The position numbers were made by a program, and so were the translations under genes. From an uncultured bacterium (GTDB lineage: Bacteria > Muiribacteriota > Ozemobacteria > Ozemobacterales > Ozemobacteraceae), in assembly GCA_900317935.1 (NCBI GenBank), contig ONIU01000004.1, positions 2,139 through 66,138 on the forward strand: DNA of 64,000 bases. Reading direction: 5' to 3'. The notes beneath the pieces are model-generated. The model saw nothing but the letters and a program-made list of their open reading frames with translations. It was not told where the DNA came from and searched no databases. Of the stretch, positions 1 to 64,000 are shown piece after piece (positions within the stretch are counted from its first letter, which is position 1; each line of letters begins with the position of its first letter).

Positions 1-349
1 TAGAGAGTTTTCCGACATGTCGGTCATATTTTTTTACCTGAATCATAGCTTCGTGACGCATTACATCAAGAAGATCTTCTTTTTTATAATCTAAGTGGTC
101 AATTCCTGCTGCAATTACGTTTGCTAATGGAGAAGCGTCTTCACGACAAATTCTCATTGCATCAGTAAAATGATGAGTATTTATAGCAGCTTTAACTCTT
201 TTCATCAGGTTATTGCTGTTTACTTTGTTGCGAGAATAGAATCTGATTCTTTCGATAAGAACGGCTAAGGCGATTACTGAACAGAACATGATTAAATACA
301 TGACTGGTCCGCCATTTACAAAAATATCAACTAAAAATACGCCTTTCAT
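1..349 (-). CDS. MotA/TolQ/ExbB-family proton-channel protein, N-terminal part (gene continues past window start)
   Basis: Open at window edge, so absent from ORF track. Reverse-strand translation from ATG (comp. 349-347) reads MKGVFLVDIFVNGGPVMYLIMFCSVIALAVLIERIRFYSRNK..., a typical ExbB/TolQ N-terminus with TM1. AGGAGG (comp. 359-354) lies just upstream. Confidence 0.75.
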   Translation of the reverse strand, partial: MKGVFLVDIFVNGGPVMYLIMFCSVIALAVLIERIRFYSRNKVNSNNLMKRVKAAINTHHFTDAMRICREDASPLANVIAAGIDHLDYKKEDLLDVMRHEAMIQVKKYDRHVGKLS

Positions 350-509
350 AATGCCTCCTGAATATTTATTCTTGTGTATTTATCGGCAGAATGAAAGTTT
401 CTTCTTAGTTTTCTATATTTGTTGTTATATGTTTAAACTTTTTTGTATCTTTATTTGGTTATTTTTAATATAATTAAATTAGATATTTTAAAGAAGGTTG
501 AAAATATTT

Positions 510-1241
510 ATGAAATCTAGAATTATAACTGCTCTTTTCTTGTTTATGACTTTGTCTAATTCACTTTTTGCATTTAGTAATAAATACTTTTCTGTAAAAG
601 ATAATGGATGGGAAGTAAAAAGAATTTCAGATAAAGCCATTGGATTTATGATGAAAGATTATGTATCTGAAGAGGGTGATGAGACTGGATTACCTCCCAT
701 AGTAAATGTTAATATTGAAGGGGAAAAAGAGGATACTATTTACAGAGCTAATTATGATAAAACAGAATTAAATCGATTTGAAAACTTAATTAAAGATAAA
801 GCTTTTAAGCAGTATTTAGAGGAAGGGAAAAAAGCTTCTAGAGAATATCTTGAAAATAATTTTAAGGGAGCATCAAAACGAAAAATAGATGATGCGATAG
901 AAGAGATATATAAAGATTCTAAAATTGAATCTGCTTCTATAAGTAAGATAGGAAATAGTAAGTCGTTTCAAGTAGATTTTCAGATAGGCTCAATTCATTT
1001 TAGACGTTTTGTAGTTACTACTTTACATCGAGTTACTATAGTAGAGTTTAAATATCCGGTTGTTTCTAATTTTACTTCCTCAAAGACTTATAAAGATTTT
1101 ATTTCTAGTTTCAAAATCAATGATAAGGAAGGAAGTGCTTTTAATGTATTTCTTTATGGCGGTATGGGTATGAATATTATAAAATTAATAGTAATAGTTT
1201 TGATTAGTATTGGGGTAAAGATATTCAGAAATAGAGCTTGA
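510..1241 (+). CDS. hypothetical exported protein (signal-like N-terminus, C-terminal hydrophobic anchor)
   Basis: ORF 498-1241. ATG 510 (MKSRIITALFLFMTLSNSLFA) is preferred over TTG 498 because GAAGG at 493-497 precedes it. No family recognised. Confidence 0.6.
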   Translation: MKSRIITALFLFMTLSNSLFAFSNKYFSVKDNGWEVKRISDKAIGFMMKDYVSEEGDETGLPPIVNVNIEGEKEDTIYRANYDKTELNRFENLIKDKAFKQYLEEGKKASREYLENNFKGASKRKIDDAIEEIYKDSKIESASISKIGNSKSFQVDFQIGSIHFRRFVVTTLHRVTIVEFKYPVVSNFTSSKTYKDFISSFKINDKEGSAFNVFLYGGMGMNIIKLIVIVLISIGVKIFRNRA

Positions 1242-1244
1242 TTG

Positions 1245-1281
1245 TAAAAAAAGAGCTTGTTTTGAACAAGCTCTTTTTTTT
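1245..1281. terminator. bidirectional intrinsic terminator between convergent genes
   Basis: Stem AAGAGCTTGTT (1251-1261) / AACAAGCTCTT (1265-1275), flanked by an A-run and a T-run. Confidence 0.8.
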
Positions 1282-1291
1282 ACGTATTTTC

Positions 1292-2935
1292 TTAGAAGTG
1301 TATTTCTATTCCACCTAATGTTACTCGGCCTTCTTCAGAAACGTCGTGTCTGATTTTCTTTCCTTCATCATAAAGGTCTTTTATTTTACAGTATGCGGTA
1401 AACCTATCGTTAAGCTTATACTTTACAGCTAGATCAGATCTGCTGTAATCGCTTACTCCAACCAGACCTACCGGACCGCCGTTGTTCCCAACATAAGCTT
1501 TTCGGCCTGATTCTGCTCTTCTTGTAAAATCGAGCATGATTTTATTGTTTGTGTAATTGAGGCCTACATCAAGTATCTGTTTGGGTTCATATGATAATCT
1601 GTTCCCATTGGAATCTTCCGGAGTTTGAGCAGTAGCACTCAGGCAAAGAGTAAAACCTTCATCAAGTTTGAAATCGCCTCTGAAGGTTAAACCTTTTCTT
1701 TCTGCATCAGCATAAGCAACTCTTGAACTCAAAATTCTTCGGCCATCGAAATTGTTGATATCGAAATATTCTATAGAATTGTCTTCTTTCTGAGAGAACA
1801 AATCAACGCCAATACAGTCTCCGTTATAGGTTCTATAATCTATTGAAGATTTTAAGGTCTTTTTCTTTGAAGCCTTAAATTCTAAGTCCTTAGTATCAAC
1901 ATATCTGTTCGGCATGAAGATTTTTTCAAGATTGTCGTTTCCTAAGTCTTCTTCATATCCTAATGATAGTTTCCAGATTGTGTTTGGCTGATAGCTGAAA
2001 TTGACATAAGGGGAAAGCTTGTCCTCGCCTTTTAATTTCATAGCTTTTAAGCCAATTCCACCAACAGCCTTAGAAGATAATTCTTTTTCTATGCCACCAG
2101 CAGCAACTGTTTTGGTAAACTTAATATCTCTGCCGTATTCTGAATCCAGTTTTTCTGTTCTGATATCAATAGAAGCATTAGCTGTAGTTTTGTCGTCTAT
2201 TCGATTTTTATATGTTCCGCCAATTCTAAGAGCAGCTAAGTCTTGTTCGTCTCTGAAACCAACATCGTTTGTAGTATCTCTGTTAAGAGAATCAAATGTT
2301 GCATAGCCTTTTACGAATGCACCGTTTTCAAGAGTAGAGTCTGAGTTTATCCAAATTCTTTTGTCGTCATTGTCTAATTTTGCATTTGCGTCGAGACCTT
2401 GTCTTATAGCTGTATCTGTTCCTCTTAGAGCGGATTTTTTATCCAATATTTCTACACCACCTGTAACAGTGGTAGTGTCATCATTCGTTGTTGTTATTCT
2501 AGCTTTAAGGCCGGTTTTTTCAGAATCTACAGTAGATTTAAAACCATCTTTTGACTGTCTGATAATAATGAGGTCGCCCTTATATTTTTCATTCTGACCT
2601 CTTCCATTAACATACATTTCGCTAGAACCACGATTACCCATTCCTAAAGCTGCAGAATACTCATTTTTAAGTGTTCTATGAATATTATCTACTACTGGTT
2701 TTTCTGTAACCGGTTGATATGTAGACAGACTTTCAATTTCAGGAGTAAGATCAGGTAAAGGAATAGATTTGTCCGTCATGCCAAATGCTATTTCATTTGT
2801 ACTCTGAAGCATTTTGCTGCTTTGAGCATCTTTGCCTACTACTTGAACATTACCCATATCATACGTATCCGCAGCGTATACCGTTGCACTTATGCCGCAT
2901 GCTAAGGCTAAGGCAATAATTTTCTTATAATGCAT
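1292..2935 (-). CDS. outer-membrane beta-barrel protein (porin/receptor-like, no obvious plug domain)
   Basis: Signal peptide MHYKKIIALALACGISATVYA. Alternating amphipathic strands. C-terminal ...GGIEIHF with terminal Phe. Start moved to ATG 2935, which follows GGAGG; the ORF track start is 2950. Confidence 0.75.
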   Translation of the reverse strand: MHYKKIIALALACGISATVYAADTYDMGNVQVVGKDAQSSKMLQSTNEIAFGMTDKSIPLPDLTPEIESLSTYQPVTEKPVVDNIHRTLKNEYSAALGMGNRGSSEMYVNGRGQNEKYKGDLIIIRQSKDGFKSTVDSEKTGLKARITTTNDDTTTVTGGVEILDKKSALRGTDTAIRQGLDANAKLDNDDKRIWINSDSTLENGAFVKGYATFDSLNRDTTNDVGFRDEQDLAALRIGGTYKNRIDDKTTANASIDIRTEKLDSEYGRDIKFTKTVAAGGIEKELSSKAVGGIGLKAMKLKGEDKLSPYVNFSYQPNTIWKLSLGYEEDLGNDNLEKIFMPNRYVDTKDLEFKASKKKTLKSSIDYRTYNGDCIGVDLFSQKEDNSIEYFDINNFDGRRILSSRVAYADAERKGLTFRGDFKLDEGFTLCLSATAQTPEDSNGNRLSYEPKQILDVGLNYTNNKIMLDFTRRAESGRKAYVGNNGGPVGLVGVSDYSRSDLAVKYKLNDRFTAYCKIKDLYDEGKKIRHDVSEEGRVTLGGIEIHF

Positions 2936-3169
2936 CTTGCATGCCTCCACTTATTTTTATATTTTTAATCAGTTATCGACCATTATTTGTTTAACTCTTA
3001 ACAAAGTTTATTTGTCTTTGTTTGAGTTTGTTGTACACAGATAATTAAAAAAAACTATTGCCAAACATAGGAATAAAACTGTAAAATGATTATTACATTT
3101 ATTTATAAATGTTTATTTATGTTTGTTTATATCAAACTGTGACAAACAAAGTGGAAGGAGCTCCAAATC

Positions 3170-5257
3170 TTGAAGTCCAGTAGATTTCTTTTTGTAATGG
3201 TGCTTTCGCTAACAGCTTTTTCTTTTGAAGCTTATGCGCAATCAAATGATGATCTCTTAAAAGAAATAAGAGAAATCAAGAATTCCGTTAAGGAAAATAC
3301 CCAAGCTGTTAAAGAACTTAACCAGCTTATTAAAAGCGGCAAGTTTGCCGTTGGCAACGGTGGCTCAGTCAGCACTGCTAATGTTTCAGCAGATAGTGTT
3401 GAATCAATGAGTCAGGCAGATAAAGACAGCTTACTTAAGTCTTTAAAGTGGCAAACCAACGATAATATAACTGCATTCGGCAGTCCAAAAGCTAAAAAAG
3501 GTGGTGTTTTAAGATGTGTTGAATCTTCTTTCCCACCAACTTTAAGAATTACAGGAAAAAATTCAAATTCTGTTTTTAACAGCACATTATCTGGTCTTTG
3601 CTATGAAACATTGCTTGACTTAGATCCTATTAGTTATGATTATGCTCCAAATCTAGCTAAAAGATGGGCTGTTGCTGATGATAAACAGACTTTCTTTTTT
3701 GAAATAGACGAACGCGCAAAGTGGTCTGATGGCAAACCAGTATGTTCCAATGACGTTATACAGACTTGGAAACTTTATACAGACCCAGATATTGAAGACC
3801 CATTCTCTGTTGATTTTTATGGAAAATATGAATGCCCAGTTGCCATAACAGATAAAATTGTAATGGTAAAATCTAAACAGCTCAATTGGCGTGCTTTTAT
3901 GTCTATTGGTTGTGCCACTCAGATTCTTCCTGGTCATATCTTAGAAAAGATAGATGGTAAAAAATACCTTGAAGAATATCAGTTTAAGATGATGGAAGGC
4001 AGCGGCCCTTACACATATGAAAGTTCTAAGGTAAATGAAGAAGTCGTATTGGTCAGAAGAGAAGATTGGTGGCAGAAGGATTTCCCCAAAAATAGAGGTC
4101 TATATAATTTTGACAAATTAGACTTTATCTTTGTTGGTGATGAAAATCTTAAAAATGAAAAATTCAAAAAAGGCGAATTAGACTGGATGCTGGTAAATGT
4201 TGCCCGTGAATGGCATCAGGTCTTTGTCCCAGCTAAGATGACAGCTATCGCTAATGGTTGGATGCAACGCCGTAAGGTTTATACTCATAGACCAGTAGGA
4301 ACTTCAGGCATTGCTTTTAACTTAAGAAAGCCACCTTTTGATGATATAAGAGTCCGCAAAGCATTCGCTCATCTTTATAATCGTGAAAAGATGATGGATA
4401 AATTATTCTTTAATGAATATGAATTTTTGGATTCTCATTATCCAAACTCACCTTATGAAAATCCAAACAATCCAAAAATGCGTTATGATCCTGATAAAGC
4501 AGTTGAACTTCTTGAAGAAGCCGGTTGGTTACAGCAAAACCGTGACTCTGATGGTTGGCTGGTTAAGGATGGCAAACGTTTTGAACTCAATCTGAATCTT
4601 ACAGATAAGGGTTCAGAAAGAATCTATACTATTTTCCAGGAAGATCTGAAGGATGTTGGTATAAAACTGAATCTTAAGCTTGTTACCTGGGCTACTGATA
4701 TTAAAGAAGTTGGCGAAAGAAACTTCTTGATTTCTTCAAGAGCATATACTGGTTTGACTTTCCCGAATCCTGAAAGTTCTCTTCATTCTAAATTTGCTGA
4801 TAAACCAGATAACAACAATATTTGGGGCTTCAAGAATGCTAGAGTAGATGAAATATGTGAAAAATACCCGCTTATGTTTGATGTAAATGATAGAATTGCT
4901 GCTATTCGTGAAATAGACGGGATTATCTGTAATGAACATCTTTATGCATTAGGTTGGTATGCAGCTCATACAAGACTACTTTACTGGGATAAATTCGGTA
5001 TGCCAGACTATGTTCTTCAAAAGACCAGCGATGAAAATTCAATTCTTTATACCTGGTGGTATGACCCAGATAAAGATAATGAATTAACTGAAGCTAAAAA
5101 GAATGGTAAAAAACTTCCTGTTGGCTGGTATCCAGAAGACAAATTAGAAGAAGTTAAGAAAAAAATCGCTAATGGAGAACCGGTTGAACCAGGTAAAGAA
5201 AACATTAAATGGTGGGACGAACATTATCCTAGAAATGGTGCAGAGGCAGTCAAATAA
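3170..5257 (+). CDS. ABC transporter substrate-binding protein, family 5 (OppA/YejA-like peptide binding)
   Basis: 695 aa with a signal peptide and family-5 SBP-like sequence. TTG start 9 nt after GGAAGGAG (3153-3160). First gene of the ABC operon. Confidence 0.85.
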   Translation: MKSSRFLFVMVLSLTAFSFEAYAQSNDDLLKEIREIKNSVKENTQAVKELNQLIKSGKFAVGNGGSVSTANVSADSVESMSQADKDSLLKSLKWQTNDNITAFGSPKAKKGGVLRCVESSFPPTLRITGKNSNSVFNSTLSGLCYETLLDLDPISYDYAPNLAKRWAVADDKQTFFFEIDERAKWSDGKPVCSNDVIQTWKLYTDPDIEDPFSVDFYGKYECPVAITDKIVMVKSKQLNWRAFMSIGCATQILPGHILEKIDGKKYLEEYQFKMMEGSGPYTYESSKVNEEVVLVRREDWWQKDFPKNRGLYNFDKLDFIFVGDENLKNEKFKKGELDWMLVNVAREWHQVFVPAKMTAIANGWMQRRKVYTHRPVGTSGIAFNLRKPPFDDIRVRKAFAHLYNREKMMDKLFFNEYEFLDSHYPNSPYENPNNPKMRYDPDKAVELLEEAGWLQQNRDSDGWLVKDGKRFELNLNLTDKGSERIYTIFQEDLKDVGIKLNLKLVTWATDIKEVGERNFLISSRAYTGLTFPNPESSLHSKFADKPDNNNIWGFKNARVDEICEKYPLMFDVNDRIAAIREIDGIICNEHLYALGWYAAHTRLLYWDKFGMPDYVLQKTSDENSILYTWWYDPDKDNELTEAKKNGKKLPVGWYPEDKLEEVKKKIANGEPVEPGKENIKWWDEHYPRNGAEAVK

Positions 5258-6492
5258 TGTTTAGTTATTTTTTCAGAAGATTATTATTGATGATACCGAC
5301 CTTTATCGGTATAACATTTTTGGTTTTTACTGTAACAAGATTTGTTCCTGGCGGACCTGTTGAACAAGCTGTATTAAGATATCAGCAGGCTGCTTCTATG
5401 GGTGGCGAAGGCGGCGGTGGAACTGCTTCAGGAATGGACGAAAATGGTCAGATTTCTGAAGAAATGATGCAGCGCCTTAAAGAAATCTATGGTTTTGATA
5501 AACCTTTCTATCAGGCATACTGCATTTGGTTGTGGCGTGTTCTTCATTTTGATCTTGGAGTTTCTGATACTTATTCAAGACCTGTTTGGGACTTAATAAA
5601 AGAAAAATTCCCGATTTCTATTATATTTGGTTTAGCTGGTTTTATTCTTTCCTATTCAATATGTATACCATTGGGTGTATGGAAGGCGGTAAAACACGGC
5701 TCTATTTTCGATACTTCAAGTTCGGTTCTCGTTTTTATTGCTTATTCTATTCCAGGTTGGACAGCAGGTGTTCTTTTACTTATGCTTTTCGGTGGTGGCA
5801 CTTATTTGAACTGGTTCCCGCTGGGCGGATTCGAATCTGCTGCAATATCTAAGGATTCACATCTATATCAATATGTAAAAGAAGCTGCTTATGTTAGAGA
5901 TATTCCTGTAGAAGAAGCAAATAAATATGAAGATATTAAAGAATTATTGAAAAAGGGAGAATCTACTCAGATTACTTCTGATCATCCAGCATTTAATTCT
6001 GTTCCAAGTGAAAAAAGAACTAAGGTAACAAATCCTGCTCATAAAGATTTAACCTTTTTCGGAAGAGTTGCAGATATAGCTTGGCATATGTTTTTGCCTG
6101 TTTTCTGTTATGTATTAGGCTCTTTTGCTTCAATGACCGTTTTAATGAAAAACTCATTGATGGAAAATCTCGGTCAGGATTACGTCAGAACAGCATTTGC
6201 TAAAGGCTTGTCTGAAAAGACTGTTATTTTCAAACATACATTGAGGAATTCTCTCATTCCATTGGCAACTGGTCTGGGGCATATGCTCTCTATAATTTTG
6301 GCTGGTTCATTTTTAATAGAAAAAGTATTTAATATTAATGGATTTGGATTGTTAGGCTATAACTCTTTGATTGCCAGAGATTATCCGGTTGTTCTTGGCT
6401 CTTTGGTTATTTCAACCATACTGGGCTTGTTGGGTAATATTATTTCTGACTTGTTATATTGTGTTATAGACCCGAGGATAAGATTCTCATGA
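5257..6492 (+). CDS. ABC peptide transporter permease (YejB/OppB-like)
   Basis: N-terminal FVPGGPVEQ and C-terminal ...GFGLLGYNSLIARDYPVVLG...DPRIRF are typical of OppB/YejB permeases. The start overlaps the SBP stop (TAATG). Confidence 0.9.
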   Translation: MFSYFFRRLLLMIPTFIGITFLVFTVTRFVPGGPVEQAVLRYQQAASMGGEGGGGTASGMDENGQISEEMMQRLKEIYGFDKPFYQAYCIWLWRVLHFDLGVSDTYSRPVWDLIKEKFPISIIFGLAGFILSYSICIPLGVWKAVKHGSIFDTSSSVLVFIAYSIPGWTAGVLLLMLFGGGTYLNWFPLGGFESAAISKDSHLYQYVKEAAYVRDIPVEEANKYEDIKELLKKGESTQITSDHPAFNSVPSEKRTKVTNPAHKDLTFFGRVADIAWHMFLPVFCYVLGSFASMTVLMKNSLMENLGQDYVRTAFAKGLSEKTVIFKHTLRNSLIPLATGLGHMLSIILAGSFLIEKVFNINGFGLLGYNSLIARDYPVVLGSLVISTILGLLGNIISDLLYCVIDPRIRFS

Positions 6493-8003
6493 ACGAACAT
6501 TACGAAAAATATAAAAAAGCTTACGATTTTTTGGCTGTACTTGTTCTTTGGGCAATTCTTTATGCTCTATGTCCAAGTTTTGACAAATCAGTCAACGCTA
6601 GTCATACGGCAGAAGGAATAACAACTCTTGTATTATCAATCTGTCTGGTTGTTTGGTTAATGCCTGTATTTGTTGCCGCATTAAATGCTTTTGCAATGTT
6701 CTTTACCAGCCCTATATTTAAAAGACGCTGGAGAAAGTTTCAAAGCTTAAAACGCGGTTATTATTCCTTTATAATTGTAGTTACCCTTTTTGTTCTTTCC
6801 TTCTTTGCTGAGTTCTTAATTAATGGAAATGCAATTCTAGTTAAGTATAAAGGTGATTACTATTTCACTCTTTTCAAGACGATGAGAGCTAGAGACCTCG
6901 GTATGAAAGGTTATGGTTCTCCAAATTATCGTGCTATGACAGAGTTCTATAAGAAGAATAACTCTGAAAGAGGAGAACGCATCAAGAACAATCAAGCTAC
7001 TGAAGATGATAAAAAATATATAGAAAATAACTGGGGTGATGACTGGGTATTGATGCCTATTTATCCATATGGAGATATAGAATCTCTTCTCAATGAACTT
7101 CCCTGCAGACCACCTCATCCACCTACATGGAATGAAGGCGAATGGCGCAAATGTTATTTTGAAGAAGCTATGTTTGATATACCAGCAGTAAAACCTACTA
7201 AGGAACAGATTGTAAATGAATATAAACATCCTGAATGGGTTGATTTAGAAGAACCTCAGCTATATTACAATATGGCTATGGAAGGTTTCTTAAAGCTAAA
7301 AGATGGTGTTCAGCAGCCAACTGGTATACATTTGTTAGGAACCGACGACAGAGGTAGAGATGTCTTTGCTCGTATGGTTTATGGTTTCAGAATATCAATG
7401 GCTTTTGCTTTAATCGTTACTTTCTTCTCATACTTAATAGGAATTTCTATTGGTGCTCTCTTGGGCTACTACGGCGGTTGGTTTGATATCGTTGTTCAGC
7501 GTATTGTTGAAATATGGTCTGCTATGCCGTTCCTTTATACAGTAATGATTTTTGCAGCCATTATGATTCCAAATTTCTGGATGTTGGTTGGAATTCTTGT
7601 TTTGTTCGGTTGGATGGGTATGACCTATTACATCCGTGCAGAATTCCTGCGTGAAAAGTCAAAGGATTATGTTGCTGCTGCTAAGGCAATTGGTTGCACT
7701 GATTCAACAATCATTTTCAAGCATATCCTTCCAAATGCTTTGACTCCAGTTATTTCTTTTGCACCTTTTGCAATTGTAGCTAATATCAGTTCCTTGGTAT
7801 CATTAGACTTCCTTGGTTTTGGTCTGCCAGCTCCAACCTCTTCATGGGGTGAATTGCTTGGTCAGGGTCTTGCAAACCTTACGAAACCTTGGCTGATCTT
7901 ATCGCCAATAACAGCATTTTTTGTAACTTTGCTCCTTGTTTCTTTCATAGGCGAAGCTATAAGAGAAGCTTTTGACCCGAAACAGTATTCTCGCCTGAGA
8001 TAA
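6489..8003 (+). CDS. ABC peptide transporter permease with long N-terminal extension (YejE/OppC-like)
   Basis: C-terminal half carries the permease core (GTDDRGRDVFARMVYG..., EAA-loop-like AAKAIGCTDSTIIFKHILPN). ATG 6489 overlaps the upstream stop (ATGA) and is preferred over the ORF-track start 6459. Confidence 0.88.
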   Translation: MNEHYEKYKKAYDFLAVLVLWAILYALCPSFDKSVNASHTAEGITTLVLSICLVVWLMPVFVAALNAFAMFFTSPIFKRRWRKFQSLKRGYYSFIIVVTLFVLSFFAEFLINGNAILVKYKGDYYFTLFKTMRARDLGMKGYGSPNYRAMTEFYKKNNSERGERIKNNQATEDDKKYIENNWGDDWVLMPIYPYGDIESLLNELPCRPPHPPTWNEGEWRKCYFEEAMFDIPAVKPTKEQIVNEYKHPEWVDLEEPQLYYNMAMEGFLKLKDGVQQPTGIHLLGTDDRGRDVFARMVYGFRISMAFALIVTFFSYLIGISIGALLGYYGGWFDIVVQRIVEIWSAMPFLYTVMIFAAIMIPNFWMLVGILVLFGWMGMTYYIRAEFLREKSKDYVAAAKAIGCTDSTIIFKHILPNALTPVISFAPFAIVANISSLVSLDFLGFGLPAPTSSWGELLGQGLANLTKPWLILSPITAFFVTLLLVSFIGEAIREAFDPKQYSRLR

Positions 8004-8015
8004 GGAGTAACGAAA

Positions 8016-9029
8016 ATGAAAGATGATGTTTTATTATCTGTAAAAAATCTTAAAACATATTTCAAGACAGAAGCTGGAATAGCAAAGTCTGTTGATGGTG
8101 TTGATTTCGATGTTTATCCAGGTGAAGTATTAGGTATCGTAGGTGAATCAGGCTCAGGGAAGTCTGTTACTTCTTTGTCTATAATGCAGTTAATTCCTAA
8201 TCCTCCTGGTGAAATCGTTGATGGCGATATTATATTCGAAGGACAAAACCTTCTTACTAGCTATAGGAAGAAAGACTATGATGCTATTCGAAAGATTCGT
8301 GGAAATAAGATTTCAATGATTTTCCAGGAACCAATGACTAGCTTAAATCCAGTATTTACTATTGGTGAACAAGTTGCTGAATCCTTGAGACTTCATCAAC
8401 ATATGAATAACAGACAAGCATTAGATGCTGCTGCAAATATGCTTGACCTAGTTGGTATTCCTTCTCCTCGTGAACGTCTTAAGGATTATCCGCATCAGTT
8501 CTCAGGTGGTATGAGACAGCGCGTTATGATTGCAATGGCTTTGGCCTGTAATCCATCTCTTCTCATTGCTGACGAACCAACTACTGCTCTTGACGTTACA
8601 ATTCAAGCTCAGATTCTTGAATTAATGCTAGATGTAAAAGCAAAAACTGCTAATGCCGCAATAATGCTTATTACACATGATATGGCTGTTATCGCAGAAA
8701 CATGTCAGCGTGTTGTTGTTATGTATTGTGGCAAAGTTCAGGAAATTGCTGATATTAAGACTATTTTCAACTCGCCTCAGCATCCTTATACTCAAGGATT
8801 GCTTGCTTCTCTTCCAAAGCCTGGTCAAAAAGTCAGAAGATTAAATACCATAGAAGGTATGGTTCCTTCGCTTTTTGCTTTACCAAAAGGATGTAGCTTC
8901 TGCACAAGATGTAAGCAGAAAACAAAAGAATGTGATGAAATTCCTCCTGAAATGGTAGAGGTCGAACCAGGTCATTTTGTAAGATGCCATCTTGCAAAAG
9001 CTAAGAAAAAAATCTCGCTGGAAAAATAA
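8016..9029 (+). CDS. ABC transporter ATP-binding protein (OppD-like)
   Basis: Walker A GESGSGKS, signature FSGGMRQR, Walker [14 protein letters not shown]-terminal oligopeptide-type Cys region. AAGGAG RBS. Confidence 0.93.
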
Positions 9030-9040
9030 GGAAGAGTAAA

Positions 9041-10141
9041 ATGTACGATAAAAATAATCCATCTAAGTTATTATTAGAAGTAAAAGACCTTAAGATGTAT
9101 TTCCCTGTATTAGGCGGGGTTTTCAAAAAGAAAATAGCGGACGTAAAAGCTGTTGACGGTGTAAGCTTTGATTTGCATGAAGGTGAAACTCTTGGGCTGG
9201 TAGGGGAATCTGGATGCGGAAAGTCTACAACTGGCAAATGTCTGATTAACCTGAATAAGGCTACTGGTGGGCAAATTCTATTTCACTCCAATCTTACTGG
9301 TGAAATACCTGTTGTAGCTGTTAAAAATAAAGGTCATCGCATAAAAGTTCCTCCTTTTACAATTCCAACAGAATTGACTGTTGATATTGCTCAATTGAAT
9401 AATGATCAGATGAGACCTTTCAGATCTGAAATCCAGATGATTTTCCAGGATCCATATGCATCTCTTAACCCTCGTATGACTGTTAGTGAAATCATTATGG
9501 AACCATTGACTATTCATGCTGCAAATCTTTCAAAGAAAGAAATGTCTGATAAAGTTGCGTGGTTAATGGAAAAAGTTGGGCTTTCTGCAGAACAGGCCAA
9601 TCGTTATCCTCATGAATTCTCTGGTGGCCAACGTCAAAGAATTGGTATAGCTCGTGCCTTAGCTACTAATCCAAGATTGGTTATCGCCGACGAACCAGTT
9701 TCTGCTCTCGACGTTTCAATTCAGGCTCAGGTTATTAACTTGATGCAGGATTTACAGGAAGAATTCGGCTTAACTTATATATTTATTGCTCACGACTTGG
9801 CTGTTGTTGAACATATTTCTGACAGAATTGCAGTTATGTATCTTGGTAATATGGTTGAAATTGCTGAAACAGAAGAATTGTTCAAGAATCCAAAGCACCC
9901 ATATACTAGGGCTTTGCTTTCTGCTATTCCTCAGCCAGACCCGAATATCAAGAAAGAAAAGCGTATTATGCTTGAAGGCGATGTTCCAACTCCACTGAAT
10001 AAACCTTCTGGTTGTGGCTTCAGAACTAGATGTCCAATAGCTAGAGAAGAATGTGCTAAAAACATTCCGGTAATGCACGAAATATCACCTGGTCATCTTT
10101 GTGCTTGTCCTTACCATAACGAGTATAAAGTTAAAAGGTAG
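9041..10141 (+). CDS. ABC transporter ATP-binding protein (OppF-like, with extra segment)
   Basis: Walker [18 protein letters not shown], Walker [13 protein letters not shown]. Confidence 0.93.
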
Positions 10142-10156
10142 AGCAAATTAAATTAC

Positions 10157-10193
10157 AAAAAAGCTAGATTGTTTACAATCTAGCTTTTTTTTT
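10157..10193 (+). terminator. intrinsic terminator of the ABC operon
   Basis: Stem AAGCTAGATTG (10161-10171) / CAATCTAGCTT (10176-10186) followed by a T-run. Confidence 0.8.
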
Positions 10194-10314
10194 ATGTAAT
10201 CCTAAGCTTTACTCCATCTAATAATTCTCATCTCTCATCTTTTCTCTTCCCTAATCTTATGATATACTGAAATATCTATTAAATCTCTAATCCTAAGCTT
10301 AAAGGATAATAAAA

Positions 10315-11127
10315 ATGCTAATCGTAAACAATAAAAAGCTTCAGACTCCGGCTCTACTTGGTATGGTTCATGTAAGAGCTTTACCAGGAACTCCGTTCTG
10401 TGTTGATACATTGGATAAAGTTGTAAAAATAGCAGTTGATGAAGCATTAGCTTATAAAAAAGCCGGATTTTCCGGAATCCTCTTAGAAAACATGCATGAC
10501 AGACCCTATTTGAAATGTCATGTAGGCCCTGAAATAACTGCTGCTATGACAAGAGTAGCCTGTGCCGTCAGAGAAGCTGTTGGTAAGGATTATCCTATAG
10601 GAATACAGATTCTTGCCGGTGCTAATGTTGAAGCATTATCTGTAGCTTATGTTGCAAATCTTGATTTTATCAGAGCAGAAGGCTGCGTTTTCGGTCATGT
10701 TGCTGATGAAGGTTGGATAGAAGCCTGTGCTGGCAACTTGCTCAGAGAAAGAGCTAGGATAGGTGCAAAGAATATTGCTATTTGGACAGACGTTCAGAAA
10801 AAACATTCTGCTCACGCTCCTACTGCAGATTTGCCTCTTGAAGACTGGGTTCACGGTGCTGAATTCTTTGGTATAGACGGTGTTATCGTAACTGGAACTG
10901 CAACAGGTGTTGCTGCAAAAGCTACAGAAGTAGAAAGAGCCAAAAAAGCCAGTCCGCTTCCAGTTGTAGTAGGTTCTGGAATAACAGCTAAGAACTGTAA
11001 GGATTATGCTGTTGCAGATGCCTGGATAGTAGGTTCCTGGGTTAAAAAAGATGGTTACTGGGAAAATCCCTTAGACCCTAAACGTCTTAAAGAACTGGTT
11101 GCTGCCCACAAGAAAATATTAAGATAA
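10315..11127 (+). CDS. BtpA/SgcQ-family TIM-barrel protein
   Basis: N-terminal LLGMVHVRALPGTPF and overall length (270 aa) match the BtpA family pattern. Confidence 0.75.
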   Translation: MLIVNNKKLQTPALLGMVHVRALPGTPFCVDTLDKVVKIAVDEALAYKKAGFSGILLENMHDRPYLKCHVGPEITAAMTRVACAVREAVGKDYPIGIQILAGANVEALSVAYVANLDFIRAEGCVFGHVADEGWIEACAGNLLRERARIGAKNIAIWTDVQKKHSAHAPTADLPLEDWVHGAEFFGIDGVIVTGTATGVAAKATEVERAKKASPLPVVVGSGITAKNCKDYAVADAWIVGSWVKKDGYWENPLDPKRLKELVAAHKKILR

Positions 11128-11173
11128 AAGACTAATAATTGAGATATAAGATTTAAGACTATATTCTATACTC

Positions 11174-11237
11174 TCTCTTATAACTTATCTCTTACATCTT
11201 ATATCTTGTATCTTACATCTTACATCTTACATCTGAA
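11174..11237 (+). repeat. heptamer array (about 9 units, TCTTAYA-type) abutting a start codon
   Basis: TCTCTTA TAACTTA TCTCTTA CATCTTA TATCTTG TATCTTA CATCTTA CATCTTA CATCTGA, then AAAATC-ATG(11243). Confidence 0.9.
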
Positions 11238-11242
11238 AAATC

Positions 11243-11668
11243 ATGGAAATCACAGAACAAGTAAAAACAATTAAAAAGAATCTGAAACTAATTGGCAAAC
11301 TTGAAAAAGAATTCGGTTTAAAGCCAAATAGCGACATAGATGACCCTTTGCTTTATTGTGGAGTTGCTCAATCAAATGTTATTAAAGAACTAACTCCACT
11401 AGTTGAAGAATATTTCGGTTCAGCATATAAACCTGCTGGTGAAACAGCTTTTTTTAAAAATTTGTTTGATAAATTTTTAAAAGCAGTAGGCGGTGCACGT
11501 AAAGATCAAACTCTCTTCAAAAAAGATATTGATGAAGGTGTAATTTTATATTGCGCTTTCTGGCCTTGGGGAACACAACCAGTTAAAACTTCAGTCAGAA
11601 TTGGCTTGGTTTGTTATAGCGAAGAATTAGAGGCTGAATACACCAAGTATTTGAAGGGATACTTCTAG
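11243..11668 (+). CDS. hypothetical protein
   Basis: 141-aa ORF with coding-like composition. No family recognised and no SD. Confidence 0.55.
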   Translation: MEITEQVKTIKKNLKLIGKLEKEFGLKPNSDIDDPLLYCGVAQSNVIKELTPLVEEYFGSAYKPAGETAFFKNLFDKFLKAVGGARKDQTLFKKDIDEGVILYCAFWPWGTQPVKTSVRIGLVCYSEELEAEYTKYLKGYF

Positions 11669-12074
11669 CCAAGCGTAGCTCCCCCACGAACGGTGGGTGA
11701 GCTGTCACGAAGTGACTGAGGGGGCTGATTGCGTAGCAATCAGTGGCGTGGTGAGTGGTTGGGGGTAGGTGGTGAGTGAGCGGACAGTAGACGCGAGACC
11801 TCTATTCTCCGCACAAGGCTCGTTCCCTCAAAGATTCTCCGAAGGTAGTAATTATAAGAGACCGCGGAGGAGAATAAGGTTGAGCAAGCAACTGTCCGTC
11901 TTTTAAAGAATTGAGAGCTTAGAGCCAACACTTCCAACTCTTCTCACCCTTTCAACAATTCTAACAACTCTAACAATTCCAACAATTCTCACCGATTGCG
12001 ACAGCAATCGTCTCACCTCAAATTGAATAATACAATACTTAGATTATATTAAATATAACTTTTCGACTAATAAA
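11669..12074. repeat. G+C-rich intergenic hairpin/word mosaic A
   Basis: Hairpins at 11677-11703, 11704-11716 (GTCAC-GAA-GTGAC), 11725-11743 (CTGATTGC-GTA-GCAATCAG) and 11993-12010. GT-rich tract 11743-11783. Repeat R1 copy at 11781-11898. Nonamer array YAACAAYTC x4 at 11953-11988. Confidence 0.9.
11781..11898 (+). repeat. R1 structured repeat, copy 1 (~120 nt, candidate RNA element)
   Basis: Aligns end to end with 22906-23032 and 60660-60775. Closing stem CGGACAGT/ACTGTCCG. Inner helix ACCT-C-TATT-CTCCGC / GCGGAG-GAG-AATA-AGGT. Confidence 0.85.
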
Positions 12075-12353
12075 ATGACCGACGAAGAAATAATAGAAAT
12101 CCCCATAAACGGTGTGTTAGATCTGCATACCTTTCAACCTAAAGAAGTTAAACCTTTGGTGATTGATTATCTTGAAGAATGTGTAAAACGTAATATTAAG
12201 CACGTTAGAATCATTCACGGCAAAGGAATTGGCAACCTCAGAAGAACTGTCGAAGCATTGCTTCCTAAACTGGATGTTGTTGAATCCTGGGCGCCAGCAG
12301 GTGCTGATGCTGGTCACTGGGGAGCTACTCTTGTAACCCTGAAGATAAAATAG
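12075..12353 (+). CDS. Smr-domain protein
   Basis: VLDLHTF...VRIIHGKGIGNLRRTVEALL matches the Smr (MutS2 C-terminal) domain pattern LDLHG...IIHGKG. Confidence 0.8.
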   Translation: MTDEEIIEIPINGVLDLHTFQPKEVKPLVIDYLEECVKRNIKHVRIIHGKGIGNLRRTVEALLPKLDVVESWAPAGADAGHWGATLVTLKIK

Positions 12354-12357
12354 GCAT

Positions 12358-12391
12358 AAAAAAAGCCCTGCTTTAGAGCAGGGCTTTTTTT
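12358..12391. terminator. bidirectional intrinsic terminator
   Basis: Stem AGCCCTGC (12363-12370) / GCAGGGCT (12377-12384) with an A-run before and a T-run after. Lies between convergent genes. Confidence 0.8.
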
Positions 12392-12402
12392 ATGCTTGAA
12401 TC

Positions 12403-13011
12403 TTAGTTGCCTCTGGTGTTCTTTACTTTATCATCAGTAAAAGTAATACCGAAGAGACGATTTTCTTCAACTGGCTGTAAACTGTAGAATACAACATTAA
12501 CAGTCTTTACTGCATTAGAGATTTTTTCATGTCTTGCAAAATCGCGTTTGCGGTTTTCTGCTAAGTCTTTCCACATAGCATTAGAATCTTTGTCTTTTAC
12601 GGCTTTAACTGCATCGCGAATATTGTTGTATTTGCGAGTGAAGATTGTATTTTCTTCTTCGCCACGCTTATCAGTGCTTACATAGTTAAATTTTACAACG
12701 ATGTTCTTTAAATAATCGCCTTCATAAGAACCAGCAGAAAGGAAAGAAGAAATCTTGCTCTGTTCGCCGGCAAAAAATACTGTTGCGGTAACTTTCTTAA
12801 AGAAAACTGCGCCAGATTTTACAGTATGTGTATAAAGAACTTCGCCATTTTTCCAAGTTTTAACTAATCTTTCGATTGTTTCAACTTCACGAGCGATTTG
12901 GTCCTGGTCACGACCAATAACATTTATATAACCATATACAGCAGCCTGTGCAGCAGAAACTACACCAAGCATAAGTGCCATTACTACGAACAATTTAACA
13001 AATTTATTCAT
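12403..13011 (-). CDS. hypothetical exported protein
   Basis: Start moved to ATG 13011 (MNKFVKLFVVMALMLGVVSAAQA, signal peptide), which is preceded by GGAGG. Confidence 0.6.
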   Translation of the reverse strand: MNKFVKLFVVMALMLGVVSAAQAAVYGYINVIGRDQDQIAREVETIERLVKTWKNGEVLYTHTVKSGAVFFKKVTATVFFAGEQSKISSFLSAGSYEGDYLKNIVVKFNYVSTDKRGEEENTIFTRKYNNIRDAVKAVKDKDSNAMWKDLAENRKRDFARHEKISNAVKTVNVVFYSLQPVEENRLFGITFTDDKVKNTRGN

Positions 13012-13158
13012 TCCTTTACCTCCAAAGATGATTAGAGTAATTATACACATATATAGCTTAACCCGCAAGGTACTATTCTATAAAAACCGTGATATTGTTA
13101 ATTGCAAAAGTAAATCGAATTTAAATTGCGTTTGCCATATAAAAATAAATAAAAGGGG

Positions 13159-13187
13159 TTGCAACAAATGGGTTTTTTATGTACAAT
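13159..13187 (+). promoter_or_regulatory. candidate sigma-70 promoter
   Basis: TTGCAA (13159-13164), 17 nt spacer, TACAAT (13182-13187). Lies 30 nt upstream of the 13217 gene. Confidence 0.4.
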
Positions 13188-13216
13188 AAATACACATTCC
13201 CGTTAGGAGAAATAAT

Positions 13217-13918
13217 ATGAATAAGAAAATAACTTCTCTTTTAATTGCAGTATTTGCTTTCTTAATGTCTTTTAATTCTGTAATATTTGCAGAAACTAGA
13301 GATAACACTAAACCTGCTCAGGTAAAGCCACCTAAGAATGAACCAGTAACAGACTTAGTTAAAGCTTATGAAATTTGGAAAAACAAAGGTATTAAGCTTG
13401 TTGTTCGTGATAAAGACGGAAAGTTCACAACTTGGAGTGTTGGTAGACTCGAATCCTGGGGAACTAAATCTAAATGGGTTGTAAGAAATAAAAAAGGTCA
13501 GTTCTTAACTCATGCTTCTGGTAATGTTGAATCTTGGAAAAACGGTGTAAGCCGCCTCGTTATTCGTGATTCTAAAGGAAGAATTCTTACTCATATTAAA
13601 TTAGACCTTACTGATCATGGTAATTTCTATACTACTGCTGTTGGTTTAAGAAAACTTGAAAATAAAGCTTTCTTAGCTTTTGTTCAGGACAGCTTGGGCG
13701 ACATTCTTGAAGAAGAAATCAAAGCTGGTAACCTTTCAAAACCAAGAGCTCTTATTGCTTACTTGAATAAATACAAAGATCAGGCTGGTGCAGCAAACTT
13801 TAAGCCAGTTATTAGAAGAATTATCCCTCTAGTACAGGCAATGAACAGCGATGGCAAAAATGCCAGAGCTCAGCAGACTGTTGAAGCTGCCGGTGAACTC
13901 TTAAAAGCTCTTCAGTAA
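13217..13918 (+). CDS. hypothetical exported protein with internal repeats
   Basis: Signal peptide MNKKITSLLIAVFAFLMSFNSVIFA. Repeated K-L-V-[VI]-R-D-x-x-G-[KR] ... T-[HW] segments. AGGAG RBS. Confidence 0.65.
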   Translation: MNKKITSLLIAVFAFLMSFNSVIFAETRDNTKPAQVKPPKNEPVTDLVKAYEIWKNKGIKLVVRDKDGKFTTWSVGRLESWGTKSKWVVRNKKGQFLTHASGNVESWKNGVSRLVIRDSKGRILTHIKLDLTDHGNFYTTAVGLRKLENKAFLAFVQDSLGDILEEEIKAGNLSKPRALIAYLNKYKDQAGAANFKPVIRRIIPLVQAMNSDGKNARAQQTVEAAGELLKALQ

Positions 13919-13931
13919 TTAATTAGAAAAT

Positions 13932-13970
13932 AAAAAGACCACTTAAGATTTAAGTGGTCTTTTTATTTTT
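13932..13970 (+). terminator. intrinsic terminator
   Basis: Stem AGACCACTTAA (13936-13946) / TTAAGTGGTCT (13950-13960) followed by a T-run. Confidence 0.8.
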
Positions 13971-14042
13971 AGTTTTTTATGGTTAATATTTCTTAAAAAA
14001 AATACGAATAAATATATAAAATATGGAAAAAATACTCTAACT

Positions 14043-14675
14043 ATGTCTGAAGAAGAAAAAAAAGTAACTTCTAAAACACATGAACTTTCAGAAAAGCTGA
14101 AAAATTCTGTTGTTTTAGATAAAGCCACTGTAGTAATGGGGAAGGCAGCCAGAATTTCATCTGTTTTGGTCTGCATTCTTGTTGCTGGTCTTTTCTTTTT
14201 GCTTTTCGAATATAGGACAGAACTTCAGGAATGGGCTAAAGCCTTTGTAAATCATTTTGGATATCCCGCATTGTTCTTGCTAACTTGGGCTTCAGATGTT
14301 ATCGTTCAGCCAATTCCCGCAGACTTTTTTGTTTTTGGGTCAAATTTCGGCGGTAATAGTCTTTTGCTTACTGCTATAGTTGCTGGTAGTTCTAGCGCAT
14401 TTGGCGGTTCAACCGGCTATTTCCTTGGCAAATGGTTTGGTCCCTGGAGATTTAGAAGAATATTCGGTTCTAAGATTTTAAGAGCTGGCAGAGATTTATT
14501 TAAAAAGCATGGATTTTTCGCAGTCTTTTTTGCTGGTGTAAGCCCGGTTCCTTATTCTGCAGTATGCTGGGTAGGCGGAATATATAATACTCCGCTTTGG
14601 GAAGTAATTGTGGCAAGTGTTATTAGTAGAACTTTAAGATACTTAGTTGTCGGTTATATAACAGGACTTGTATAA
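14043..14675 (+). CDS. VTT-domain membrane protein (DedA/YqaA-like)
   Basis: Polytopic. YPALFLLTWASDVIVQPIPADFFVFG resembles the YqaA/DedA core. Confidence 0.65.
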   Translation: MSEEEKKVTSKTHELSEKLKNSVVLDKATVVMGKAARISSVLVCILVAGLFFLLFEYRTELQEWAKAFVNHFGYPALFLLTWASDVIVQPIPADFFVFGSNFGGNSLLLTAIVAGSSSAFGGSTGYFLGKWFGPWRFRRIFGSKILRAGRDLFKKHGFFAVFFAGVSPVPYSAVCWVGGIYNTPLWEVIVASVISRTLRYLVVGYITGLV

Positions 14676-14677
14676 TT

Positions 14678-15349
14678 ATGAAGAAACCGGTTACATACTT
14701 AGGTGATGCGTTTTTTCATGTAATAACAGTATTTTCCATTATTACTTTTATCTGGATAGTTATTACTCCTGCGAAATACTTTATTGCCGGTGAGGTTCAA
14801 AGGTTATTTGAGAATAAAGGCGAATTAAGAGCAAAGAATAAATATAATGATTTACTGGCAAAACATAATATAACTAGAGAAAACTATAAGCCTTCCATCA
14901 TTATAAGAAAGAAAACCAGAGAATTATCTGTTTATGCTAATTCTTATGAAATTGCATCTTATACAATTGGTTTAGGGCGAAATTCTAGTGGCAAAAAACA
15001 GAAAAAAGATGATTTAAGAACACCTGAAGGAAACTATTATATTTGCAGAAAAGATTATAACCATAAATTTCATTTGTTCTTACAGATTAATTATCCTTCT
15101 CCTGAAGATGCCAGCAGAGCAACTGTTAATCATATTATAACTACTAATGATGAAATCAGTATTAATCAGGCAGTTCAAAATGGTAATCCGCCACCTAGCG
15201 AAACAGAACTTGGTGGAAATATAGGAATTCATGGTTTCGGCTCTGAATGCAGTTGGACCATAGATGGTTCTATTTCAATGAATAATATTGATGTAGAAGA
15301 TATTTTCTGGAATATAGATGTAGGCACTGAAGTGTTAATAATGCCTTAA
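14678..15349 (+). CDS. L,D-transpeptidase (YkuD/YafK)-like domain protein
   Basis: N-terminal TM. DLRTPEGNYYI ... INYPSPED ... IGIHGFGSEC...SMNNIDVEDIF resembles YafK/YkuD-fold proteins. Confidence 0.6.
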   Translation: MKKPVTYLGDAFFHVITVFSIITFIWIVITPAKYFIAGEVQRLFENKGELRAKNKYNDLLAKHNITRENYKPSIIIRKKTRELSVYANSYEIASYTIGLGRNSSGKKQKKDDLRTPEGNYYICRKDYNHKFHLFLQINYPSPEDASRATVNHIITTNDEISINQAVQNGNPPPSETELGGNIGIHGFGSECSWTIDGSISMNNIDVEDIFWNIDVGTEVLIMP

Positions 15350-15360
15350 TATTTTTATTG

Positions 15361-15930
15361 TTAAAGTTTTCCTATTCTAATGCCAGATTTGCTGATACTT
15401 TCGTAAAGTTTCCTGTTTCTAGATATAGGAATAAAATCGAAAATTAAGCAGGTAAAAGCTTCCCAGAAAGCTACCCAACCAGCAATGTTTATTCCTTCTA
15501 TAATTATTTTTGAATACATTGGAATAAGATTAAAGTTGGTTATAAATTTGCTATGTTCATAATAAAATGCCATTAAAGCAATACCTAACAGCAATAGAGA
15601 GAAAAATTTAAGTATTACTTTTGAAATTTTTTTTCTTTCTTTCCAATATAAAAATCTGAAATGGTTTTTTATGGCTTTTCTTATTGGCTCGTCGGTTATT
15701 TTATCGTAATTGTTTTCTATTTCAATTTTGATAACAAAAGAATGTCCATCGAGTTCTTTTACTGATGAAATAAGATAATCTTCAAAATCCTGGTCTAACT
15801 CTCTTTTATAAAAACTGGTTTTGCGGTCAAAAGAGTTGAACAGATCACTTAAGCTTTCCAAGGTGATGTCTATTATGGCTTTATCGTCTTCGGTAAAGTC
15901 ATATCTGTCATGAAGAATATCTTTTTGCAT
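15361..15930 (-). CDS. hypothetical membrane protein
   Basis: 189 aa. Soluble N-terminal half and hydrophobic C-terminal segments. Lies 5 nt downstream of wecB. Confidence 0.55.
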   Translation of the reverse strand: MQKDILHDRYDFTEDDKAIIDITLESLSDLFNSFDRKTSFYKRELDQDFEDYLISSVKELDGHSFVIKIEIENNYDKITDEPIRKAIKNHFRFLYWKERKKISKVILKFFSLLLLGIALMAFYYEHSKFITNFNLIPMYSKIIIEGINIAGWVAFWEAFTCLIFDFIPISRNRKLYESISKSGIRIGKL

Positions 15931-15934
15931 TATA

Positions 15935-17032
15935 TTATAGTTTTTGTGTCAGTATATCGGCTATTCTTTCGCAAGCATGCCCGTCACCGTATGGGTTGCT
16001 GGCCTTAGACATTTTTTCATAAGCTTTAATATCTGTTAAAAGCTCCTTGAAATTGTCGTAGATAGTCTTTTCATCTGTTCCAACCAGTTTAAGGGTACCG
16101 GCAGCAATTCCTTCTGGTCGTTCTGTTTTCTCACGCATAACAAGAACAGGTTTGCCAAGTGAAGGAGCTTCTTCCTGAATTCCGCCAGAATCTGTAAGTA
16201 TTAGATATGAACGAGCCATTATATTATGGCAGTCAAGGACTTCAATAGGATCTATAATATGAATTCTGTCAAAATTACCTAATTCTTCATCGGCTGCACG
16301 TCTGACGATAGGATTCATATGAATTGGGTAAAGAGCTTTTAAATCTGGGTTTTCTTCCATAACACGTCTAATAGCACGGAACATGTTGTGCATAGGCTGA
16401 CCAAGATTTTCTCTTCTATGAGCGGTAATAAATATAAGTCTGTTATTTTTAGCCCATTCTAGTTCTGGGTGATTATAATCTTTTTTTACAGTTGTTTTAA
16501 GAGCATCAATTACTGTATTTCCGGTAACAAATATAGTGTTTGGATTCTTGCCTTCATTTAAAAGGTTTTGCTTAGCCTTTTCTGTCGGAGCAAAATTAAA
16601 CTGAGAAATAATGCCCACTGCTTGTCGATTGAATTCTTCAGGATAAGGCGCAAATATATCGTAGGTTCTGAGACCTGCTTCTACGTGACCAACGGGAATC
16701 TGCAGATAAAAGCAGGCTAAGGCTGTTACAAAGGTTGTAGATGTATCACCATGAACTAGTACAACGTCTGGCTTTTCTTTTTCCAAGACTGATTTGATTC
16801 TATTTAGAATATTAGTGGTTATATCGAATAGGGTCTGCTGTTTAACCATAATAGAAAGATCATAGTCGGGAACAACTTCAAATGTTTCTAATACCTGATC
16901 AAGCATTTCTCGATGCTGACCTGTAACGCATACTAAAGTTTGGAAATTGTCCCTCTTTTTTAATTCTTTAACCACAGGACACATTTTTATTGCTTCTGGT
17001 CTTGTGCCAAAAACTAACATAATCTTTTTCAT
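15935..17032 (-). CDS. wecB: UDP-N-acetylglucosamine 2-epimerase (non-hydrolysing)
   Basis: MKKIMLVFGTRPEAIKMCPV..., HVEAGLRT, DSGGIQEEAPSLGKPVLVMR: canonical WecB/MnaA motifs. Confidence 0.93.
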   Translation of the reverse strand: MKKIMLVFGTRPEAIKMCPVVKELKKRDNFQTLVCVTGQHREMLDQVLETFEVVPDYDLSIMVKQQTLFDITTNILNRIKSVLEKEKPDVVLVHGDTSTTFVTALACFYLQIPVGHVEAGLRTYDIFAPYPEEFNRQAVGIISQFNFAPTEKAKQNLLNEGKNPNTIFVTGNTVIDALKTTVKKDYNHPELEWAKNNRLIFITAHRRENLGQPMHNMFRAIRRVMEENPDLKALYPIHMNPIVRRAADEELGNFDRIHIIDPIEVLDCHNIMARSYLILTDSGGIQEEAPSLGKPVLVMREKTERPEGIAAGTLKLVGTDEKTIYDNFKELLTDIKAYEKMSKASNPYGDGHACERIADILTQKL

Positions 17033-17117
17033 ATAGTAACCAGCCTTCGTTTTTGATTAATCTAATTTACCATAAGTATAGAATTGGTGCAATAAAGGTA
17101 ATTGTTGAAAATATGCA

Positions 17118-17146
17118 TTGCTAAAAAAATAATAATTAGCTAAAAT
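17118..17146 (+). promoter_or_regulatory. candidate sigma-70 promoter
   Basis: TTGCTA, 17 nt spacer, TAAAAT. About 85 nt upstream of the 17232 gene. Confidence 0.3.
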
Positions 17147-17231
17147 CAACTAACTAGATACGTATTTGCTTTTAAAAAGTTCAATATTTGATTAAACACT
17201 TGTTGGGTTTAAAGTAAAGATGGAGTGAATA

Positions 17232-17930
17232 ATGGGAGCTTTTTGTGCTTTTTGTGGAAAACCAATTGTCGAAGGTGCTAATTTTTGCGTTGGCTGTGGA
17301 AAACCAGTCTATCAGGATGGGGCTCCAAAACCTAATGAAAATGTCTCTCAATTATTTACAGAACCAGCACCTCCTATAAACACTAATGCCTATTCACAGA
17401 TGCCTCAGCAGGTTGGAAATGTATCTGCTCCTCAGATGCAAAATGTTCAGTATACTCAAAATCAGATGTTTCAGCCTCAATATGTAAATCAGATGTCTGC
17501 TGGCTCAAATCAATTCATGAACAATGGTACAACCTATGTTCCAAAAGAGTTAACTCTTTTTGGAATGATTTTTGATTATTTTTTCGGCGGTTTTACTGGG
17601 CGTTGCCGTGTTTTGGAACTTTGGCTGACTGCTTTTATCATTATGTTTTTAGAAGTTATTTTTATAGGAATTCCTTGTGGTGCTGCCTTTTATTTTTTCA
17701 GGAATAATCCTAGTTTTATTCAATATATTCAAATTGGAATTTATGCAGTAAACCTTGTTTTTGGACTAATTAATTTCTTACCAGGTATTATGATGTCTAC
17801 AAGGCGTTTACATGATCTAGATATGTCTGGTTGGATGCAGTTGGTATTTTATATCCCCATTATCGGGCAATTATTCATGCTCTATGTATTGTTTGTTCCT
17901 GGAACAAATGGTCATAACAGATACGGTTGA
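17232..17930 (+). CDS. zinc-ribbon / Q-rich linker / DUF805-type membrane protein
   Basis: N-terminal FCAFCGKPIVEGANFCVGCGKP. Q/N-rich stretch. C-terminal TM region with the RRLHDLDMSGW signature of DUF805 (YhaH-like). Confidence 0.75.
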   Translation: MGAFCAFCGKPIVEGANFCVGCGKPVYQDGAPKPNENVSQLFTEPAPPINTNAYSQMPQQVGNVSAPQMQNVQYTQNQMFQPQYVNQMSAGSNQFMNNGTTYVPKELTLFGMIFDYFFGGFTGRCRVLELWLTAFIIMFLEVIFIGIPCGAAFYFFRNNPSFIQYIQIGIYAVNLVFGLINFLPGIMMSTRRLHDLDMSGWMQLVFYIPIIGQLFMLYVLFVPGTNGHNRYG

Positions 17931-17936
17931 TTAAAT

Positions 17937-18701
17937 ATGGAACAAAAGAACATCGAAAATATATTAAATTCTGTTAAAGATGGAAAAATGTCTGTCTCTG
18001 ACGCAATGTTGAAATTAAAAGAAGCTCCTTTCGAAGATTTAGGCTTTGCTAAGCTTGATTTACATAGAGGTTTAAGGCAAGGTGCCGCCGAAGTAATCTA
18101 TGGCGCCAGCAAAACTCCAGAACAGATTATAAAGATATCTCAATCCTTTTTGGAACACGGTCAAAAAACTATTCTAATAACAAGAATGAGTAAGGAAGCT
18201 GCTGAGTTAACCCAAAAAAGCATAGATTGTTTTAAATACGATGAATTAAGTAGAATAGGAATTGTTGGCGAACTTCCGCCAGTAAATACTAATGGCAAAA
18301 TCGTAGTTGCTACAGGTGGAACAAGCGATATGCCTGTTGCAGAAGAAGCAGCCTTAACTGCTGAAGTCTACGGGAATAAAGTTGTCAGACTTTATGATGT
18401 GGGTGTATCTGGTTTGCATAGACTTCTGAGCCACTTGGACGATATTATGTCGGCTAAGGTTATAATTGCAATAGCCGGTATGGAAGGAGCCTTAGCAAGT
18501 GTAATAGGCGGTCTGGCTGATTGCCCTGTTATTGCTGTTCCTACAAGCGTAGGCTACGGAGCTTCTTTTGGTGGTGTAGCTGCTTTGCTCTCAATGCTGA
18601 ATTCCTGTGCAAGCGGAGTAAGCGTTGTTAATATTGATAATGGTTTCGGTGCCGGCTACTTGGCTAGCATGATTAATCACCTTGGAGTTGAAAAAAAATA
18701 A
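17937..18701 (+). CDS. larB: nickel-pincer cofactor biosynthesis protein LarB (PurE-like carboxylase/hydrolase)
   Basis: LRQGAAEVIYGASKTPEQI...ITR..., then the PurE-like part VVATGGTSDMPVAEEA...AIAGMEGALASVIGG. Confidence 0.85.
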   Translation: MEQKNIENILNSVKDGKMSVSDAMLKLKEAPFEDLGFAKLDLHRGLRQGAAEVIYGASKTPEQIIKISQSFLEHGQKTILITRMSKEAAELTQKSIDCFKYDELSRIGIVGELPPVNTNGKIVVATGGTSDMPVAEEAALTAEVYGNKVVRLYDVGVSGLHRLLSHLDDIMSAKVIIAIAGMEGALASVIGGLADCPVIAVPTSVGYGASFGGVAALLSMLNSCASGVSVVNIDNGFGAGYLASMINHLGVEKK

Positions 18702-20182
18702 TGAAAACATTGTTCTTTGAATGCAAAATGGGTGCCGCTGGAGATATGCTGGCAGCAGCCTTATTAGAACTTCATCCAGAACCAGAAAAGATAATTAAAC
18801 AATTAAACAAAATTGGTCTGCCAAATGTAGAGTTTAAATTAGAACCTTCTATTAAGTGCGGAATATCTGGGAAACATTTTTCTGTCAGAGTTGGCGGGCA
18901 CGAGGAACAAAGCTGTGATATTCATCATGACCACGAAAATCATTGCCATCATCACGACCATTGTAGTGAACATAGCCATGAATTTTGCTCAGAAAAAGAA
19001 GAACATCATCATGACCATGATGAGCACTGTCACCATCATGAGCATCATCATGAAGATTGCCATGACCACGATGAACACTGCCATCATCATGACCATTGCC
19101 ATGAACATAATCATGAATTCTGTCATGATCATCATGAACATGAACACCACCATGAGCATTGTGAAGCCCATCATCATGACCATGAACACCATCATGAGCA
19201 TTGCGAAGCCCATCATCATGACCATGAACACCACCATGAACATCATGGCTTACATGATATAGAACATCTTGTTATGGACCATCTGAATATCTCTGAAGAA
19301 GTTAAAAATGATGTCATTGAGGTCTATAAAATCATAGCAGATGCAGAAAGCAAAGTTCACGGAGTTCCAGTAAATCAGATTCATTTTCATGAAGTAGGTA
19401 GTATTGATGCTGTTGCTGATATTACTGCTGTCTGTTTGTTGATAAACGAATTGAAGCCGGACAAAATACTTGCTTCTCCAATTCATGTCGGTAGTGGACA
19501 AGTAAGATGTGCACATGGAATATTGCCTGTTCCTGCTCCAGCAACCGCTTTGATTTTGAAAGATATACCCATTTATGGTGGCGCAGTAGATGGAGAACTC
19601 TGTACACCCACTGGTGCAGCACTTCTCAAGCACTTTGTTTCTTCTTTTGGAAACCAGCCTGTTATGCGTGTGGAAAAAATAGGTTATGGTATGGGTAAAA
19701 AAGATTTTGTTCAAGCTAATTGTGTTAGAGCAATGCTCGGCGAAACAGAAGAAAATGTTGATGAAGTTGTCGAACTTTACTGCAACCTTGATGACATGTC
19801 TCCTGAAGAAATCGGCTTTGCAATGGAAAGACTCTTTGAAGCTGGAGCATTTGAAGTCTATACTACTCCTATTGGTATGAAGAAAAATAGACCAGGAATC
19901 CTACTTAGCTGTATGTGTAAACTAGAACTGCGTCAACAGATGCTGAATGTAATTTTCAAGCATACCTCTACAATTGGAGTTAGAGAACATATCTCCAATA
20001 GATATATTCTCAATAGAAGCTTTAATACTATCTCTGCTGATGGTCAGAATATTAGAGTTAAAAACGTAACCGGTTATGGTGTCGATAGAGAAAAGGTTGA
20101 GTATGAAGATTTGGCTTCTTATGCCATAAAGAATAATATTTCTTTAAGAGAAGCAAGAAGAAGAATCATGAACTCTAAATAA
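18701..20182 (+). CDS. larC: nickel insertion protein LarC (DUF111 family) with greatly expanded His/Cys-rich insert
   Basis: MKTLFFECKMGAAGDMLAAALLEL, HFHEVGSIDAVADI, and C-terminal TTPIGMKKNRPG...STIGVRE. The start overlaps the larB stop (TAATG). Confidence 0.88.
   Translation: MKTLFFECKMGAAGDMLAAALLELHPEPEKIIKQLNKIGLPNVEFKLEPSIKCGISGKHFSVRVGGHEEQSCDIHHDHENHCHHHDHCSEHSHEFCSEKEEHHHDHDEHCHHHEHHHEDCHDHDEHCHHHDHCHEHNHEFCHDHHEHEHHHEHCEAHHHDHEHHHEHCEAHHHDHEHHHEHHGLHDIEHLVMDHLNISEEVKNDVIEVYKIIADAESKVHGVPVNQIHFHEVGSIDAVADITAVCLLINELKPDKILASPIHVGSGQVRCAHGILPVPAPATALILKDIPIYGGAVDGELCTPTGAALLKHFVSSFGNQPVMRVEKIGYGMGKKDFVQANCVRAMLGETEENVDEVVELYCNLDDMSPEEIGFAMERLFEAGAFEVYTTPIGMKKNRPGILLSCMCKLELRQQMLNVIFKHTSTIGVREHISNRYILNRSFNTISADGQNIRVKNVTGYGVDREKVEYEDLASYAIKNNISLREARRRIMNSK
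19142..19246 (+). repeat. 42-nt in-frame tandem repeat (2.5 units) inside larC
   Basis: Units at 19142-19183 and 19184-19225 differ at 3 synonymous sites and encode EHHHEHCEAHHHDH twice. Partial third unit at 19226-19246. Confidence 0.9.
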
Positions 20183-20221
20183 AATATTGTAAAAAGACAT
20201 AAAATGTAGTTAGATATATAC

Positions 20222-20974
20222 ATGAGTAATGAAGAGCAAAACCTAATTCCTGAATGTTTTCGACAATTTGAGAAGTTTACTGGTGCCATTTTTAAAGATG
20301 GTAAAATCCTTTTTCCTCATTATTCAACTTTTCTTCTTGTTTTACAGACGATTTTAGGTTTTATACTAATAAGCCTGATTATTTATTTGCTGTATAAACT
20401 CGGTTTATTATTGAATGGTTTTTGTTTTGGTTTTCTCGTTTCTCTTTTTTTGATTCTGGATATAATATGCTCTGTAAATATTAGCATTTATACAGTTATT
20501 GATTATAAAGACAATCAATTGTATAAAGAACTAAGTTTTTTTGGCAAAGAATTGTTTACTTTTGGTTACGTTGAAGTGAAGGATATCCTGCAGGTCAGTA
20601 ATAACGTCATTGCACAGGTTATTAATCCAGAAGGAAAGAATAATCGAGTTAAACCAAATCCTAGAACTAATCTGTTTCATAAGTATGTAGTTAGCTTTCT
20701 TGTTAATAATGGTGATGTTATAAATTTTCTTGAACTTGGCGCATATGATGAATACTATGAAGTTAGCAAGAATCTTGCGAAAGCTATTTCTCAGTATTGG
20801 GGTATTCCCTTGATTGTTTGCGGCGATAACCAGAAAATTTATGTTACAGGCCAAGAAGAACGTTACCATCTAGCTTTGGAAGGTATTCCCTATTCATATT
20901 CAAGAAGTGTTTTTATTACATTAAGCGTTCTTGTAATTATTGTTGTTTTTGGAATTTCGTTTTTTACAAAATAA
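20222..20974 (+). CDS. hypothetical membrane protein
   Basis: 250 aa with two N-terminal TM segments and one C-terminal TM. No family recognised. Confidence 0.55.
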   Translation: MSNEEQNLIPECFRQFEKFTGAIFKDGKILFPHYSTFLLVLQTILGFILISLIIYLLYKLGLLLNGFCFGFLVSLFLILDIICSVNISIYTVIDYKDNQLYKELSFFGKELFTFGYVEVKDILQVSNNVIAQVINPEGKNNRVKPNPRTNLFHKYVVSFLVNNGDVINFLELGAYDEYYEVSKNLAKAISQYWGIPLIVCGDNQKIYVTGQEERYHLALEGIPYSYSRSVFITLSVLVIIVVFGISFFTK

Positions 20975-21001
20975 TTTATGGTTTTATCTGGCGTATAAAT
21001 A

Positions 21002-21826
21002 ATGGATTGTTTCATTGATATAAATGATTTTAGACTTCTGATACCGTTAGAGTTTATTAAGGTAAAAGAAGATTTGATTGAGAGTATTAAAACTCGCGGA
21101 ATTATTTCTCCTGTTGTTGTTGCTGACGGCATGGTTTGCGATGGTCATAAACGTGTAGCTGCCTGTATTCGATTAGGAATCAAAAGACTTCCTGTTGTTT
21201 ATGCTAATGGAAATCCTGCCGAATTGCTTTTTGAGTTAAACGATAGAGAATTCTGCATAAACGAAATCGCTCTTCTCTGCAAAAATATTTCAGATAAACA
21301 AATTGCTGATATATGCAAAAAGGCTGGCCTTTCAAATTCCCCTCAAATGGTTTTTGCTGTTAAATATTTATCTGGTTTATTAGAAAAAGCTCCAGAGCTT
21401 TATTCTTATGAATTACCGGCTAATATATGGCGTGAGCTTGGGCATTTAGGCGAGAATATAGACAAATACGCAAAAGATTTGCTAGAAATGCAGGGTACCG
21501 TCAGCGAAAAACGCAATATTGCATCTTTCTTGAGACAGGCACAAAGAAGAGGGGAACTGCTTGATTCTATTAAAGCAGAGAAAACTGTTGAGATTCTTCC
21601 TTTATTACAAAAAACAGCACAGCCTAGAAGAACTCAGGCTTACGAAAAGTTTGAAAAAGCGGTTGAAACGATTGAATTTCCGACATCAATGAATGTTAAG
21701 ATTGACTCTACCTTTGCACAGCCTGGTGTAACAATTAATATGTCAATAACTCGCAGCGAGTTAAGTAGACTGGATGATGCTAAGACCGCTTTGGAAAAAC
21801 TTTTTAAAGAGGTTCCGGAACTGTGA
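21002..21826 (+). CDS. ParB N-terminal-domain (ParB/Srx fold) protein
   Basis: GIISPVVVADGMVCDGHKRVAACIRLG matches the ParB/sulfiredoxin-fold DGHRR-type motif. The rest is helical and unassigned. Confidence 0.7.
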   Translation: MDCFIDINDFRLLIPLEFIKVKEDLIESIKTRGIISPVVVADGMVCDGHKRVAACIRLGIKRLPVVYANGNPAELLFELNDREFCINEIALLCKNISDKQIADICKKAGLSNSPQMVFAVKYLSGLLEKAPELYSYELPANIWRELGHLGENIDKYAKDLLEMQGTVSEKRNIASFLRQAQRRGELLDSIKAEKTVEILPLLQKTAQPRRTQAYEKFEKAVETIEFPTSMNVKIDSTFAQPGVTINMSITRSELSRLDDAKTALEKLFKEVPEL

Positions 21827-22896
21827 CCAGGTTATTTTATGAAAACCTTTATATAGACAGAGATGTGGTTGATGACCCTCTCGTTTTAAGTATTAAAAGC
21901 AAAATAGATTATAAAAATGAAGCTATAGTTGATGGGGAACTTCACCCTGGTAACGGTTTGCTGCTAGCAAAGAACAAAGGTAAGTTTATAAAAGTCTGCC
22001 CATGCAGATGTGAGAAAACCTGGTGCGGTTACTGGGTAGTAGAGTGGGGGTTCGGCTGCCCATTCGAATGTGAGTATTGCATTGTTCAGAATTATCAGCG
22101 TGCTGGTGATGCTACACTTTATGTGAATTTTGATGACTGCCGCCGTGAAATCGAAGATTTGCGCAAGAATGTCAAAGGTGCTATAAGACTAGGAACAGGT
22201 CATTTTGGCGACCCTATGGGTTTTGAAGAAATATATCCGCTTAATCAGGCAATAATTGAATGGACAAAAGATATGCCTGACTTTACTGTTGAAGTAAAAA
22301 CTAAGAGTAATTATATAGCTCCGATTTTGAAGCTTCATAATGCTAAAAATCTGACAATGGCTTACTCTCTTAATACTATTGAATCTGCTAATGCATTAGA
22401 ACATAGAACCGCTTCTATAGAAGAAAGGCTGGCGGCCGCTAGAGATGCTGCAAAGGCTTCTAACTGTAATCTGGCTTTTCATTTCGAGCCCATAATTCCT
22501 GTAAAGGACTGGAAAAGAAAATATATTGAAGTATTTGAACTGATGAACAAGTATCTGGAAGGGTTAGAAATCAGTTGGATATCACTGGGGACTTTCCGGT
22601 TCCCAAAAGGTTTTCAGGAATATGTTGAACTTTATCATCCCAATACGGGCATTTTTGCAGAAGAATTCTACCCCTGTTCTGATGGAAAGATAAGGTATTT
22701 CAGGCCACTTCGGGAAGAATTATATACTTTTATAAGAAATGAAGCTCTTAAAAGGTATCCGGATGTTGTTGTATATATGTGTATGGAATCTCCCGATGTC
22801 TGGGAAAGAATTGTCGGCCATAAAATGAAACCATCAGAACTTTATTATCAGATGTGCCACCGCATTTCTGATATGTCTAAGCTTCGCTTAGGTTAG
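21823..22896 (+). CDS. radical SAM protein, spore-photoproduct-lyase (SplB/COG1533)-like
   Basis: GFGCPFECEYCIVQNY gives a CX3CX2C cluster in the GC...C.YC..Q context typical of SPL-family enzymes. GTG start overlaps the upstream stop (GTGA). Confidence 0.7.
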   Translation: MTRLFYENLYIDRDVVDDPLVLSIKSKIDYKNEAIVDGELHPGNGLLLAKNKGKFIKVCPCRCEKTWCGYWVVEWGFGCPFECEYCIVQNYQRAGDATLYVNFDDCRREIEDLRKNVKGAIRLGTGHFGDPMGFEEIYPLNQAIIEWTKDMPDFTVEVKTKSNYIAPILKLHNAKNLTMAYSLNTIESANALEHRTASIEERLAAARDAAKASNCNLAFHFEPIIPVKDWKRKYIEVFELMNKYLEGLEISWISLGTFRFPKGFQEYVELYHPNTGIFAEEFYPCSDGKIRYFRPLREELYTFIRNEALKRYPDVVVYMCMESPDVWERIVGHKMKPSELYYQMCHRISDMSKLRLG

Positions 22897-22905
22897 TAAA
22901 TTCAT

Positions 22906-23032
22906 AATAATGACAGTAGACGCGAAACCTTCTATTCTCCGCACAAGGCTCGTTCCCTCAAAGATTATCCGAAGGTAAAAATCTACAGAGACCGCGGAGG
23001 AGAATAAGGTTGAGCAAGCGACTGTCATTATT
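22906..23032 (+). repeat. R1 structured repeat, copy 2
   Basis: Same core as 11781-11898. Closing stem extended to 12 bp: AATAATGACAGT (22906-22917) / ACTGTCATTATT (23021-23032). Confidence 0.85.
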
Positions 23033-23188
23033 TTTAATATTATTCGCCTAGCCATTTACAGAATAAGCAATGACAAATCTGAAATACTGATTAATAACTA
23101 AAAAAGTTTGCATTTGCCCTGTAGATGTGATTGGTGTTATTTTAAGCTAAAAGCCTTAAGCTTCAAGCTTACATACAAGGTAAAAGAA

Positions 23189-24013
23189 ATGATGAGTGAA
23201 AGAACAAAAAAGATTCTGGAAAAAGAACAAGCTTATTTGGAAAAGAAAAAGAATAAAAACAGCTTGACAAATAAAGTAAGATACATTAAACTCATCGTCA
23301 CCTACGACGGAAGTGCGTTTTTCGGTTATCAGTATCAACCAGATGTTCCTACTGTTCAAGGCGAACTAGAAAGAGCATTCAAGCTGATTACAAGAGGCGA
23401 AGAAAGCAGAGCTGTAGGTGCGGGTCGGACAGATGCCGGTGTTCATGCAATAGGGCAGGTGGCATTATTCAGAACGAGATGCCCGATACCGCTTGAAAAG
23501 TTAATCATCGGAATGAACAGTGCAATCCCTGGGAGCCTCAGGATAAGCAGGGCAGAAGAAGTGGAAGAAGGCTTTCATCCTTGTTTCTCGGCTCGCGGAA
23601 AGCATTATCGATATCAGTGGAGACTAGTCGAAACTCTGTCACCCTTTTACGAAAGGTTCTATTGGCAGCTTACGAATAGACCAGATATCGAAAAAATGAA
23701 AGAAGCAGCTAAAGTATTCATTGGTGAGCATGATTTCGCAGCTTTTGCAAAATCCCCCCAGCAATACGAGAGCACTGTCAGAAATATTCTTCAGTCAGAA
23801 TTAAGCTTAAAAGAAGATATACTTCAATTTGATGTGATTGGAACCGGCTTTATGCATAATATGGTTCGAAACATGGCAAGAGCTCTATATCTGGTTGGAA
23901 CAAATCAGATGACTGCTGAAGAAATAAAAGAACTGTACTGTAATCATGATAGAAGACGCTTAGGAGCACCTGCACCTCCCGGCGGGCTGTATCTGATGAG
24001 AGTCATGTATTAA
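23189..24013 (+). CDS. truA: tRNA pseudouridine(38-40) synthase TruA
   Basis: IKLIVTYDGSAFFGYQ, GAGRTDAGVHA (catalytic Asp), GTGFMHNMVRNM. ATG 23189 is preferred over the upstream ORF-track start 23108. Confidence 0.9.
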   Translation: MMSERTKKILEKEQAYLEKKKNKNSLTNKVRYIKLIVTYDGSAFFGYQYQPDVPTVQGELERAFKLITRGEESRAVGAGRTDAGVHAIGQVALFRTRCPIPLEKLIIGMNSAIPGSLRISRAEEVEEGFHPCFSARGKHYRYQWRLVETLSPFYERFYWQLTNRPDIEKMKEAAKVFIGEHDFAAFAKSPQQYESTVRNILQSELSLKEDILQFDVIGTGFMHNMVRNMARALYLVGTNQMTAEEIKELYCNHDRRRLGAPAPPGGLYLMRVMY

Positions 24014-24032
24014 CCGAAAGGAGAAATAATCG

Positions 24033-24491
24033 GTGAAGACGTTCGAAACTAAAGAACAAAAAACGTTGCAAGTTAAAAAAGCTGAAGCAACAAGAGATTG
24101 GATTGTAGTAGACGCTAAAGATATCCCATTGGGTCGCTTAGCTTCACAGGTTGCTGCTCGTTTACGCGGCAAACACAAAGTTAACTATACTCCAAATGTT
24201 GACTGTGGTGATTTTGTTGTTGTTATCAATGCTGACAAAATCGCTTTGACTGGTGCCAAGGAAACCGATAAGAGATACTATTGGCATACTGGTTATTTAG
24301 GTGGAATTAAGTCTGTTACCTACGGTAACCTTCTTAAAGATGCTCCTGACAAAATGCTGTGGCTTGCTGTTAAGAGAATGCTTCCTCGCAACAAAATGAG
24401 AAAGAGATACCTTGGCAAGCTTAAAGTTTACGCTGGTGCTGAACATCCACATACTGCTCAGAAACCAACAGCTGTTAAACTCGATAAATAA
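24033..24491 (+). CDS. rplM: 50S ribosomal protein uL13
   Basis: WIVVDAKDIPLGRLASQVAARLRGKHK..., YYWHTGYLGG. GTG start after AAAGGAG. Confidence 0.95.
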   Translation: MKTFETKEQKTLQVKKAEATRDWIVVDAKDIPLGRLASQVAARLRGKHKVNYTPNVDCGDFVVVINADKIALTGAKETDKRYYWHTGYLGGIKSVTYGNLLKDAPDKMLWLAVKRMLPRNKMRKRYLGKLKVYAGAEHPHTAQKPTAVKLDK

Positions 24492-24508
24492 GGAAGGAGC
24501 AATAAAAA

Positions 24509-24901
24509 ATGGCAGAATTATTTTTCTGGGGAACAGGTAGAAGAAAATCCGCTACTGCTCGCGTTCGCATTTGCAAAGGCGAAGGCAAGATTATAATCAA
24601 TAAAAGACCGATTGAAGAATACTTCCCAATCGCTCTAACCCGTAAGATCGTTGTTCAGCCTCTTACCACCACTGAAACTCTTGGCAAGTTTGATATTTAC
24701 GCTAATATCACTGGCGGCGGCAGCACAGGTCAGTCTGGTGCTCTTCGTCATGGTATTGCCCGTGCTCTTGTAAAATTCAACGAAGAATTCAGATCTTCTC
24801 TCAAGAAACTTGGTTACCTCACTCGTGACCCAAGAATGAAAGAACGCAAGAAATACGGTCTCAAATCTGCAAGAAGAAGACCACAGTTCTCAAAACGTTA
24901 A
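24509..24901 (+). CDS. rpsI: 30S ribosomal protein uS9
   Basis: [12 protein letters not shown]..., [20 protein letters not shown]-terminal ...RRRPQFSKR. Confidence 0.95.
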
Positions 24902-24914
24902 TATTTTCGTTTTC

Positions 24915-24945
24915 AAAAAAACACCTCTTCGGAGGTGTTTTTTTG
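24915..24945 (+). terminator. intrinsic terminator after rpsI
   Basis: ACACCTC-TTCG-GAGGTGT (24921-24938) followed by a T-run. Confidence 0.85.
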
Positions 24946-25194
24946 TTGTCTTTTACTTCTATATTTGATTATAATATGTAGAAATGCATGATAAACTTGT
25001 TTATTAGGCAATAAGTCATTGAGATTTGTCTTTAGTAATAATGAATTTCGATAAAGGTGTAATTCTTTGATGACTGATGATGAATTCTTAGCTAAAATTC
25101 TTGAAATAGTTGTTCTTTTTATTTTAGCTATGATTTATTTTCCATAAAAGAGATTTGCTTATAAAAAGTTTATTAATAAAAGGAGTGATTACTT

Positions 25195-25587
25195 ATGGTA
25201 ACTGAACAAGAATTGATAAATCAAGCTATAGAAGCTAGTAAAAAGGCTTATGCTCCATATTCTAATTTTCATGTAGGTGCAGCTTTATTGACTGCTTCCG
25301 GTAAAGTCTTTCAGGGATGCAATGTAGAAAATGTCAGCTTTGGAGCTACAAACTGCGCTGAAAGAACTGCTATTTTTTCAGCAGTTGTAAATGGCGAAAG
25401 AGAATTTAAAAAACTTGTTATTTACGTTGATAGAGAAGAATTTACTCCTCCATGCGGAATTTGCCGCCAGGTTATCAGCGAATTTTCACATGACTTAGAA
25501 ATATTGCTTGCAAATAATAAAGGTGAAGTTAAGAGAACAAATATAAAAGAAGTTCTCCCTTTAAGCTTTGATTTTGAGATGAAATAA
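25195..25587 (+). CDS. cdd: cytidine deaminase
   Basis: 130 aa with zinc ligand motifs CAERTAIF and PCGICRQ. Confidence 0.92.
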   Translation: MVTEQELINQAIEASKKAYAPYSNFHVGAALLTASGKVFQGCNVENVSFGATNCAERTAIFSAVVNGEREFKKLVIYVDREEFTPPCGICRQVISEFSHDLEILLANNKGEVKRTNIKEVLPLSFDFEMK

Positions 25588-25588
25588 A

Positions 25589-25894
25589 ATGAGCGAAGAA
25601 CAGAGACAAGACCAAGAACAGCCTTCTTTAATCAAAAGATTGCATAATAATCCAAATGCCCAAAGGGTATTGTTTATTTTGGCTTTAATTTATATTATAA
25701 GCCCGTTTGACTTAATTCCTGGTGATTTGTTTACTCTTGGACCAGGAATGTTAGATGATTTAGCTGTATTAATAGCTGAAGTTGCTCAGTTTATGGTTTA
25801 TATGAAAAACAAAAAAGCTTCTTTTGAAAAGAAAGTTCAGGATGCAGCTATAAATCAGAATCAAAATATGAATGATAAAGAGGAAAATAAATAA
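25589..25894 (+). CDS. DUF1232 (YkvA-like) membrane protein
   Basis: ISPFDLIPGDLFTLGPGMLDDLAVLI matches the DUF1232 signature. Confidence 0.7.
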   Translation: MSEEQRQDQEQPSLIKRLHNNPNAQRVLFILALIYIISPFDLIPGDLFTLGPGMLDDLAVLIAEVAQFMVYMKNKKASFEKKVQDAAINQNQNMNDKEENK

Positions 25895-26379
25895 TGGCTA
25901 CAGCTAAAAAAGTTAGTATTAGACAGGAAGTTCAAGCAGTTGGCTTCTATTTAGGTGAAGACGAATACGCCATTTATATAAATAAAGTTCGCGAAATCGT
26001 TCCTATGACTGATATTAGAAAAATACCAAAATCACCTCAATTTGTTGAAGGTGTTATTAATATTCGTGGAAAGATTATACCTGTTCTTGATTTGCGTAAA
26101 CGTTTTGATTTAACTATTAATGAAGCTGGTAAACAAAGCTGTAAGATTTTAATCGTTGAATTGGAAAAGAATCAGGTTGGTTTGATAGTCGATAATGTTT
26201 CTGAAGTTATGAGATTCTATGCTGATGAAATTGAAAAGGCTCCGCCAATGTTCTCATCTAATATTAGTTCTCAATATATTCAAGGTGTTGCAAAAATCGA
26301 AAATAAACTGATAATTCTTCTTGATATAGAAAGATTGTTATCATTTGAAGAAAAGTCAGTATTGGAAAGAATCGGTTAA
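25894..26379 (+). CDS. cheW: chemotaxis coupling protein CheW
   Basis: 161 aa: FYLGEDEYAIYINKVREIV...PQFVEGVINIRGKIIPVLDLRKRF...VGLIVDNVSEV. Start overlaps the upstream stop (TAATG). Confidence 0.88.
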   Translation: MATAKKVSIRQEVQAVGFYLGEDEYAIYINKVREIVPMTDIRKIPKSPQFVEGVINIRGKIIPVLDLRKRFDLTINEAGKQSCKILIVELEKNQVGLIVDNVSEVMRFYADEIEKAPPMFSSNISSQYIQGVAKIENKLIILLDIERLLSFEEKSVLERIG

Positions 26380-26381
26380 TT

Positions 26382-26999
26382 ATGTCTGATACTTCAGACA
26401 AAAAGAATAAGACAGTTAAGAAAAAAGAGAGCGGCTTCGTTGCTTTATTAAAAGGAATGGGCTGCTTTTTTGTCTGCCTGTTCTTTTTTATTGCTGTAGT
26501 AACAGGAGTAGGGTTCTATTACTTTGTTCCGATCATTAGAGCTGTTGCGGCTGAAGAAAAATTGCCAGATTTTGAAGGACCAACCGAGCATGATTTCTGG
26601 AGTTTGCAGGAAAAAACTATTGCGAACGGTGAAGAATCCCAGAATACAAATAAACTTAGCTTAACAAGCGGAGAATATAATGCTATGCTTGCATCTATAC
26701 AGATTCCGCCTGTTTCAGGTTTCTGTTTGAATAGAGTTCGCCACAGTTATAAGAACAAAGAATTGCGTTATTATCTGATCGGCTCTGGCTACACATTTAG
26801 AAAACTTGTAATAAGTTTTGTCGTCTTTAAAGATGCTACAAATAGCTATCCTTCAGAAATCAGGGTAAATAGCTGGAAAGTTCCAGGTGATACTTTTAAA
26901 GAAAAGTATTTAAGGAGCATTATTACAGATGTTGCAGATGCTGATAAAACAGGGCTCTTAAAGAAAATTATTTCCGGTTCCCTCAACCCATTTGAATAA
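26382..26999 (+). CDS. hypothetical membrane-anchored protein
   Basis: 205 aa with one N-terminal TM. Its last codons contribute one arm of a hairpin with the R1 fragment at 27003. Confidence 0.55.
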   Translation: MSDTSDKKNKTVKKKESGFVALLKGMGCFFVCLFFFIAVVTGVGFYYFVPIIRAVAAEEKLPDFEGPTEHDFWSLQEKTIANGEESQNTNKLSLTSGEYNAMLASIQIPPVSGFCLNRVRHSYKNKELRYYLIGSGYTFRKLVISFVVFKDATNSYPSEIRVNSWKVPGDTFKEKYLRSIITDVADADKTGLLKKIISGSLNPFE

Positions 27000-27002
27000 A
27001 CA

Positions 27003-27022
27003 TTGAGGGAACGAGCCTTGTG
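27003..27022 (-). repeat. inverted 20-nt fragment of the R1 core
   Basis: TTGAGGGAACGAGCCTTGTG is the exact reverse complement of the R1 core CACAAGGCTCGTTCCCTCAA. Confidence 0.85.
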
Positions 27023-27064
27023 GGTAGTAATCCAGGTTAGTAGAAATATTTAAGAAGGTTAAAA

Positions 27065-27886
27065 ATGAAAAAATGTAAGTTAAAATATATTCTTTTAATA
27101 CCTGCTGCCTTAGCAGCATACGCCATTTGGAAATTATGCAGATACTGGCTTAAACCTACTGGCGGAAACGAAGGCTGGATAGCTGAAACTCAACCTTCAG
27201 AACCCTGGCAATATTGGACCGACTGGTTTTGGATAATATTCTTTAAGCTTTATAACGGTTTAGAGATACATAATGCTCATTATATCCCTCAGGATAAAAA
27301 TGTTAACTTTGTTACAGTAGCCAATCATGAATCAATATTAGATGGCTTCATTATGGGTTTAAGTGTTTTTCGCCCACTATACATGATGGTGAAAAAAGAA
27401 GCTTTTGAAATTCCTATTAAAGGTTATTATTTAAGAAAAGTATTATGCTACCCGGTAGATAGGTCTAAGACAGATTCAACTGCAATAAAGACAGCTTTAA
27501 AATATCTGTCAGAAGGAAAATGTCTCGGCATATTCCCTGAAGGAACAAGAAATCGCCAGGGTTTTGTAAGCGAATTCAAACCTGGTGCTATAAAATTGGC
27601 TATTAAGAAAAAAGTTCCTATACTGCCAGCTTATATTGCTAATTCTCATAATATTACCCCATTAAACTGCATATTACCAAGACCAGCAAAATTAAAAGTT
27701 ATATTTCTTGAACCAATTGATACAAAAGCTGAACTTGAAGCTGGAAAAAACGAAAAAGACATTATTGAGATGCTTTATAAGCGCATTACAGATGTTGGCA
27801 GAGAAACAATGGGCTATGACGTGAGAGACCCTGAATATGTAGCAAGATTAGAGCGTAGAGAATTAGGAATTAGTAGTGAGGAGTGA
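27065..27886 (+). CDS. plsC: 1-acyl-sn-glycerol-3-phosphate acyltransferase
   Basis: HX4D motif NHESILDG, and FPEGTR. Confidence 0.88.
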   Translation: MKKCKLKYILLIPAALAAYAIWKLCRYWLKPTGGNEGWIAETQPSEPWQYWTDWFWIIFFKLYNGLEIHNAHYIPQDKNVNFVTVANHESILDGFIMGLSVFRPLYMMVKKEAFEIPIKGYYLRKVLCYPVDRSKTDSTAIKTALKYLSEGKCLGIFPEGTRNRQGFVSEFKPGAIKLAIKKKVPILPAYIANSHNITPLNCILPRPAKLKVIFLEPIDTKAELEAGKNEKDIIEMLYKRITDVGRETMGYDVRDPEYVARLERRELGISSEE

Positions 27887-28388
27887 GGAAAGAGAAATTT
27901 GGCAAGCTTCACTTGGCGTGATAAGTGGTGAGTGGTTAGAGCAACAGAGCGAGAGGGGTTAAGGAATTAAGGGATTAAGGAATTTAGGGATTGAGAGATT
28001 GAAAACTCTTCCAACTCTTCTCTAACTTAACATACAGGGCAAACGCATTAAAAAATTGTATTATTAGTAAACTATCATTGAATTTGGTTATTTATCCCCT
28101 TTTTCAAAGGGGAACGGCTGCTTTAACAGCCAAGGGGATTTTCGAGAGCTTGAATAAGCAATACAAAGTTAAGTCCGAAGACTGTTATGTTATTAAAATC
28201 CCCCTTAATCCCCCTTTAACAAAGGGGGTAAATATAACATCTGACTGAGGGGGTCTTTATTTATCCCCTTTTTGCAGGGGATCTTATTCTATCAAACAAG
28301 AACTAATAAAAAGTATTTGAAATGTTGTTAGATAATATATTAAAAATAAAATATTTGATTTATAATAAATAATGAAAGTGAGGATATT
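27887..28388. repeat. G+C-rich intergenic hairpin/word mosaic B
   Basis: GT-rich module at 27901-27945. Octamer array 27959-28006 (TTAAGGAA TTAAGGGA TTAAGGAA TTTAGGGA TTGAGAGA TTGAAAAC). CTCTTCCAACTCTTC module. Hairpins at 28096-28112, 28116-28131, 28210-28228 and 28263-28282. Confidence 0.9.
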
Positions 28389-28619
28389 ATGTCTACTTTG
28401 CGTCAAGATGCAGTAAACCTTATTAATAAAATTCCTGAAAAAAAGCTTTTTTATTTAATACAGATTATTAAAGGTATAGATGGTTTGTTTAATAATGATG
28501 AATTAGATTCTGAAGGAATAGAGAAATCTTTTGCTTATATTGAAAGTATGAGAAGAGAAATGCCTGAAATTAACTACGATAAAGAATTAGAAGATTATAG
28601 AGAAAATAGATATTTATAA
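28389..28619 (+). CDS. putative antitoxin of a VapBC-like pair
   Basis: 76-aa acidic protein, GTGAGGA RBS. Its stop overlaps the start of a PIN-domain ORF (TAATG). Confidence 0.5.
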   Translation: MSTLRQDAVNLINKIPEKKLFYLIQIIKGIDGLFNNDELDSEGIEKSFAYIESMRREMPEINYDKELEDYRENRYL

Positions 28620-28825
28620 TGAAAGTACTGATAGATACAAATATATTACTAGATTATTTATTAAAGCGTGAACCTTATAGACTTGATTCAGAAATCATAG
28701 TTAAAGCCTGTAAAGATAATAAAATCTGTGGCTATATGGCTGCTCATAGTGTAATTAATATTTTTTATATATTAAGAAAAGTTTATAATACAAAAGAAAG
28801 AAAATCTATTTTAAAAGCTTTTTGA
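28619..28825 (+). pseudogene. truncated PIN-domain (VapC-like) toxin gene
   Basis: MKVLIDTNILLDYLLKREPY... is a PIN N-terminus, but the ORF stops at 68 aa (about half the normal length) exactly where hairpin mosaic C begins. Confidence 0.6.
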
Positions 28826-29389
28826 GGGCAGATCGTTTTCTCTGAAGATGCGCCCCCTGTTTAGCTGGGGCTGCCGCCACGGATGGCGGCGTGCAAGCGA
28901 GCCACAGGATGGCCAGCAAGTCGTAGGGGGACTTCTAAAGCCTCTCCTTGAGGAGAGGTGGCACGTAGTGCCGGAGTGGTGAATGAATTAGAGTAAATTA
29001 TAGTTCCTTGGAATACTAATACGCTATCGCTAAATATGATTTTACTCTGGTTCGGTCACCCTTTCGATTGCTTACGCAATCACTTCCCCTCAAGGGGAAG
29101 CTTTAGACCTCCACCACCCACCATTCACCACTAATCACTCTGCAATGCAAAGCATTGCAGAAGAGGGGGTCTTTAAAGTAGTGTTCGCTGCGCTGTAGGA
29201 CACTTCGTTTTTGAACACTTCTAACTCTTCCAACTCTTCTAACCCTTACAACAACTATCACGGGCAGCGTTAGCTGCCGTCTCACAAGTTGCGTCAGCAA
29301 CAGGCCCACAGAGGCTTTAGCCTCGTCTCACCACCATTCATCCACCACTTACCACCAACCACCTACCACGCCAAGCTTCGCTTGGCTTC
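28826..29389. repeat. G+C-rich intergenic hairpin mosaic C
   Basis: At least ten short hairpins: 28873-28890, 28941-28958, 28960-28972, 29066-29081, 29083-29100, 29140-29160, 29263-29278, 29288-29301, 29311-29324, 29370-29386. Also a C-rich tract at 29327-29369. Confidence 0.9.
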
Positions 29390-29827
29390 TTAAAACACAT
29401 TCTTTCTTAAATCTGAAAGCTCAGTACTAATATCGAAATCTTCTTCGTAAAAATCTTTCTGTTGAAGCAGGTTAATTCTTTTCTGTATCCACTTTCTAAG
29501 TCTTGGATACTTTTCTATTTCATATTCCTTTTTTAATATAGAAAGAGCGAGATTATAGTATTTATGCTTTCTGGCTAAGCAGTATAATACTAAGTCATAC
29601 CAGTCTTCAGTTAATAAATCTTGCGAGTTTAAGCTGATTAATGCAAATTCTATCTGTTTACCAGCCTGTTCCTCAAAACTCTTTTCATCTTTAATATCTG
29701 TAAGAAAAATTCCCTGCGTTAAGCGGTTATTGGCTAAAAAGGCAGCTTTCTCAATAGTAGAAAGCTCATCTGCAAAAATACTTATTGTTGATAAAAAGAA
29801 TATTAACAGTAGATATGATTTTTTCAT
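29390..29827 (-). CDS. hypothetical exported helical protein
   Basis: Start moved to ATG 29827 (MKKSYLLLIFFLSTISIFA, signal peptide). Divergent from the filament operon. Confidence 0.6.
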   Translation of the reverse strand: MKKSYLLLIFFLSTISIFADELSTIEKAAFLANNRLTQGIFLTDIKDEKSFEEQAGKQIEFALISLNSQDLLTEDWYDLVLYCLARKHKYYNLALSILKKEYEIEKYPRLRKWIQKRINLLQQKDFYEEDFDISTELSDLRKNVF

Positions 29828-29881
29828 GACATGAATATTATCATTGATTAAAGAAAAATGAAATGTTAAATTGATTCTAGT

Positions 29882-31159
29882 ATGGAGCAAATAAATCAAA
29901 ACATTTCTAAATCGGAAATAAAGGCAGATAATTTTGGTATTTTGCCTTGGACTTATGAACCAGGCTTCTTTTCGCGACTATTTGGGCAGAAACCTTATGT
30001 TGTTGACGCTGAAAATATTGTTTTTTATTCTGAAAAAAAAGAAGTTAATCTTCCTTATTCAGAAATAGAAGCTATAGAATGCTCTGATAACGTTATTCAC
30101 ATTAAAGCTGTAGAGAATAAAGATTATTCTTTTAAGGCTGGCAAAGAAGCGGCTGATGTCAGTAATCTGATTCTGCGCTTAGCTCGTGAATATAACGAGT
30201 ATAAAAGCCTGATGAATATAGATAAGATTGTTACTCAGCTTGGTTTTGCATATTTTTTAAAATCCTTCAGTTATAGGGGTAATCCTTTTGTAAGAGCCGT
30301 TGAAATTCTTTTAAAGACTGCCGTAGATAATAACTTTTCTGATATACATTTTGAACCTGCAGAAAATAGTATAAAAGTATCTTACCGTATTTCAGGTAAA
30401 TTAAGATATGGCCTAGAACTTTCTAAAGTTAATTATGAACATTTTATTGCCAGAGTTAAGTATTTAGCTGGCTGTGACAATCAACTCAACAATAAACCTC
30501 AAGAAGGAGCTTTCAGATTCGTTAATACAGATATAAGATTTTCAACATTCCCAACTGATTTAGGAGAAAGAGCTTCTTTTAGAATGATTGGTGCAATTAA
30601 ATTTCCAAATGTCAGCTCTTTAGGCTGGCCTGATGAAGCCAAAGAACAGTGGCTGAACATGATAAAAGAAGAGACTGGGCTTTTCATAATAACTGGCTCT
30701 GTTGGTTCTGGAAAAACTACAGCAATGTATGCAACTCTTTCTGAACTAGTTTCTTCAGCAGATGGGCAGCTCAGAGTTGTTAGTATAGAAGACCCTGTTG
30801 AGGCTTATATTTCTGGAATTTGTCAATCTTCCTTTGATTCAAAGATTGAAGACAGTTTGGCTTCTGCCTTCAAGCACCTTTTGAGGCAGGATCCTGATGT
30901 TATAGCCTTAGGAGAAATCAGAGATGTTTCATCTATTGTTGAAGTACTTCAGGCAGGTTTGTCGGGGCACCTTGTATTCGCTACCTTTCATGCTGGCTCG
31001 CCAGATGAGGCAATAGACAGAATAAAAATGATGGCTTCATCTAATAAGCTGATTCTTGCAGGCTTGAAGGGCATTCTTCATTTAAAGCTTACTTATAATG
31101 AATCAGAAGTAATTCAGACTCCCATTGTGAAAAGGATTAATTTAAAGGATATAAAATGA
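29882..31159 (+). CDS. GspE/PilB-family secretion ATPase, short form with atypical N-terminal region
   Basis: Walker A GSVGSGKTT, Asp box LRQDPDVIALGEIRD, His box GHLVFATFHA. 425 aa. Confidence 0.85.
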   Translation: MEQINQNISKSEIKADNFGILPWTYEPGFFSRLFGQKPYVVDAENIVFYSEKKEVNLPYSEIEAIECSDNVIHIKAVENKDYSFKAGKEAADVSNLILRLAREYNEYKSLMNIDKIVTQLGFAYFLKSFSYRGNPFVRAVEILLKTAVDNNFSDIHFEPAENSIKVSYRISGKLRYGLELSKVNYEHFIARVKYLAGCDNQLNNKPQEGAFRFVNTDIRFSTFPTDLGERASFRMIGAIKFPNVSSLGWPDEAKEQWLNMIKEETGLFIITGSVGSGKTTAMYATLSELVSSADGQLRVVSIEDPVEAYISGICQSSFDSKIEDSLASAFKHLLRQDPDVIALGEIRDVSSIVEVLQAGLSGHLVFATFHAGSPDEAIDRIKMMASSNKLILAGLKGILHLKLTYNESEVIQTPIVKRINLKDIK

Positions 31160-32145
31160 GTGAAAGAGTAGTAGATAGATATTACTGGGCAGATAGATTC
31201 AGCAGAGTTTCTACCAATTTAGCTTATTTTATAGGGAATAAGTTGTGTAATGGTTGTTCGCTTCCTGATGCTCTGAAAGAAGCTTCTGAAGAGATTGACA
31301 ATATAAAGCAGAAATCGGCGCTTTCAAATGCAGCGTATAATATAAAAAAAGGCGAAGATTTAAGAATAGCTTTTAACGATTTCAGGCTGAAACTTAGACA
31401 AAAAGATAGATTTATTCTTTCTTCTTCCCTTTCTGATAGGCAAAAGGGGATTATTTTAAGAAACTGGTCAGAATCAAAATACCATGGTTCAAATATACTT
31501 AGCTACCTGATGATTATAATAACTACCTTGATAATATGTCATGTAATACTTTCAGCTTCTGTATTTGTTTTTCCTCAATTTTATGAAATATCATTAGGAA
31601 TGGGAGTTCCGATCAATAACTTTTTAAAAACTATTTACGCCAATGGTTCTGCATTATTACCATTGTTTTTGTTTGGTTTCTTTGGTTCAATCGTCTTTCT
31701 ATTAATATTGAATTTTAGCATTGGTAATATTAATAAAAAACAGGAAGAAGCAGATTTGCTGGCACTTCTTTCATCAGTAAAAAGAAGTGAGCAATTAGCA
31801 ATTCTTGATTTAATTGCTGATGCCAGATGTTTTCCAAGAATTTGGAGAATACTTAGAAGAGCTGTTGAAAACTTGAAAAGCGGCGAAAAGCCGGAAGATT
31901 GCTTTAATAATATTGGTCTAAGTTCATACACAGAATGGTTTTTGAATTTGAGTAATTATGAAAATGACAGAGTTGTATTAAAAGAAGGGGCAATGATTAT
32001 AAATGAAAAGATTATGCTTTCTTCTCTGTCTAAGATAAAATTTCTTGAAGTAATTGTAGTAATAATGCAAAGCATCTTTTTTGCTTTTATTGCTTATACT
32101 TTATTTGGTTCTTTAAATGCAATTATTTTGGGGTGTTTTGAATAA
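31156..32145 (+). CDS. divergent GspF/PilC-like platform protein 1
   Basis: Cytoplasmic domain, TM, P-Q-F-Y-E-I-S-L-G-M-G-V-P segment (compare GspF PxFxxMF...LP), second cytoplasmic domain, C-terminal TM. ATGA overlap with the ATPase gene. Confidence 0.6.
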   Translation: MSERVVDRYYWADRFSRVSTNLAYFIGNKLCNGCSLPDALKEASEEIDNIKQKSALSNAAYNIKKGEDLRIAFNDFRLKLRQKDRFILSSSLSDRQKGIILRNWSESKYHGSNILSYLMIIITTLIICHVILSASVFVFPQFYEISLGMGVPINNFLKTIYANGSALLPLFLFGFFGSIVFLLILNFSIGNINKKQEEADLLALLSSVKRSEQLAILDLIADARCFPRIWRILRRAVENLKSGEKPEDCFNNIGLSSYTEWFLNLSNYENDRVVLKEGAMIINEKIMLSSLSKIKFLEVIVVIMQSIFFAFIAYTLFGSLNAIILGCFE

Positions 32146-33206
32146 TGGCAGATACTATTCTTAATAGTGAAATTCAAAAACCAGTTATTGCTGAAAAGAT
32201 GACAAATCAGGAAGAACTGATTGCTTTTTGCAGATTGATTGTTGCTGCTTCAAAAAGTGGAATGAAATTAATTCCTGCTTTAGATAAACTTACAAATAAT
32301 AATGATAATAAGCAATCTATTATTTGGGTAAGAGATCTTGTTGATAAACTTAAAAAAGGTTATTCTGTCCAGGAGGCAAAAGATTCTCTTAAAGGGCTAG
32401 ACCCGGTGTTAGGCAGACTGATGCCTCTCTTAGGCAATGAAAAACTTATAAGAGTATTTGAAATATATACTAAGTATCTGATAAAACAGGAAACCTGTAG
32501 CAAACAGATTAGATGCCTTGTTTGGTATCCTTTACTGGTTATGCTGTTTGCTTTTGGTTTTGTCATTTATTTGAACTTTCATTCATTCCCTTTGATGGAA
32601 TCAATGAGCAGCTTAGAAACTACCCTAGACGGATTAAGTATAAGATTATTATATTTTGCAAATGTATCATTATGGCCTTTTTCTCTTGTAATACCAGGCT
32701 TAATGCTTTATCTGATTGCAGACTGTGCAATGTATATGATTTTTGGAAGATTTATAAAAACTTCTCTTTGGGCTAAGATTTCCGGGCTTGATAAAGCTGA
32801 TGAAATGAATGAAAAAGCTAGATTGGCTGCTCTTTTATCAATATATGTAGAAGCGGGTTATTCATTAAATGAAGCTATAGAAGCCTCAATCAGCTTTGTT
32901 GGAGAAGAACAAAGCCAGGAATTATTAAAAGTTAATAGGTCTTTTATAGCTGGAAATAATCTTTCCGAAGTTTTGATTAATTCAGCTGTCTTATCTGATT
33001 TCCTTAATGGAAAAGAAAGTGTCGATGAACTTCCTGCTAAACTAAATTATGCTTATGATAATTTTAATTATGAAACAATCAATTTAATTAAATCTATTTC
33101 TGATAAGCTATTTTATATTCCTCTAATAATTGCCGGTATAATGGTTATGTTGGTTGTTACAGGCTTTTTCGGCAGTTATAGTAATTTTGCCTGGAGTATA
33201 TTATGA
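32145..33206 (+). CDS. divergent GspF/PilC-like platform protein 2
   Basis: Two helical cytoplasmic domains (SGMKLIPALDKL..., VEAGYSLNEAIEAS...) separated by TMs and ending in a TM. TAATG overlap. Confidence 0.65.
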   Translation: MADTILNSEIQKPVIAEKMTNQEELIAFCRLIVAASKSGMKLIPALDKLTNNNDNKQSIIWVRDLVDKLKKGYSVQEAKDSLKGLDPVLGRLMPLLGNEKLIRVFEIYTKYLIKQETCSKQIRCLVWYPLLVMLFAFGFVIYLNFHSFPLMESMSSLETTLDGLSIRLLYFANVSLWPFSLVIPGLMLYLIADCAMYMIFGRFIKTSLWAKISGLDKADEMNEKARLAALLSIYVEAGYSLNEAIEASISFVGEEQSQELLKVNRSFIAGNNLSEVLINSAVLSDFLNGKESVDELPAKLNYAYDNFNYETINLIKSISDKLFYIPLIIAGIMVMLVVTGFFGSYSNFAWSIL

Positions 33207-33589
33207 AGAATAACAAAAAAGCTATCTTGCTAATAGAATTAAGCATATTAATAATCTGTTCTATGATATTTTTTATAGCTGTTTCAGATTTGCTTAGCAA
33301 TCGTAATTATGCGGTCACAAGATTGATTGAAAATAACAGTGTATTAATGGTTTTGGATAGCATAACAGATAAAATTAAATTCGATTTAAAATCAGGCATT
33401 AAACCTTATGAAATAAATTTTTCTAAATATGAAGATATGCTTAAAAGTGAATCATGTAAGTTAAAGTTTAGACTTGATAAAGATAAAATAGATATTTTGC
33501 TAGGGATATATTATAAAGAGCAAAACGGCTACATTTCTATTCCAAGAATAAAAAGAATTTATAAAAAAGAGGTGCCTTTTTATGAATAA
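33203..33589 (+). CDS. pilin-like small protein (non-canonical class III signal)
   Basis: MKNNKKAILLIELSILIICSMIFFIAV. ATGA overlap with the upstream gene. Confidence 0.5.
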   Translation: MKNNKKAILLIELSILIICSMIFFIAVSDLLSNRNYAVTRLIENNSVLMVLDSITDKIKFDLKSGIKPYEINFSKYEDMLKSESCKLKFRLDKDKIDILLGIYYKEQNGYISIPRIKRIYKKEVPFYE

Positions 33590-34097
33590 TAGAGGAGTAA
33601 CCTTAATTGAGTTAATGATTGTTATTGCTATTCTTGGTATTGCGTTTAACATCAAAGGTTTTATGAATATTGCAAACAACTATAAAGAACAAGAAAGAAG
33701 TATAGTTGAACAGGATAAAATACTGAGATTTCATAAAAATCTGAAAAAATTATTGAAAGAAAGTAAAGAATTCATAAAAATAACCAATAAAAAGCTTGAA
33801 ACAGATAAACTTAAGCTTATGATTTCCAATAATAATGAAAAAATATATCTAAATGGAAAAGTTTATAACTTTAAAAGTTTTAGAATGCAAAATTTTAGAA
33901 AATCAGATAATTGTGTAATCTGTGATGTTATAAATGGAAATCAGTCTTTCTATCTTTATTTGCTTCCTGGCAAAGCAGAGGTTTCTAATACTGCTTTGCA
34001 GCAAGACAATTCAGTAGAAAATAATGAAGAAAATGAAAGTGTTGATGAAAATTATGTATATGAAGTTGAGGTTGAGGCTGAGGCTGAGAATGAATAG
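33582..34097 (+). CDS. type IV pilin/pseudopilin-like protein
   Basis: MNNRG|VTLIELMIVIAILGIAF is a canonical prepilin N-terminus with Glu+5. Acidic C-terminal tail. Confidence 0.8.
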   Translation: MNNRGVTLIELMIVIAILGIAFNIKGFMNIANNYKEQERSIVEQDKILRFHKNLKKLLKESKEFIKITNKKLETDKLKLMISNNNEKIYLNGKVYNFKSFRMQNFRKSDNCVICDVINGNQSFYLYLLPGKAEVSNTALQQDNSVENNEENESVDENYVYEVEVEAEAENE

Positions 34098-34302
34098 TAT
34101 AAACTGTTTTAAACGAAATAATAACAAGAATGGCTATACGGTAATGTTTATAATGATAGTTCTGGTTCTTGTCGTATTTTGGAGTTTAATCGAAGGTTCA
34201 GAATTAATAGTTCATGTTGCTAATGAACAAAAGTCTGAAATGAAGAAAAGCGGAATTGTAGTTGATATGAAAGAATTACCTGAATTCGAATTGAAAAATT
34301 AA
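34090..34302 (+). CDS. minor pilin-like small protein
   Basis: ATG 34090 (MNSINCFKRNNNKNG|YTVMFIMIVLVLVVF) is preferred. The ORF-track start 34024 only reads the out-of-frame acidic tail of the previous gene. Confidence 0.5.
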   Translation: MNSINCFKRNNNKNGYTVMFIMIVLVLVVFWSLIEGSELIVHVANEQKSEMKKSGIVVDMKELPEFELKN

Positions 34303-35006
34303 GGAACAAAGGTTAACTCGAAAGATAATGTGTTGGTTTTATAGCCATTAATTTTCATATAAAGCATCATCTGATGTACACCAAGAGGTGCGCTTGCAAT
34401 ATCACCTGTAGTAAAAGGTATTTGAGCGAAAAACTGTCCAGCAGTTTCATTAGTATTTATTCTAACAGGTATCAATATTGGTTCTGAATACTTTCTATAA
34501 AAATCTGCAGTTGCTATTGGGTCATTAACTGTTTCAGAAGCTGTTGTTGTTGTATTGCTAATGGTTCTTGAAGTTGATGCATAATTGAACTTGGCTAATC
34601 TCATAGATCCAAAATCAAATGGAATTGGATCATTTGTCATTATTGCCATTGATTCATCACTTACAACTGCTCTTGTAGATGAACTTACTATCATTTCTGA
34701 AGCGGATCCAATAACTCCGATAGGTTCTGTTATAGGAAGATCAATCGTTTTTACGAAGCTTAAATAGGCATTAGCAGAACTAACTACTTGCGGCGAAGTC
34801 CAATCACAGGTAAAAGAAAGAATTCCGCCTGTACACTTTGCTATATTAGTAGACTTTGTTTGTAAATTCTGTATAGATGGCGTTAGATAGGATACCGGGT
34901 CATCTACTTCACCAGATTTACCACAGCCCGTAGTAATAACTATATAGGCTGTAATAAACATAATAAATAGCAGCTTGGCATAAATTGACTGTTTAGACTT
35001 TTTCAT
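34299..35006 (-). CDS. putative lipoprotein
   Basis: MKKSKQSIYAKLLFIMFITAYIVITTGC with a lipobox-like TTGC. Convergent with and abutting the filament operon. Confidence 0.65.
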   Translation of the reverse strand: MKKSKQSIYAKLLFIMFITAYIVITTGCGKSGEVDDPVSYLTPSIQNLQTKSTNIAKCTGGILSFTCDWTSPQVVSSANAYLSFVKTIDLPITEPIGVIGSASEMIVSSSTRAVVSDESMAIMTNDPIPFDFGSMRLAKFNYASTSRTISNTTTTASETVNDPIATADFYRKYSEPILIPVRINTNETAGQFFAQIPFTTGDIASAPLGVHQMMLYMKINGYKTNTLSFELTFVP

Positions 35007-35049
35007 AGTCTAAATATCGGAGTATTTTCTGAAGAATTTAGCTAAAATA

Positions 35050-35090
35050 GAAAAGCACCTGTCATGCAGGTGCTTTTAAAAGTTTTTTTG
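35050..35090. terminator. intrinsic terminator/attenuator hairpin
   Basis: AGCACCTG (35054-35061) / CAGGTGCT (35067-35074), with T-runs on both strands. Confidence 0.7.
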
Positions 35091-35092
35091 GA

Positions 35093-35161
35093 TTATGGTA
35101 TAATCTGCTTTGCTTGTTCAGCTTGAGCAAGAATATTCATCCATTCGTGTTCACAATCCAT
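35093..35161 (-). CDS. 22-aa small ORF (MDCEHEWMNILAQAEQAKQIIP), candidate leader peptide or micro-protein
   Basis: Below the ORF-track cutoff. AAGGAG RBS 7 nt upstream of the ATG. Own promoter candidate (35207-35235) and a terminator 19 nt after the stop. Confidence 0.35.
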   Translation of the reverse strand: MDCEHEWMNILAQAEQAKQIIP

Positions 35162-35206
35162 AATGATTCTCCTTTGCTTAAGCTTAATTATTTTCTTATG
35201 CTTGTG

Positions 35207-35235
35207 ATATTAATAACAAAGTCGGATAAAGTCAA
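35207..35235 (-). promoter_or_regulatory. candidate sigma-70 promoter (minus strand)
   Basis: Minus strand reads TTGACT (comp. 35235-35230), 17 nt spacer, TAATAT (comp. 35212-35207). Confidence 0.45.
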
Positions 35236-35403
35236 TCAAATTTTTATATTTTTTTAAGTGTTTTTTTAAGAACCAAAATTTCACTAAACTTGATATTTTT
35301 CAGTAAAACTATTAACATGTACATTCAAATAGTCTATTAAATATAGATTATAAAAAAGAAAAACAAAAGTTTAAAAAACAATAATAAAAACGGAAAACAT
35401 AAA

Positions 35404-36567
35404 ATGAATGTAATTTATTTATCACCACATTTCCCACCAAATTTTATAGAATTCGTAATTGGTCTCGCAAATAGAGGCATAAATGTACTAGGTATAGCCG
35501 AAGATCATTATGATAGCTTAGACGGAAGATTAAAAGGCTCTTTGGCTGACTACTATCAGGTAGGAAGCATGGAAGATTATGATCAGGTTTATCGTGCAGC
35601 AGCTTTTTTCTGCCATAAATGGGGTAGAATAGCAAGTGTAGAATCCAACAATGAATATTGGATGTTGTTGGAAGGCAAACTTCGTGAAGATTTCAATATT
35701 CCTGGTCCAAAGATTCAAGAAACAATAAATCTCCAAAAGAAATCTGAAATGAAGAAGCTTTTCATTAAAGCTGGTGCTCCAGTTGCTGATGGTATAATCA
35801 TTACAGATAGAAAATCCTTAGATGAATTTATTAAGAAACATGGCTATCCTGTTTTTGCTAAGCCTGACCGTGGCGTAGGTGGAGCAGGTGGATTTAAGAT
35901 TACTAACGAAGACGATGTTGCTAACTTCTGGTTAAAGAAACCTGAAGACTGTGAATACTTTGTAGAAGAATTTGTTGACGGCGCTTTAACTACTTTTGAT
36001 GGTCTCGTTAATAAAGACGGTGAAGTCGAATTTACTTCTTCTCTATATTCTCCAAATTCAGCACATGATTTGTTAGCCAAGAATGATGATTTAAGCTTCT
36101 ACATTAACAGAGTTATTCCTGCTGACCAGGAAGAAATTGGTAGAAGATGCTTAAAGGAATTCAATCTTAAGGCTAGATTCTTCCATCTTGAATTTTTAAG
36201 AAAGAAAGACGGCGGTTTGATTGTTATGGAAATGAACTGTCGTGCTCCTGGCGGATATACTGTTGACCTTATGAACTATGCCAACGACGTAAATATTTAT
36301 CAGGAATGGGCAAACATGGTTGCTGGCAATCATTTCCAGGAAAAATTTGAACGCAAGTATTACGCAGCTCATATCTCTAGAAAAGATGGCAAGAACTATC
36401 TGCATGATAACGATGAAATCTTTGCTAGCTATGGTGATAAAATAGCTTCTTATCAGATTCTTCCTCCAATTTTTGCTGATGTTATGGGAAATGAAGCTTT
36501 CCTAGTCAGAGCAAAGACTGAAGAAGAAATCGCAGATATGGTTAAATTTATTCAGCAGAAAGCTTAA
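35404..36567 (+). CDS. ATP-grasp domain protein (carboxylate-amine ligase type)
   Basis: YPVFAKPDRGVGGAGGFKI and later FFHLEFL...LIVMEMNCRAPGG are typical ATP-grasp elements. Confidence 0.8.
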   Translation: MNVIYLSPHFPPNFIEFVIGLANRGINVLGIAEDHYDSLDGRLKGSLADYYQVGSMEDYDQVYRAAAFFCHKWGRIASVESNNEYWMLLEGKLREDFNIPGPKIQETINLQKKSEMKKLFIKAGAPVADGIIITDRKSLDEFIKKHGYPVFAKPDRGVGGAGGFKITNEDDVANFWLKKPEDCEYFVEEFVDGALTTFDGLVNKDGEVEFTSSLYSPNSAHDLLAKNDDLSFYINRVIPADQEEIGRRCLKEFNLKARFFHLEFLRKKDGGLIVMEMNCRAPGGYTVDLMNYANDVNIYQEWANMVAGNHFQEKFERKYYAAHISRKDGKNYLHDNDEIFASYGDKIASYQILPPIFADVMGNEAFLVRAKTEEEIADMVKFIQQKA

Positions 36568-36581
36568 TTAAAGGTAATCAA

Positions 36582-37364
36582 ATGGCGGATTCAGTTAATA
36601 ATTTGGGTCAGAAATTTGAACTTCACGGTTATACTGTCTTTTTTAATATTAAAGATAGTCTAGCTGCCGAAAGCATTCTCGACAGTCTTGATCGTGCGAC
36701 CCCAATTTTTAAACAGGTTTTCAATCTAAACGGTGATCCAAAGGGAACATTCTATCTTTTGAATGATGCTTCTGAAATAGAATCTATTATGGGGACTCCG
36801 GCAAAACCAAATGAATCAGTTCGCTTGGATTTGTTGACTGATACAATATGTATTCTTTTAAATAAAATAGATTCGGCTAACTGTGGAGAGACAGCCGTAA
36901 AAGAATTGGGCCATTTGATCTTTAATAAAGCTGTTAATGAACGTGAAATTCGAATGAGACAGTGGAGAACTCCATCTTGGTTAAGAGAAGGAATTGTTCT
37001 TCAGGCTGCTTATAAGATTCGTCAAGATCAGATTCAATGGCTGCAGAGCGGATGGGAAAAACTTCAGACTGCTCAGAAGAATGGTCAGTTGTTAAAACCA
37101 ACAATGATGTTAAAGGAAATATCTTTGATGTCAGATTCTGTAAAAAAAGAATTGGCCTTTTTCCAGTCGTTTTATATGGTTAGATTACTGCTGACTATTT
37201 ATTGTGATAGTTTCTTTTCAAAGTATTCTACTCTTATGAAAGCTTTGGAAGATATGGAGTCTGAAACTTGTTTCAGACAGATAACAAGTTTTAGTTTTGA
37301 TAAGTTTTACTCAATGTTTGAGAATTGGGTTCAAAAAACTAACGCTTGGACTGCGATGGAATAA
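36582..37364 (+). CDS. hypothetical protein
   Basis: 260-aa ORF 15 nt after the ATP-grasp gene. No family recognised. Confidence 0.55.
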   Translation: MADSVNNLGQKFELHGYTVFFNIKDSLAAESILDSLDRATPIFKQVFNLNGDPKGTFYLLNDASEIESIMGTPAKPNESVRLDLLTDTICILLNKIDSANCGETAVKELGHLIFNKAVNEREIRMRQWRTPSWLREGIVLQAAYKIRQDQIQWLQSGWEKLQTAQKNGQLLKPTMMLKEISLMSDSVKKELAFFQSFYMVRLLLTIYCDSFFSKYSTLMKALEDMESETCFRQITSFSFDKFYSMFENWVQKTNAWTAME

Positions 37365-37374
37365 AAAAGTATAC

Positions 37375-37424
37375 TGCTCGATAACTCTTGCGTTAGACAA
37401 ATTGTTATCGAGCATATTTTTTTT
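37375..37424 (+). terminator. intrinsic terminator
   Basis: TGCTCGATAAC (37375-37385) / GTTATCGAGCA (37404-37414) followed by T8. Confidence 0.7.
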
Positions 37425-37444
37425 ATGATTTGGAAGGAATAATA

Positions 37445-38062
37445 GTGAAACTAAACCGAACAGAAAAGATTACTTTTTCAATTTTGACTTTTACGTTAGT
37501 GTTCGGTTTTATGCTTCTTATTGTTAGATTATCTAATGCTAATTCAAACGCCAGTGGCATTATTTTCAATATTAATAATATTGCTCAGTTTACAGATAGG
37601 ACCCCATTAGAAAAAACTATTTATTTTGATGAAGTTGAAAGCCAGAATAAACTGAATCTTAACAGAACTAATCTGGTCAGTATAAAAAAGATTCCCTGTC
37701 TTAGTGCTCCTATGGCGAAACGTATTTTTGAATTTATTACAGAAAAAGGCCAAATAAAAGATTTGACCGACTTGCTTGAAGTAAAGGGAATGTCTAGAAA
37801 AAGACTAAGAGAATTAGATAAATATGCTACTGTCATGGGAGGACACGCTGGTTCGGCTGCCTGGGGTAGTAAAGTAGATTTGAATTTTGCATCTGAAGCA
37901 GAACTTACTAATTTGCCTGGAATTAGCAAAAAAATGGCAGAAAAAATAATTAATTTCAGAAACTCTAACGGAGGTTTCCGCTCAATTGATGAATTATATG
38001 AAATTCCAGGACTTACAGAAAAAACTATCAAGCGTTTTATTGATAGTGTTGAGGTTAAATAA
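37445..38062 (+). CDS. comEA: ComEA-like helix-hairpin-helix DNA-binding protein
   Basis: N-terminal TM. Two HhH units (VSIKKIPCLSAPMAKRI..., ELTNLPGISKKMAEKIINFRNSNGGFRSIDEL..IPGL). GTG 37445 after GGAAGGA is preferred over TTG 37430. Confidence 0.8.
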   Translation: MKLNRTEKITFSILTFTLVFGFMLLIVRLSNANSNASGIIFNINNIAQFTDRTPLEKTIYFDEVESQNKLNLNRTNLVSIKKIPCLSAPMAKRIFEFITEKGQIKDLTDLLEVKGMSRKRLRELDKYATVMGGHAGSAAWGSKVDLNFASEAELTNLPGISKKMAEKIINFRNSNGGFRSIDELYEIPGLTEKTIKRFIDSVEVK

Positions 38063-39027
38063 TGCATAGTTTTGGAATAAAAGAAAGGCCTTTTAGCAAA
38101 CAGGCAACAAGAGTAATTCTAGCTGTTCTTATTGTTTTGAATATTCTTGTATTTGCCCTTTTATTTAGTAAAAATATGCTTGGTTTGTTAAATGTAAATG
38201 TTTCACCACAGCTTAAGATTGATTTTGTTAATGTAGGGCAGGGTGACTGCTGTTTAATAAGAACACCTAAGGGCAGAACCTTTGTGATAGACGGTGGAAC
38301 TAATGTAAGTGAAGAAGACGCAAAAAAACTTGGTCGTGAACTAATTTACAAATATGTTCAAAAACTCAATATTAAAAAGATAGATGGGGTTGTCGTTACA
38401 CACTGGCATGTAGACGATTTTTCCGGGCTTATTCCTTTAATTAAACAATCTGATGTTTCCTGTGTTTATGAAACTCCTATTGGCTTTATTAATGAGTTTT
38501 ACAATGATTTTGACGAAGCCTGTAAAAACAAGAATGTTAAACGTATTAGTGTAACAGCAGGAAATGTATTAGAGTGGGGCGATGAACTCTTTGTTCAGGT
38601 TCTTAACCCTGAAGATATCTTCGGTTCTGCTTTACATTCTGAAATTAACAATGATGCGATAGTTCTTCTTGTTAGATATGGGAAAGTGCAGGTTTTACTT
38701 TGTGCTGATATTCAGGAAGACGCTGAACGCGAAGTTATTAAGTTTAATGAAGGCATTAAAAGCCAGATTATTAAAATTCCCGACCATGGTGCCGAAAGAA
38801 GCGCTTATAAGCCTTTCTTTAAATTAGTTGGTGCTCAAGATGGAATAATCAGTGTCGGAGCAAACAATAAATTTGGTTACCCGTCGGTAAAAGCATTAGA
38901 TCTTTTTGAAGAACTGGGAATGAAGATATATAGAACTGATAAAAACGGAAATATACATCTCAGCATAGGAGGAAAAGACGAAAAAGACTATTCTATTGCT
39001 GTAGATTATAACCGAATACTTGATTAA
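38062..39027 (+). CDS. ComEC/Rec2-type metallo-beta-lactamase domain protein (no channel domain)
   Basis: One N-terminal TM, then DFVNVGQGDCCLIRTPKGRTFVIDGG ... THWHVDDFSG ... PDHGA, which is the C-terminal MBL module of ComEC. Confidence 0.75.
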   Translation: MHSFGIKERPFSKQATRVILAVLIVLNILVFALLFSKNMLGLLNVNVSPQLKIDFVNVGQGDCCLIRTPKGRTFVIDGGTNVSEEDAKKLGRELIYKYVQKLNIKKIDGVVVTHWHVDDFSGLIPLIKQSDVSCVYETPIGFINEFYNDFDEACKNKNVKRISVTAGNVLEWGDELFVQVLNPEDIFGSALHSEINNDAIVLLVRYGKVQVLLCADIQEDAEREVIKFNEGIKSQIIKIPDHGAERSAYKPFFKLVGAQDGIISVGANNKFGYPSVKALDLFEELGMKIYRTDKNGNIHLSIGGKDEKDYSIAVDYNRILD

Positions 39028-39039
39028 ATGGGGTAAGAA

Positions 39040-39618
39040 ATGAAAGAATTAATAGATAAATTGCTCGCGTATAAGTCTGACAACGACTTTGAAGAAGCAG
39101 AAAAACTTGCTTTTGCAAATTTCCTGCAAAAGAACGATGATGCTTATTATAGAACAAATACTATTGCTCATATCACATCCTCTTCCTGGATTGTAAACGA
39201 GGATTTTTCGAAAGTCCTGATGTGTTATCATACTATTTACAAATCTTGGAGTTGGACTGGTGGTCATGCTGATGGAGACAAAGATTTAAAAGCAGTAGCT
39301 ATTCGAGAAGCTAAAGAAGAAACAGGAATTGAAAATATTGAACTGATTCTTCCTGATTTCTTTGATGTTGAGGTTATTCCTGTTCCTGCTCATTATAAAA
39401 GAGGTTTTGCTGTTGGCAACCATTTGCATTTGAATGTTACTTACTTATTAAAAGCAAATGAAAGAGATATTTTAAAAGTTAAAGAAGACGAAAATACAAA
39501 AGTTGCATGGTTAGATGTTAATAGACTAGATGAACTTATTGAAGAACGTGATATGCTTCCTCTTTATCATAGATTGCATAGAAAGGCACTGGCATATAAA
39601 AACTCGTTCAAAATCTGA
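39040..39618 (+). CDS. NUDIX hydrolase
   Basis: Nudix box GGHADGDKDLKAVAIREAKEETGI. Confidence 0.85.
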   Translation: MKELIDKLLAYKSDNDFEEAEKLAFANFLQKNDDAYYRTNTIAHITSSSWIVNEDFSKVLMCYHTIYKSWSWTGGHADGDKDLKAVAIREAKEETGIENIELILPDFFDVEVIPVPAHYKRGFAVGNHLHLNVTYLLKANERDILKVKEDENTKVAWLDVNRLDELIEERDMLPLYHRLHRKALAYKNSFKI

Positions 39619-39660
39619 TTTAAATTTAAGAGTTTTATAAAAAAGATTATACATTTTCTA

Positions 39661-39690
39661 TTGACCGAATTATTTAAATTTATCTATAAT
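39661..39690 (+). promoter_or_regulatory. candidate sigma-70 promoter
   Basis: TTGACC, 18 nt spacer, TATAAT. 37 nt upstream of the DHH gene. Confidence 0.45.
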
Positions 39691-39726
39691 AGATGAATTC
39701 ATAGGAAAGGACATAAGAATATTTAG

Positions 39727-41151
39727 ATGACAGAATCAAAGATTTTTGATATTGATTTTTCAAATGTAGAAGAACACGCAGAACAGTGGTCAAAGCTTAA
39801 AGAAACAAACGAAGGACTTCAGAAAATACTTGAAGTAGTTAATAAGCCGGGTAAAGCAATAATATTCAGTCATGATGACCCAGACGGCATCACTAGCGGA
39901 TTGATTTGTAAAAGAATGCTTATTAAGAAAGGCTGGAAAGTTAAACATTATATGCCGGAAGGCTTTAAAATTCAGCCCGAACAGTTAGATAAAGCTCTCA
40001 AAGAATTCCCTGAAGCAGAATGTGTATTCATGCTAGATAAAGGCACCTCAAATGCTGATGATTTTATCTCAGATAAACTGCCTTGTTACGTTATAGACCA
40101 TCATCCTGGAGTTACACCACCAGAAAAGAATACCTTCTTTAATCCAGGCGCCAAATCCTATGTTCAGTGCTCTGGTTCTGTTCTTGCTCATGGTATATCT
40201 GTTTTAGCAGGAACTAGAGAAGAATTTGACGATTTGTTGGCTTTAATTGGTTTGAAAGGTGACTGGGCTATTGAACCAGTTAGCGGCGTCTGTGCAGATT
40301 TTGTTAGACCTTTCTTTAAAAAATATGCCTTAGATAATTTCAAGAATCTCTTTACTTTTGTAAAAGAACGCCCAACTATGTTTGATGCTTCTCAAAGAGA
40401 CGGAACTTGCGTTATTTCTTTGATTAGCGAAGTTATTCACGGCTGTGGCGGCGGCGGATTCTCTTATTTCTATAACGACAGAGAACCAGCACTAAAAGAT
40501 GTTCTTCACCCGGATTTATGCGCAAAAGCATTAGAAGAAATTGCCGGAAAAATCGAAGAAATAAAGAAAGTCAGAAGTGTTAATGATTTCCTTTCATTGA
40601 TTCCTGCTAACGAACAGACTTTATTAAAGAAAATCTGGAATTATTTCTTGGAAGATTGGGAAAAAGCTTCATCTATGCTAGATTCTTCCGCAAGAATCTT
40701 AAAACTGGAAGATACTTCAATTTATTTGTTTGTAGGTCCAAAAGTTCCTTTACTTCCAATGATCGGTTCTATCAAGCTGTTTGATTTGAAAGCTGCTGGA
40801 AACGACAAATTGGCTCAGATAATTATGGTTAGTGCTGTATCAGACTGCTATACACATGTATCTGTCAGAGCTACTGGTCCAAAAGTTCATTCAGGCATGA
40901 TCTGCCATGAACTACAAGATTCTTTGAGAAATAGATATCCTGAATCCAAGCAGGTTATTAGCGGTGGTGGTCACCCGGTAGCAGCTGAATGCACAGTAAA
41001 AACTGATAAAGTTACATTCCTAAATGTTCTAACTAGAGTTACCGAAGTATTAACTGAAATGGATAAATTAGATAAAGCATATTCTAATGGTCCTCTTAAT
41101 GATGAGCAAAAGAAAAGAGCCAAAGAACTTGGCTTGGATTATATAAAATAA
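39727..41151 (+). CDS. DHH/DHHA1-family phosphoesterase (RecJ/NrnA-like)
   Basis: IFSHDDPDGITS (motifs I-II), YVIDHHPG (DHH), GGGHPVAAE (DHHA1 GGGH). Confidence 0.85.
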   Translation: MTESKIFDIDFSNVEEHAEQWSKLKETNEGLQKILEVVNKPGKAIIFSHDDPDGITSGLICKRMLIKKGWKVKHYMPEGFKIQPEQLDKALKEFPEAECVFMLDKGTSNADDFISDKLPCYVIDHHPGVTPPEKNTFFNPGAKSYVQCSGSVLAHGISVLAGTREEFDDLLALIGLKGDWAIEPVSGVCADFVRPFFKKYALDNFKNLFTFVKERPTMFDASQRDGTCVISLISEVIHGCGGGGFSYFYNDREPALKDVLHPDLCAKALEEIAGKIEEIKKVRSVNDFLSLIPANEQTLLKKIWNYFLEDWEKASSMLDSSARILKLEDTSIYLFVGPKVPLLPMIGSIKLFDLKAAGNDKLAQIIMVSAVSDCYTHVSVRATGPKVHSGMICHELQDSLRNRYPESKQVISGGGHPVAAECTVKTDKVTFLNVLTRVTEVLTEMDKLDKAYSNGPLNDEQKKRAKELGLDYIK

Positions 41152-41161
41152 GGAAAGAATA

Positions 41162-41578
41162 ATGTCATTTAAAGAAACAGATTTTACCGGTTTAATCGGT
41201 TATTTGAAAGGTCTTCTTGCGACACAGAATGACCCTGTGCTTTTTAAAGCAATGGTGGCAAAGATGGTCGAAATTTATGACCAGCTCCCTGTTTACCCCG
41301 GTCTTGTTAATATGTGCATTGGACAAGCACAAAAAGCTGTTGATGTAAAAGACTTGAAAAAAGGCCAAAAAGTTTATTTTGAAACAAAAGATGGTTTTGT
41401 TGCCGGTGTTGTTGCTAAGACAGGAAAAAAGATTTCTATTTCTAATGCAGTAACAACAAGTTGTTCTAAGACTGTTGAATTAGATAGTAGCAAGATAAAC
41501 AAAGTTTTCACCATAAATGAAGATGTTGTTAAAGAATTGTGGCCATCTTTGGTTTTTGATAAGGAGCAGAATAAATGA
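41162..41578 (+). CDS. hypothetical protein
   Basis: 138 aa. Stop overlaps the start of the Clp1-like gene (ATGA). Confidence 0.55.
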   Translation: MSFKETDFTGLIGYLKGLLATQNDPVLFKAMVAKMVEIYDQLPVYPGLVNMCIGQAQKAVDVKDLKKGQKVYFETKDGFVAGVVAKTGKKISISNAVTTSCSKTVELDSSKINKVFTINEDVVKELWPSLVFDKEQNK

Positions 41579-42828
41579 AGCTAGATATTAAAAAAGGCGA
41601 TTTTTATCTGTTAAATGGTCCTGCCAAGGTTAAAGTTGATTCTGGCTTACTGGAATGTATTGCTGCTCCAGTCGCAAAAGGCGAAAACGTAGTTGTTCCT
41701 GTTGGCAAAAAAGTTCCATTATTGGGTGTAAAAGCATCTAAAGTTACAATCGATGCCAAAAAAGAACAAATTACAAAAATGGAAAACAGCACTATTCCTG
41801 CAGAATGGGATGTTCTTGCAAATAAGATTGCAAAAGAAAAGAAAAAAGGTCAGCTTTATAAAGTATTGGTTCTTGGTGAAGTCGATACTGGTAAAACCTT
41901 CTTCAGCACTTATCTTGCCAACAGACTTCTTTCTAAGGTTGGTAAAACTGCTATACTAGATACTGATACAGGCCAATCTGATATCGGTTGCCCAGGCTGC
42001 TTTGGTATGCTTGTTCTTAAAAAGCCTGAAGTTTTCCTGGCTGATTTGGAACCAACCCATCAGTATATGATTGGTGCTCACTCTTCTAATTTGCATTTCC
42101 TTCCAGCTCTTACTGGTTTGATTCATATGCTCCATAAGGCTGAAAAAGATGCTGATGCTCTTATTATTGATACTACCGGTTGGGTTCAGTTTGATGGCGG
42201 CAGAGCAGTAAAAAAAGCAAAATTAGATATGGTAAATCCTGATAAAGTAGTATTGATGCAGAGAGGAAATGAATTAGAACATTTGATTAAACATTTGCCT
42301 CCTGAAAAGGTTGTCAGATTGCCAGTTTCCAAAAAGGCTTCTCCTACAAGCCAGATGGATAGAAAAGCTCTTAGAGAACTAGTCAGCCGAAGATATTTTA
42401 AAGGAGCAAAAGAATTTAGTGTACCATTTAAACAGGTATTTACTGACAGATGCTTCCTTAAAACTGGAACTAAGCTATCTTTAAAGGGTGCTTTATGGGC
42501 TGAAAAACTTTCTGGTTTTGAAGGTACTTTGGTTGTTACAGATAAGCCTGTAACAGATAAAATTAAGAAGAATTGGCCAAAAGATTTAGGTTTTATCAGA
42601 AATTTTGTTGCTGGTAATGAAAAGGGAATTTTGACAGCTCTTCTTGATGCCGACCAAAATGTTCTTGCTGTTGCTAGACTTGTTGCTTTTGATTTTGAAA
42701 AAGAAAAGTTTGTTGTTCAGTCTACCTACAAAGGCGATAAAAAGCTGATTAAAGGTATTCAATTCGGTTCTTTGAAGATAACAAAAGAAGGTAATGAAGC
42801 TGGCTTTATTGAACCAGGTTCATTCTGA
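41575..42828 (+). CDS. Clp1/Grc3-family polynucleotide 5'-hydroxyl kinase-like protein
   Basis: P-loop VLVLGEVDTGKTFFSTYLANRL, then LDTDTGQSDIG (compare Clp1 LDxGQ). N-terminal beta-rich domain and a C-terminal domain, 417 aa. Confidence 0.75.
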   Translation: MKLDIKKGDFYLLNGPAKVKVDSGLLECIAAPVAKGENVVVPVGKKVPLLGVKASKVTIDAKKEQITKMENSTIPAEWDVLANKIAKEKKKGQLYKVLVLGEVDTGKTFFSTYLANRLLSKVGKTAILDTDTGQSDIGCPGCFGMLVLKKPEVFLADLEPTHQYMIGAHSSNLHFLPALTGLIHMLHKAEKDADALIIDTTGWVQFDGGRAVKKAKLDMVNPDKVVLMQRGNELEHLIKHLPPEKVVRLPVSKKASPTSQMDRKALRELVSRRYFKGAKEFSVPFKQVFTDRCFLKTGTKLSLKGALWAEKLSGFEGTLVVTDKPVTDKIKKNWPKDLGFIRNFVAGNEKGILTALLDADQNVLAVARLVAFDFEKEKFVVQSTYKGDKKLIKGIQFGSLKITKEGNEAGFIEPGSF

Positions 42829-42842
42829 TAAAAGCAAAGAGC

Positions 42843-42880
42843 AAAAAAATACCCGGTTTTGAAACCGGGTATTTTTTTTT
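42843..42880. terminator. bidirectional intrinsic terminator
   Basis: TACCCGGTTT / AAACCGGGTA (42850-42871) between an A-run and a T-run, and between convergent genes. Confidence 0.85.
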
Positions 42881-42889
42881 GCTAATTAT

Positions 42890-43546
42890 TTAATCTACTT
42901 TTGCAGAAACTATTTCAACTTGATCAATCATTGGCATGCCATATTCGTCTAAGGAAACAATGCCTTTAATATGAAGAATAGTTCCTTTTGGATAAAGTTT
43001 AGTTGTTCTGCCGATTCTAATTGCTCCGGTTGGGTCTGCTACAAGATACATTCTATCGCCTTTAATTCCATAACCTTTACCAAGAACACCTGTTAAACCA
43101 ACATATTCACCAAGCATTTCATGCTGATTAAGAATTATTTGTCTTACAGAAACCATTTTTTCAAGCTTAGGTTCAGAAGCTTTTGTTTCGGTAACTCTGA
43201 TAAAAGGAACATTGTCTTTTACTTCAACTACACCAACTACATCTATAGGTTTCCAATAAGATTCTATTTCGCCAGTTTCTTCATCACAGGGCATTGAACC
43301 TGTGCAGTAGATACCCTTTTTTTCTCCATTACAGAGAACCCAATCAGAACGGCTTACTGGAGGGGCACCGGGTGCATTTTTCCATACAGAGAAAAAACCT
43401 GATACTTTAACTGTTTTGCCTTTGTAAAAATCAGGTTTTGCATTTAAATCATTTACTGTTGCAAATAGTTCTTCTGCATACAAAGAACAACTGAATGAAA
43501 TTAGAGCAAAAAGCACAAGCATTAGCTTGAAAATTGACTTTTTCAT
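42890..43546 (-). CDS. hypothetical exported protein
   Basis: Signal peptide MKKSIFKLMLVLFALISFSCSLYA. 218 aa. Confidence 0.6.
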   Translation of the reverse strand: MKKSIFKLMLVLFALISFSCSLYAEELFATVNDLNAKPDFYKGKTVKVSGFFSVWKNAPGAPPVSRSDWVLCNGEKKGIYCTGSMPCDEETGEIESYWKPIDVVGVVEVKDNVPFIRVTETKASEPKLEKMVSVRQIILNQHEMLGEYVGLTGVLGKGYGIKGDRMYLVADPTGAIRIGRTTKLYPKGTILHIKGIVSLDEYGMPMIDQVEIVSAKVD

Positions 43547-43616
43547 TTTTGTCTCCTTACTTGTTTTCTTGAATTTAGCATAATTAAAGTATTTTTACAA
43601 TAGCCTTAGATTTCCT

Positions 43617-43645
43617 TTGACGCAAAGTTTGATATGTGGTAAATT
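43617..43645 (+). promoter_or_regulatory. candidate sigma-70 promoter with extended -10
   Basis: TTGACG (43617-43622), 17 nt spacer ending TGG, TAAATT (43640-43645). Confidence 0.45.
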
Positions 43646-43672
43646 ATTGAACATTTTAAAAAAAGGATAATC

Positions 43673-44632
43673 ATGAGCAGCCCTCTATTTCCATTGCAAG
43701 ACCAACTTAAAGGATTTTCAAGAGCATTATTTTCTACTTGGATCTATCATAAAAGATTCAATATCCTTTTTGACTGCGGTGAAGGTGTTGCAACTTCTCT
43801 TTTAAACAGAGTCTTTGGGATCAGAAGAGTTTTTCTCTCTCACGGTCATGCAGACCATATAGCCGGTCTTGTTAATCTTTTAAATATCAGAAACCTTGGT
43901 GCTGGCGACCAGACCGCTCCTTTGCAGATCTATTATCCGAATAACAATAAACTACTTGAGTATATGCTCGATTATCTTACTAGAACTCAAAAGGATCTTT
44001 CTTTTGAATTAACATGGATTCCACTAGAACCAGGTCAGATAATTAAATTAGAGGACCAGAAAGGTTATCTTTATATTAAAACCTTTGAAACAAAGCATTC
44101 TCAAAGACAGTTGAGTCTTGGTTATAACATTATTGAAACAAGAAGAAGATTAAAACCAGAATACACTGGTTTAACTCAGAATGAGTTAAATAGAATTATT
44201 TGGGAAAAAGGTAAAGAAGAAGTCGCAGAAAACTTTGATAAAATAATTTTTTCTTATGGCGGTGATTCAAAACCTATTGAACCTTCAGATATAAAAGACA
44301 GCTTGTTTTTATGTCATGAAGCTACTTACCTTTCTCAAGAAGATGATGAAAGAGATTTTCAGCAACATTCTTTTTTAGAGGAAGTCTTGGTTAATGCAAA
44401 AGAAGCAAATGTAGAAACTTTGCTTTTAATACATACTTCTTTAAGGTATAATCTTGAAGAGATATATGATTTCGTAAACAATACCAAATTAAAGTTAGGC
44501 ATAACAAATAAGGTGGTTATTCTTTTTGGTGAATATTTTATTGATACTGACCAACCGTTAATGATAAAAAAATATAAAAATAGAAGTAAACCAATGACAA
44601 ATAACAATAGCGAGGAAGGCAATGTCAGATAA
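43673..44632 (+). CDS. MBL-fold metallo-hydrolase (RNase Z/ElaC-like)
   Basis: HxHxDH motif SHGHADHIAGL. 319 aa. Confidence 0.7.
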   Translation: MSSPLFPLQDQLKGFSRALFSTWIYHKRFNILFDCGEGVATSLLNRVFGIRRVFLSHGHADHIAGLVNLLNIRNLGAGDQTAPLQIYYPNNNKLLEYMLDYLTRTQKDLSFELTWIPLEPGQIIKLEDQKGYLYIKTFETKHSQRQLSLGYNIIETRRRLKPEYTGLTQNELNRIIWEKGKEEVAENFDKIIFSYGGDSKPIEPSDIKDSLFLCHEATYLSQEDDERDFQQHSFLEEVLVNAKEANVETLLLIHTSLRYNLEEIYDFVNNTKLKLGITNKVVILFGEYFIDTDQPLMIKKYKNRSKPMTNNNSEEGNVR

Positions 44633-46154
44633 AGCAAAAATACTTGTAATTGACGATGAACATAGCGTCAGATGGGCTTTTGAAAAAGCTTTACAGAAAG
44701 CTAACTATGAAGTTGCATTGGCAGATAATGGATTAAAAGGTTTGAATCTTTATTATGAATTTAAGCCTGATATTACCTTTGTCGATATAAGAATGCCTGA
44801 AATGGACGGCCTTCAGATATTGGAAAAAGTCATGGCTGATGACCCCAAGGCTTTAATAATAGTTATGACAGCTTATTCTGATATGGAAACCACTGTTAAT
44901 GCTATGAAACTCGGGGCTTATGATTTCCTTACAAAACCTTTTAATATTGATGAATGTTTATCTCTGATTTCAAGAGGTTTAACTGCTAGAAATTCTTCTA
45001 AAATAGCTGAGTTAGGTGTTCAAGCACCGAAATCTAGTGCCTTAAAAGGTAATAGTGCTGCAATGCAGGAAGTCTATAAATTAATAGGTAAGGTTTCGGG
45101 CGAAGATGTTAGCGTTTTGGTCTGTGGGGAATCGGGCTGCGGCAAAGAATTAGTTGCTCAGGCTATTCATTTTAATTCAAGACGTTCTGCTAAACCTTTC
45201 TGGCCGATAAACTGCACTGCAATAAGTGAAAGTTTAATGGAATCAGAATTTTTCGGCTATGAAAAAGGCGCTTTTACTGGTGCTGCGACCTCTAAGCAAG
45301 GTATGTTTGAATTGGCACAAGGCGGAACTATATTCCTCGACGAAATAGGTGATATGAACCTGGAAATGCAGGCCAAACTTCTAAGAGTTTTGGAAGAAAG
45401 AGAAATTGTTAGAGTTGGCGGTAATAAAAGAATTAGCGTAGATGTAAGAGTTATTGCTGCCACAAATAAAGATTTGAGAAAACTAATCGTTGAAGGAAAA
45501 TTCCGTGAAGACCTTTATCACAGAATAAAAGTTATTGAAATCAAACTTCCGCCTCTCAGAGAAAGAGTGGAAGATATTCCTCTTCTAGCAAGATATTTTT
45601 GTTCTATATTAGCTGCTCAGAGAAGAGGGGTTCCTAAAAGTATGTCTGATGAAGCTATTGAACTTCTTTGTGCCTATTCCTGGCCTGGAAATGTCAGAGA
45701 ATTGCGTAATGCTATAGAACAGTCATATACTCTTAGCAGAGACCAGTTGATACTTCCAGAACATTTACCAATAGAAATAACTAAGGGCGTAACTCAACCT
45801 TCAACAGCTAAGAGTGCTTCTACTTCAAATATTCAAGTTGTTATTCCTGAAGAAAAAGTCTCTGCAGAAACCCCTGATAAAACACTAACTGCTACCTCTT
45901 CAGATAAAAATGATACTTTGTATGCTTCAGCTTCAAATGAAACCCCTGAAGATTTAGCTGTAAAAATGTTGATAAAGAGGCTTCTTGATAGAGCGCCTGA
46001 TGGAGATGCATACAGCTATGTTTTAGGTGTTTTTGAAAAGGAATTATTAGCTCAGAGTTTGGAAAAACATAAGAGAAATCAGGTTCAAAGCGCTTCTCAG
46101 CTAGGTATAACAAGAAATACGCTTAGAACAAAGATGGAAAAGTATCATTTGTGA
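44622..46154 (+). CDS. sigma-54-dependent response regulator (NtrC family)
   Basis: REC domain (VIDDEHSV..., FVDIRMPEMDG). AAA+ domain with GESGCGKE and ESEFFGYEKGAFTGA. C-terminal Fis-type HTH ASQLGITRNTLRTKMEKY. Overlaps the upstream gene by 11 nt. Confidence 0.92.
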   Translation: MSDKAKILVIDDEHSVRWAFEKALQKANYEVALADNGLKGLNLYYEFKPDITFVDIRMPEMDGLQILEKVMADDPKALIIVMTAYSDMETTVNAMKLGAYDFLTKPFNIDECLSLISRGLTARNSSKIAELGVQAPKSSALKGNSAAMQEVYKLIGKVSGEDVSVLVCGESGCGKELVAQAIHFNSRRSAKPFWPINCTAISESLMESEFFGYEKGAFTGAATSKQGMFELAQGGTIFLDEIGDMNLEMQAKLLRVLEEREIVRVGGNKRISVDVRVIAATNKDLRKLIVEGKFREDLYHRIKVIEIKLPPLRERVEDIPLLARYFCSILAAQRRGVPKSMSDEAIELLCAYSWPGNVRELRNAIEQSYTLSRDQLILPEHLPIEITKGVTQPSTAKSASTSNIQVVIPEEKVSAETPDKTLTATSSDKNDTLYASASNETPEDLAVKMLIKRLLDRAPDGDAYSYVLGVFEKELLAQSLEKHKRNQVQSASQLGITRNTLRTKMEKYHL

Positions 46155-46231
46155 GATGTAAGACTTAAGTTATAAGTTACAAGATGTAAGATATAAGACT
46201 TTATTCTTATGTCTTAATCTTAAATCTCGTA
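46155..46231. repeat. heptamer words in inverted orientation forming a hairpin
   Basis: GATGTAA GACTTAA GTTATAA GTTACAA GATGTAA GATATAA (46155-46196), then TTCTTAT GTCTTAA TCTTAAA TCTCGTA. Stem AAGATATAAGA (46188-46198) / TCTTATGTCTT (46205-46215). Confidence 0.85.
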
Positions 46232-46250
46232 AAAGAAAGGAAATAAACAA

Positions 46251-46514
46251 ATGCCTATATATGAATTTGAATGTAACGAATGTCATAAAACTTTTGAAAA
46301 ACTTTGCTCTATGAAAGAAGACCTAAGCCAGGTTTCCTGCGAATTTTGCCATGTAAAGAATGTTAAAAAAAAGATGTCTTCTTTTGCTACAGGTAATCAA
46401 AGAACTTCATTTAATCTTGGCGGTGGTGGCGATTCTCATGAACATTCACACTCACATTCAGATGGATGTTCCTGCGGTAGTTGCTCTACTCACGATTGTT
46501 CTTGTTGCCACTAA
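46251..46514 (+). CDS. FmdB-family zinc-ribbon protein with His/Cys-rich tail
   Basis: MPIYEFECNECHKTFE...CEFCH (CxxC...CxxC). C-terminal HEHSHSHSDGCSCGSCSTHDCSCCH. Confidence 0.8.
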   Translation: MPIYEFECNECHKTFEKLCSMKEDLSQVSCEFCHVKNVKKKMSSFATGNQRTSFNLGGGGDSHEHSHSHSDGCSCGSCSTHDCSCCH

Positions 46515-46853
46515 TCTTTTGTCGTTTACACATAAAATATAAGCAAATTTAGTGTTACGCTACGCTGTGGGACATTTCATTGTGGGACGGCGACTTGCGT
46601 CGCCCGTGGGATATTGTTTGGAATAGTTCGAATAGTTCAACGTTCAAAGAGTTCTAATTGTTAAAATCGTTAGAATTGTTGGAAGAGTGAAAAGGGTGAG
46701 AAGGGTTGTAAGTGTTCAAGTTTCAAATGGTTCTATAAGCCTACACATTTGTCATAAAAAGTATAGCGTATGGGCTTTAGCCCTGAAAGCTATACGTTTA
46801 TGACAATGGGTAGACTACAAATAACCGATACCCTACAACCGCCAAACGATATC
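46515..46853. repeat. intergenic mosaic D
   Basis: Module R2 at 46557-46615 with hairpin GGCGAC-TTGC-GTCGCC (46589-46604). Module R3 at 46621-46654. Inverted CTCTTCCAAC module at 46676-46725. Long palindrome at 46749-46806. Confidence 0.9.
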
Positions 46854-49730
46854 CTAGAACGGCTTTCCGCAAGTATTGCAGTAATATTCTCCAGCAGGAT
46901 TAACTGCCCCACAATGTGGACAATTCTTCTTCGGCCCCATGACCTGAGGTGCAGTTTTCTGTTGCGGTTCTTGAGCGACAATATCTTTGTTGGGTTGTAT
47001 TAAATCACTAAAATTGGATAAACCACCTTCACCATTACCTGTTAAAGCGTCTATGCTTGGCAGACTATCTGCTCCAATACTGTCATAATCTGGATAATAA
47101 GATGAATTCTGCCTTGGTATATTGCTTGTCTGGTTTTGTTGTGTGTATTCAGGATAGTAGCCTTGTCCATTAGGATTTTGAACCAGATTGGAATTGCTTG
47201 GATCTTGTGTCTGACTTAGATTAAGATCAGAAGGCAATGGGGGTTGATTTGAATTATTTTGCATATTAGCGTAAATCTGCTGTTGAGCTAATGTTTGTTG
47301 GCTAAAGTCGTAATTTGGTTGCTGCTGATTGTAGTCATAACCTTGAGGTTGACTATAATCCTGGTTATAACCGAAAGAATTGTAGTCTGGCTGTTGCGAA
47401 TTATTGGATGAACCATAATAGTCAGGAAATTTTTCTTTGATAACAGCTAGCAGATTATTGGATTCTTCTGTATTACCGACAGCTTTATGATTTTCCATAA
47501 GAGCAACGTAATACTCAGGTTTATCTGGACATACTTTAATTGCTTTTTCAAAGGTTTTAATTGTTTGTTGGTTATAAGTCTGACGGCTGAAATAAGTGTC
47601 AGCCAGATAGGTTAATGCTTCTGTGTCATTGGGATTAAGAGATACATATTTGGCTATATATTCTTGACCAAGTTTATGGTCTGCTTTTAACTGCATGTAT
47701 GTCTTAGCAAGATACTCAATAACATCAGTTCTATTTTCATTTAATTTGAGAAGACCTTGAATTTGTTCCAATGCAACAGGTGTTGATAAACCAAGAGCCA
47801 TTGCTGTTTCACCTGCTATATTACGGGCTAGCGGAGAACGAGAATCTCGTTTTAAATAATCTGTAATCAGTTTGTAGGATTGGTCAAATTCGCCTTTCTT
47901 TTGTAAAGCAGCAGAGTAGAGCAACATAACGAGCTTCATGTTGTCTGCATCTTCTTTTTCATATCGCTGTTTTAAAAAGTCATAATTAGCTTCATAGTTA
48001 CCTGATTCTTTGATTTTTTCAAGTTTGGCATTTATTCCTTCTCTTCTGGAATGTCTTAGATATTCGTTTATCTTAGGCAATACCAGTATTATTATGGTAA
48101 TTAAAAAGATAATTATACCAGTAATGGCTTTCCAGCTTGTTAAAGTCATAATAAGCAATGTTTTGCTAGCACTGCTTTTGTATTTTGAAGTACCTTTTTT
48201 TACTAGTTCTAAGTATTTTACTGCTTCTTCTTGATTGCCTTGCTTATATGCATAGACACCTTTGGAATAATTATATATGCCTATATATTGGTCATTGTTT
48301 TCTAGTGGATTAACCGCTTTTGATGCTTCTTCATATTTCTCTAAATTCAAATAGGATTCTGCTAAAAGATTTGATATGGTTTCCTTATTTTCTGGGTATT
48401 TTGTTAATAAACTTTCTCCTGTTTCTGCAGAATTTTCATAATCCTTAGAATCAAAATAATCCTGCATTTTTGAAAGCTCTTTGATATACTGATTTTGACG
48501 TTCTAAGGCCTTCTTTTTGTCTTTTTTAAGATCTTCTATTTTTTGAGCGATTTCTTTATCTGACGGGTTTAATTTTAATGCTTTACTAAGAGATTCAATT
48601 GCTTCGTCATACAACTTATCTTTTTCATATTTTTTTGCTTCTCTTTTAAAATTATTTATAGAATCTTCTCTTTGACGTTTGGCGTCTTCTTTGCGTCTCT
48701 TAGCTTCTTCTGCTTTATCTTTTGCATCTTGAATTTCTTCTAAGGCTTTTACAACCAATTCATTTTTCCCTAGTAGTTCTTCATTGTCTGGGAAGCTTTG
48801 AAGTGCTTCATCTATTTTTGTATAAGCATTTTCATAATCTTTTTTGTCTATAAGCTTATTTATTTCTGCTAAATAATTATTGACTTGAATCTGTTTTTCT
48901 AAGTTTTCTATTTTGTTTTCTATTTCCGATTGATTAGAGACTGCAGCCTTAGAAGCTAGCTTTAATGTTTCAATGGCTTTTTGGTAATCTTTCTTTTCTA
49001 TTTCTTGTTCTGCCTGGTCTAAAATCTTTTTTACTTTTTCTTCGGCTTGATTCTTTATTTGCCTTTTTAACCCATATAATTCGTCATTGCTTTGCCTTAT
49101 TTTGCTGGCATAATTAAGGAAGTCTTCTGATTTATTATATTCTCCATCATTGTAATAAGCTTTTGCAACCATTACTAGAGCTTGCTGAAGATTCTTATCA
49201 TCACCTTCTTCTAGAAGTGCTGTGTTATTCCTATATAAGTAGTCACCTTCAGCTTTTATTTTTTTAAACTCGTTATTGTCCCACCATTGCTCAAATAAAG
49301 AAAGCCAAACTTTTGTCGCTGCTGGATATGCATGACATGCTTTTAATTGGTATTCTTGCTTTTTGGCAGTCTGTCCGTTTGTTTGTGCTACCTTTGCAAA
49401 ATTCATATAGATAGCACCTAAAGCCTTTTGAATATCAATTTCAGAAGGATTTGCCTTTTTGGCTACTATTAAACATTTTTCAGCTTCGTCTAATCTTTTT
49501 AGTTTAATTAATACTTTCCCTGCATTAAAATTGGCTTCCCAGTTGTCAGGGTCTAAGTCAATCGCTTTTTTAAAGCTTTCATAGGCTTTGTCATATTGAA
49601 ATAGATTTGAGTAGTCTCGTCCCGTTTTAATAAGAGTATCAACTGCTTGTGCATAACAAGTGCTGGTAAAGATTATTGCTATGAATATAAATATATTTAT
49701 TAAACGAAAACTAGAAATATTTGTCTGCAT
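46854..49730 (-). CDS. bitopic TPR-repeat protein with Q/N-rich region and C-terminal zinc ribbon
   Basis: Signal-like N-terminus, many TPR-like helices, a mid-protein TM (ITGIIIFLITIIILVL), a Q/N/Y-rich tract and C-terminal CPHCGAVNPAGEYYCNTCGKPF. Confidence 0.8.
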   Translation of the reverse strand: MQTNISSFRLINIFIFIAIIFTSTCYAQAVDTLIKTGRDYSNLFQYDKAYESFKKAIDLDPDNWEANFNAGKVLIKLKRLDEAEKCLIVAKKANPSEIDIQKALGAIYMNFAKVAQTNGQTAKKQEYQLKACHAYPAATKVWLSLFEQWWDNNEFKKIKAEGDYLYRNNTALLEEGDDKNLQQALVMVAKAYYNDGEYNKSEDFLNYASKIRQSNDELYGLKRQIKNQAEEKVKKILDQAEQEIEKKDYQKAIETLKLASKAAVSNQSEIENKIENLEKQIQVNNYLAEINKLIDKKDYENAYTKIDEALQSFPDNEELLGKNELVVKALEEIQDAKDKAEEAKRRKEDAKRQREDSINNFKREAKKYEKDKLYDEAIESLSKALKLNPSDKEIAQKIEDLKKDKKKALERQNQYIKELSKMQDYFDSKDYENSAETGESLLTKYPENKETISNLLAESYLNLEKYEEASKAVNPLENNDQYIGIYNYSKGVYAYKQGNQEEAVKYLELVKKGTSKYKSSASKTLLIMTLTSWKAITGIIIFLITIIILVLPKINEYLRHSRREGINAKLEKIKESGNYEANYDFLKQRYEKEDADNMKLVMLLYSAALQKKGEFDQSYKLITDYLKRDSRSPLARNIAGETAMALGLSTPVALEQIQGLLKLNENRTDVIEYLAKTYMQLKADHKLGQEYIAKYVSLNPNDTEALTYLADTYFSRQTYNQQTIKTFEKAIKVCPDKPEYYVALMENHKAVGNTEESNNLLAVIKEKFPDYYGSSNNSQQPDYNSFGYNQDYSQPQGYDYNQQQPNYDFSQQTLAQQQIYANMQNNSNQPPLPSDLNLSQTQDPSNSNLVQNPNGQGYYPEYTQQNQTSNIPRQNSSYYPDYDSIGADSLPSIDALTGNGEGGLSNFSDLIQPNKDIVAQEPQQKTAPQVMGPKKNCPHCGAVNPAGEYYCNTCGKPF

Positions 49731-49891
49731 TATGAATGAGCCTGACTACTTTTAAATCTTTTAACTCAATATATTTAAAGATATTGTTTCTTCTCTAAAA
49801 TATATAACCTAAAAACAATATTAAAACAACTTTAAAAAATATTTAATAAGCTTTTTATATTATTAATAATATTTTAACATTATATTTATTA

Positions 49892-49920
49892 TTGACTTAT
49901 GTGCACAATATCATTATAAT
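49892..49920 (+). promoter_or_regulatory. candidate sigma-70 promoter of secDF
   Basis: TTGACT (49892-49897), 17 nt spacer, TATAAT (49915-49920). GGAG RBS before ATG 49963. Confidence 0.55.
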
Positions 49921-49962
49921 TTTGCTACTTATTTTTGACCTATATTGCATGGAGTTTTTTAA

Positions 49963-51645
49963 ATGAAGAAAAATAATTTATCTAAGATTCTCGTGGTAGT
50001 GGTCATATTCTTGATTTCAGTAATATGTACATTACCATCCACCCCCATTTGGGAAAGCGCTTTTGGTAGCCTGTCAGCAGATGAACAAACTGGTGTTCCT
50101 ATTGCTTCGTTTGTTTATGAAGATGATGTTGCAAGCAATTCTTGCCTTCTTACTATTTCTGTCAACAAAATGGCAGAAGTATTCAATAGGGCAAAAAATG
50201 CACCTAGTTATGAAGAACTGCTCGATAAAGTAAGTGATGCCGTTCGTGTTAAATTGAACAACATTGAAGGAGTTCATGCTGAATATACTAAGACCGATAT
50301 GGTCGAAAAGAAAGCTACTTTACGTATTAATGGTAAAAAGAAGGATGAATTAAAGACCATAATTGCTAATTCTAAACTCTATGCAAAACTTCCTCTTGAA
50401 ATAGCAAAATTATTCCCTCAAAAGAAAATCACTTTGGGTCTTGACCTTAAAGGCGGCTTAGACCTCGTTTATCAGGTTGATTTAGATTCTATCCAGGAAG
50501 GCGATAGCATTGCTGATGCTGTTAATCGTTCTGTTGAAATCATAAGAAACCGTATTGACGTTTTCGGTATTGCTGAACCAAGTATCAAGGCTCAGGAAGG
50601 CAATCGTATAAGAGTTCAGCTTCCTGGTGTTAAGGATCCTGAACGTGTTAAACAGTTGATCCAGAATACTGCAATGCTTCAGTTCCATCTTGTTGAAGAT
50701 CAGGCTGTTAATGCTTCTGAATTAGAACCTGTTATGCCAGATGAAAAGCTTCTTATGTCCAAAGGCGGAGCTAATCAGATGCCTTTGTGGTACAAGCTTA
50801 AAAGAAAACCAGATATTACTGGTAGCGATTTAAAATTTGCTAAAGTTGCTTTTGAAGAAATGGGTCAGCCAATAGTTCATATTGAATTTAACGGCAACGG
50901 CAGAATGCTTTTCGGTAAATTGACTGGTGAAAATGTTGGTAGACAACTCGCCATCGTTCTTGATGACAAAGTTTATTCTGCTCCAACTATTCAGACTAGA
51001 ATTACTGGCGGCAGCGCTCAGATTACTGGTCATTTTAAACTTGAAGAAGCTCAGGACTTAGCAACTGTATTAAAAGCTGGTGCTTTACCTGCTAGCTTAA
51101 TCGCTCTTGAAAGCAGAGTTGTTGGCCCAACTCTTGGTCAGCAATCTATTGAAGCTGGTTTTGTTGCAGGCGGTTTGGGTTTCATTCTTGTTATTATTTA
51201 TATGTTGGTATTCTATAAGACTTGCGGCGTTATTGCTGACATCGCAGTTATTTTCAATGCTCTTATAGTATTCGCTTCATTAGTTATTTTTGGCGGAACA
51301 ATGACATTGCCTGGTATCGCTGGTTTTATTCTTTCAATAGGTATGGCTGTTGATGCTAACGTAATTATTTTCGAAAGAATACGCGAAGAATTCAGATCTG
51401 GAAAAACAGTAAGAGCAGCAATTGCTTCCGGTTTTGATAGAGCATTTACTTGTATATTAGACTCTAACGTTACCACATTGCTGGTTGTTGCTATTCTGTA
51501 TTCCTTCAATTCTGGTCCAATTAGAGGTTTTGCTACTACATTAGGTATTGGTTTGGTTGCAAACCTTTACACTGCTGTATTCTTCAGCAAACTCTGCCTA
51601 GAATATTGGTTTAATGGCCATCCAGACAGAAAACTTGGACTTTGA
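49963..51645 (+). CDS. secD: protein translocase subunit SecD
   Basis: LGLDLKGGLDLVYQV, RIDVFGIAEPSIKAQEGNRIRVQLPG, and a C-terminal 6-TM core. Confidence 0.93.
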   Translation: MKKNNLSKILVVVVIFLISVICTLPSTPIWESAFGSLSADEQTGVPIASFVYEDDVASNSCLLTISVNKMAEVFNRAKNAPSYEELLDKVSDAVRVKLNNIEGVHAEYTKTDMVEKKATLRINGKKKDELKTIIANSKLYAKLPLEIAKLFPQKKITLGLDLKGGLDLVYQVDLDSIQEGDSIADAVNRSVEIIRNRIDVFGIAEPSIKAQEGNRIRVQLPGVKDPERVKQLIQNTAMLQFHLVEDQAVNASELEPVMPDEKLLMSKGGANQMPLWYKLKRKPDITGSDLKFAKVAFEEMGQPIVHIEFNGNGRMLFGKLTGENVGRQLAIVLDDKVYSAPTIQTRITGGSAQITGHFKLEEAQDLATVLKAGALPASLIALESRVVGPTLGQQSIEAGFVAGGLGFILVIIYMLVFYKTCGVIADIAVIFNALIVFASLVIFGGTMTLPGIAGFILSIGMAVDANVIIFERIREEFRSGKTVRAAIASGFDRAFTCILDSNVTTLLVVAILYSFNSGPIRGFATTLGIGLVANLYTAVFFSKLCLEYWFNGHPDRKLGL

Positions 51646-51668
51646 TAAGGATAGGAGGATAAAAGACC

Positions 51669-52625
51669 ATGAATTTTCGTTTTATGGATAACAGATATAC
51701 GTTTTATTTCATTTCTGGAATATTGATTGTTGCTTCAATATTGTTGCTTTGTATTAAAGGTTTGAATTATGGTATCGACTTTAAAGGCGGTAATATTCTT
51801 CACGTAACATTTGATAATCCTACCAATGAAACTCAGATTAAAGATGCTTTTAAGAAAATTGGAGAAAGCAATACTCTTTATCTTTCTGATTTCGCTTCTG
51901 GTTTGGTTGTTCAGAATGTTTCTAACAGCAAAGTTAAAGACAGAGAATTCATCATTCAGTATCCAGCCTCTAAGAAAGATAGTCTTGAAGCTTCAAAATC
52001 TCATGACGTTATCATTTCTAGCCTCAAGAAGCTTCTTCCATTTTCTACTGAAACTTTGGAAGTATCTAATATTGGTCCTACTATTGGTGAAGAAATGAAG
52101 AAAAACGGTATTATTGCGGCTGTTATTTCTTGTATAGGTATTCTTTTGTATCTGGGCTGGCGTTTCGATTTCGCTTCTGCTTCAGGTGTTGTTTTGGCTA
52201 TCATTCACGACCTTATTATTACTCTTGGCTTTATTTCTGCCATGAGAATCGAATTTGATACTACCGTTCTAGCCGCAGTATTAACACTGTTAGGTTATTC
52301 TGTTAATGACTCAATTGTTATTTTTGACAGAATTCGTGAAAATATCAAAATCAGCAAAAATGATGTTACATATGGTACAATAGTAGATAACTCTATTAAT
52401 CAGTCTCTTAGCAGAACCGTAAACACTACAATTACAACTCTGTTAGCTTTGATTGCTTTGACTCTTTATGGTGGCAATTCTATCTATGGTTTCTCTGTTG
52501 CACTCACTTTCGGTAGTATTATGGGTACTTTCTCTTCTAACTGTCTTGCAGCTCCTTTGGTTTCTGATTTGTTCAAATTAGAAAAGAAGACCAAAAACTC
52601 TGAAGGACTTTCTTCTAAGATCTGA
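51669..52625 (+). CDS. secF: protein translocase subunit SecF
   Basis: GIDFKGGNILHV, LLGYSVNDSIVIFDRIRE. Confidence 0.93.
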   Translation: MNFRFMDNRYTFYFISGILIVASILLLCIKGLNYGIDFKGGNILHVTFDNPTNETQIKDAFKKIGESNTLYLSDFASGLVVQNVSNSKVKDREFIIQYPASKKDSLEASKSHDVIISSLKKLLPFSTETLEVSNIGPTIGEEMKKNGIIAAVISCIGILLYLGWRFDFASASGVVLAIIHDLIITLGFISAMRIEFDTTVLAAVLTLLGYSVNDSIVIFDRIRENIKISKNDVTYGTIVDNSINQSLSRTVNTTITTLLALIALTLYGGNSIYGFSVALTFGSIMGTFSSNCLAAPLVSDLFKLEKKTKNSEGLSSKI

Positions 52626-52636
52626 TTGTAATTAAT

Positions 52637-52668
52637 AAAAAAGCCGCTTAGATTAAGCGGCTTTTTTA
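52637..52668 (+). terminator. intrinsic terminator after secF
   Basis: AAGCCGCTTA-GAT-TAAGCGGCTT (52641-52663) followed by a T-run. Confidence 0.85.
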
Positions 52669-52687
52669 TTAATCTATCATCTCTTCC

Positions 52688-52820
52688 ATCTTAAATCTTA
52701 TATCTTATATCTTAAATCTTAAATCTTATATCTTATATCTTATATCTTAAATCTTATATCTTATATCTTAAATCTTAAATCTTAAATCTTATATCTTATA
52801 TCTTATATCTTATATCTAAA
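52688..52820 (+). repeat. tandem heptamer array, 18 perfect units ATCTTAA/ATCTTAT plus terminal ATCTAAA
   Basis: Counted directly. Unit order is A T T A A T T T A T T A A A T T T T. The array ends 3 nt before the dtd ATG. Confidence 0.95.
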
Positions 52821-52823
52821 AAA

Positions 52824-53270
52824 ATGAAAGCCTTGATTCAAAGAGTAGAAAAAGCATCTTTATCTGTTGACAATAAACTTATTTCTGAAATTTCAAATGG
52901 AATAGTCTGTTATCTTGGTATTGGAAAAGGAGATACAGAAGAAAACCTGAAATGGCTTGCTAAAAAAACTGCAGGACTTCGCATTTTCCCTGATGATGAA
53001 GGAAAAATGAACTATTCTGTTTTGGATAAGGGATACGATATACTGGTTGTTTCACAGTTTACGCTTTATGGTGATATTAGAAGAGGGTATCGCCCCAGTT
53101 TTATTGAAGCAGAATTACCTGAAATTGCTAATAAAATGTATGAAGAATTCTGCTCTGAATTAACTTCATTAGGAGTAAAGAAAGTCGCTAAGGGAGTTTT
53201 TGGCGCAGATATGCATATAAACCAATTTAACTCAGGACCTGTTACAATTATGATTGATACGTCAAAATAG
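52824..53270 (+). CDS. dtd: D-aminoacyl-tRNA deacylase
   Basis: MKALIQRV..., SQFTLYGD, NSGPVTIMIDT. Confidence 0.92.
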   Translation: MKALIQRVEKASLSVDNKLISEISNGIVCYLGIGKGDTEENLKWLAKKTAGLRIFPDDEGKMNYSVLDKGYDILVVSQFTLYGDIRRGYRPSFIEAELPEIANKMYEEFCSELTSLGVKKVAKGVFGADMHINQFNSGPVTIMIDTSK

Positions 53271-53678
53271 CTTTTTCTTAAGGTTTCTCATGTTTTTAAC
53301 GTTTTCGTCTTTATCTGGTGAGAGACCTTCTTTTTGGGCTTTAATTACCAGTTTATTCTCTATTTGTTCAAAAATCTGCTTATCTAATAGAATCTTAGCT
53401 GGTTTTATATAATAGTTTAATGCTTGCATAATAAGGAAGTCTCTGTCGAAAGCAGAAAGACCTTTTTGTGAACAGATCTGTTTTAATAATTCCATTTCAT
53501 CAGAGGGTATTTCCTCAAATGGGTCTTTGTTTGATTTTCTTGGATTACTGTAAAAGTAGAGAATGATAGTAAATAATATAAAAGGCAAAAATAGATAAAT
53601 AATCACATCGACACTGAACTCTGGTCGGTTAAAATACTCTTTCAATGAAATTAGAAATAGTTTCCCACTTATTTTCAT
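53262..53678 (-). CDS. hypothetical membrane-anchored protein
   Basis: 138 aa with an N-terminal hydrophobic region. 3' end overlaps dtd by 9 nt. Confidence 0.55.
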   Translation of the reverse strand: MKISGKLFLISLKEYFNRPEFSVDVIIYLFLPFILFTIILYFYSNPRKSNKDPFEEIPSDEMELLKQICSQKGLSAFDRDFLIMQALNYYIKPAKILLDKQIFEQIENKLVIKAQKEGLSPDKDENVKNMRNLKKKLF

Positions 53679-53689
53679 ACGATAATTGA

Positions 53690-56185
53690 TTATATCAGCT
53701 TATAGCTGAGCTCCTTGACTAAATCGCGTATTTTGGATGAATTATCTTTTCTTAAAATAGCCATATATGGTGAAAGCAATTGCGGATTAATACGAGATAT
53801 GGCTTTTATTGAATTAAATCTTACTATATCATTTTTATCTTGCATATAAGGATAAGTTAGCGGGAGGTACATCGGATTCCCAATTTCACCTATTGCCCAT
53901 AATGCACTTGCACGCATATTTTCATCAGAATCTTTAAGCATGTTCTGAAGTATACCGGTAACATTATATTTACCAAATTTGCAAATCCCAACAATTGCAT
54001 TTGCTCTGATTCTATTGTTAGAGTCTTCCAAGTATGGCAGGAAAATTCTTGTTACAGTATTATCACCTAAGCTGGCGATTGCTTCTATGGTATTAGCTCT
54101 TACACGAGCATCAGGATCATTAAAACAGTTTATAAGATGCTTGATTACTTCTTTTTCTCCAACCATTCCAAGAGTTTTTACTATGGCAGCTCTTACTTTT
54201 TTAGATGGGTCTTTCATTGCAGCAATCAATGCCTGCTGGCCTTTTTCATCTACTTGAATACTTTCTAATAATAATGCTGCTTTTAATCTTGTTTGAGGGT
54301 CATAGGAACGCAAATCGCTAATAACTTCGTCTGCAAAGTTTGTATCTATTTTTTGGATAGCCTGTGCTGCTAATTTGCGAACTTCAGGCTTCATGTTGTT
54401 ATAATTGATTTTGTATCGTTCTTTGGTTATGGTAGCAATTTCTTGTTTTGCATAGTTTCTAAGTTCTGGGTTTTCACTATTTATATATCTAATTAAATAA
54501 GAATATAGCCTATTTGGATCAATTTTTGATTTTAAAGATTGTAAAATATAAAAGACAATTTCTTCATTCGGGTCTTCTAAAGATTCTAATGCAATTTGAT
54601 CAGAATTAATTGAATGGTCATTTATCAAGCTTCTAATAGCCGCTTTCCTTACTTCTGGGGCAGGGTCTTTTGCGTAATTTCTGAGTATATCTACATAACC
54701 AGCAAGTTTCATTTGTGCACAAATTTCTATTGCTGCTGCTCTAACACCAGGATCGCTATCACGTAAAAACTTTTCTATCGATATGTTATGGTATCTTGTT
54801 ACTAGGTTTTTACGAAATACATCAGAATCTTCTGGATCATTAAATGCATTAGAAAGTTTAATGGCTAAACGCCAGAGTGTTTCATCTGCTCTTGCCGTTA
54901 GTGAGCCCAATAAAATGGAACCAAAAGAGGGTTCTGTTTTTATGAGCCAGGAATAAAGATCATACTTATCTTCAAAAGACCAATCTTTTAACAAATAATA
55001 TGTTTCAAAAAAATCTTTGTTTACTAAATCTTGAAAGAATGGTTGTAATAGTTCATGGTTATAATTACAAATTTCAAAAAATATTTTTCTTGCGGCTTTG
55101 AAATAATCTTCTGGAATGTCATCTTTTGCTTGCATAACCATAACAATCTGCTTTTCCCAGATTTTTACAAGATTATATAAAGATGCTCTATTCAGTTCGT
55201 TATTGTCTTTTAATCTTTTATTCGTATTCTTTATTAGATCTATAAGACAGTTTGTAGCTAATTCTCTTAATTCATTGGAAGAATCTTTTAAAAGCCCAAA
55301 AATACAATCATAACAATATGGGTCTGCATGCTTTAATAAATTCGGAAGAACTTTTATTTTATATTTTGAGTCATCTAAAGAAATGATAAATTTTAATGTA
55401 TCTAGAATGGATTCTTTCTGTCTAGATATAATTACTTGGTCAATAAGGTTAGTTAAGCCTTCGGTTCCATATTTTGTTATATATATTTCTGTATATTTTA
55501 TTAGCTCTTTAAACTGGAATTCATTTAACAGTTCTACCATTTTTTCTTTATTTGAAATAGGAGCATTTGGGAAATAACCTAAATAAAGAGGTATGAAATC
55601 AGGTCTGTTAAATTTAATTAAAGAAGAAAAGTAAAAATCTTTTATGAGAGGATCGCTTTGAGAAAAATTACTTTTTAATATGTCAAAGAAATCCAATTCT
55701 TCCATTAATGAGACGATTTCAAAATATAACTGGGAATTTTTATCATCTGGTACACAGCGAAGAAGCGCACCCAAAGTTTCATTATCTGGAAGTCTAGATA
55801 AATGATTATTTATGATTTGTTTTAATGAATCATTTTCTTTATCCAATAATTTAACTAAGACATCTATACATTCAGAAGTGCCTATTTCATATAATGCGTC
55901 AATAACGCCTTTTTTTATTTCTGCATCATCTTTTTTTAATAGTTTTTGAAATAAAGGTAAAGCTTCTTCAGTTCCTCTATGACCTAAAATGCTTATTAAA
56001 GCAAGCTTGGTTTCTTTTGAAACATCTCTCGAATTTAATGCATCAAGTAATAATGAATCGCAGTCTTCACCTGTATTGTCTAATAATTCACGATAAGCTG
56101 CTTTGCTGACTTCTGAGTTATCTGAATTAAGCTCGTTTATAAGAATATGAGCTTCTTTGTGTTTTTGAAATAGTGACCAAATCAT
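53690..56185 (-). CDS. HEAT-repeat protein (PBS-lyase-type repeats), 831 aa
   Basis: Repeated D-x-[DN]-x-x-V-R-x-x-A-x-x-x-L units (DPDARVRANTIEAI, DSNNRIRANAIVGI, DSDENMRASALWAIGEIG). Confidence 0.8.
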   Translation of the reverse strand: MIWSLFQKHKEAHILINELNSDNSEVSKAAYRELLDNTGEDCDSLLLDALNSRDVSKETKLALISILGHRGTEEALPLFQKLLKKDDAEIKKGVIDALYEIGTSECIDVLVKLLDKENDSLKQIINNHLSRLPDNETLGALLRCVPDDKNSQLYFEIVSLMEELDFFDILKSNFSQSDPLIKDFYFSSLIKFNRPDFIPLYLGYFPNAPISNKEKMVELLNEFQFKELIKYTEIYITKYGTEGLTNLIDQVIISRQKESILDTLKFIISLDDSKYKIKVLPNLLKHADPYCYDCIFGLLKDSSNELRELATNCLIDLIKNTNKRLKDNNELNRASLYNLVKIWEKQIVMVMQAKDDIPEDYFKAARKIFFEICNYNHELLQPFFQDLVNKDFFETYYLLKDWSFEDKYDLYSWLIKTEPSFGSILLGSLTARADETLWRLAIKLSNAFNDPEDSDVFRKNLVTRYHNISIEKFLRDSDPGVRAAAIEICAQMKLAGYVDILRNYAKDPAPEVRKAAIRSLINDHSINSDQIALESLEDPNEEIVFYILQSLKSKIDPNRLYSYLIRYINSENPELRNYAKQEIATITKERYKINYNNMKPEVRKLAAQAIQKIDTNFADEVISDLRSYDPQTRLKAALLLESIQVDEKGQQALIAAMKDPSKKVRAAIVKTLGMVGEKEVIKHLINCFNDPDARVRANTIEAIASLGDNTVTRIFLPYLEDSNNRIRANAIVGICKFGKYNVTGILQNMLKDSDENMRASALWAIGEIGNPMYLPLTYPYMQDKNDIVRFNSIKAISRINPQLLSPYMAILRKDNSSKIRDLVKELSYKLI

Positions 56186-58635
56186 TTGGGAGCTGCTGGC
56201 TTAGCCGTTAAGACTGCCATAACCTCCTTACGGACATTTTCATCTGGGTCAAACCTTAATGGTCTGATGTACGGGGCTAAAAGATAGGGTGGAGCAATTT
56301 TAGCAAGTGCGACTATGACATTCCTTCTTACATCTGCATCCGGATCTCTTAAAACTGAGAGAAGCAATGTAAAAAATCTGGTGTCCTTTAATTCGCCCAA
56401 GGCAAAAACAGCTGAGGCTCTCATCCATTTATCCTGATTTCTCATCATATTAATTACTGCTTCATAAATCTGGTAATAGCCAAGTTTCCAAAGAGTAATG
56501 ATTGTATTGCCTCTGACACGGTTGTTGTCATCATATAAACAAGGCAAAATGTCGTTTATAAGTGATTGGTCACCAACAAATTGCATTGCTTCAACAGCAT
56601 TGGCTCTAACTCTATCATCCTGGTCTTTTAGATAACTTACAAGCATACCAGCAACTGATGGACCACCAATCTTGCCTAATCCCATAATGACAACTGCTCT
56701 GACTTGCGGGTCTGGGTCAGTAATGGCAACAATCAGATTTGTTTTTAATTCTGGTGGAATAAAATCGCAAAGTATTTCAAGAATTTTAGCTGACAAAACT
56801 CTGACTCGTTGGTCTGAAGCAGAGAGGTCTCTTGTAATGTCTTCCATGAAGGTCGGATCCATCTTGATTAAAGATGTGCCAATTGCTAATCTGGTTTCAT
56901 CATTCATTTTATCAAAACCAGACATGTATTTCCTTCGGGTTATAAATGCTATAGCTTTATGAGCAGCAATTTTTACGTCATTGACAGTTGAAGTCATCAG
57001 CTTTGACAAAGAACCGATAATTGCTGGATGATCTCTTTCTTTTAATTTTTCTATTGTTTGTAGAACGATGTTGGAATCAGTATCTTTCAACAGTTTTAAA
57101 AGCATTTCTGTTCCAGCTTCATTTTTAAAATGCGGCAAATCAAGAATCTTTAAAATGTTTTCTCTGACTATGTAATCAGGGTCTCGCAACTTGGTTTCGA
57201 TGATTTGCAAAGCATTTTGAGAGCCAGATTCCCCTAAAATCCAAAGAATTCTTGAACGCAATTCTGGGTCCTGGTGGTAAAGAACTTCAGTAACAAATCT
57301 CTGTAGACGTGGGTCCATCATGAGATTTATTACTTCTGTCTGAAGGTTGTGGGGTACCTCCATAAAATGTTCAAGAAGTAAAGTGTTTAATGTTTCAATA
57401 ATGTAGTTTTCTGTAGGGTCTGACAGAATTTTTAATGCAGTTTTGCCTGTTTCTTCGTCTTTGTAGCAACATGCATCAATAAGCAGATTCTTTCTTTCTT
57501 CTGGCTTTAACCCTCTAAGGAAGCTTTTGACATAATTTTCATTGTATTTGTACAATTTTGCAAAATTTCTCAGAATGACGTCTGGCAGATATTTCCCAAG
57601 GCGCAAAAGACACTCTGTTAGAGTTTTTATACACTGAAAATGTCGTTCTGTAAGATTCTTTTCTAATGGGTCAGTAAAGTATTTTACTTTGTCTAAGACT
57701 TCTTTGCTTTTTAATTGCTCAGGAGTCATTGCTTCTAACTCATCGCAGAATGTTTTAACTATCTTGCTTATTGTGTCAGAAACTATTGGTGGTATAGCCT
57801 TATAAGGGTCTAGAATGAAACTGAATAAATATGGGTAAGAAATTGGGTCAGAAAGCTGTTCTGTTAAATGCAGAATATTTTGTCTATAACCGTCTGATTT
57901 TTTCCCTAAGCCTTCAAATACTTTCTGGAAGAAAGCATCGCCATGACGTTGTAAACATTTAAATACTGAATATCTCATAGAAGGAGATATTGCAGGCATA
58001 GATTTTACACAGAGATCTAAGAATTCTGGACTTTTTATCTTGTCAACATGCTTGGTAAATTCAACTTGAAGAATTTTCTTTTCTTCTTTTTTTGATTCAA
58101 CCGTTTCATCTTTCATTATTTCAATGAAGATAGGAAAAGTTTTTGGATTCTGTAGCATTACTATTTCTTCCAGATATAGAATCTGTTCTTTTATTGAGAA
58201 CTGATTCCATTGCTGAAGAAGCATGCTCAAAAGCCCTGATTTTTCGATACCGAACTGTATTGTTTTGTGAATTCCTATATCAGAGGTTTTGGAAAGACAT
58301 TCTGTAACAGCTTTTAAATTATCGCTGTTTACTGCTGATAATATTTCTTTGAAAGTTTCTCTGTAAACTGGGTCAGGATATTTTATCAGAGTTAAGATTA
58401 GCCTTAAGTCCTGTTCACTTAATATATCGTTTTTGGCTGCAAAAATTTCTAGGATTGAAAGACGTACATCACTATTTTCAGTAGATTCAAATTTATTGAC
58501 AAGAAATTCTATATGAGAAGAATTCAGGCAAGTAATAAACTCGTCTTTTGCTTTGTCAGATACTTTTTTATCCCTCTGAATAAGCCTTGAAAAGACTTCT
58601 TCAGGGTCTTTTATCTTTTTTGTGAACCAACCCAT
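56182..58635 (-). CDS. HEAT-repeat protein (PBS-lyase-type repeats), 817 aa
   Basis: DPDPQVRAVVIMGLGKIG, DQDDRVRANAVEAM, DDNNRVRGNTIITLWKLG, DPDADVRRNVIVALAKI. Stop overlaps the downstream start (ATGA at 56185-56182). Confidence 0.8.
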   Translation of the reverse strand: MGWFTKKIKDPEEVFSRLIQRDKKVSDKAKDEFITCLNSSHIEFLVNKFESTENSDVRLSILEIFAAKNDILSEQDLRLILTLIKYPDPVYRETFKEILSAVNSDNLKAVTECLSKTSDIGIHKTIQFGIEKSGLLSMLLQQWNQFSIKEQILYLEEIVMLQNPKTFPIFIEIMKDETVESKKEEKKILQVEFTKHVDKIKSPEFLDLCVKSMPAISPSMRYSVFKCLQRHGDAFFQKVFEGLGKKSDGYRQNILHLTEQLSDPISYPYLFSFILDPYKAIPPIVSDTISKIVKTFCDELEAMTPEQLKSKEVLDKVKYFTDPLEKNLTERHFQCIKTLTECLLRLGKYLPDVILRNFAKLYKYNENYVKSFLRGLKPEERKNLLIDACCYKDEETGKTALKILSDPTENYIIETLNTLLLEHFMEVPHNLQTEVINLMMDPRLQRFVTEVLYHQDPELRSRILWILGESGSQNALQIIETKLRDPDYIVRENILKILDLPHFKNEAGTEMLLKLLKDTDSNIVLQTIEKLKERDHPAIIGSLSKLMTSTVNDVKIAAHKAIAFITRRKYMSGFDKMNDETRLAIGTSLIKMDPTFMEDITRDLSASDQRVRVLSAKILEILCDFIPPELKTNLIVAITDPDPQVRAVVIMGLGKIGGPSVAGMLVSYLKDQDDRVRANAVEAMQFVGDQSLINDILPCLYDDNNRVRGNTIITLWKLGYYQIYEAVINMMRNQDKWMRASAVFALGELKDTRFFTLLLSVLRDPDADVRRNVIVALAKIAPPYLLAPYIRPLRFDPDENVRKEVMAVLTAKPAAPK

Positions 58636-58805
58636 AAATATTAACTCTTGAAACTTTGCTTATTTTTATATCGACACAAGATTATACCATTATACAGTAA
58701 ATCTATAATAATATAAATTATTATTGCAACTTTTTAAAGAATATTTACAAGTTTTATAAACTTTGATATAGTAATTTCATAATACTTTAAAGCGAGGCAA
58801 TTATC

Positions 58806-59045
58806 GTGTGGTTTATTAAAAAAATATTTTGGATGCTAGTACTTCCTTTCGTTGCTCTTACTGGTGTATTGATGTTCGCTTTTCCAGAAGAAATGAAGGA
58901 ATTTAAAAAAGATTTGGTCGATATGATTGAAGAATCTTGGCTGAGATGGATAGGCTTTGGAATGTTTATCGTAGCCATGACTCATCTTGTTAAGATATTT
59001 GACGGTAAACACACTATCGTTAGATTAGGCGACCCCAATAATTAA
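58806..59045 (+). CDS. small two-TM membrane protein
   Basis: 79 aa. GTG start 9 nt after GAGG. Candidate promoter TTTACA-17-TATAGT at 58744-58772. Confidence 0.5.
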   Translation: MWFIKKIFWMLVLPFVALTGVLMFAFPEEMKEFKKDLVDMIEESWLRWIGFGMFIVAMTHLVKIFDGKHTIVRLGDPNN

Positions 59046-59716
59046 TCTTCCCAGGAAGAAACTTCTACTCTGTAAGATTTCACATTTACAGGTGGATTCT
59101 TTATAGGGATTTCAAACAGAGAGCTTTCATTCGGGTATAAAACCTTATAAATATCTCGTAAGGTACCATATTCAGAACGAAGCTCTCTGTTGTTTCTATC
59201 CAATAATCTTGTTCTCAGATTTATTTTCTGTTTCTTTTTATCAGAAACATTCTTTAGTGTACCCACAACATACAATGTTCCCAGCTCAATATAGCTATCA
59301 ATTCTTGTTATAGCAAATGTGGGTTTTATATCTGCTGTTACAACAGCTTTTAAAACTTCATCTCTTTTTCCTGTTGTATAATCTCCTATAACACAGTCAT
59401 CATAAAGTTGCCAGAGAGCCATATTCATTGGTTCTAGCCTGAGAGCTGTTCTAAATGCTTCTATAGCATCTTTGTAATTGCCGTTATTCATTTTTTCTAG
59501 TCCGGTTTTGGCTAATGGCAGAGCAGGACTAGTAGAAGCTAGGTTTGCTATTAACATTTCTTCTGAACCACTTGTAGCAAAAAGAGTCTTTGGACCTTCC
59601 TCGAAAGTTGGTGATGCAAAAACTTTTCTGCCGTTGTTTATAGTATACTCTTGTGCTAAACAACTGCTACAGGCTAATAATGACAGTACAATGGCAGATA
59701 GTATAGGTTTTTGCAT
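59042..59716 (-). CDS. hypothetical exported protein with one TPR-like unit
   Basis: Signal peptide MQKPILSAIVLSLLACSSCLA, and YKDAIEAFRTALRLEP. Confidence 0.6.
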   Translation of the reverse strand: MQKPILSAIVLSLLACSSCLAQEYTINNGRKVFASPTFEEGPKTLFATSGSEEMLIANLASTSPALPLAKTGLEKMNNGNYKDAIEAFRTALRLEPMNMALWQLYDDCVIGDYTTGKRDEVLKAVVTADIKPTFAITRIDSYIELGTLYVVGTLKNVSDKKKQKINLRTRLLDRNNRELRSEYGTLRDIYKVLYPNESSLFEIPIKNPPVNVKSYRVEVSSWED

Positions 59717-59726
59717 TTCTTTTTCC

Positions 59727-60488
59727 TTATCCTAATACAGAAAGCTTTTTGTTAAAGGCTTCCAATATTATTTCATAAAAACTTTCATAGCCGTATATGA
59801 TTATGCCCTCATGTAGCATAGTGTAAGCAGCTAGACCTGCTTCGTTTTCTTCTTCACTTAACATGCCTAGTAAAGTCTCTTTGTCAACAACCATGCTTGT
59901 TACGGCAATGTTCTTGTTTGAAGGCAACATCGCTGTTATTTCAGTTTCTAAAATACTTTCGTCAAATTGTTCGTCTGATTTAATGAAAAAGAAATCAATT
60001 GTTGACTGAAAATCTTGTATTATTTCTGTGTTTTTCTGTTCAGGTAAGTGTTCTGAATCAGTAATCATATTCTCTTTGGCTGTTTCTTTACATAATGTTT
60101 TTAAAGAATCTGGCGAAATCAATATTGCAGAAGATATTTTCCCTTTAACTTTTGTTTTTAATAATTGAACTATTTTTTTTAATAATTTACCGCCGTCTGC
60201 TAGAGACTTTGTAAATTGTTCTGTTGTCTGAGCAGCGCCTAGGGCAAGCAGATCAGCAGTCATAGGGTTCTCTGCATTTAATGCACAGAGCTTAGCTTTG
60301 CCTTGCGGAAGAATCTGTACAATGTTTTGCTGATTTAACAGATGAATTCTGTTGTACGTTGTTCCGTAGGGCAGTTTGAGTTTCTGTGAAAGTTGATGAA
60401 TAGATAACACCCCATCAGGTGAGTCCATAAAAGCTTTTGAAATGTCTATGTTTGTTTGCATAATGTGGATATTATATATGAAATACAT
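59727..60488 (-). CDS. hypothetical protein with N-terminal winged-helix-like DNA-binding segment
   Basis: LSIHQLSQKLKLPYGTTYNRIHLL resembles a wHTH. Alternative start at ATG 60461 (MQTNID...). Confidence 0.5.
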   Translation of the reverse strand: MYFIYNIHIMQTNIDISKAFMDSPDGVLSIHQLSQKLKLPYGTTYNRIHLLNQQNIVQILPQGKAKLCALNAENPMTADLLALGAAQTTEQFTKSLADGGKLLKKIVQLLKTKVKGKISSAILISPDSLKTLCKETAKENMITDSEHLPEQKNTEIIQDFQSTIDFFFIKSDEQFDESILETEITAMLPSNKNIAVTSMVVDKETLLGMLSEEENEAGLAAYTMLHEGIIIYGYESFYEIILEAFNKKLSVLG

Positions 60489-60949
60489 CGAATTATCAAT
60501 TTATTGTTAACACTCACCACTTATCTCTCATCAGACAATTTGCTTACCCGTATTCTTTTGGGTTAACGTTAATAGCCAACAATATTCGAGTGCAACGCTT
60601 CGCTGTTATACACTTCATTGTGGGACGATCGCTTTCGCAATCTGTGGTAATTGTCAGCAGGACAGAGACGCAAAACCTTCTGTTCTCCGTACAAGGCTCG
60701 TTTCCTCAATGATTATTCGAAGGCAGAAATTTACAGAGATCGCGGAGGAGAATAAGATTGAGCAAGCGAAAGTCCGCCATATTTTTTGTAAAAAAATGGG
60801 TTAAAACTATTAGAATCGTTCGAATAGTTCAAGGTTCAAATAGTTCGATAAGATCAAAGATGGAGACATAAGATTTCTTGTAACTTGAATCTTGTAACTT
60901 GTAACTTGTCAATGTTTTTATTAAAAATAAATAATATTTTTTTTATCTC
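60489..60949. repeat. intergenic mosaic E
   Basis: Inverted GT-rich word at 60513-60540. Module R2 at 60595-60653. R1 copy 3 at 60660-60775. Module R3 at 60813-60847. Heptamers NNCTTGN x5 at 60875-60909. A/T-rich UP-like tract. Confidence 0.9.
60660..60775 (+). repeat. R1 structured repeat, copy 3 (most diverged)
   Basis: Aligns with copies 1 and 2. The inner helix is kept via G-U-compatible changes. The closing stem is reduced to GGAC/GTCC. Confidence 0.8.
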
Positions 60950-60978
60950 TTGACATTTCGTATATGGCAAGGTATAAT
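60950..60978 (+). promoter_or_regulatory. consensus sigma-70 promoter upstream of rpoB
   Basis: TTGACA (60950-60955), 17 nt spacer, TATAAT (60973-60978), preceded by an A/T-rich UP-like tract. Confidence 0.65.
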
Positions 60979-60984
60979 TGCTCA

Positions 60985-61146
60985 CCTATCGCGAAAAGGT
61001 TAAAGATTTTCACTTTTGGTTTTCGGAGAGAAGCCGGCTTGTTAGTTCTAATAAATAAAATTAAATCTTCCAGAAACCCATATATAAATAATTTAACTTC
61101 GTACAAAATACAGGTGTCTTAGTCACTAGACTTAGACGCCTGTTTT
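60985..61146 (+). ncRNA. candidate ~160-nt leader or small RNA ending at a terminator-like hairpin
   Basis: Bounded by the consensus promoter and the 61110-61146 hairpin. No known RNA family recognised. Confidence 0.3.
61110..61146 (+). terminator. terminator/attenuator hairpin in the rpoB leader
   Basis: 15-bp stem ACAGGTGTCTTAGTC (61110-61124) / GACTTAGACGCCTGT (61129-61143) with one mismatch and one G-U pair, followed by TTT. Confidence 0.55.
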
Positions 61147-61210
61147 CATATTTATATTTCGTTAGTTTCATTGTAACGATAATAGTAATGTTAAGGAGCA
61201 AGGCAGAAAA

Positions 61211-64000
61211 ATGATTACAAAGCAACAGCCTGTAACCGAAAAAGTTTTGATGGCCAGAGATCGACTGTTCGATAAAATACCGAACCTTATCGATATTCAG
61301 CTCAAATCTTTTGAATGGTTCCTCCAGGCAGGAAAAGAACCCAGTAAGAGAGTAAAACAAGGTCTTGAAGAAGTTTTTAGAGATGTATTTCCAATACAGG
61401 ATTATGTAGGAAATCTTTGCCTTGAATATCTTGATTACAATTTAGGTCTGCCGATGTGTAAAAATTGTCCGCAGGCTAAATTACGCAAGAAATGTTTGTT
61501 TGATGACTGTAGCTTCCCAGAAAAGGATTGTCAGATTGCTTTTATCGGTGATGCTCCATATAGAGTAAAGAGCAATCCAGATCAGTGCCGTAAGAGAGAT
61601 ATGACTTATTCTATTCCTTTGAATCTTCGTGTTCAGCTTGTTATGCAGCAGACAGGCGAAGTTAAGGAACAGGAAATTTTCTTGGTTAATTTGCCATGTA
61701 TGACTGAACGTGGTACTTTTATTATTAATGGTGCTGAACGTGTTATTGTTAGCCAGCTTCATAGAAGCCCAGGCGTTTACTACAGTTTTAACCGAGCTAA
61801 AAAATTATATTCTGCTAAGATAGTTCCTTATCGTGGTGCTTGGATGGAATTTGAATTGGATCTTATGAAAGATGCTATTTTCGTAAGACTAGACAGAAAG
61901 AGAAAAATCCCGATAACCACCTTCCTTAGAACACTAGGTTATAGTGATAACGAAAGTATATTAGAACTTTTCGATAACAATGAAACTATTGCAAATTCTT
62001 TGAATTATGATAAACAGTCTGTAAGCCGTGAAGAAGGCGAAGATAAAGTTGCTAAGGCTGTTACTGATTCATTAAAAGCTATTTTCAGTAAGTTGCGCCA
62101 GGGCGACCTCTTTGTTGAAGAAAACGCTAGAAACCTTATTAAAGGTTTGTTCTTCGATTCAAGAAAATATGACTTGGGCGATGTTGGCCGCTATAAAGTA
62201 GATAAAAAGCTCAGACTCGTCGACAGATTAGCTGATCAGGTAGCTTTTAAAGATATCGTTAACCCAGCTAACGGCGAAGTAATTGTTAAGGCTGACGAAA
62301 AGATTTCTAAAGAAGCTGCTGAAAAAATCGAACTTCTTCAGATTCCAGCTTATATAAAGATTGGTGAAGAACTTCGCGGTTATCGTGTAATGTACAATGC
62401 CGCCTGCGCTAATATCAATATGTTTGATGTTGAACAGGGTATCATTGATATCACTGGTAAAGTTGCTTATGAATCAATCATTGATAAGAACAGCGGTGAA
62501 GTTATTGTAGAAAAAGGTGCTGAAGTTCCTTCTGAAAGCATTGAACATATTAAAGAACTTGGTTTCGAAAGCCTTAAGTTCGTTAAAGACAGAGTTCTCT
62601 GCACTGAAGATATTATCGGTGTTATCAGATACTTGGTAGACCTTTCAAATGGTATTGGCCGTGTAGACGATATCGATCACCTCTCTAACAGACGTATCCG
62701 CCGCTGTGGTGAACTTCTCCAGAATCAGTTCCGTATTTCTCTCTCTAGAATGGAAAGAGTTATAAAGGAAAGAATGACTATTCATGATCTTGATAGTTAT
62801 ACACCTCAGCTTCTTATCAACACCAGACCTGTTTCTGCTGTAGTAGATGAATTCTTCGGCAGTTCTCAGTTGTCTCAGTTCATGGACCAGAACAACCCAT
62901 TAGCAGAACTTACTCACAAGAGAAGACTTTCTGCCCTTGGTCCTGGTGGTATCAAACGTGATAGAGCTGGTTTCGAAGTTCGTGACGTTCACCCGACTCA
63001 TGACGGTAGAATATGTCCTATTGAAACACCTGAAGGTCCAAACGCTGGTCTTATCGCTAGCTTGGCTGTATTCGCCAAAGTTGACGATTACGGTTTCTTA
63101 ACAACCCCTCTTTGTAAAGTTGATAAAGACACTGGCTTAATCCATTATGAAAATATGGAATACAAAGATGCCTATGATGAAGACCGCTATAAAGTTGGTC
63201 AGCCAGACTGCTACATCAGTGAAGACGGCTACATCATGGATAACACAATTCCAGCTAAATACTTCAGCGATGACTACGAATTCGACTACTTGCCGAAGTC
63301 TGAAATCGAATACATGAAGTATTCTCCACTTCAGATGGTTAGTGTTGCATCTGCTTTGATTCCATTCCTTGAACATGACGACGCAAACCGTGCATTGATG
63401 GGCACTAACATGCAACGTCAGGCTGTTCCTTTGATTCAGACTGAACCCGCTTATGTTGGAACAGGTCTTGAACCAAAAGCTGCTCACGACTCCGGTGCTG
63501 TTGTTCTTTCAAGAAGTAAAGGTACTGTATGCTATGTAGACGCTGACTGCGTTAAGATTCAGCGCCCAAGCCGCAGAAAAGATGATGAAAAAGTAAAAGT
63601 AACTGAAGCTGCTTTCCGTAAGATTCAGGGCCGCAAGATTATGGATACAATCGTAGACGATCTTACAGGCGAAATCATTATCGAAGCTGGTCAGCCTCTT
63701 GATATTACTTATCTTTCTAAGATAAAAGCTATTACTGATGAAGTTAGACTTCAACAGGAATCAATAGATACTTACAATCTTCAGAAGTTCTTGCGTTCTA
63801 ACCAGGGCACTTGTATTAATCAGATTCCAACCGTTAAGATTGGCGATAAAGTTCAGCCAGGAACTGTTCTTGCTGACGGTCCATCTACTTCTAACGGCGA
63901 ACTTGCTCTTGGTAGAAACTGCCTCATCGCATTCATGCCTTGGGAAGGGTACAACTACGAAGACGCCATTATCCTTTCTGAAAGAATGGTCACTGACGAT
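61211..64000 (+). CDS. rpoB: DNA-directed RNA polymerase beta subunit, N-terminal 930 codons (continues past window end)
   Basis: Open at the window end, so absent from the ORF track. My translation gives MITKQQPV...IPNLIDIQLKSFEWFL..., GTFIINGAERVIVSQLHRSPGVYY, GSSQLSQFMDQNNPLAELTHKRRLSALGPGG, ICPIETPEGPNAGLI, IPFLEHDDANRALMGTNMQRQAVPL, FMPWEGYNYEDAI. AAGGAG lies at 61193-61198. Confidence 0.97.
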   Translation, partial: MITKQQPVTEKVLMARDRLFDKIPNLIDIQLKSFEWFLQAGKEPSKRVKQGLEEVFRDVFPIQDYVGNLCLEYLDYNLGLPMCKNCPQAKLRKKCLFDDCSFPEKDCQIAFIGDAPYRVKSNPDQCRKRDMTYSIPLNLRVQLVMQQTGEVKEQEIFLVNLPCMTERGTFIINGAERVIVSQLHRSPGVYYSFNRAKKLYSAKIVPYRGAWMEFELDLMKDAIFVRLDRKRKIPITTFLRTLGYSDNESILELFDNNETIANSLNYDKQSVSREEGEDKVAKAVTDSLKAIFSKLRQGDLFVEENARNLIKGLFFDSRKYDLGDVGRYKVDKKLRLVDRLADQVAFKDIVNPANGEVIVKADEKISKEAAEKIELLQIPAYIKIGEELRGYRVMYNAACANINMFDVEQGIIDITGKVAYESIIDKNSGEVIVEKGAEVPSESIEHIKELGFESLKFVKDRVLCTEDIIGVIRYLVDLSNGIGRVDDIDHLSNRRIRRCGELLQNQFRISLSRMERVIKERMTIHDLDSYTPQLLINTRPVSAVVDEFFGSSQLSQFMDQNNPLAELTHKRRLSALGPGGIKRDRAGFEVRDVHPTHDGRICPIETPEGPNAGLIASLAVFAKVDDYGFLTTPLCKVDKDTGLIHYENMEYKDAYDEDRYKVGQPDCYISEDGYIMDNTIPAKYFSDDYEFDYLPKSEIEYMKYSPLQMVSVASALIPFLEHDDANRALMGTNMQRQAVPLIQTEPAYVGTGLEPKAAHDSGAVVLSRSKGTVCYVDADCVKIQRPSRRKDDEKVKVTEAAFRKIQGRKIMDTIVDDLTGEIIIEAGQPLDITYLSKIKAITDEVRLQQESIDTYNLQKFLRSNQGTCINQIPTVKIGDKVQPGTVLADGPSTSNGELALGRNCLIAFMPWEGYNYEDAIILSERMVTDD

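Follow-up and report, generated by a model that had tools for sequence, protein, structure and literature searches.

R1, a family of interspersed hairpin repeats in ruminant-gut Candidatus Riflebacteria that resembles REPIN, ERIC and BOX

Small interspersed hairpin repeats, among them REP/REPIN, ERIC, BOX and Correia elements, are known chiefly from cultured Proteobacteria, Firmicutes and cyanobacteria. In the REP-RAYT system, a single-copy gene encoding RAYT, a Y1 HUH transposase, is flanked by the repeats. ERIC, reportedly 127 bp long (a figure said to go back to Hulton and colleagues in 1991), is classed among the MITEs, having terminal inverted repeats and a TA duplication. RUP has an IS630-type partner and a TA duplication, and Correia elements carry 26-bp terminal inverted repeats, a TA duplication, an IHF site and promoters. 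REPINs consist of two conserved inverted regions with a variable spacer, form a hairpin in which compensatory changes are common, and lie outside genes (PMC3116915). ERIC is co-transcribed with neighboring genes and can alter mRNA decay, and the Correia elements of Neisseria form a hairpin in mRNA and have been reported to be inverted at a locus (PMC10969869).

Here we analyze R1, a repeat of ~114-122 nt present in three copies in a 64-kb stretch of DNA (hereafter the window). The family is new but its kind is known, R1 being an interspersed hairpin repeat that resembles REPIN, ERIC and BOX.

Copies in the window and architecture of the unit

The preliminary description of this DNA had reported three same-strand copies of the repeat, and all three were found where it had placed them, aligning over their full length with a mean column identity of 86% (Table 1). 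A 27-nt core block searched with at most one mismatch matched exactly three window sites, copies 1-3, and none in 100 shuffles. When the window was searched by nhmmer with a profile of 126 copies, three full copies, all on the + strand, and one 39-nt fragment on the - strand were retrieved; the fragment belongs to a different small hairpin (GTTCCCTCAA / TTGAGGGAAC) lying between two + strand genes. The gene context given earlier for the three copies also proved right when the ORF positions were checked. A + strand ORF ends 115 nt before copy 1; copy 2 follows a radical-SAM/SPL-like gene at a distance of ~10-16 nt, and the shared left flank of this copy, GGTTAGTAAATTCATAATAAT, overlaps the stop codon of the gene (22894-22896); and copy 3 occupies a divergent intergenic region, with rpoB 437 nt downstream and a divergent ORF 173 nt away. 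Ordinary terminators occur elsewhere in the window.

Table 1. Positions of the R1 copies, the R1 fragment and the companion modules of copy 1 in the window
Feature	Position	Strand	Description
Left companions of copy 1	11667-11778	+	small-hairpin module (..CTGAGGGGGCTGATTGCGTAGCAATCAG..), then GT-rich ~7-nt-period run (GGTGAGTGGTTGGGGGTAGGTGGTGAGTG)
R1 copy 1	11779-11900	+	122-nt unit AGCG-GACAGT...ACTGTC-CGTC; core 11783-11896
Right companion of copy 1	11901-12023	+	TTTTAAAGAATTGAGAG, AC-rich ~9-nt tandem run, small hairpin GATTGCGACAGCAATC
R1 copy 2	22908-23030	+	'D' subfamily; core 22912-23026; closing stem AATAATGACAGT/ACTGTCATTATT
R1 fragment	26989-27027	-	shares R1 segment CACAAGGCTCGTTCCCTCAATGTTTATTC; nhmmer E 4.8e-07
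R1 copy 3	60657-60778	+	'C' subfamily; core 60661-60774; left flank ..CTGTGGTAATTGTCAGC

The unit is bounded by a closing stem, (G)CGGACAGT / ACTGTCCG(C), of 8-10 bp in most copies. Complementary flanks had been described as extending this stem, and they were confirmed in copy 1 (CGGACAGT/ACTGTCCG, 8 bp) and in copy 2, where AATAATGACAGT/ACTGTCATTATT lies within arms of 18 nt each (22900-22917 / 23021-23038) that are 89% complementary. The outer stem of copy 3 is broken or degenerate (GGACAG / AAAGTCC). Inside the closing stem, the inverted arms ACCT(C)TATTCTCC..GC and GC..GGAGAATA.AGGT are invariant across the family, and the inner helix ACCT..TATTCTCC / GGAGAATA..AGGT was present, as claimed, in all three window copies. 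The internal loops are asymmetric and highly conserved. The central spacer is variable, its central 30 nt being 13-15% non-consensus, and the ends of the unit are less conserved than the interior. Inspection by eye of the arms ACCTCTATTCTCCGC and GCGGAGGAGAATAAGGT revealed no internal palindrome. Two further sets of pairings were considered, namely tandem G·A plus C27-G119/G26-C120, and CUCAA/UUGAG linking loop A to the 3' junction; both are unsupported because the variant TTGAGC>TCGAAC breaks them.

Rickettsia palindromic elements (RPE) are in-frame insertions inside protein-coding genes. A coding or RPE-like reading of R1 was rejected, since the copies are intergenic and no frame was consistently open across them when indels were counted.

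Around the R1 core, other palindromic modules and tandem arrays of 7-9 nt form mosaics in which it is embedded. Accompanying R1 are a family of ~80-nt palindromes, several modules that form small hairpins, and GT-rich/AC-rich 7-9-nt tandem arrays whose pairing spans R1. Copy 1 forms the apex of a ~420-nt extended hairpin made with its flanking modules, the segment 11640-12060 folding as one long hairpin at -129.8 kcal/mol (z -3.5); the AC-rich run on its right, with a period of 9 at 11925-11988, pairs with the GT-rich run on its left. The left companions of copy 1 recur in the same order beside R1 at other loci, and loci L023 and L028 have 200-260 nt in common, these left modules included. Each R1 subfamily carries conserved flanks of its own, 20-55 nt long, and the mobile unit is not sharply delimited. 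Loci L009, L101, L105 and L138 resemble copy 2 in their immediate flanks, and L040, L050 and others resemble copy 3, which suggested orthology, but profile alignment revealed that the similarity stops 20-60 nt beyond the core, indicating subfamilies with their own flanks rather than the same locus, and the orthology was rejected. Within 1.08 Mb, no site was found at which the usual left and right flanks abut without R1, as in a pre-insertion target.

Distribution, position relative to genes and turnover

An exact 20-mer of the R1 core was present in only two genomes among 185,579 species representatives, both of them Candidatus Riflebacteria MAGs from ruminant gut; the other three matches were bare 21-23-nt chance matches. 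Sampled pieces of the two MAGs contained 34 full copies. Ruminant-type metagenome contigs were matched with a second, independent 19-mer of R1, and together with the MAG pieces they yielded, among the matches listed, at least 156 full copies with 82-100% identity to the consensus, at no fewer than 126 flank-distinct loci. Searches of plasmids, phages and viral contigs gave no R1 copy. All 126 loci are intergenic, none falling within an ORF of at least 130 aa. Relative to the neighboring genes of this 126-locus set, 26 copies are in sense, 19 in antisense, 17 in convergent and 23 in divergent positions; the comparison of sense with antisense (p = 0.37) indicates random orientation.

These data bear on the possibility that the host retains R1 chiefly because it is useful, either as a stem-loop that stabilizes or terminates transcripts or as a DNA site bound by a nucleoid or recombination protein, in which case its spread would be secondary. 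Copies 1 and 2 sit just 3' of genes, ~55% of the copies have CGCTTTT directly after a strong stem in the shape of an intrinsic terminator, and an effect on mRNA processing is known for ERIC and Correia elements (PMC10969869). However, sense orientation downstream of genes is not enriched with or without the T-tract, which is unrelated to orientation (29 sense : 28 not, versus 23:23), and many copies lie between divergent genes, where a terminator is unneeded. The 95-nt 'loop' of R1 is also atypical for an intrinsic terminator. Intrinsic (Rho-independent) termination was rejected as the general role of R1, given the lack of sense preference and the 23 loci between divergent genes.

Genomes with flanking genes 80-96% identical differ in both the occupancy and the orientation of R1. 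The copy in L030 is absent at the syntenic loci L134 and L142; the syntenic loci L092 and L072 each hold a copy that the other lacks, the one in L092 being absent at syntenic L002 as well; and the copy in L018 is absent at the syntenic window locus, where the window has an ordinary terminator hairpin. Between L017 and L057, with flanking genes ~96% identical, R1 stands in opposite orientations and beside different modules. No clean empty site was recovered, the syntenic pairs at 80-96% identity differing wholly in intergenic content, and we therefore infer movement of R1 from the differences in occupancy. Private mutations amount to ~0.2-0.9% per site in every region of R1, in stems, loops and spacer alike, and where regions differ strongly, the polymorphism is shared and lies at the level of subfamilies. 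The copies are young, and their turnover between related genomes is fast.

Two further observations would fit retention by the host. Exact-protein look-ups beside copies 1 and 2 returned near-identical strains that all keep the copy (the look-up for the ORF beside copy 3 gave no record), and at syntenic loci R1 and its neighboring modules are 96-100% alike, compared with ~72-90% for unique flanks. The higher conservation could result from selection, gene conversion or short-read repeat collapse; since either of the last two may be at work, it was set aside as an uninterpretable test of selection. The ordinary terminator at the L018 site in the window, the restriction of R1 to one lineage and its fast turnover also speak against a host function, which is unlikely to be the main reason for the persistence of R1.

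Strand signal, covariation and target sites

The preliminary description had also favored an RNA read from the + strand. R1 would then be a structured ncRNA, either an sRNA gene or a cis-acting mRNA element, with a functional multi-stem fold and copies that represent paralogous genes. As RNA, copies 1 and 2 fold far below shuffles (-40.6 kcal/mol, z -3.3, and -41.6 kcal/mol, z -4.4, respectively), and the strong conservation of the internal loops is consistent with such a role, but the - strand of R1 folds as well as the + strand, both as RNA and as ssDNA. Copy 3 folds no better than shuffles (z -0.55 for + and +0.52 for -). Its substitutions had been said to preserve pairing only as G·U on the + strand; this is correct for TGTT and CCGT (also GATC), that is, for three of the four pair-changing substitutions, but not for AAGGT>AAGAT, which leaves a C·A mismatch on the + strand and would be G·U on the - strand. 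Over the whole family, G·U was counted 44 times versus 54 for A·C, with pair 30/116 and the doubtful pair 9/136 set aside. Pair 30/116 displays the pattern expected of a + strand single-stranded fold, being G·U in 58, A-U in 37 and G-C in 24 (together 119 of 122 distinct copies) and A·C in one, whereas pair 20/127 prefers the - strand (C·A 16 versus U·G 7). Individual pairs disagree on strand, and there is no consistent G·U bias.

The closing stem shows the covariation that a structured RNA should display, and the inner helices show none. Of the 10 pairs of the closing helix, 8 change on both sides, and two-sided changes occupy 61 cells versus 19.5 ± 3.7 after shuffling (0 of 500 shuffles as high), a test that overstates the significance because the R1 sequences are related copies. 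At least eight distinct, independent compensated variants of this stem were seen, such as GCAAACA/TGTTTGC, CGAACAGC/GCTGTTCG, GGGC/GCCC, GCA/TGC, TCG/CGA and AAT/ATT. The inner helices never vary, so covariation there speaks neither way, and the RNAalifold covariation term for R1 is only -0.43 kcal/mol. Covariation in R1 is confined to the closing stem, and covariation of this type is also seen in REPIN-type mobile hairpins (PMC3116915).

Searches against Rfam yielded no match for the whole window at the gathering score and chance-level matches only around copy 1 at E <= 10, in agreement with the earlier remark that R1 fits no known RNA family. Upstream of the copies no conserved promoter-like sequence was seen, because the flanks differ by subfamily. 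The RNA reading is further contradicted by the random orientation, with 23 of 126 loci between divergent genes, by the confinement of R1 to two species representatives, by the changes in occupancy and orientation despite closely similar flanking genes, and by the even spread of private mutations. Since R1 occurs in both orientations relative to the flanking genes, an outcome that the preliminary description had itself set against a + strand RNA, we do not uphold that part of its proposal, and a structured RNA is very unlikely.

A classical MITE, meaning a deletion derivative of a DDE-type IS with double-stranded terminal inverted repeats bound by the parent transposase and with a duplicated target site, would agree with R1 in size (~115-122 nt), in the terminal inverted repeats CGGACAGT/ACTGTCCG, and in being a small non-coding multi-copy intergenic family that related genomes do not all carry at the same sites. 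In CG..CG and AT..AT, the common flanks, one could even see 2-bp duplications. However, the dinucleotides around GACAG..CTGTC are inverted complements (CG/CG, AT/AT, CA/TG, TG/CA) and not direct repeats. CG/CG and AT/AT are uninformative on duplication because they are self-complementary, and the informative flanks are either inverted complements, namely CA/TG (L013, L071) and TG/CA (L106), or unrelated (AG/CG, AT/CG). Comparison of the flanking dinucleotides thus revealed no target-site duplication around R1 copies. In addition, the single-base compensatory changes that link the two ends are easier to explain by a hairpin that has to pair than by separate sites for protein binding, and ends less conserved than the interior are the opposite of usual terminal inverted repeats.

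No IS200/Y1-like ORF was detected by phmmer (E <= 10) among 2,554 ORFs of at least 70 aa in 1.08 Mb around R1, a search of limited sensitivity that used single-sequence queries; the IS200 TnpA query was validated (131 bits to PF01797), and the RAYT query was approximate, without a match to PF01797. The same flanks hold no multi-copy ORF, no ORF enclosed by R1 ends was found in R1-adjacent DNA, and the genes between paired R1 copies are ordinary host genes. The preliminary description had named a plain MITE as one of the outcomes that would overturn it. R1 does not behave as one, because neither a target-site duplication nor a cognate transposase was found in the 1.08 Mb of flanks, and a classical MITE is quite unlikely.

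Nature of R1 and comparison with known systems

R1 is probably small, non-autonomous DNA of the REP/REPIN-MITE-ERIC kind, mobile or selfish, whose non-coding hairpin-forming repeats have multiplied in the intergenic DNA of a rumen Riflebacteria lineage. Of the two possibilities offered by the preliminary description, the mobile-element half is supported, by the abundance of full copies in one lineage, their exclusively intergenic location, the differences in occupancy and orientation and the youth of the copies; the half proposing a + strand structured RNA is not.

For such a repeat, copies would arise from a few active lineages. A trans-acting enzyme may recognize the invariant inner arms on a single-stranded hairpin, our best guess being an HUH/RAYT-like enzyme; the outer stem would need pairing only, and the flanks would be shuffled by recombination between modules. 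As R1 folds in either orientation, a transcript containing it would gain a stable stem-loop, which may affect mRNA 3' ends or decay; any such influence would probably be a side effect and not the cause of the family's existence. It is quite improbable that R1 and its companions make up an undescribed bacterial mobile or recombining system, with hairpin modules inserting at hairpin apexes, nested 300-400-nt palindromes and an enzyme that is not a recognizable transposase, or that the invariant arms and loops are a functional RNA or a protein-binding site used genome-wide.

As it stands, R1 is an ordinary phenomenon in a new host and brings no new mechanism. It shows that hairpin repeats of this kind also thrive in Candidatus Riflebacteria, a gut lineage that is uncultured and AT-rich, and that their form there is unusually mosaic. 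In practice, short-read assemblies break at R1, with many copies located at contig ends; its copies may be taken for a structured RNA, and in rumen metagenomes they could be used to mark the lineage. If a mobilizing enzyme were found, REPIN-like systems would be known beyond the lineages studied so far.

Correia repeat-enclosed elements are, like R1, small and intergenic, with inverted ends and more than 100 copies, but no 26-bp repeats, TA duplication, IHF site or promoters were seen in R1. ERIC/IRU elements of Enterobacteriaceae and Vibrionaceae share with R1 the imperfect palindrome, a near-equal size, the intergenic location and a lineage-dependent copy number; they differ from it in sequence and host, and in the duplication, of which R1 shows none. 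In the case of BOX, RUP and SPRITE of Streptococcus pneumoniae, the likeness lies in several small repeat families coexisting in one genome, in extensive secondary structure and modular construction, in confinement to one species group, and in being judged parasitic and not host-functional. BOX is made of boxA, boxB and boxC modules, unlike R1, and RUP has a partner, whereas none was found for R1 in the 1.08 Mb of flanks and its companions include 7-9-nt tandem arrays.

REPINs differ from R1 in several respects: no RAYT or Y1 transposase was found adjoining any R1 copy with the single-sequence queries, the R1 arms are without the short internal GC-rich REP palindrome, the internal loops of R1 are asymmetric and strongly conserved, and its host belongs to a distant, AT-rich (35% GC) uncultured phylum, with unrelated sequence. 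REPINs and R1 nevertheless have in common conserved inverted regions with a less conserved spacer, a long hairpin as ssDNA or RNA, frequent compensatory changes, a location outside genes in tens to hundreds of copies per genome, no orientation preference, the lack of a target-site duplication, and clustering with other motifs into mosaics.

Copies of R1 in the window and in related DNA

The three copies of R1, a hairpin repeat of about 120 nt, had been placed correctly in the preliminary description, and they align end to end with 86% mean column identity. A 27-nt block of the core has exactly three window matches at no more than one mismatch and none in 100 dinucleotide-preserving shuffles; a search with a profile of 126 copies returned the same three full copies and a 39-nt fragment. 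The different yet complementary extensions of the closing stem were borne out (CGGACAGT/ACTGTCCG in copy 1; AATAATGACAGT/ACTGTCATTATT in copy 2, inside arms of 18 nt with 89% complementarity). Folding energies of copies 1 and 2 are far lower than those of shuffled controls, unlike that of copy 3 (z -0.55). The substitutions in copy 3 had been said to keep pairing as G·U on the + strand, which holds for three of them; a fourth produces C·A, and this copy no longer has an intact outer stem.

Positions of R1 and other repeat features in the window
Feature	Position	Strand	Details
R1 copy 1	11779-11900	+	141-aa ORF before (no match in Pfam search), Smr-domain gene after
R1 copy 2	22908-23030	+	between radical-SAM/SPL-like gene and truA
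R1 copy 3	60657-60778	+	between divergent ORF and rpoB
R1 fragment	26989-27027	-	R1 piece fused to other modules
Long hairpin around copy 1	11640-12060		-129.8 kcal/mol, z -3.5
Conserved left flank of copy 2	22886-22899		GGTTAGTAAATTC..; includes TAG stop (22894-22896)
Small hairpin	26969-27044	-	GTTCCCTCAA..TTGAGGGAAC, between two + strand genes
Region syntenic with L018	8718-11222		87-89% identity
Ordinary terminator hairpin	10140-10281		AAAAAAGCTAGATTGT..ACAATCTAGCTTTTTTTTT
Bidirectional terminator-like hairpin	12351-12398		19-20 bp, T-runs on both strands; between Smr-domain gene and convergent ORF 12403-13068
Palindrome of about 80 nt	46741-46815		GTCTACACATTTGTCATAATAAGTATAGCGTATGGGCTTTAGCCCTGAAAGCTATACGTTTATGACAATGGGTAGAC
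7-nt intergenic tandem arrays	11176-11234; 46154-46198; 52688-52817; 60877-60909		TCTTATA, ATCTTAT x18.6, AGATATA, CTTGTAA
9-nt intergenic tandem arrays	11925-11988; 29214-29253		CCAACACTT, AACTCTTCC
Intergenic mosaic, about 1.3 kb	28060-29387		several dispersed modules common to up to 26 other loci
Module in mosaic	near 28096-28185		CCCCCTTTAATAAAGGGGG-type
Hairpin and GT-rich run in mosaic	29343-29386	-	GCCAAGC..GCTTGGC
Coding-looking tandem repeat	18922-19253		42-nt period, rich in CAT/CAC/GAC triplets (ATCATCATGACCATGAACACC...)

One 20-mer from the R1 core has exact matches in 38 stretches of a species-representative genome collection, and all stretches with a real copy come from two MAGs of Candidatus Riflebacteria, recovered from the abomasum and rumen of goats; Saccharibacteria, Bacteroidetes and Aerococcus gave bare 21-23-nt matches and were dismissed. 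The window is related to the two MAGs, as seen from its synteny with locus L018. Metagenome copies were collected with a second probe, a 19-mer lying in the opposite half of R1. Among the matches listed, the 1.08 Mb of fetched MAG and metagenome DNA holds at least 156 full-length copies (82-100% identity to the consensus) at no fewer than 126 loci with distinct flanks, most of them in metagenomes assembled from short reads, where repeats may be collapsed or joined into chimeras. Nothing similar was found in plasmids, phages or viral contigs, and no Rfam model matched.

Hairpin anatomy and strand

In A3, the alignment of 126 copies, the unit reads (A)GCG-GACAG(T/C)...(A/G)CTGTC-CGC(T) and has five parts: a closing stem of about 10 bp, a 5' junction (AGACGCGAG), an inner helix (ACCT/AGGT and TATTCTCC/GGAGAATA; its left side bulges out a C or TC, its right side GGA/TCC), a short helix (GGCTC/GAG(A)CC) and a subfamily-dependent central spacer of about 30 nt. 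Almost no variation occurs in the inner arms or their loops, even in sets not chosen by those blocks, as seen for block B among the metagenome copies and for block A among the MAG copies. Covariation is confined to the closing helix, where 8 of 10 pairs change on both sides; 61 such cells were counted versus 19.5 ± 3.7 in shuffles, and none of 500 shuffles was as high, a significance that is overstated because the sequences are related by descent. This stem has at least eight distinct compensated variants. Over the entire fold, covariation contributes only -0.43 kcal/mol in RNAalifold.

The preliminary description had offered two readings, a + strand structured RNA or a miniature mobile element. 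RNA folds are equally good on both strands (-40.6 versus -45.0 kcal/mol for copy 1, -41.6 versus -44.5 for copy 2), as are single-stranded DNA folds. All proposed pairs in A3 together give 109 G·U versus 76 A·C cells, with 58 of the G·U cells from pair 30/116 (A-U 37, G-C 24, A·C 1); once this pair and pair 9/136, which is doubtful, are left out, the counts are 44 versus 54, and pair 20/127 leans the opposite way (U-A 73, C-G 21, C·A 16, U·G 7). Pair 30/116 thus hints at a + strand single-stranded fold, as the RNA reading would have it, but the family as a whole has no consistent strand.

Placement and turnover

With simple longest-ORF calls of at least 130 aa, which are crude, no copy at the 126 loci lies inside a called gene. 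Of the copies between co-directional genes, 26 run in the sense and 19 in the antisense direction (p = 0.37); 17 lie between convergent and 23 between divergent genes. This random orientation, which the preliminary description itself had named as grounds for abandoning a cis-acting + strand RNA, leaves that reading unsupported. TTTT stands right behind the stem in about 55% of copies independently of orientation (29:28 versus 23:23), which, together with copy placement lacking a sense preference, speaks against R1 serving generally as a terminator. R1 shares the window with canonical terminators, as the strong bidirectional terminator-like hairpin next to the Smr-domain gene indicates. The conserved left flank of copy 2 contains the stop codon of the radical-SAM/SPL-like gene, so the R1 unit may have contributed or altered the gene's terminal part.

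Occupancy differs among syntenic loci. L030 carries R1 and L134 and L142 do not; L092 carries a copy that L002 and L072 lack, and L072 one that L092 lacks. Where the window has an ordinary terminator hairpin, L018 (1424-1720) has a GCCAAGC..GCTTGGC hairpin and an inverted R1, which shows wholesale replacement of intergenic DNA. L017 and L057 share about 96% identity in their flanking genes, yet R1 points in opposite directions in the two and lies beside different modules. None of these syntenic pairs presents a clean empty site; the entire intergenic region differs. Among public assemblies, strains near-identical to the window all keep copies 1 and 2, and several of their contigs break at R1. 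Identity profiles between syntenic contigs are mosaic, which may partly reflect assembly collapse or chimeras.

Private mutations (alleles in no more than two copies) amount to about 0.2-0.9% per site, evenly across stems, loops and spacer, and the large regional differences within R1 are shared, subfamily-level polymorphism. Such a pattern is expected of young copies from a few evolving source lineages and is not that of old paralogous genes under site-specific selection, a further point against a + strand RNA. The mobile-element reading is supported by young, intergenic, lineage-restricted copies whose occupancy and orientation vary at syntenic loci.

Companion repeats and the kind of element

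R1 is rarely alone, and its flanks sort into four classes. Class A consists of a GCCAAGCnnAGCTTGGC hairpin, a GT-rich run with a period of about 7 nt, AGCG, R1, CGCTTTTAAAG and a GA-rich run; in class B an (AGAGCnnn)n run replaces the GT-rich run. Class C, which includes copy 3, has ..CTGTGGGAC..GGTAATTGTCAGCG before R1 and CGCTATGTTTTA behind it, and class D, which includes copy 2, has a left flank of at least 55 nt ending ..GTTAGTAAATTCATAATAAT, with ATTATTTTT on the right. Nowhere in the 1.08 Mb are the usual left and right flanks joined directly, with R1 missing between them. Other repeat families adjoin R1 at fixed spacing, the commonest being a near-perfect palindrome (105 matches in the fetched loci, one in the window), often about 25 nt downstream. 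Around copy 1 the GT-rich run on the left is complementary to an AC-rich run on the right, and small hairpins stand opposite one another, so the region forms a single long hairpin whose apex is R1. R1 pieces are also fused to other modules, as solo 5' ends followed by AAATTAGAGATAAGAG..., as solo 3' halves behind a GGATTGCCAC.. module, and at L043 as both ends around about 290 nt of other modules; the 29 nt that a small window hairpin has in common with the R1 interior suggests module exchange between repeat families.

Repeat sequence common to at least three other loci makes up about 1.9 kb (3%) of the window. Arrays similar to its 7- and 9-nt ones, which resemble the heptamer STRR repeats of cyanobacteria, flank R1 at other loci, and at L092 R1 is bracketed by one and the same 9-mer array. 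The 42-nt-period repeat, judged from sequence, may code on one strand or the other for a repeat protein rich in histidine. At L095 (4404-4841) two tandem R1 copies, spaced by about 307 nt and nearly identical in their flanks (GATAGGTTAGCG / GATGGGTTAGCG), are a local duplication of the unit plus flanks, like the tandem REPIN clusters of Pseudomonas (PMC3116915).

The dinucleotides flanking GACAG..CTGTC are CG/CG in most copies, otherwise AT/AT, CA/TG, TG/CA, AG/CG or AT/CG, thus inverted complements or unrelated, and informative direct repeats never flank R1. The target-site duplication of a plain MITE is absent from the R1 flanks, and classical MITE membership fails on this point. Genes between two R1 copies are ordinary host genes, and the 1.08 Mb contains no multi-copy ORF family at non-syntenic places. 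Among 2,554 ORFs within a few kb of R1, phmmer returned nothing at E <= 10 with an IS200 TnpA query (131 bits to PF01797 on validation) or with an unvalidated RAYT query. With no RAYT association found near the copies and arms without REP palindromes, membership of the REPIN-RAYT family cannot be claimed.

R1 is a real repeat and a new family of a familiar kind. In the most likely mechanism, the inner arms of a single-stranded hairpin would be the recognition site of an enzyme acting in trans, and the flanks would be reshuffled as modules recombine; effects on mRNA ends or stability, if any, would be a by-product. Many lineage-restricted young copies outside genes, orientation-blind, turning over fast and clustered in mosaics, free of flanking duplications and built as a hairpin in which the closing stem is compensated, the two inverted arms do not vary and the spacer does, together form the feature set of REP/REPIN-type and ERIC/BOX-type interspersed repeats (PMC3116915, PMC3049150, PMC10969869).
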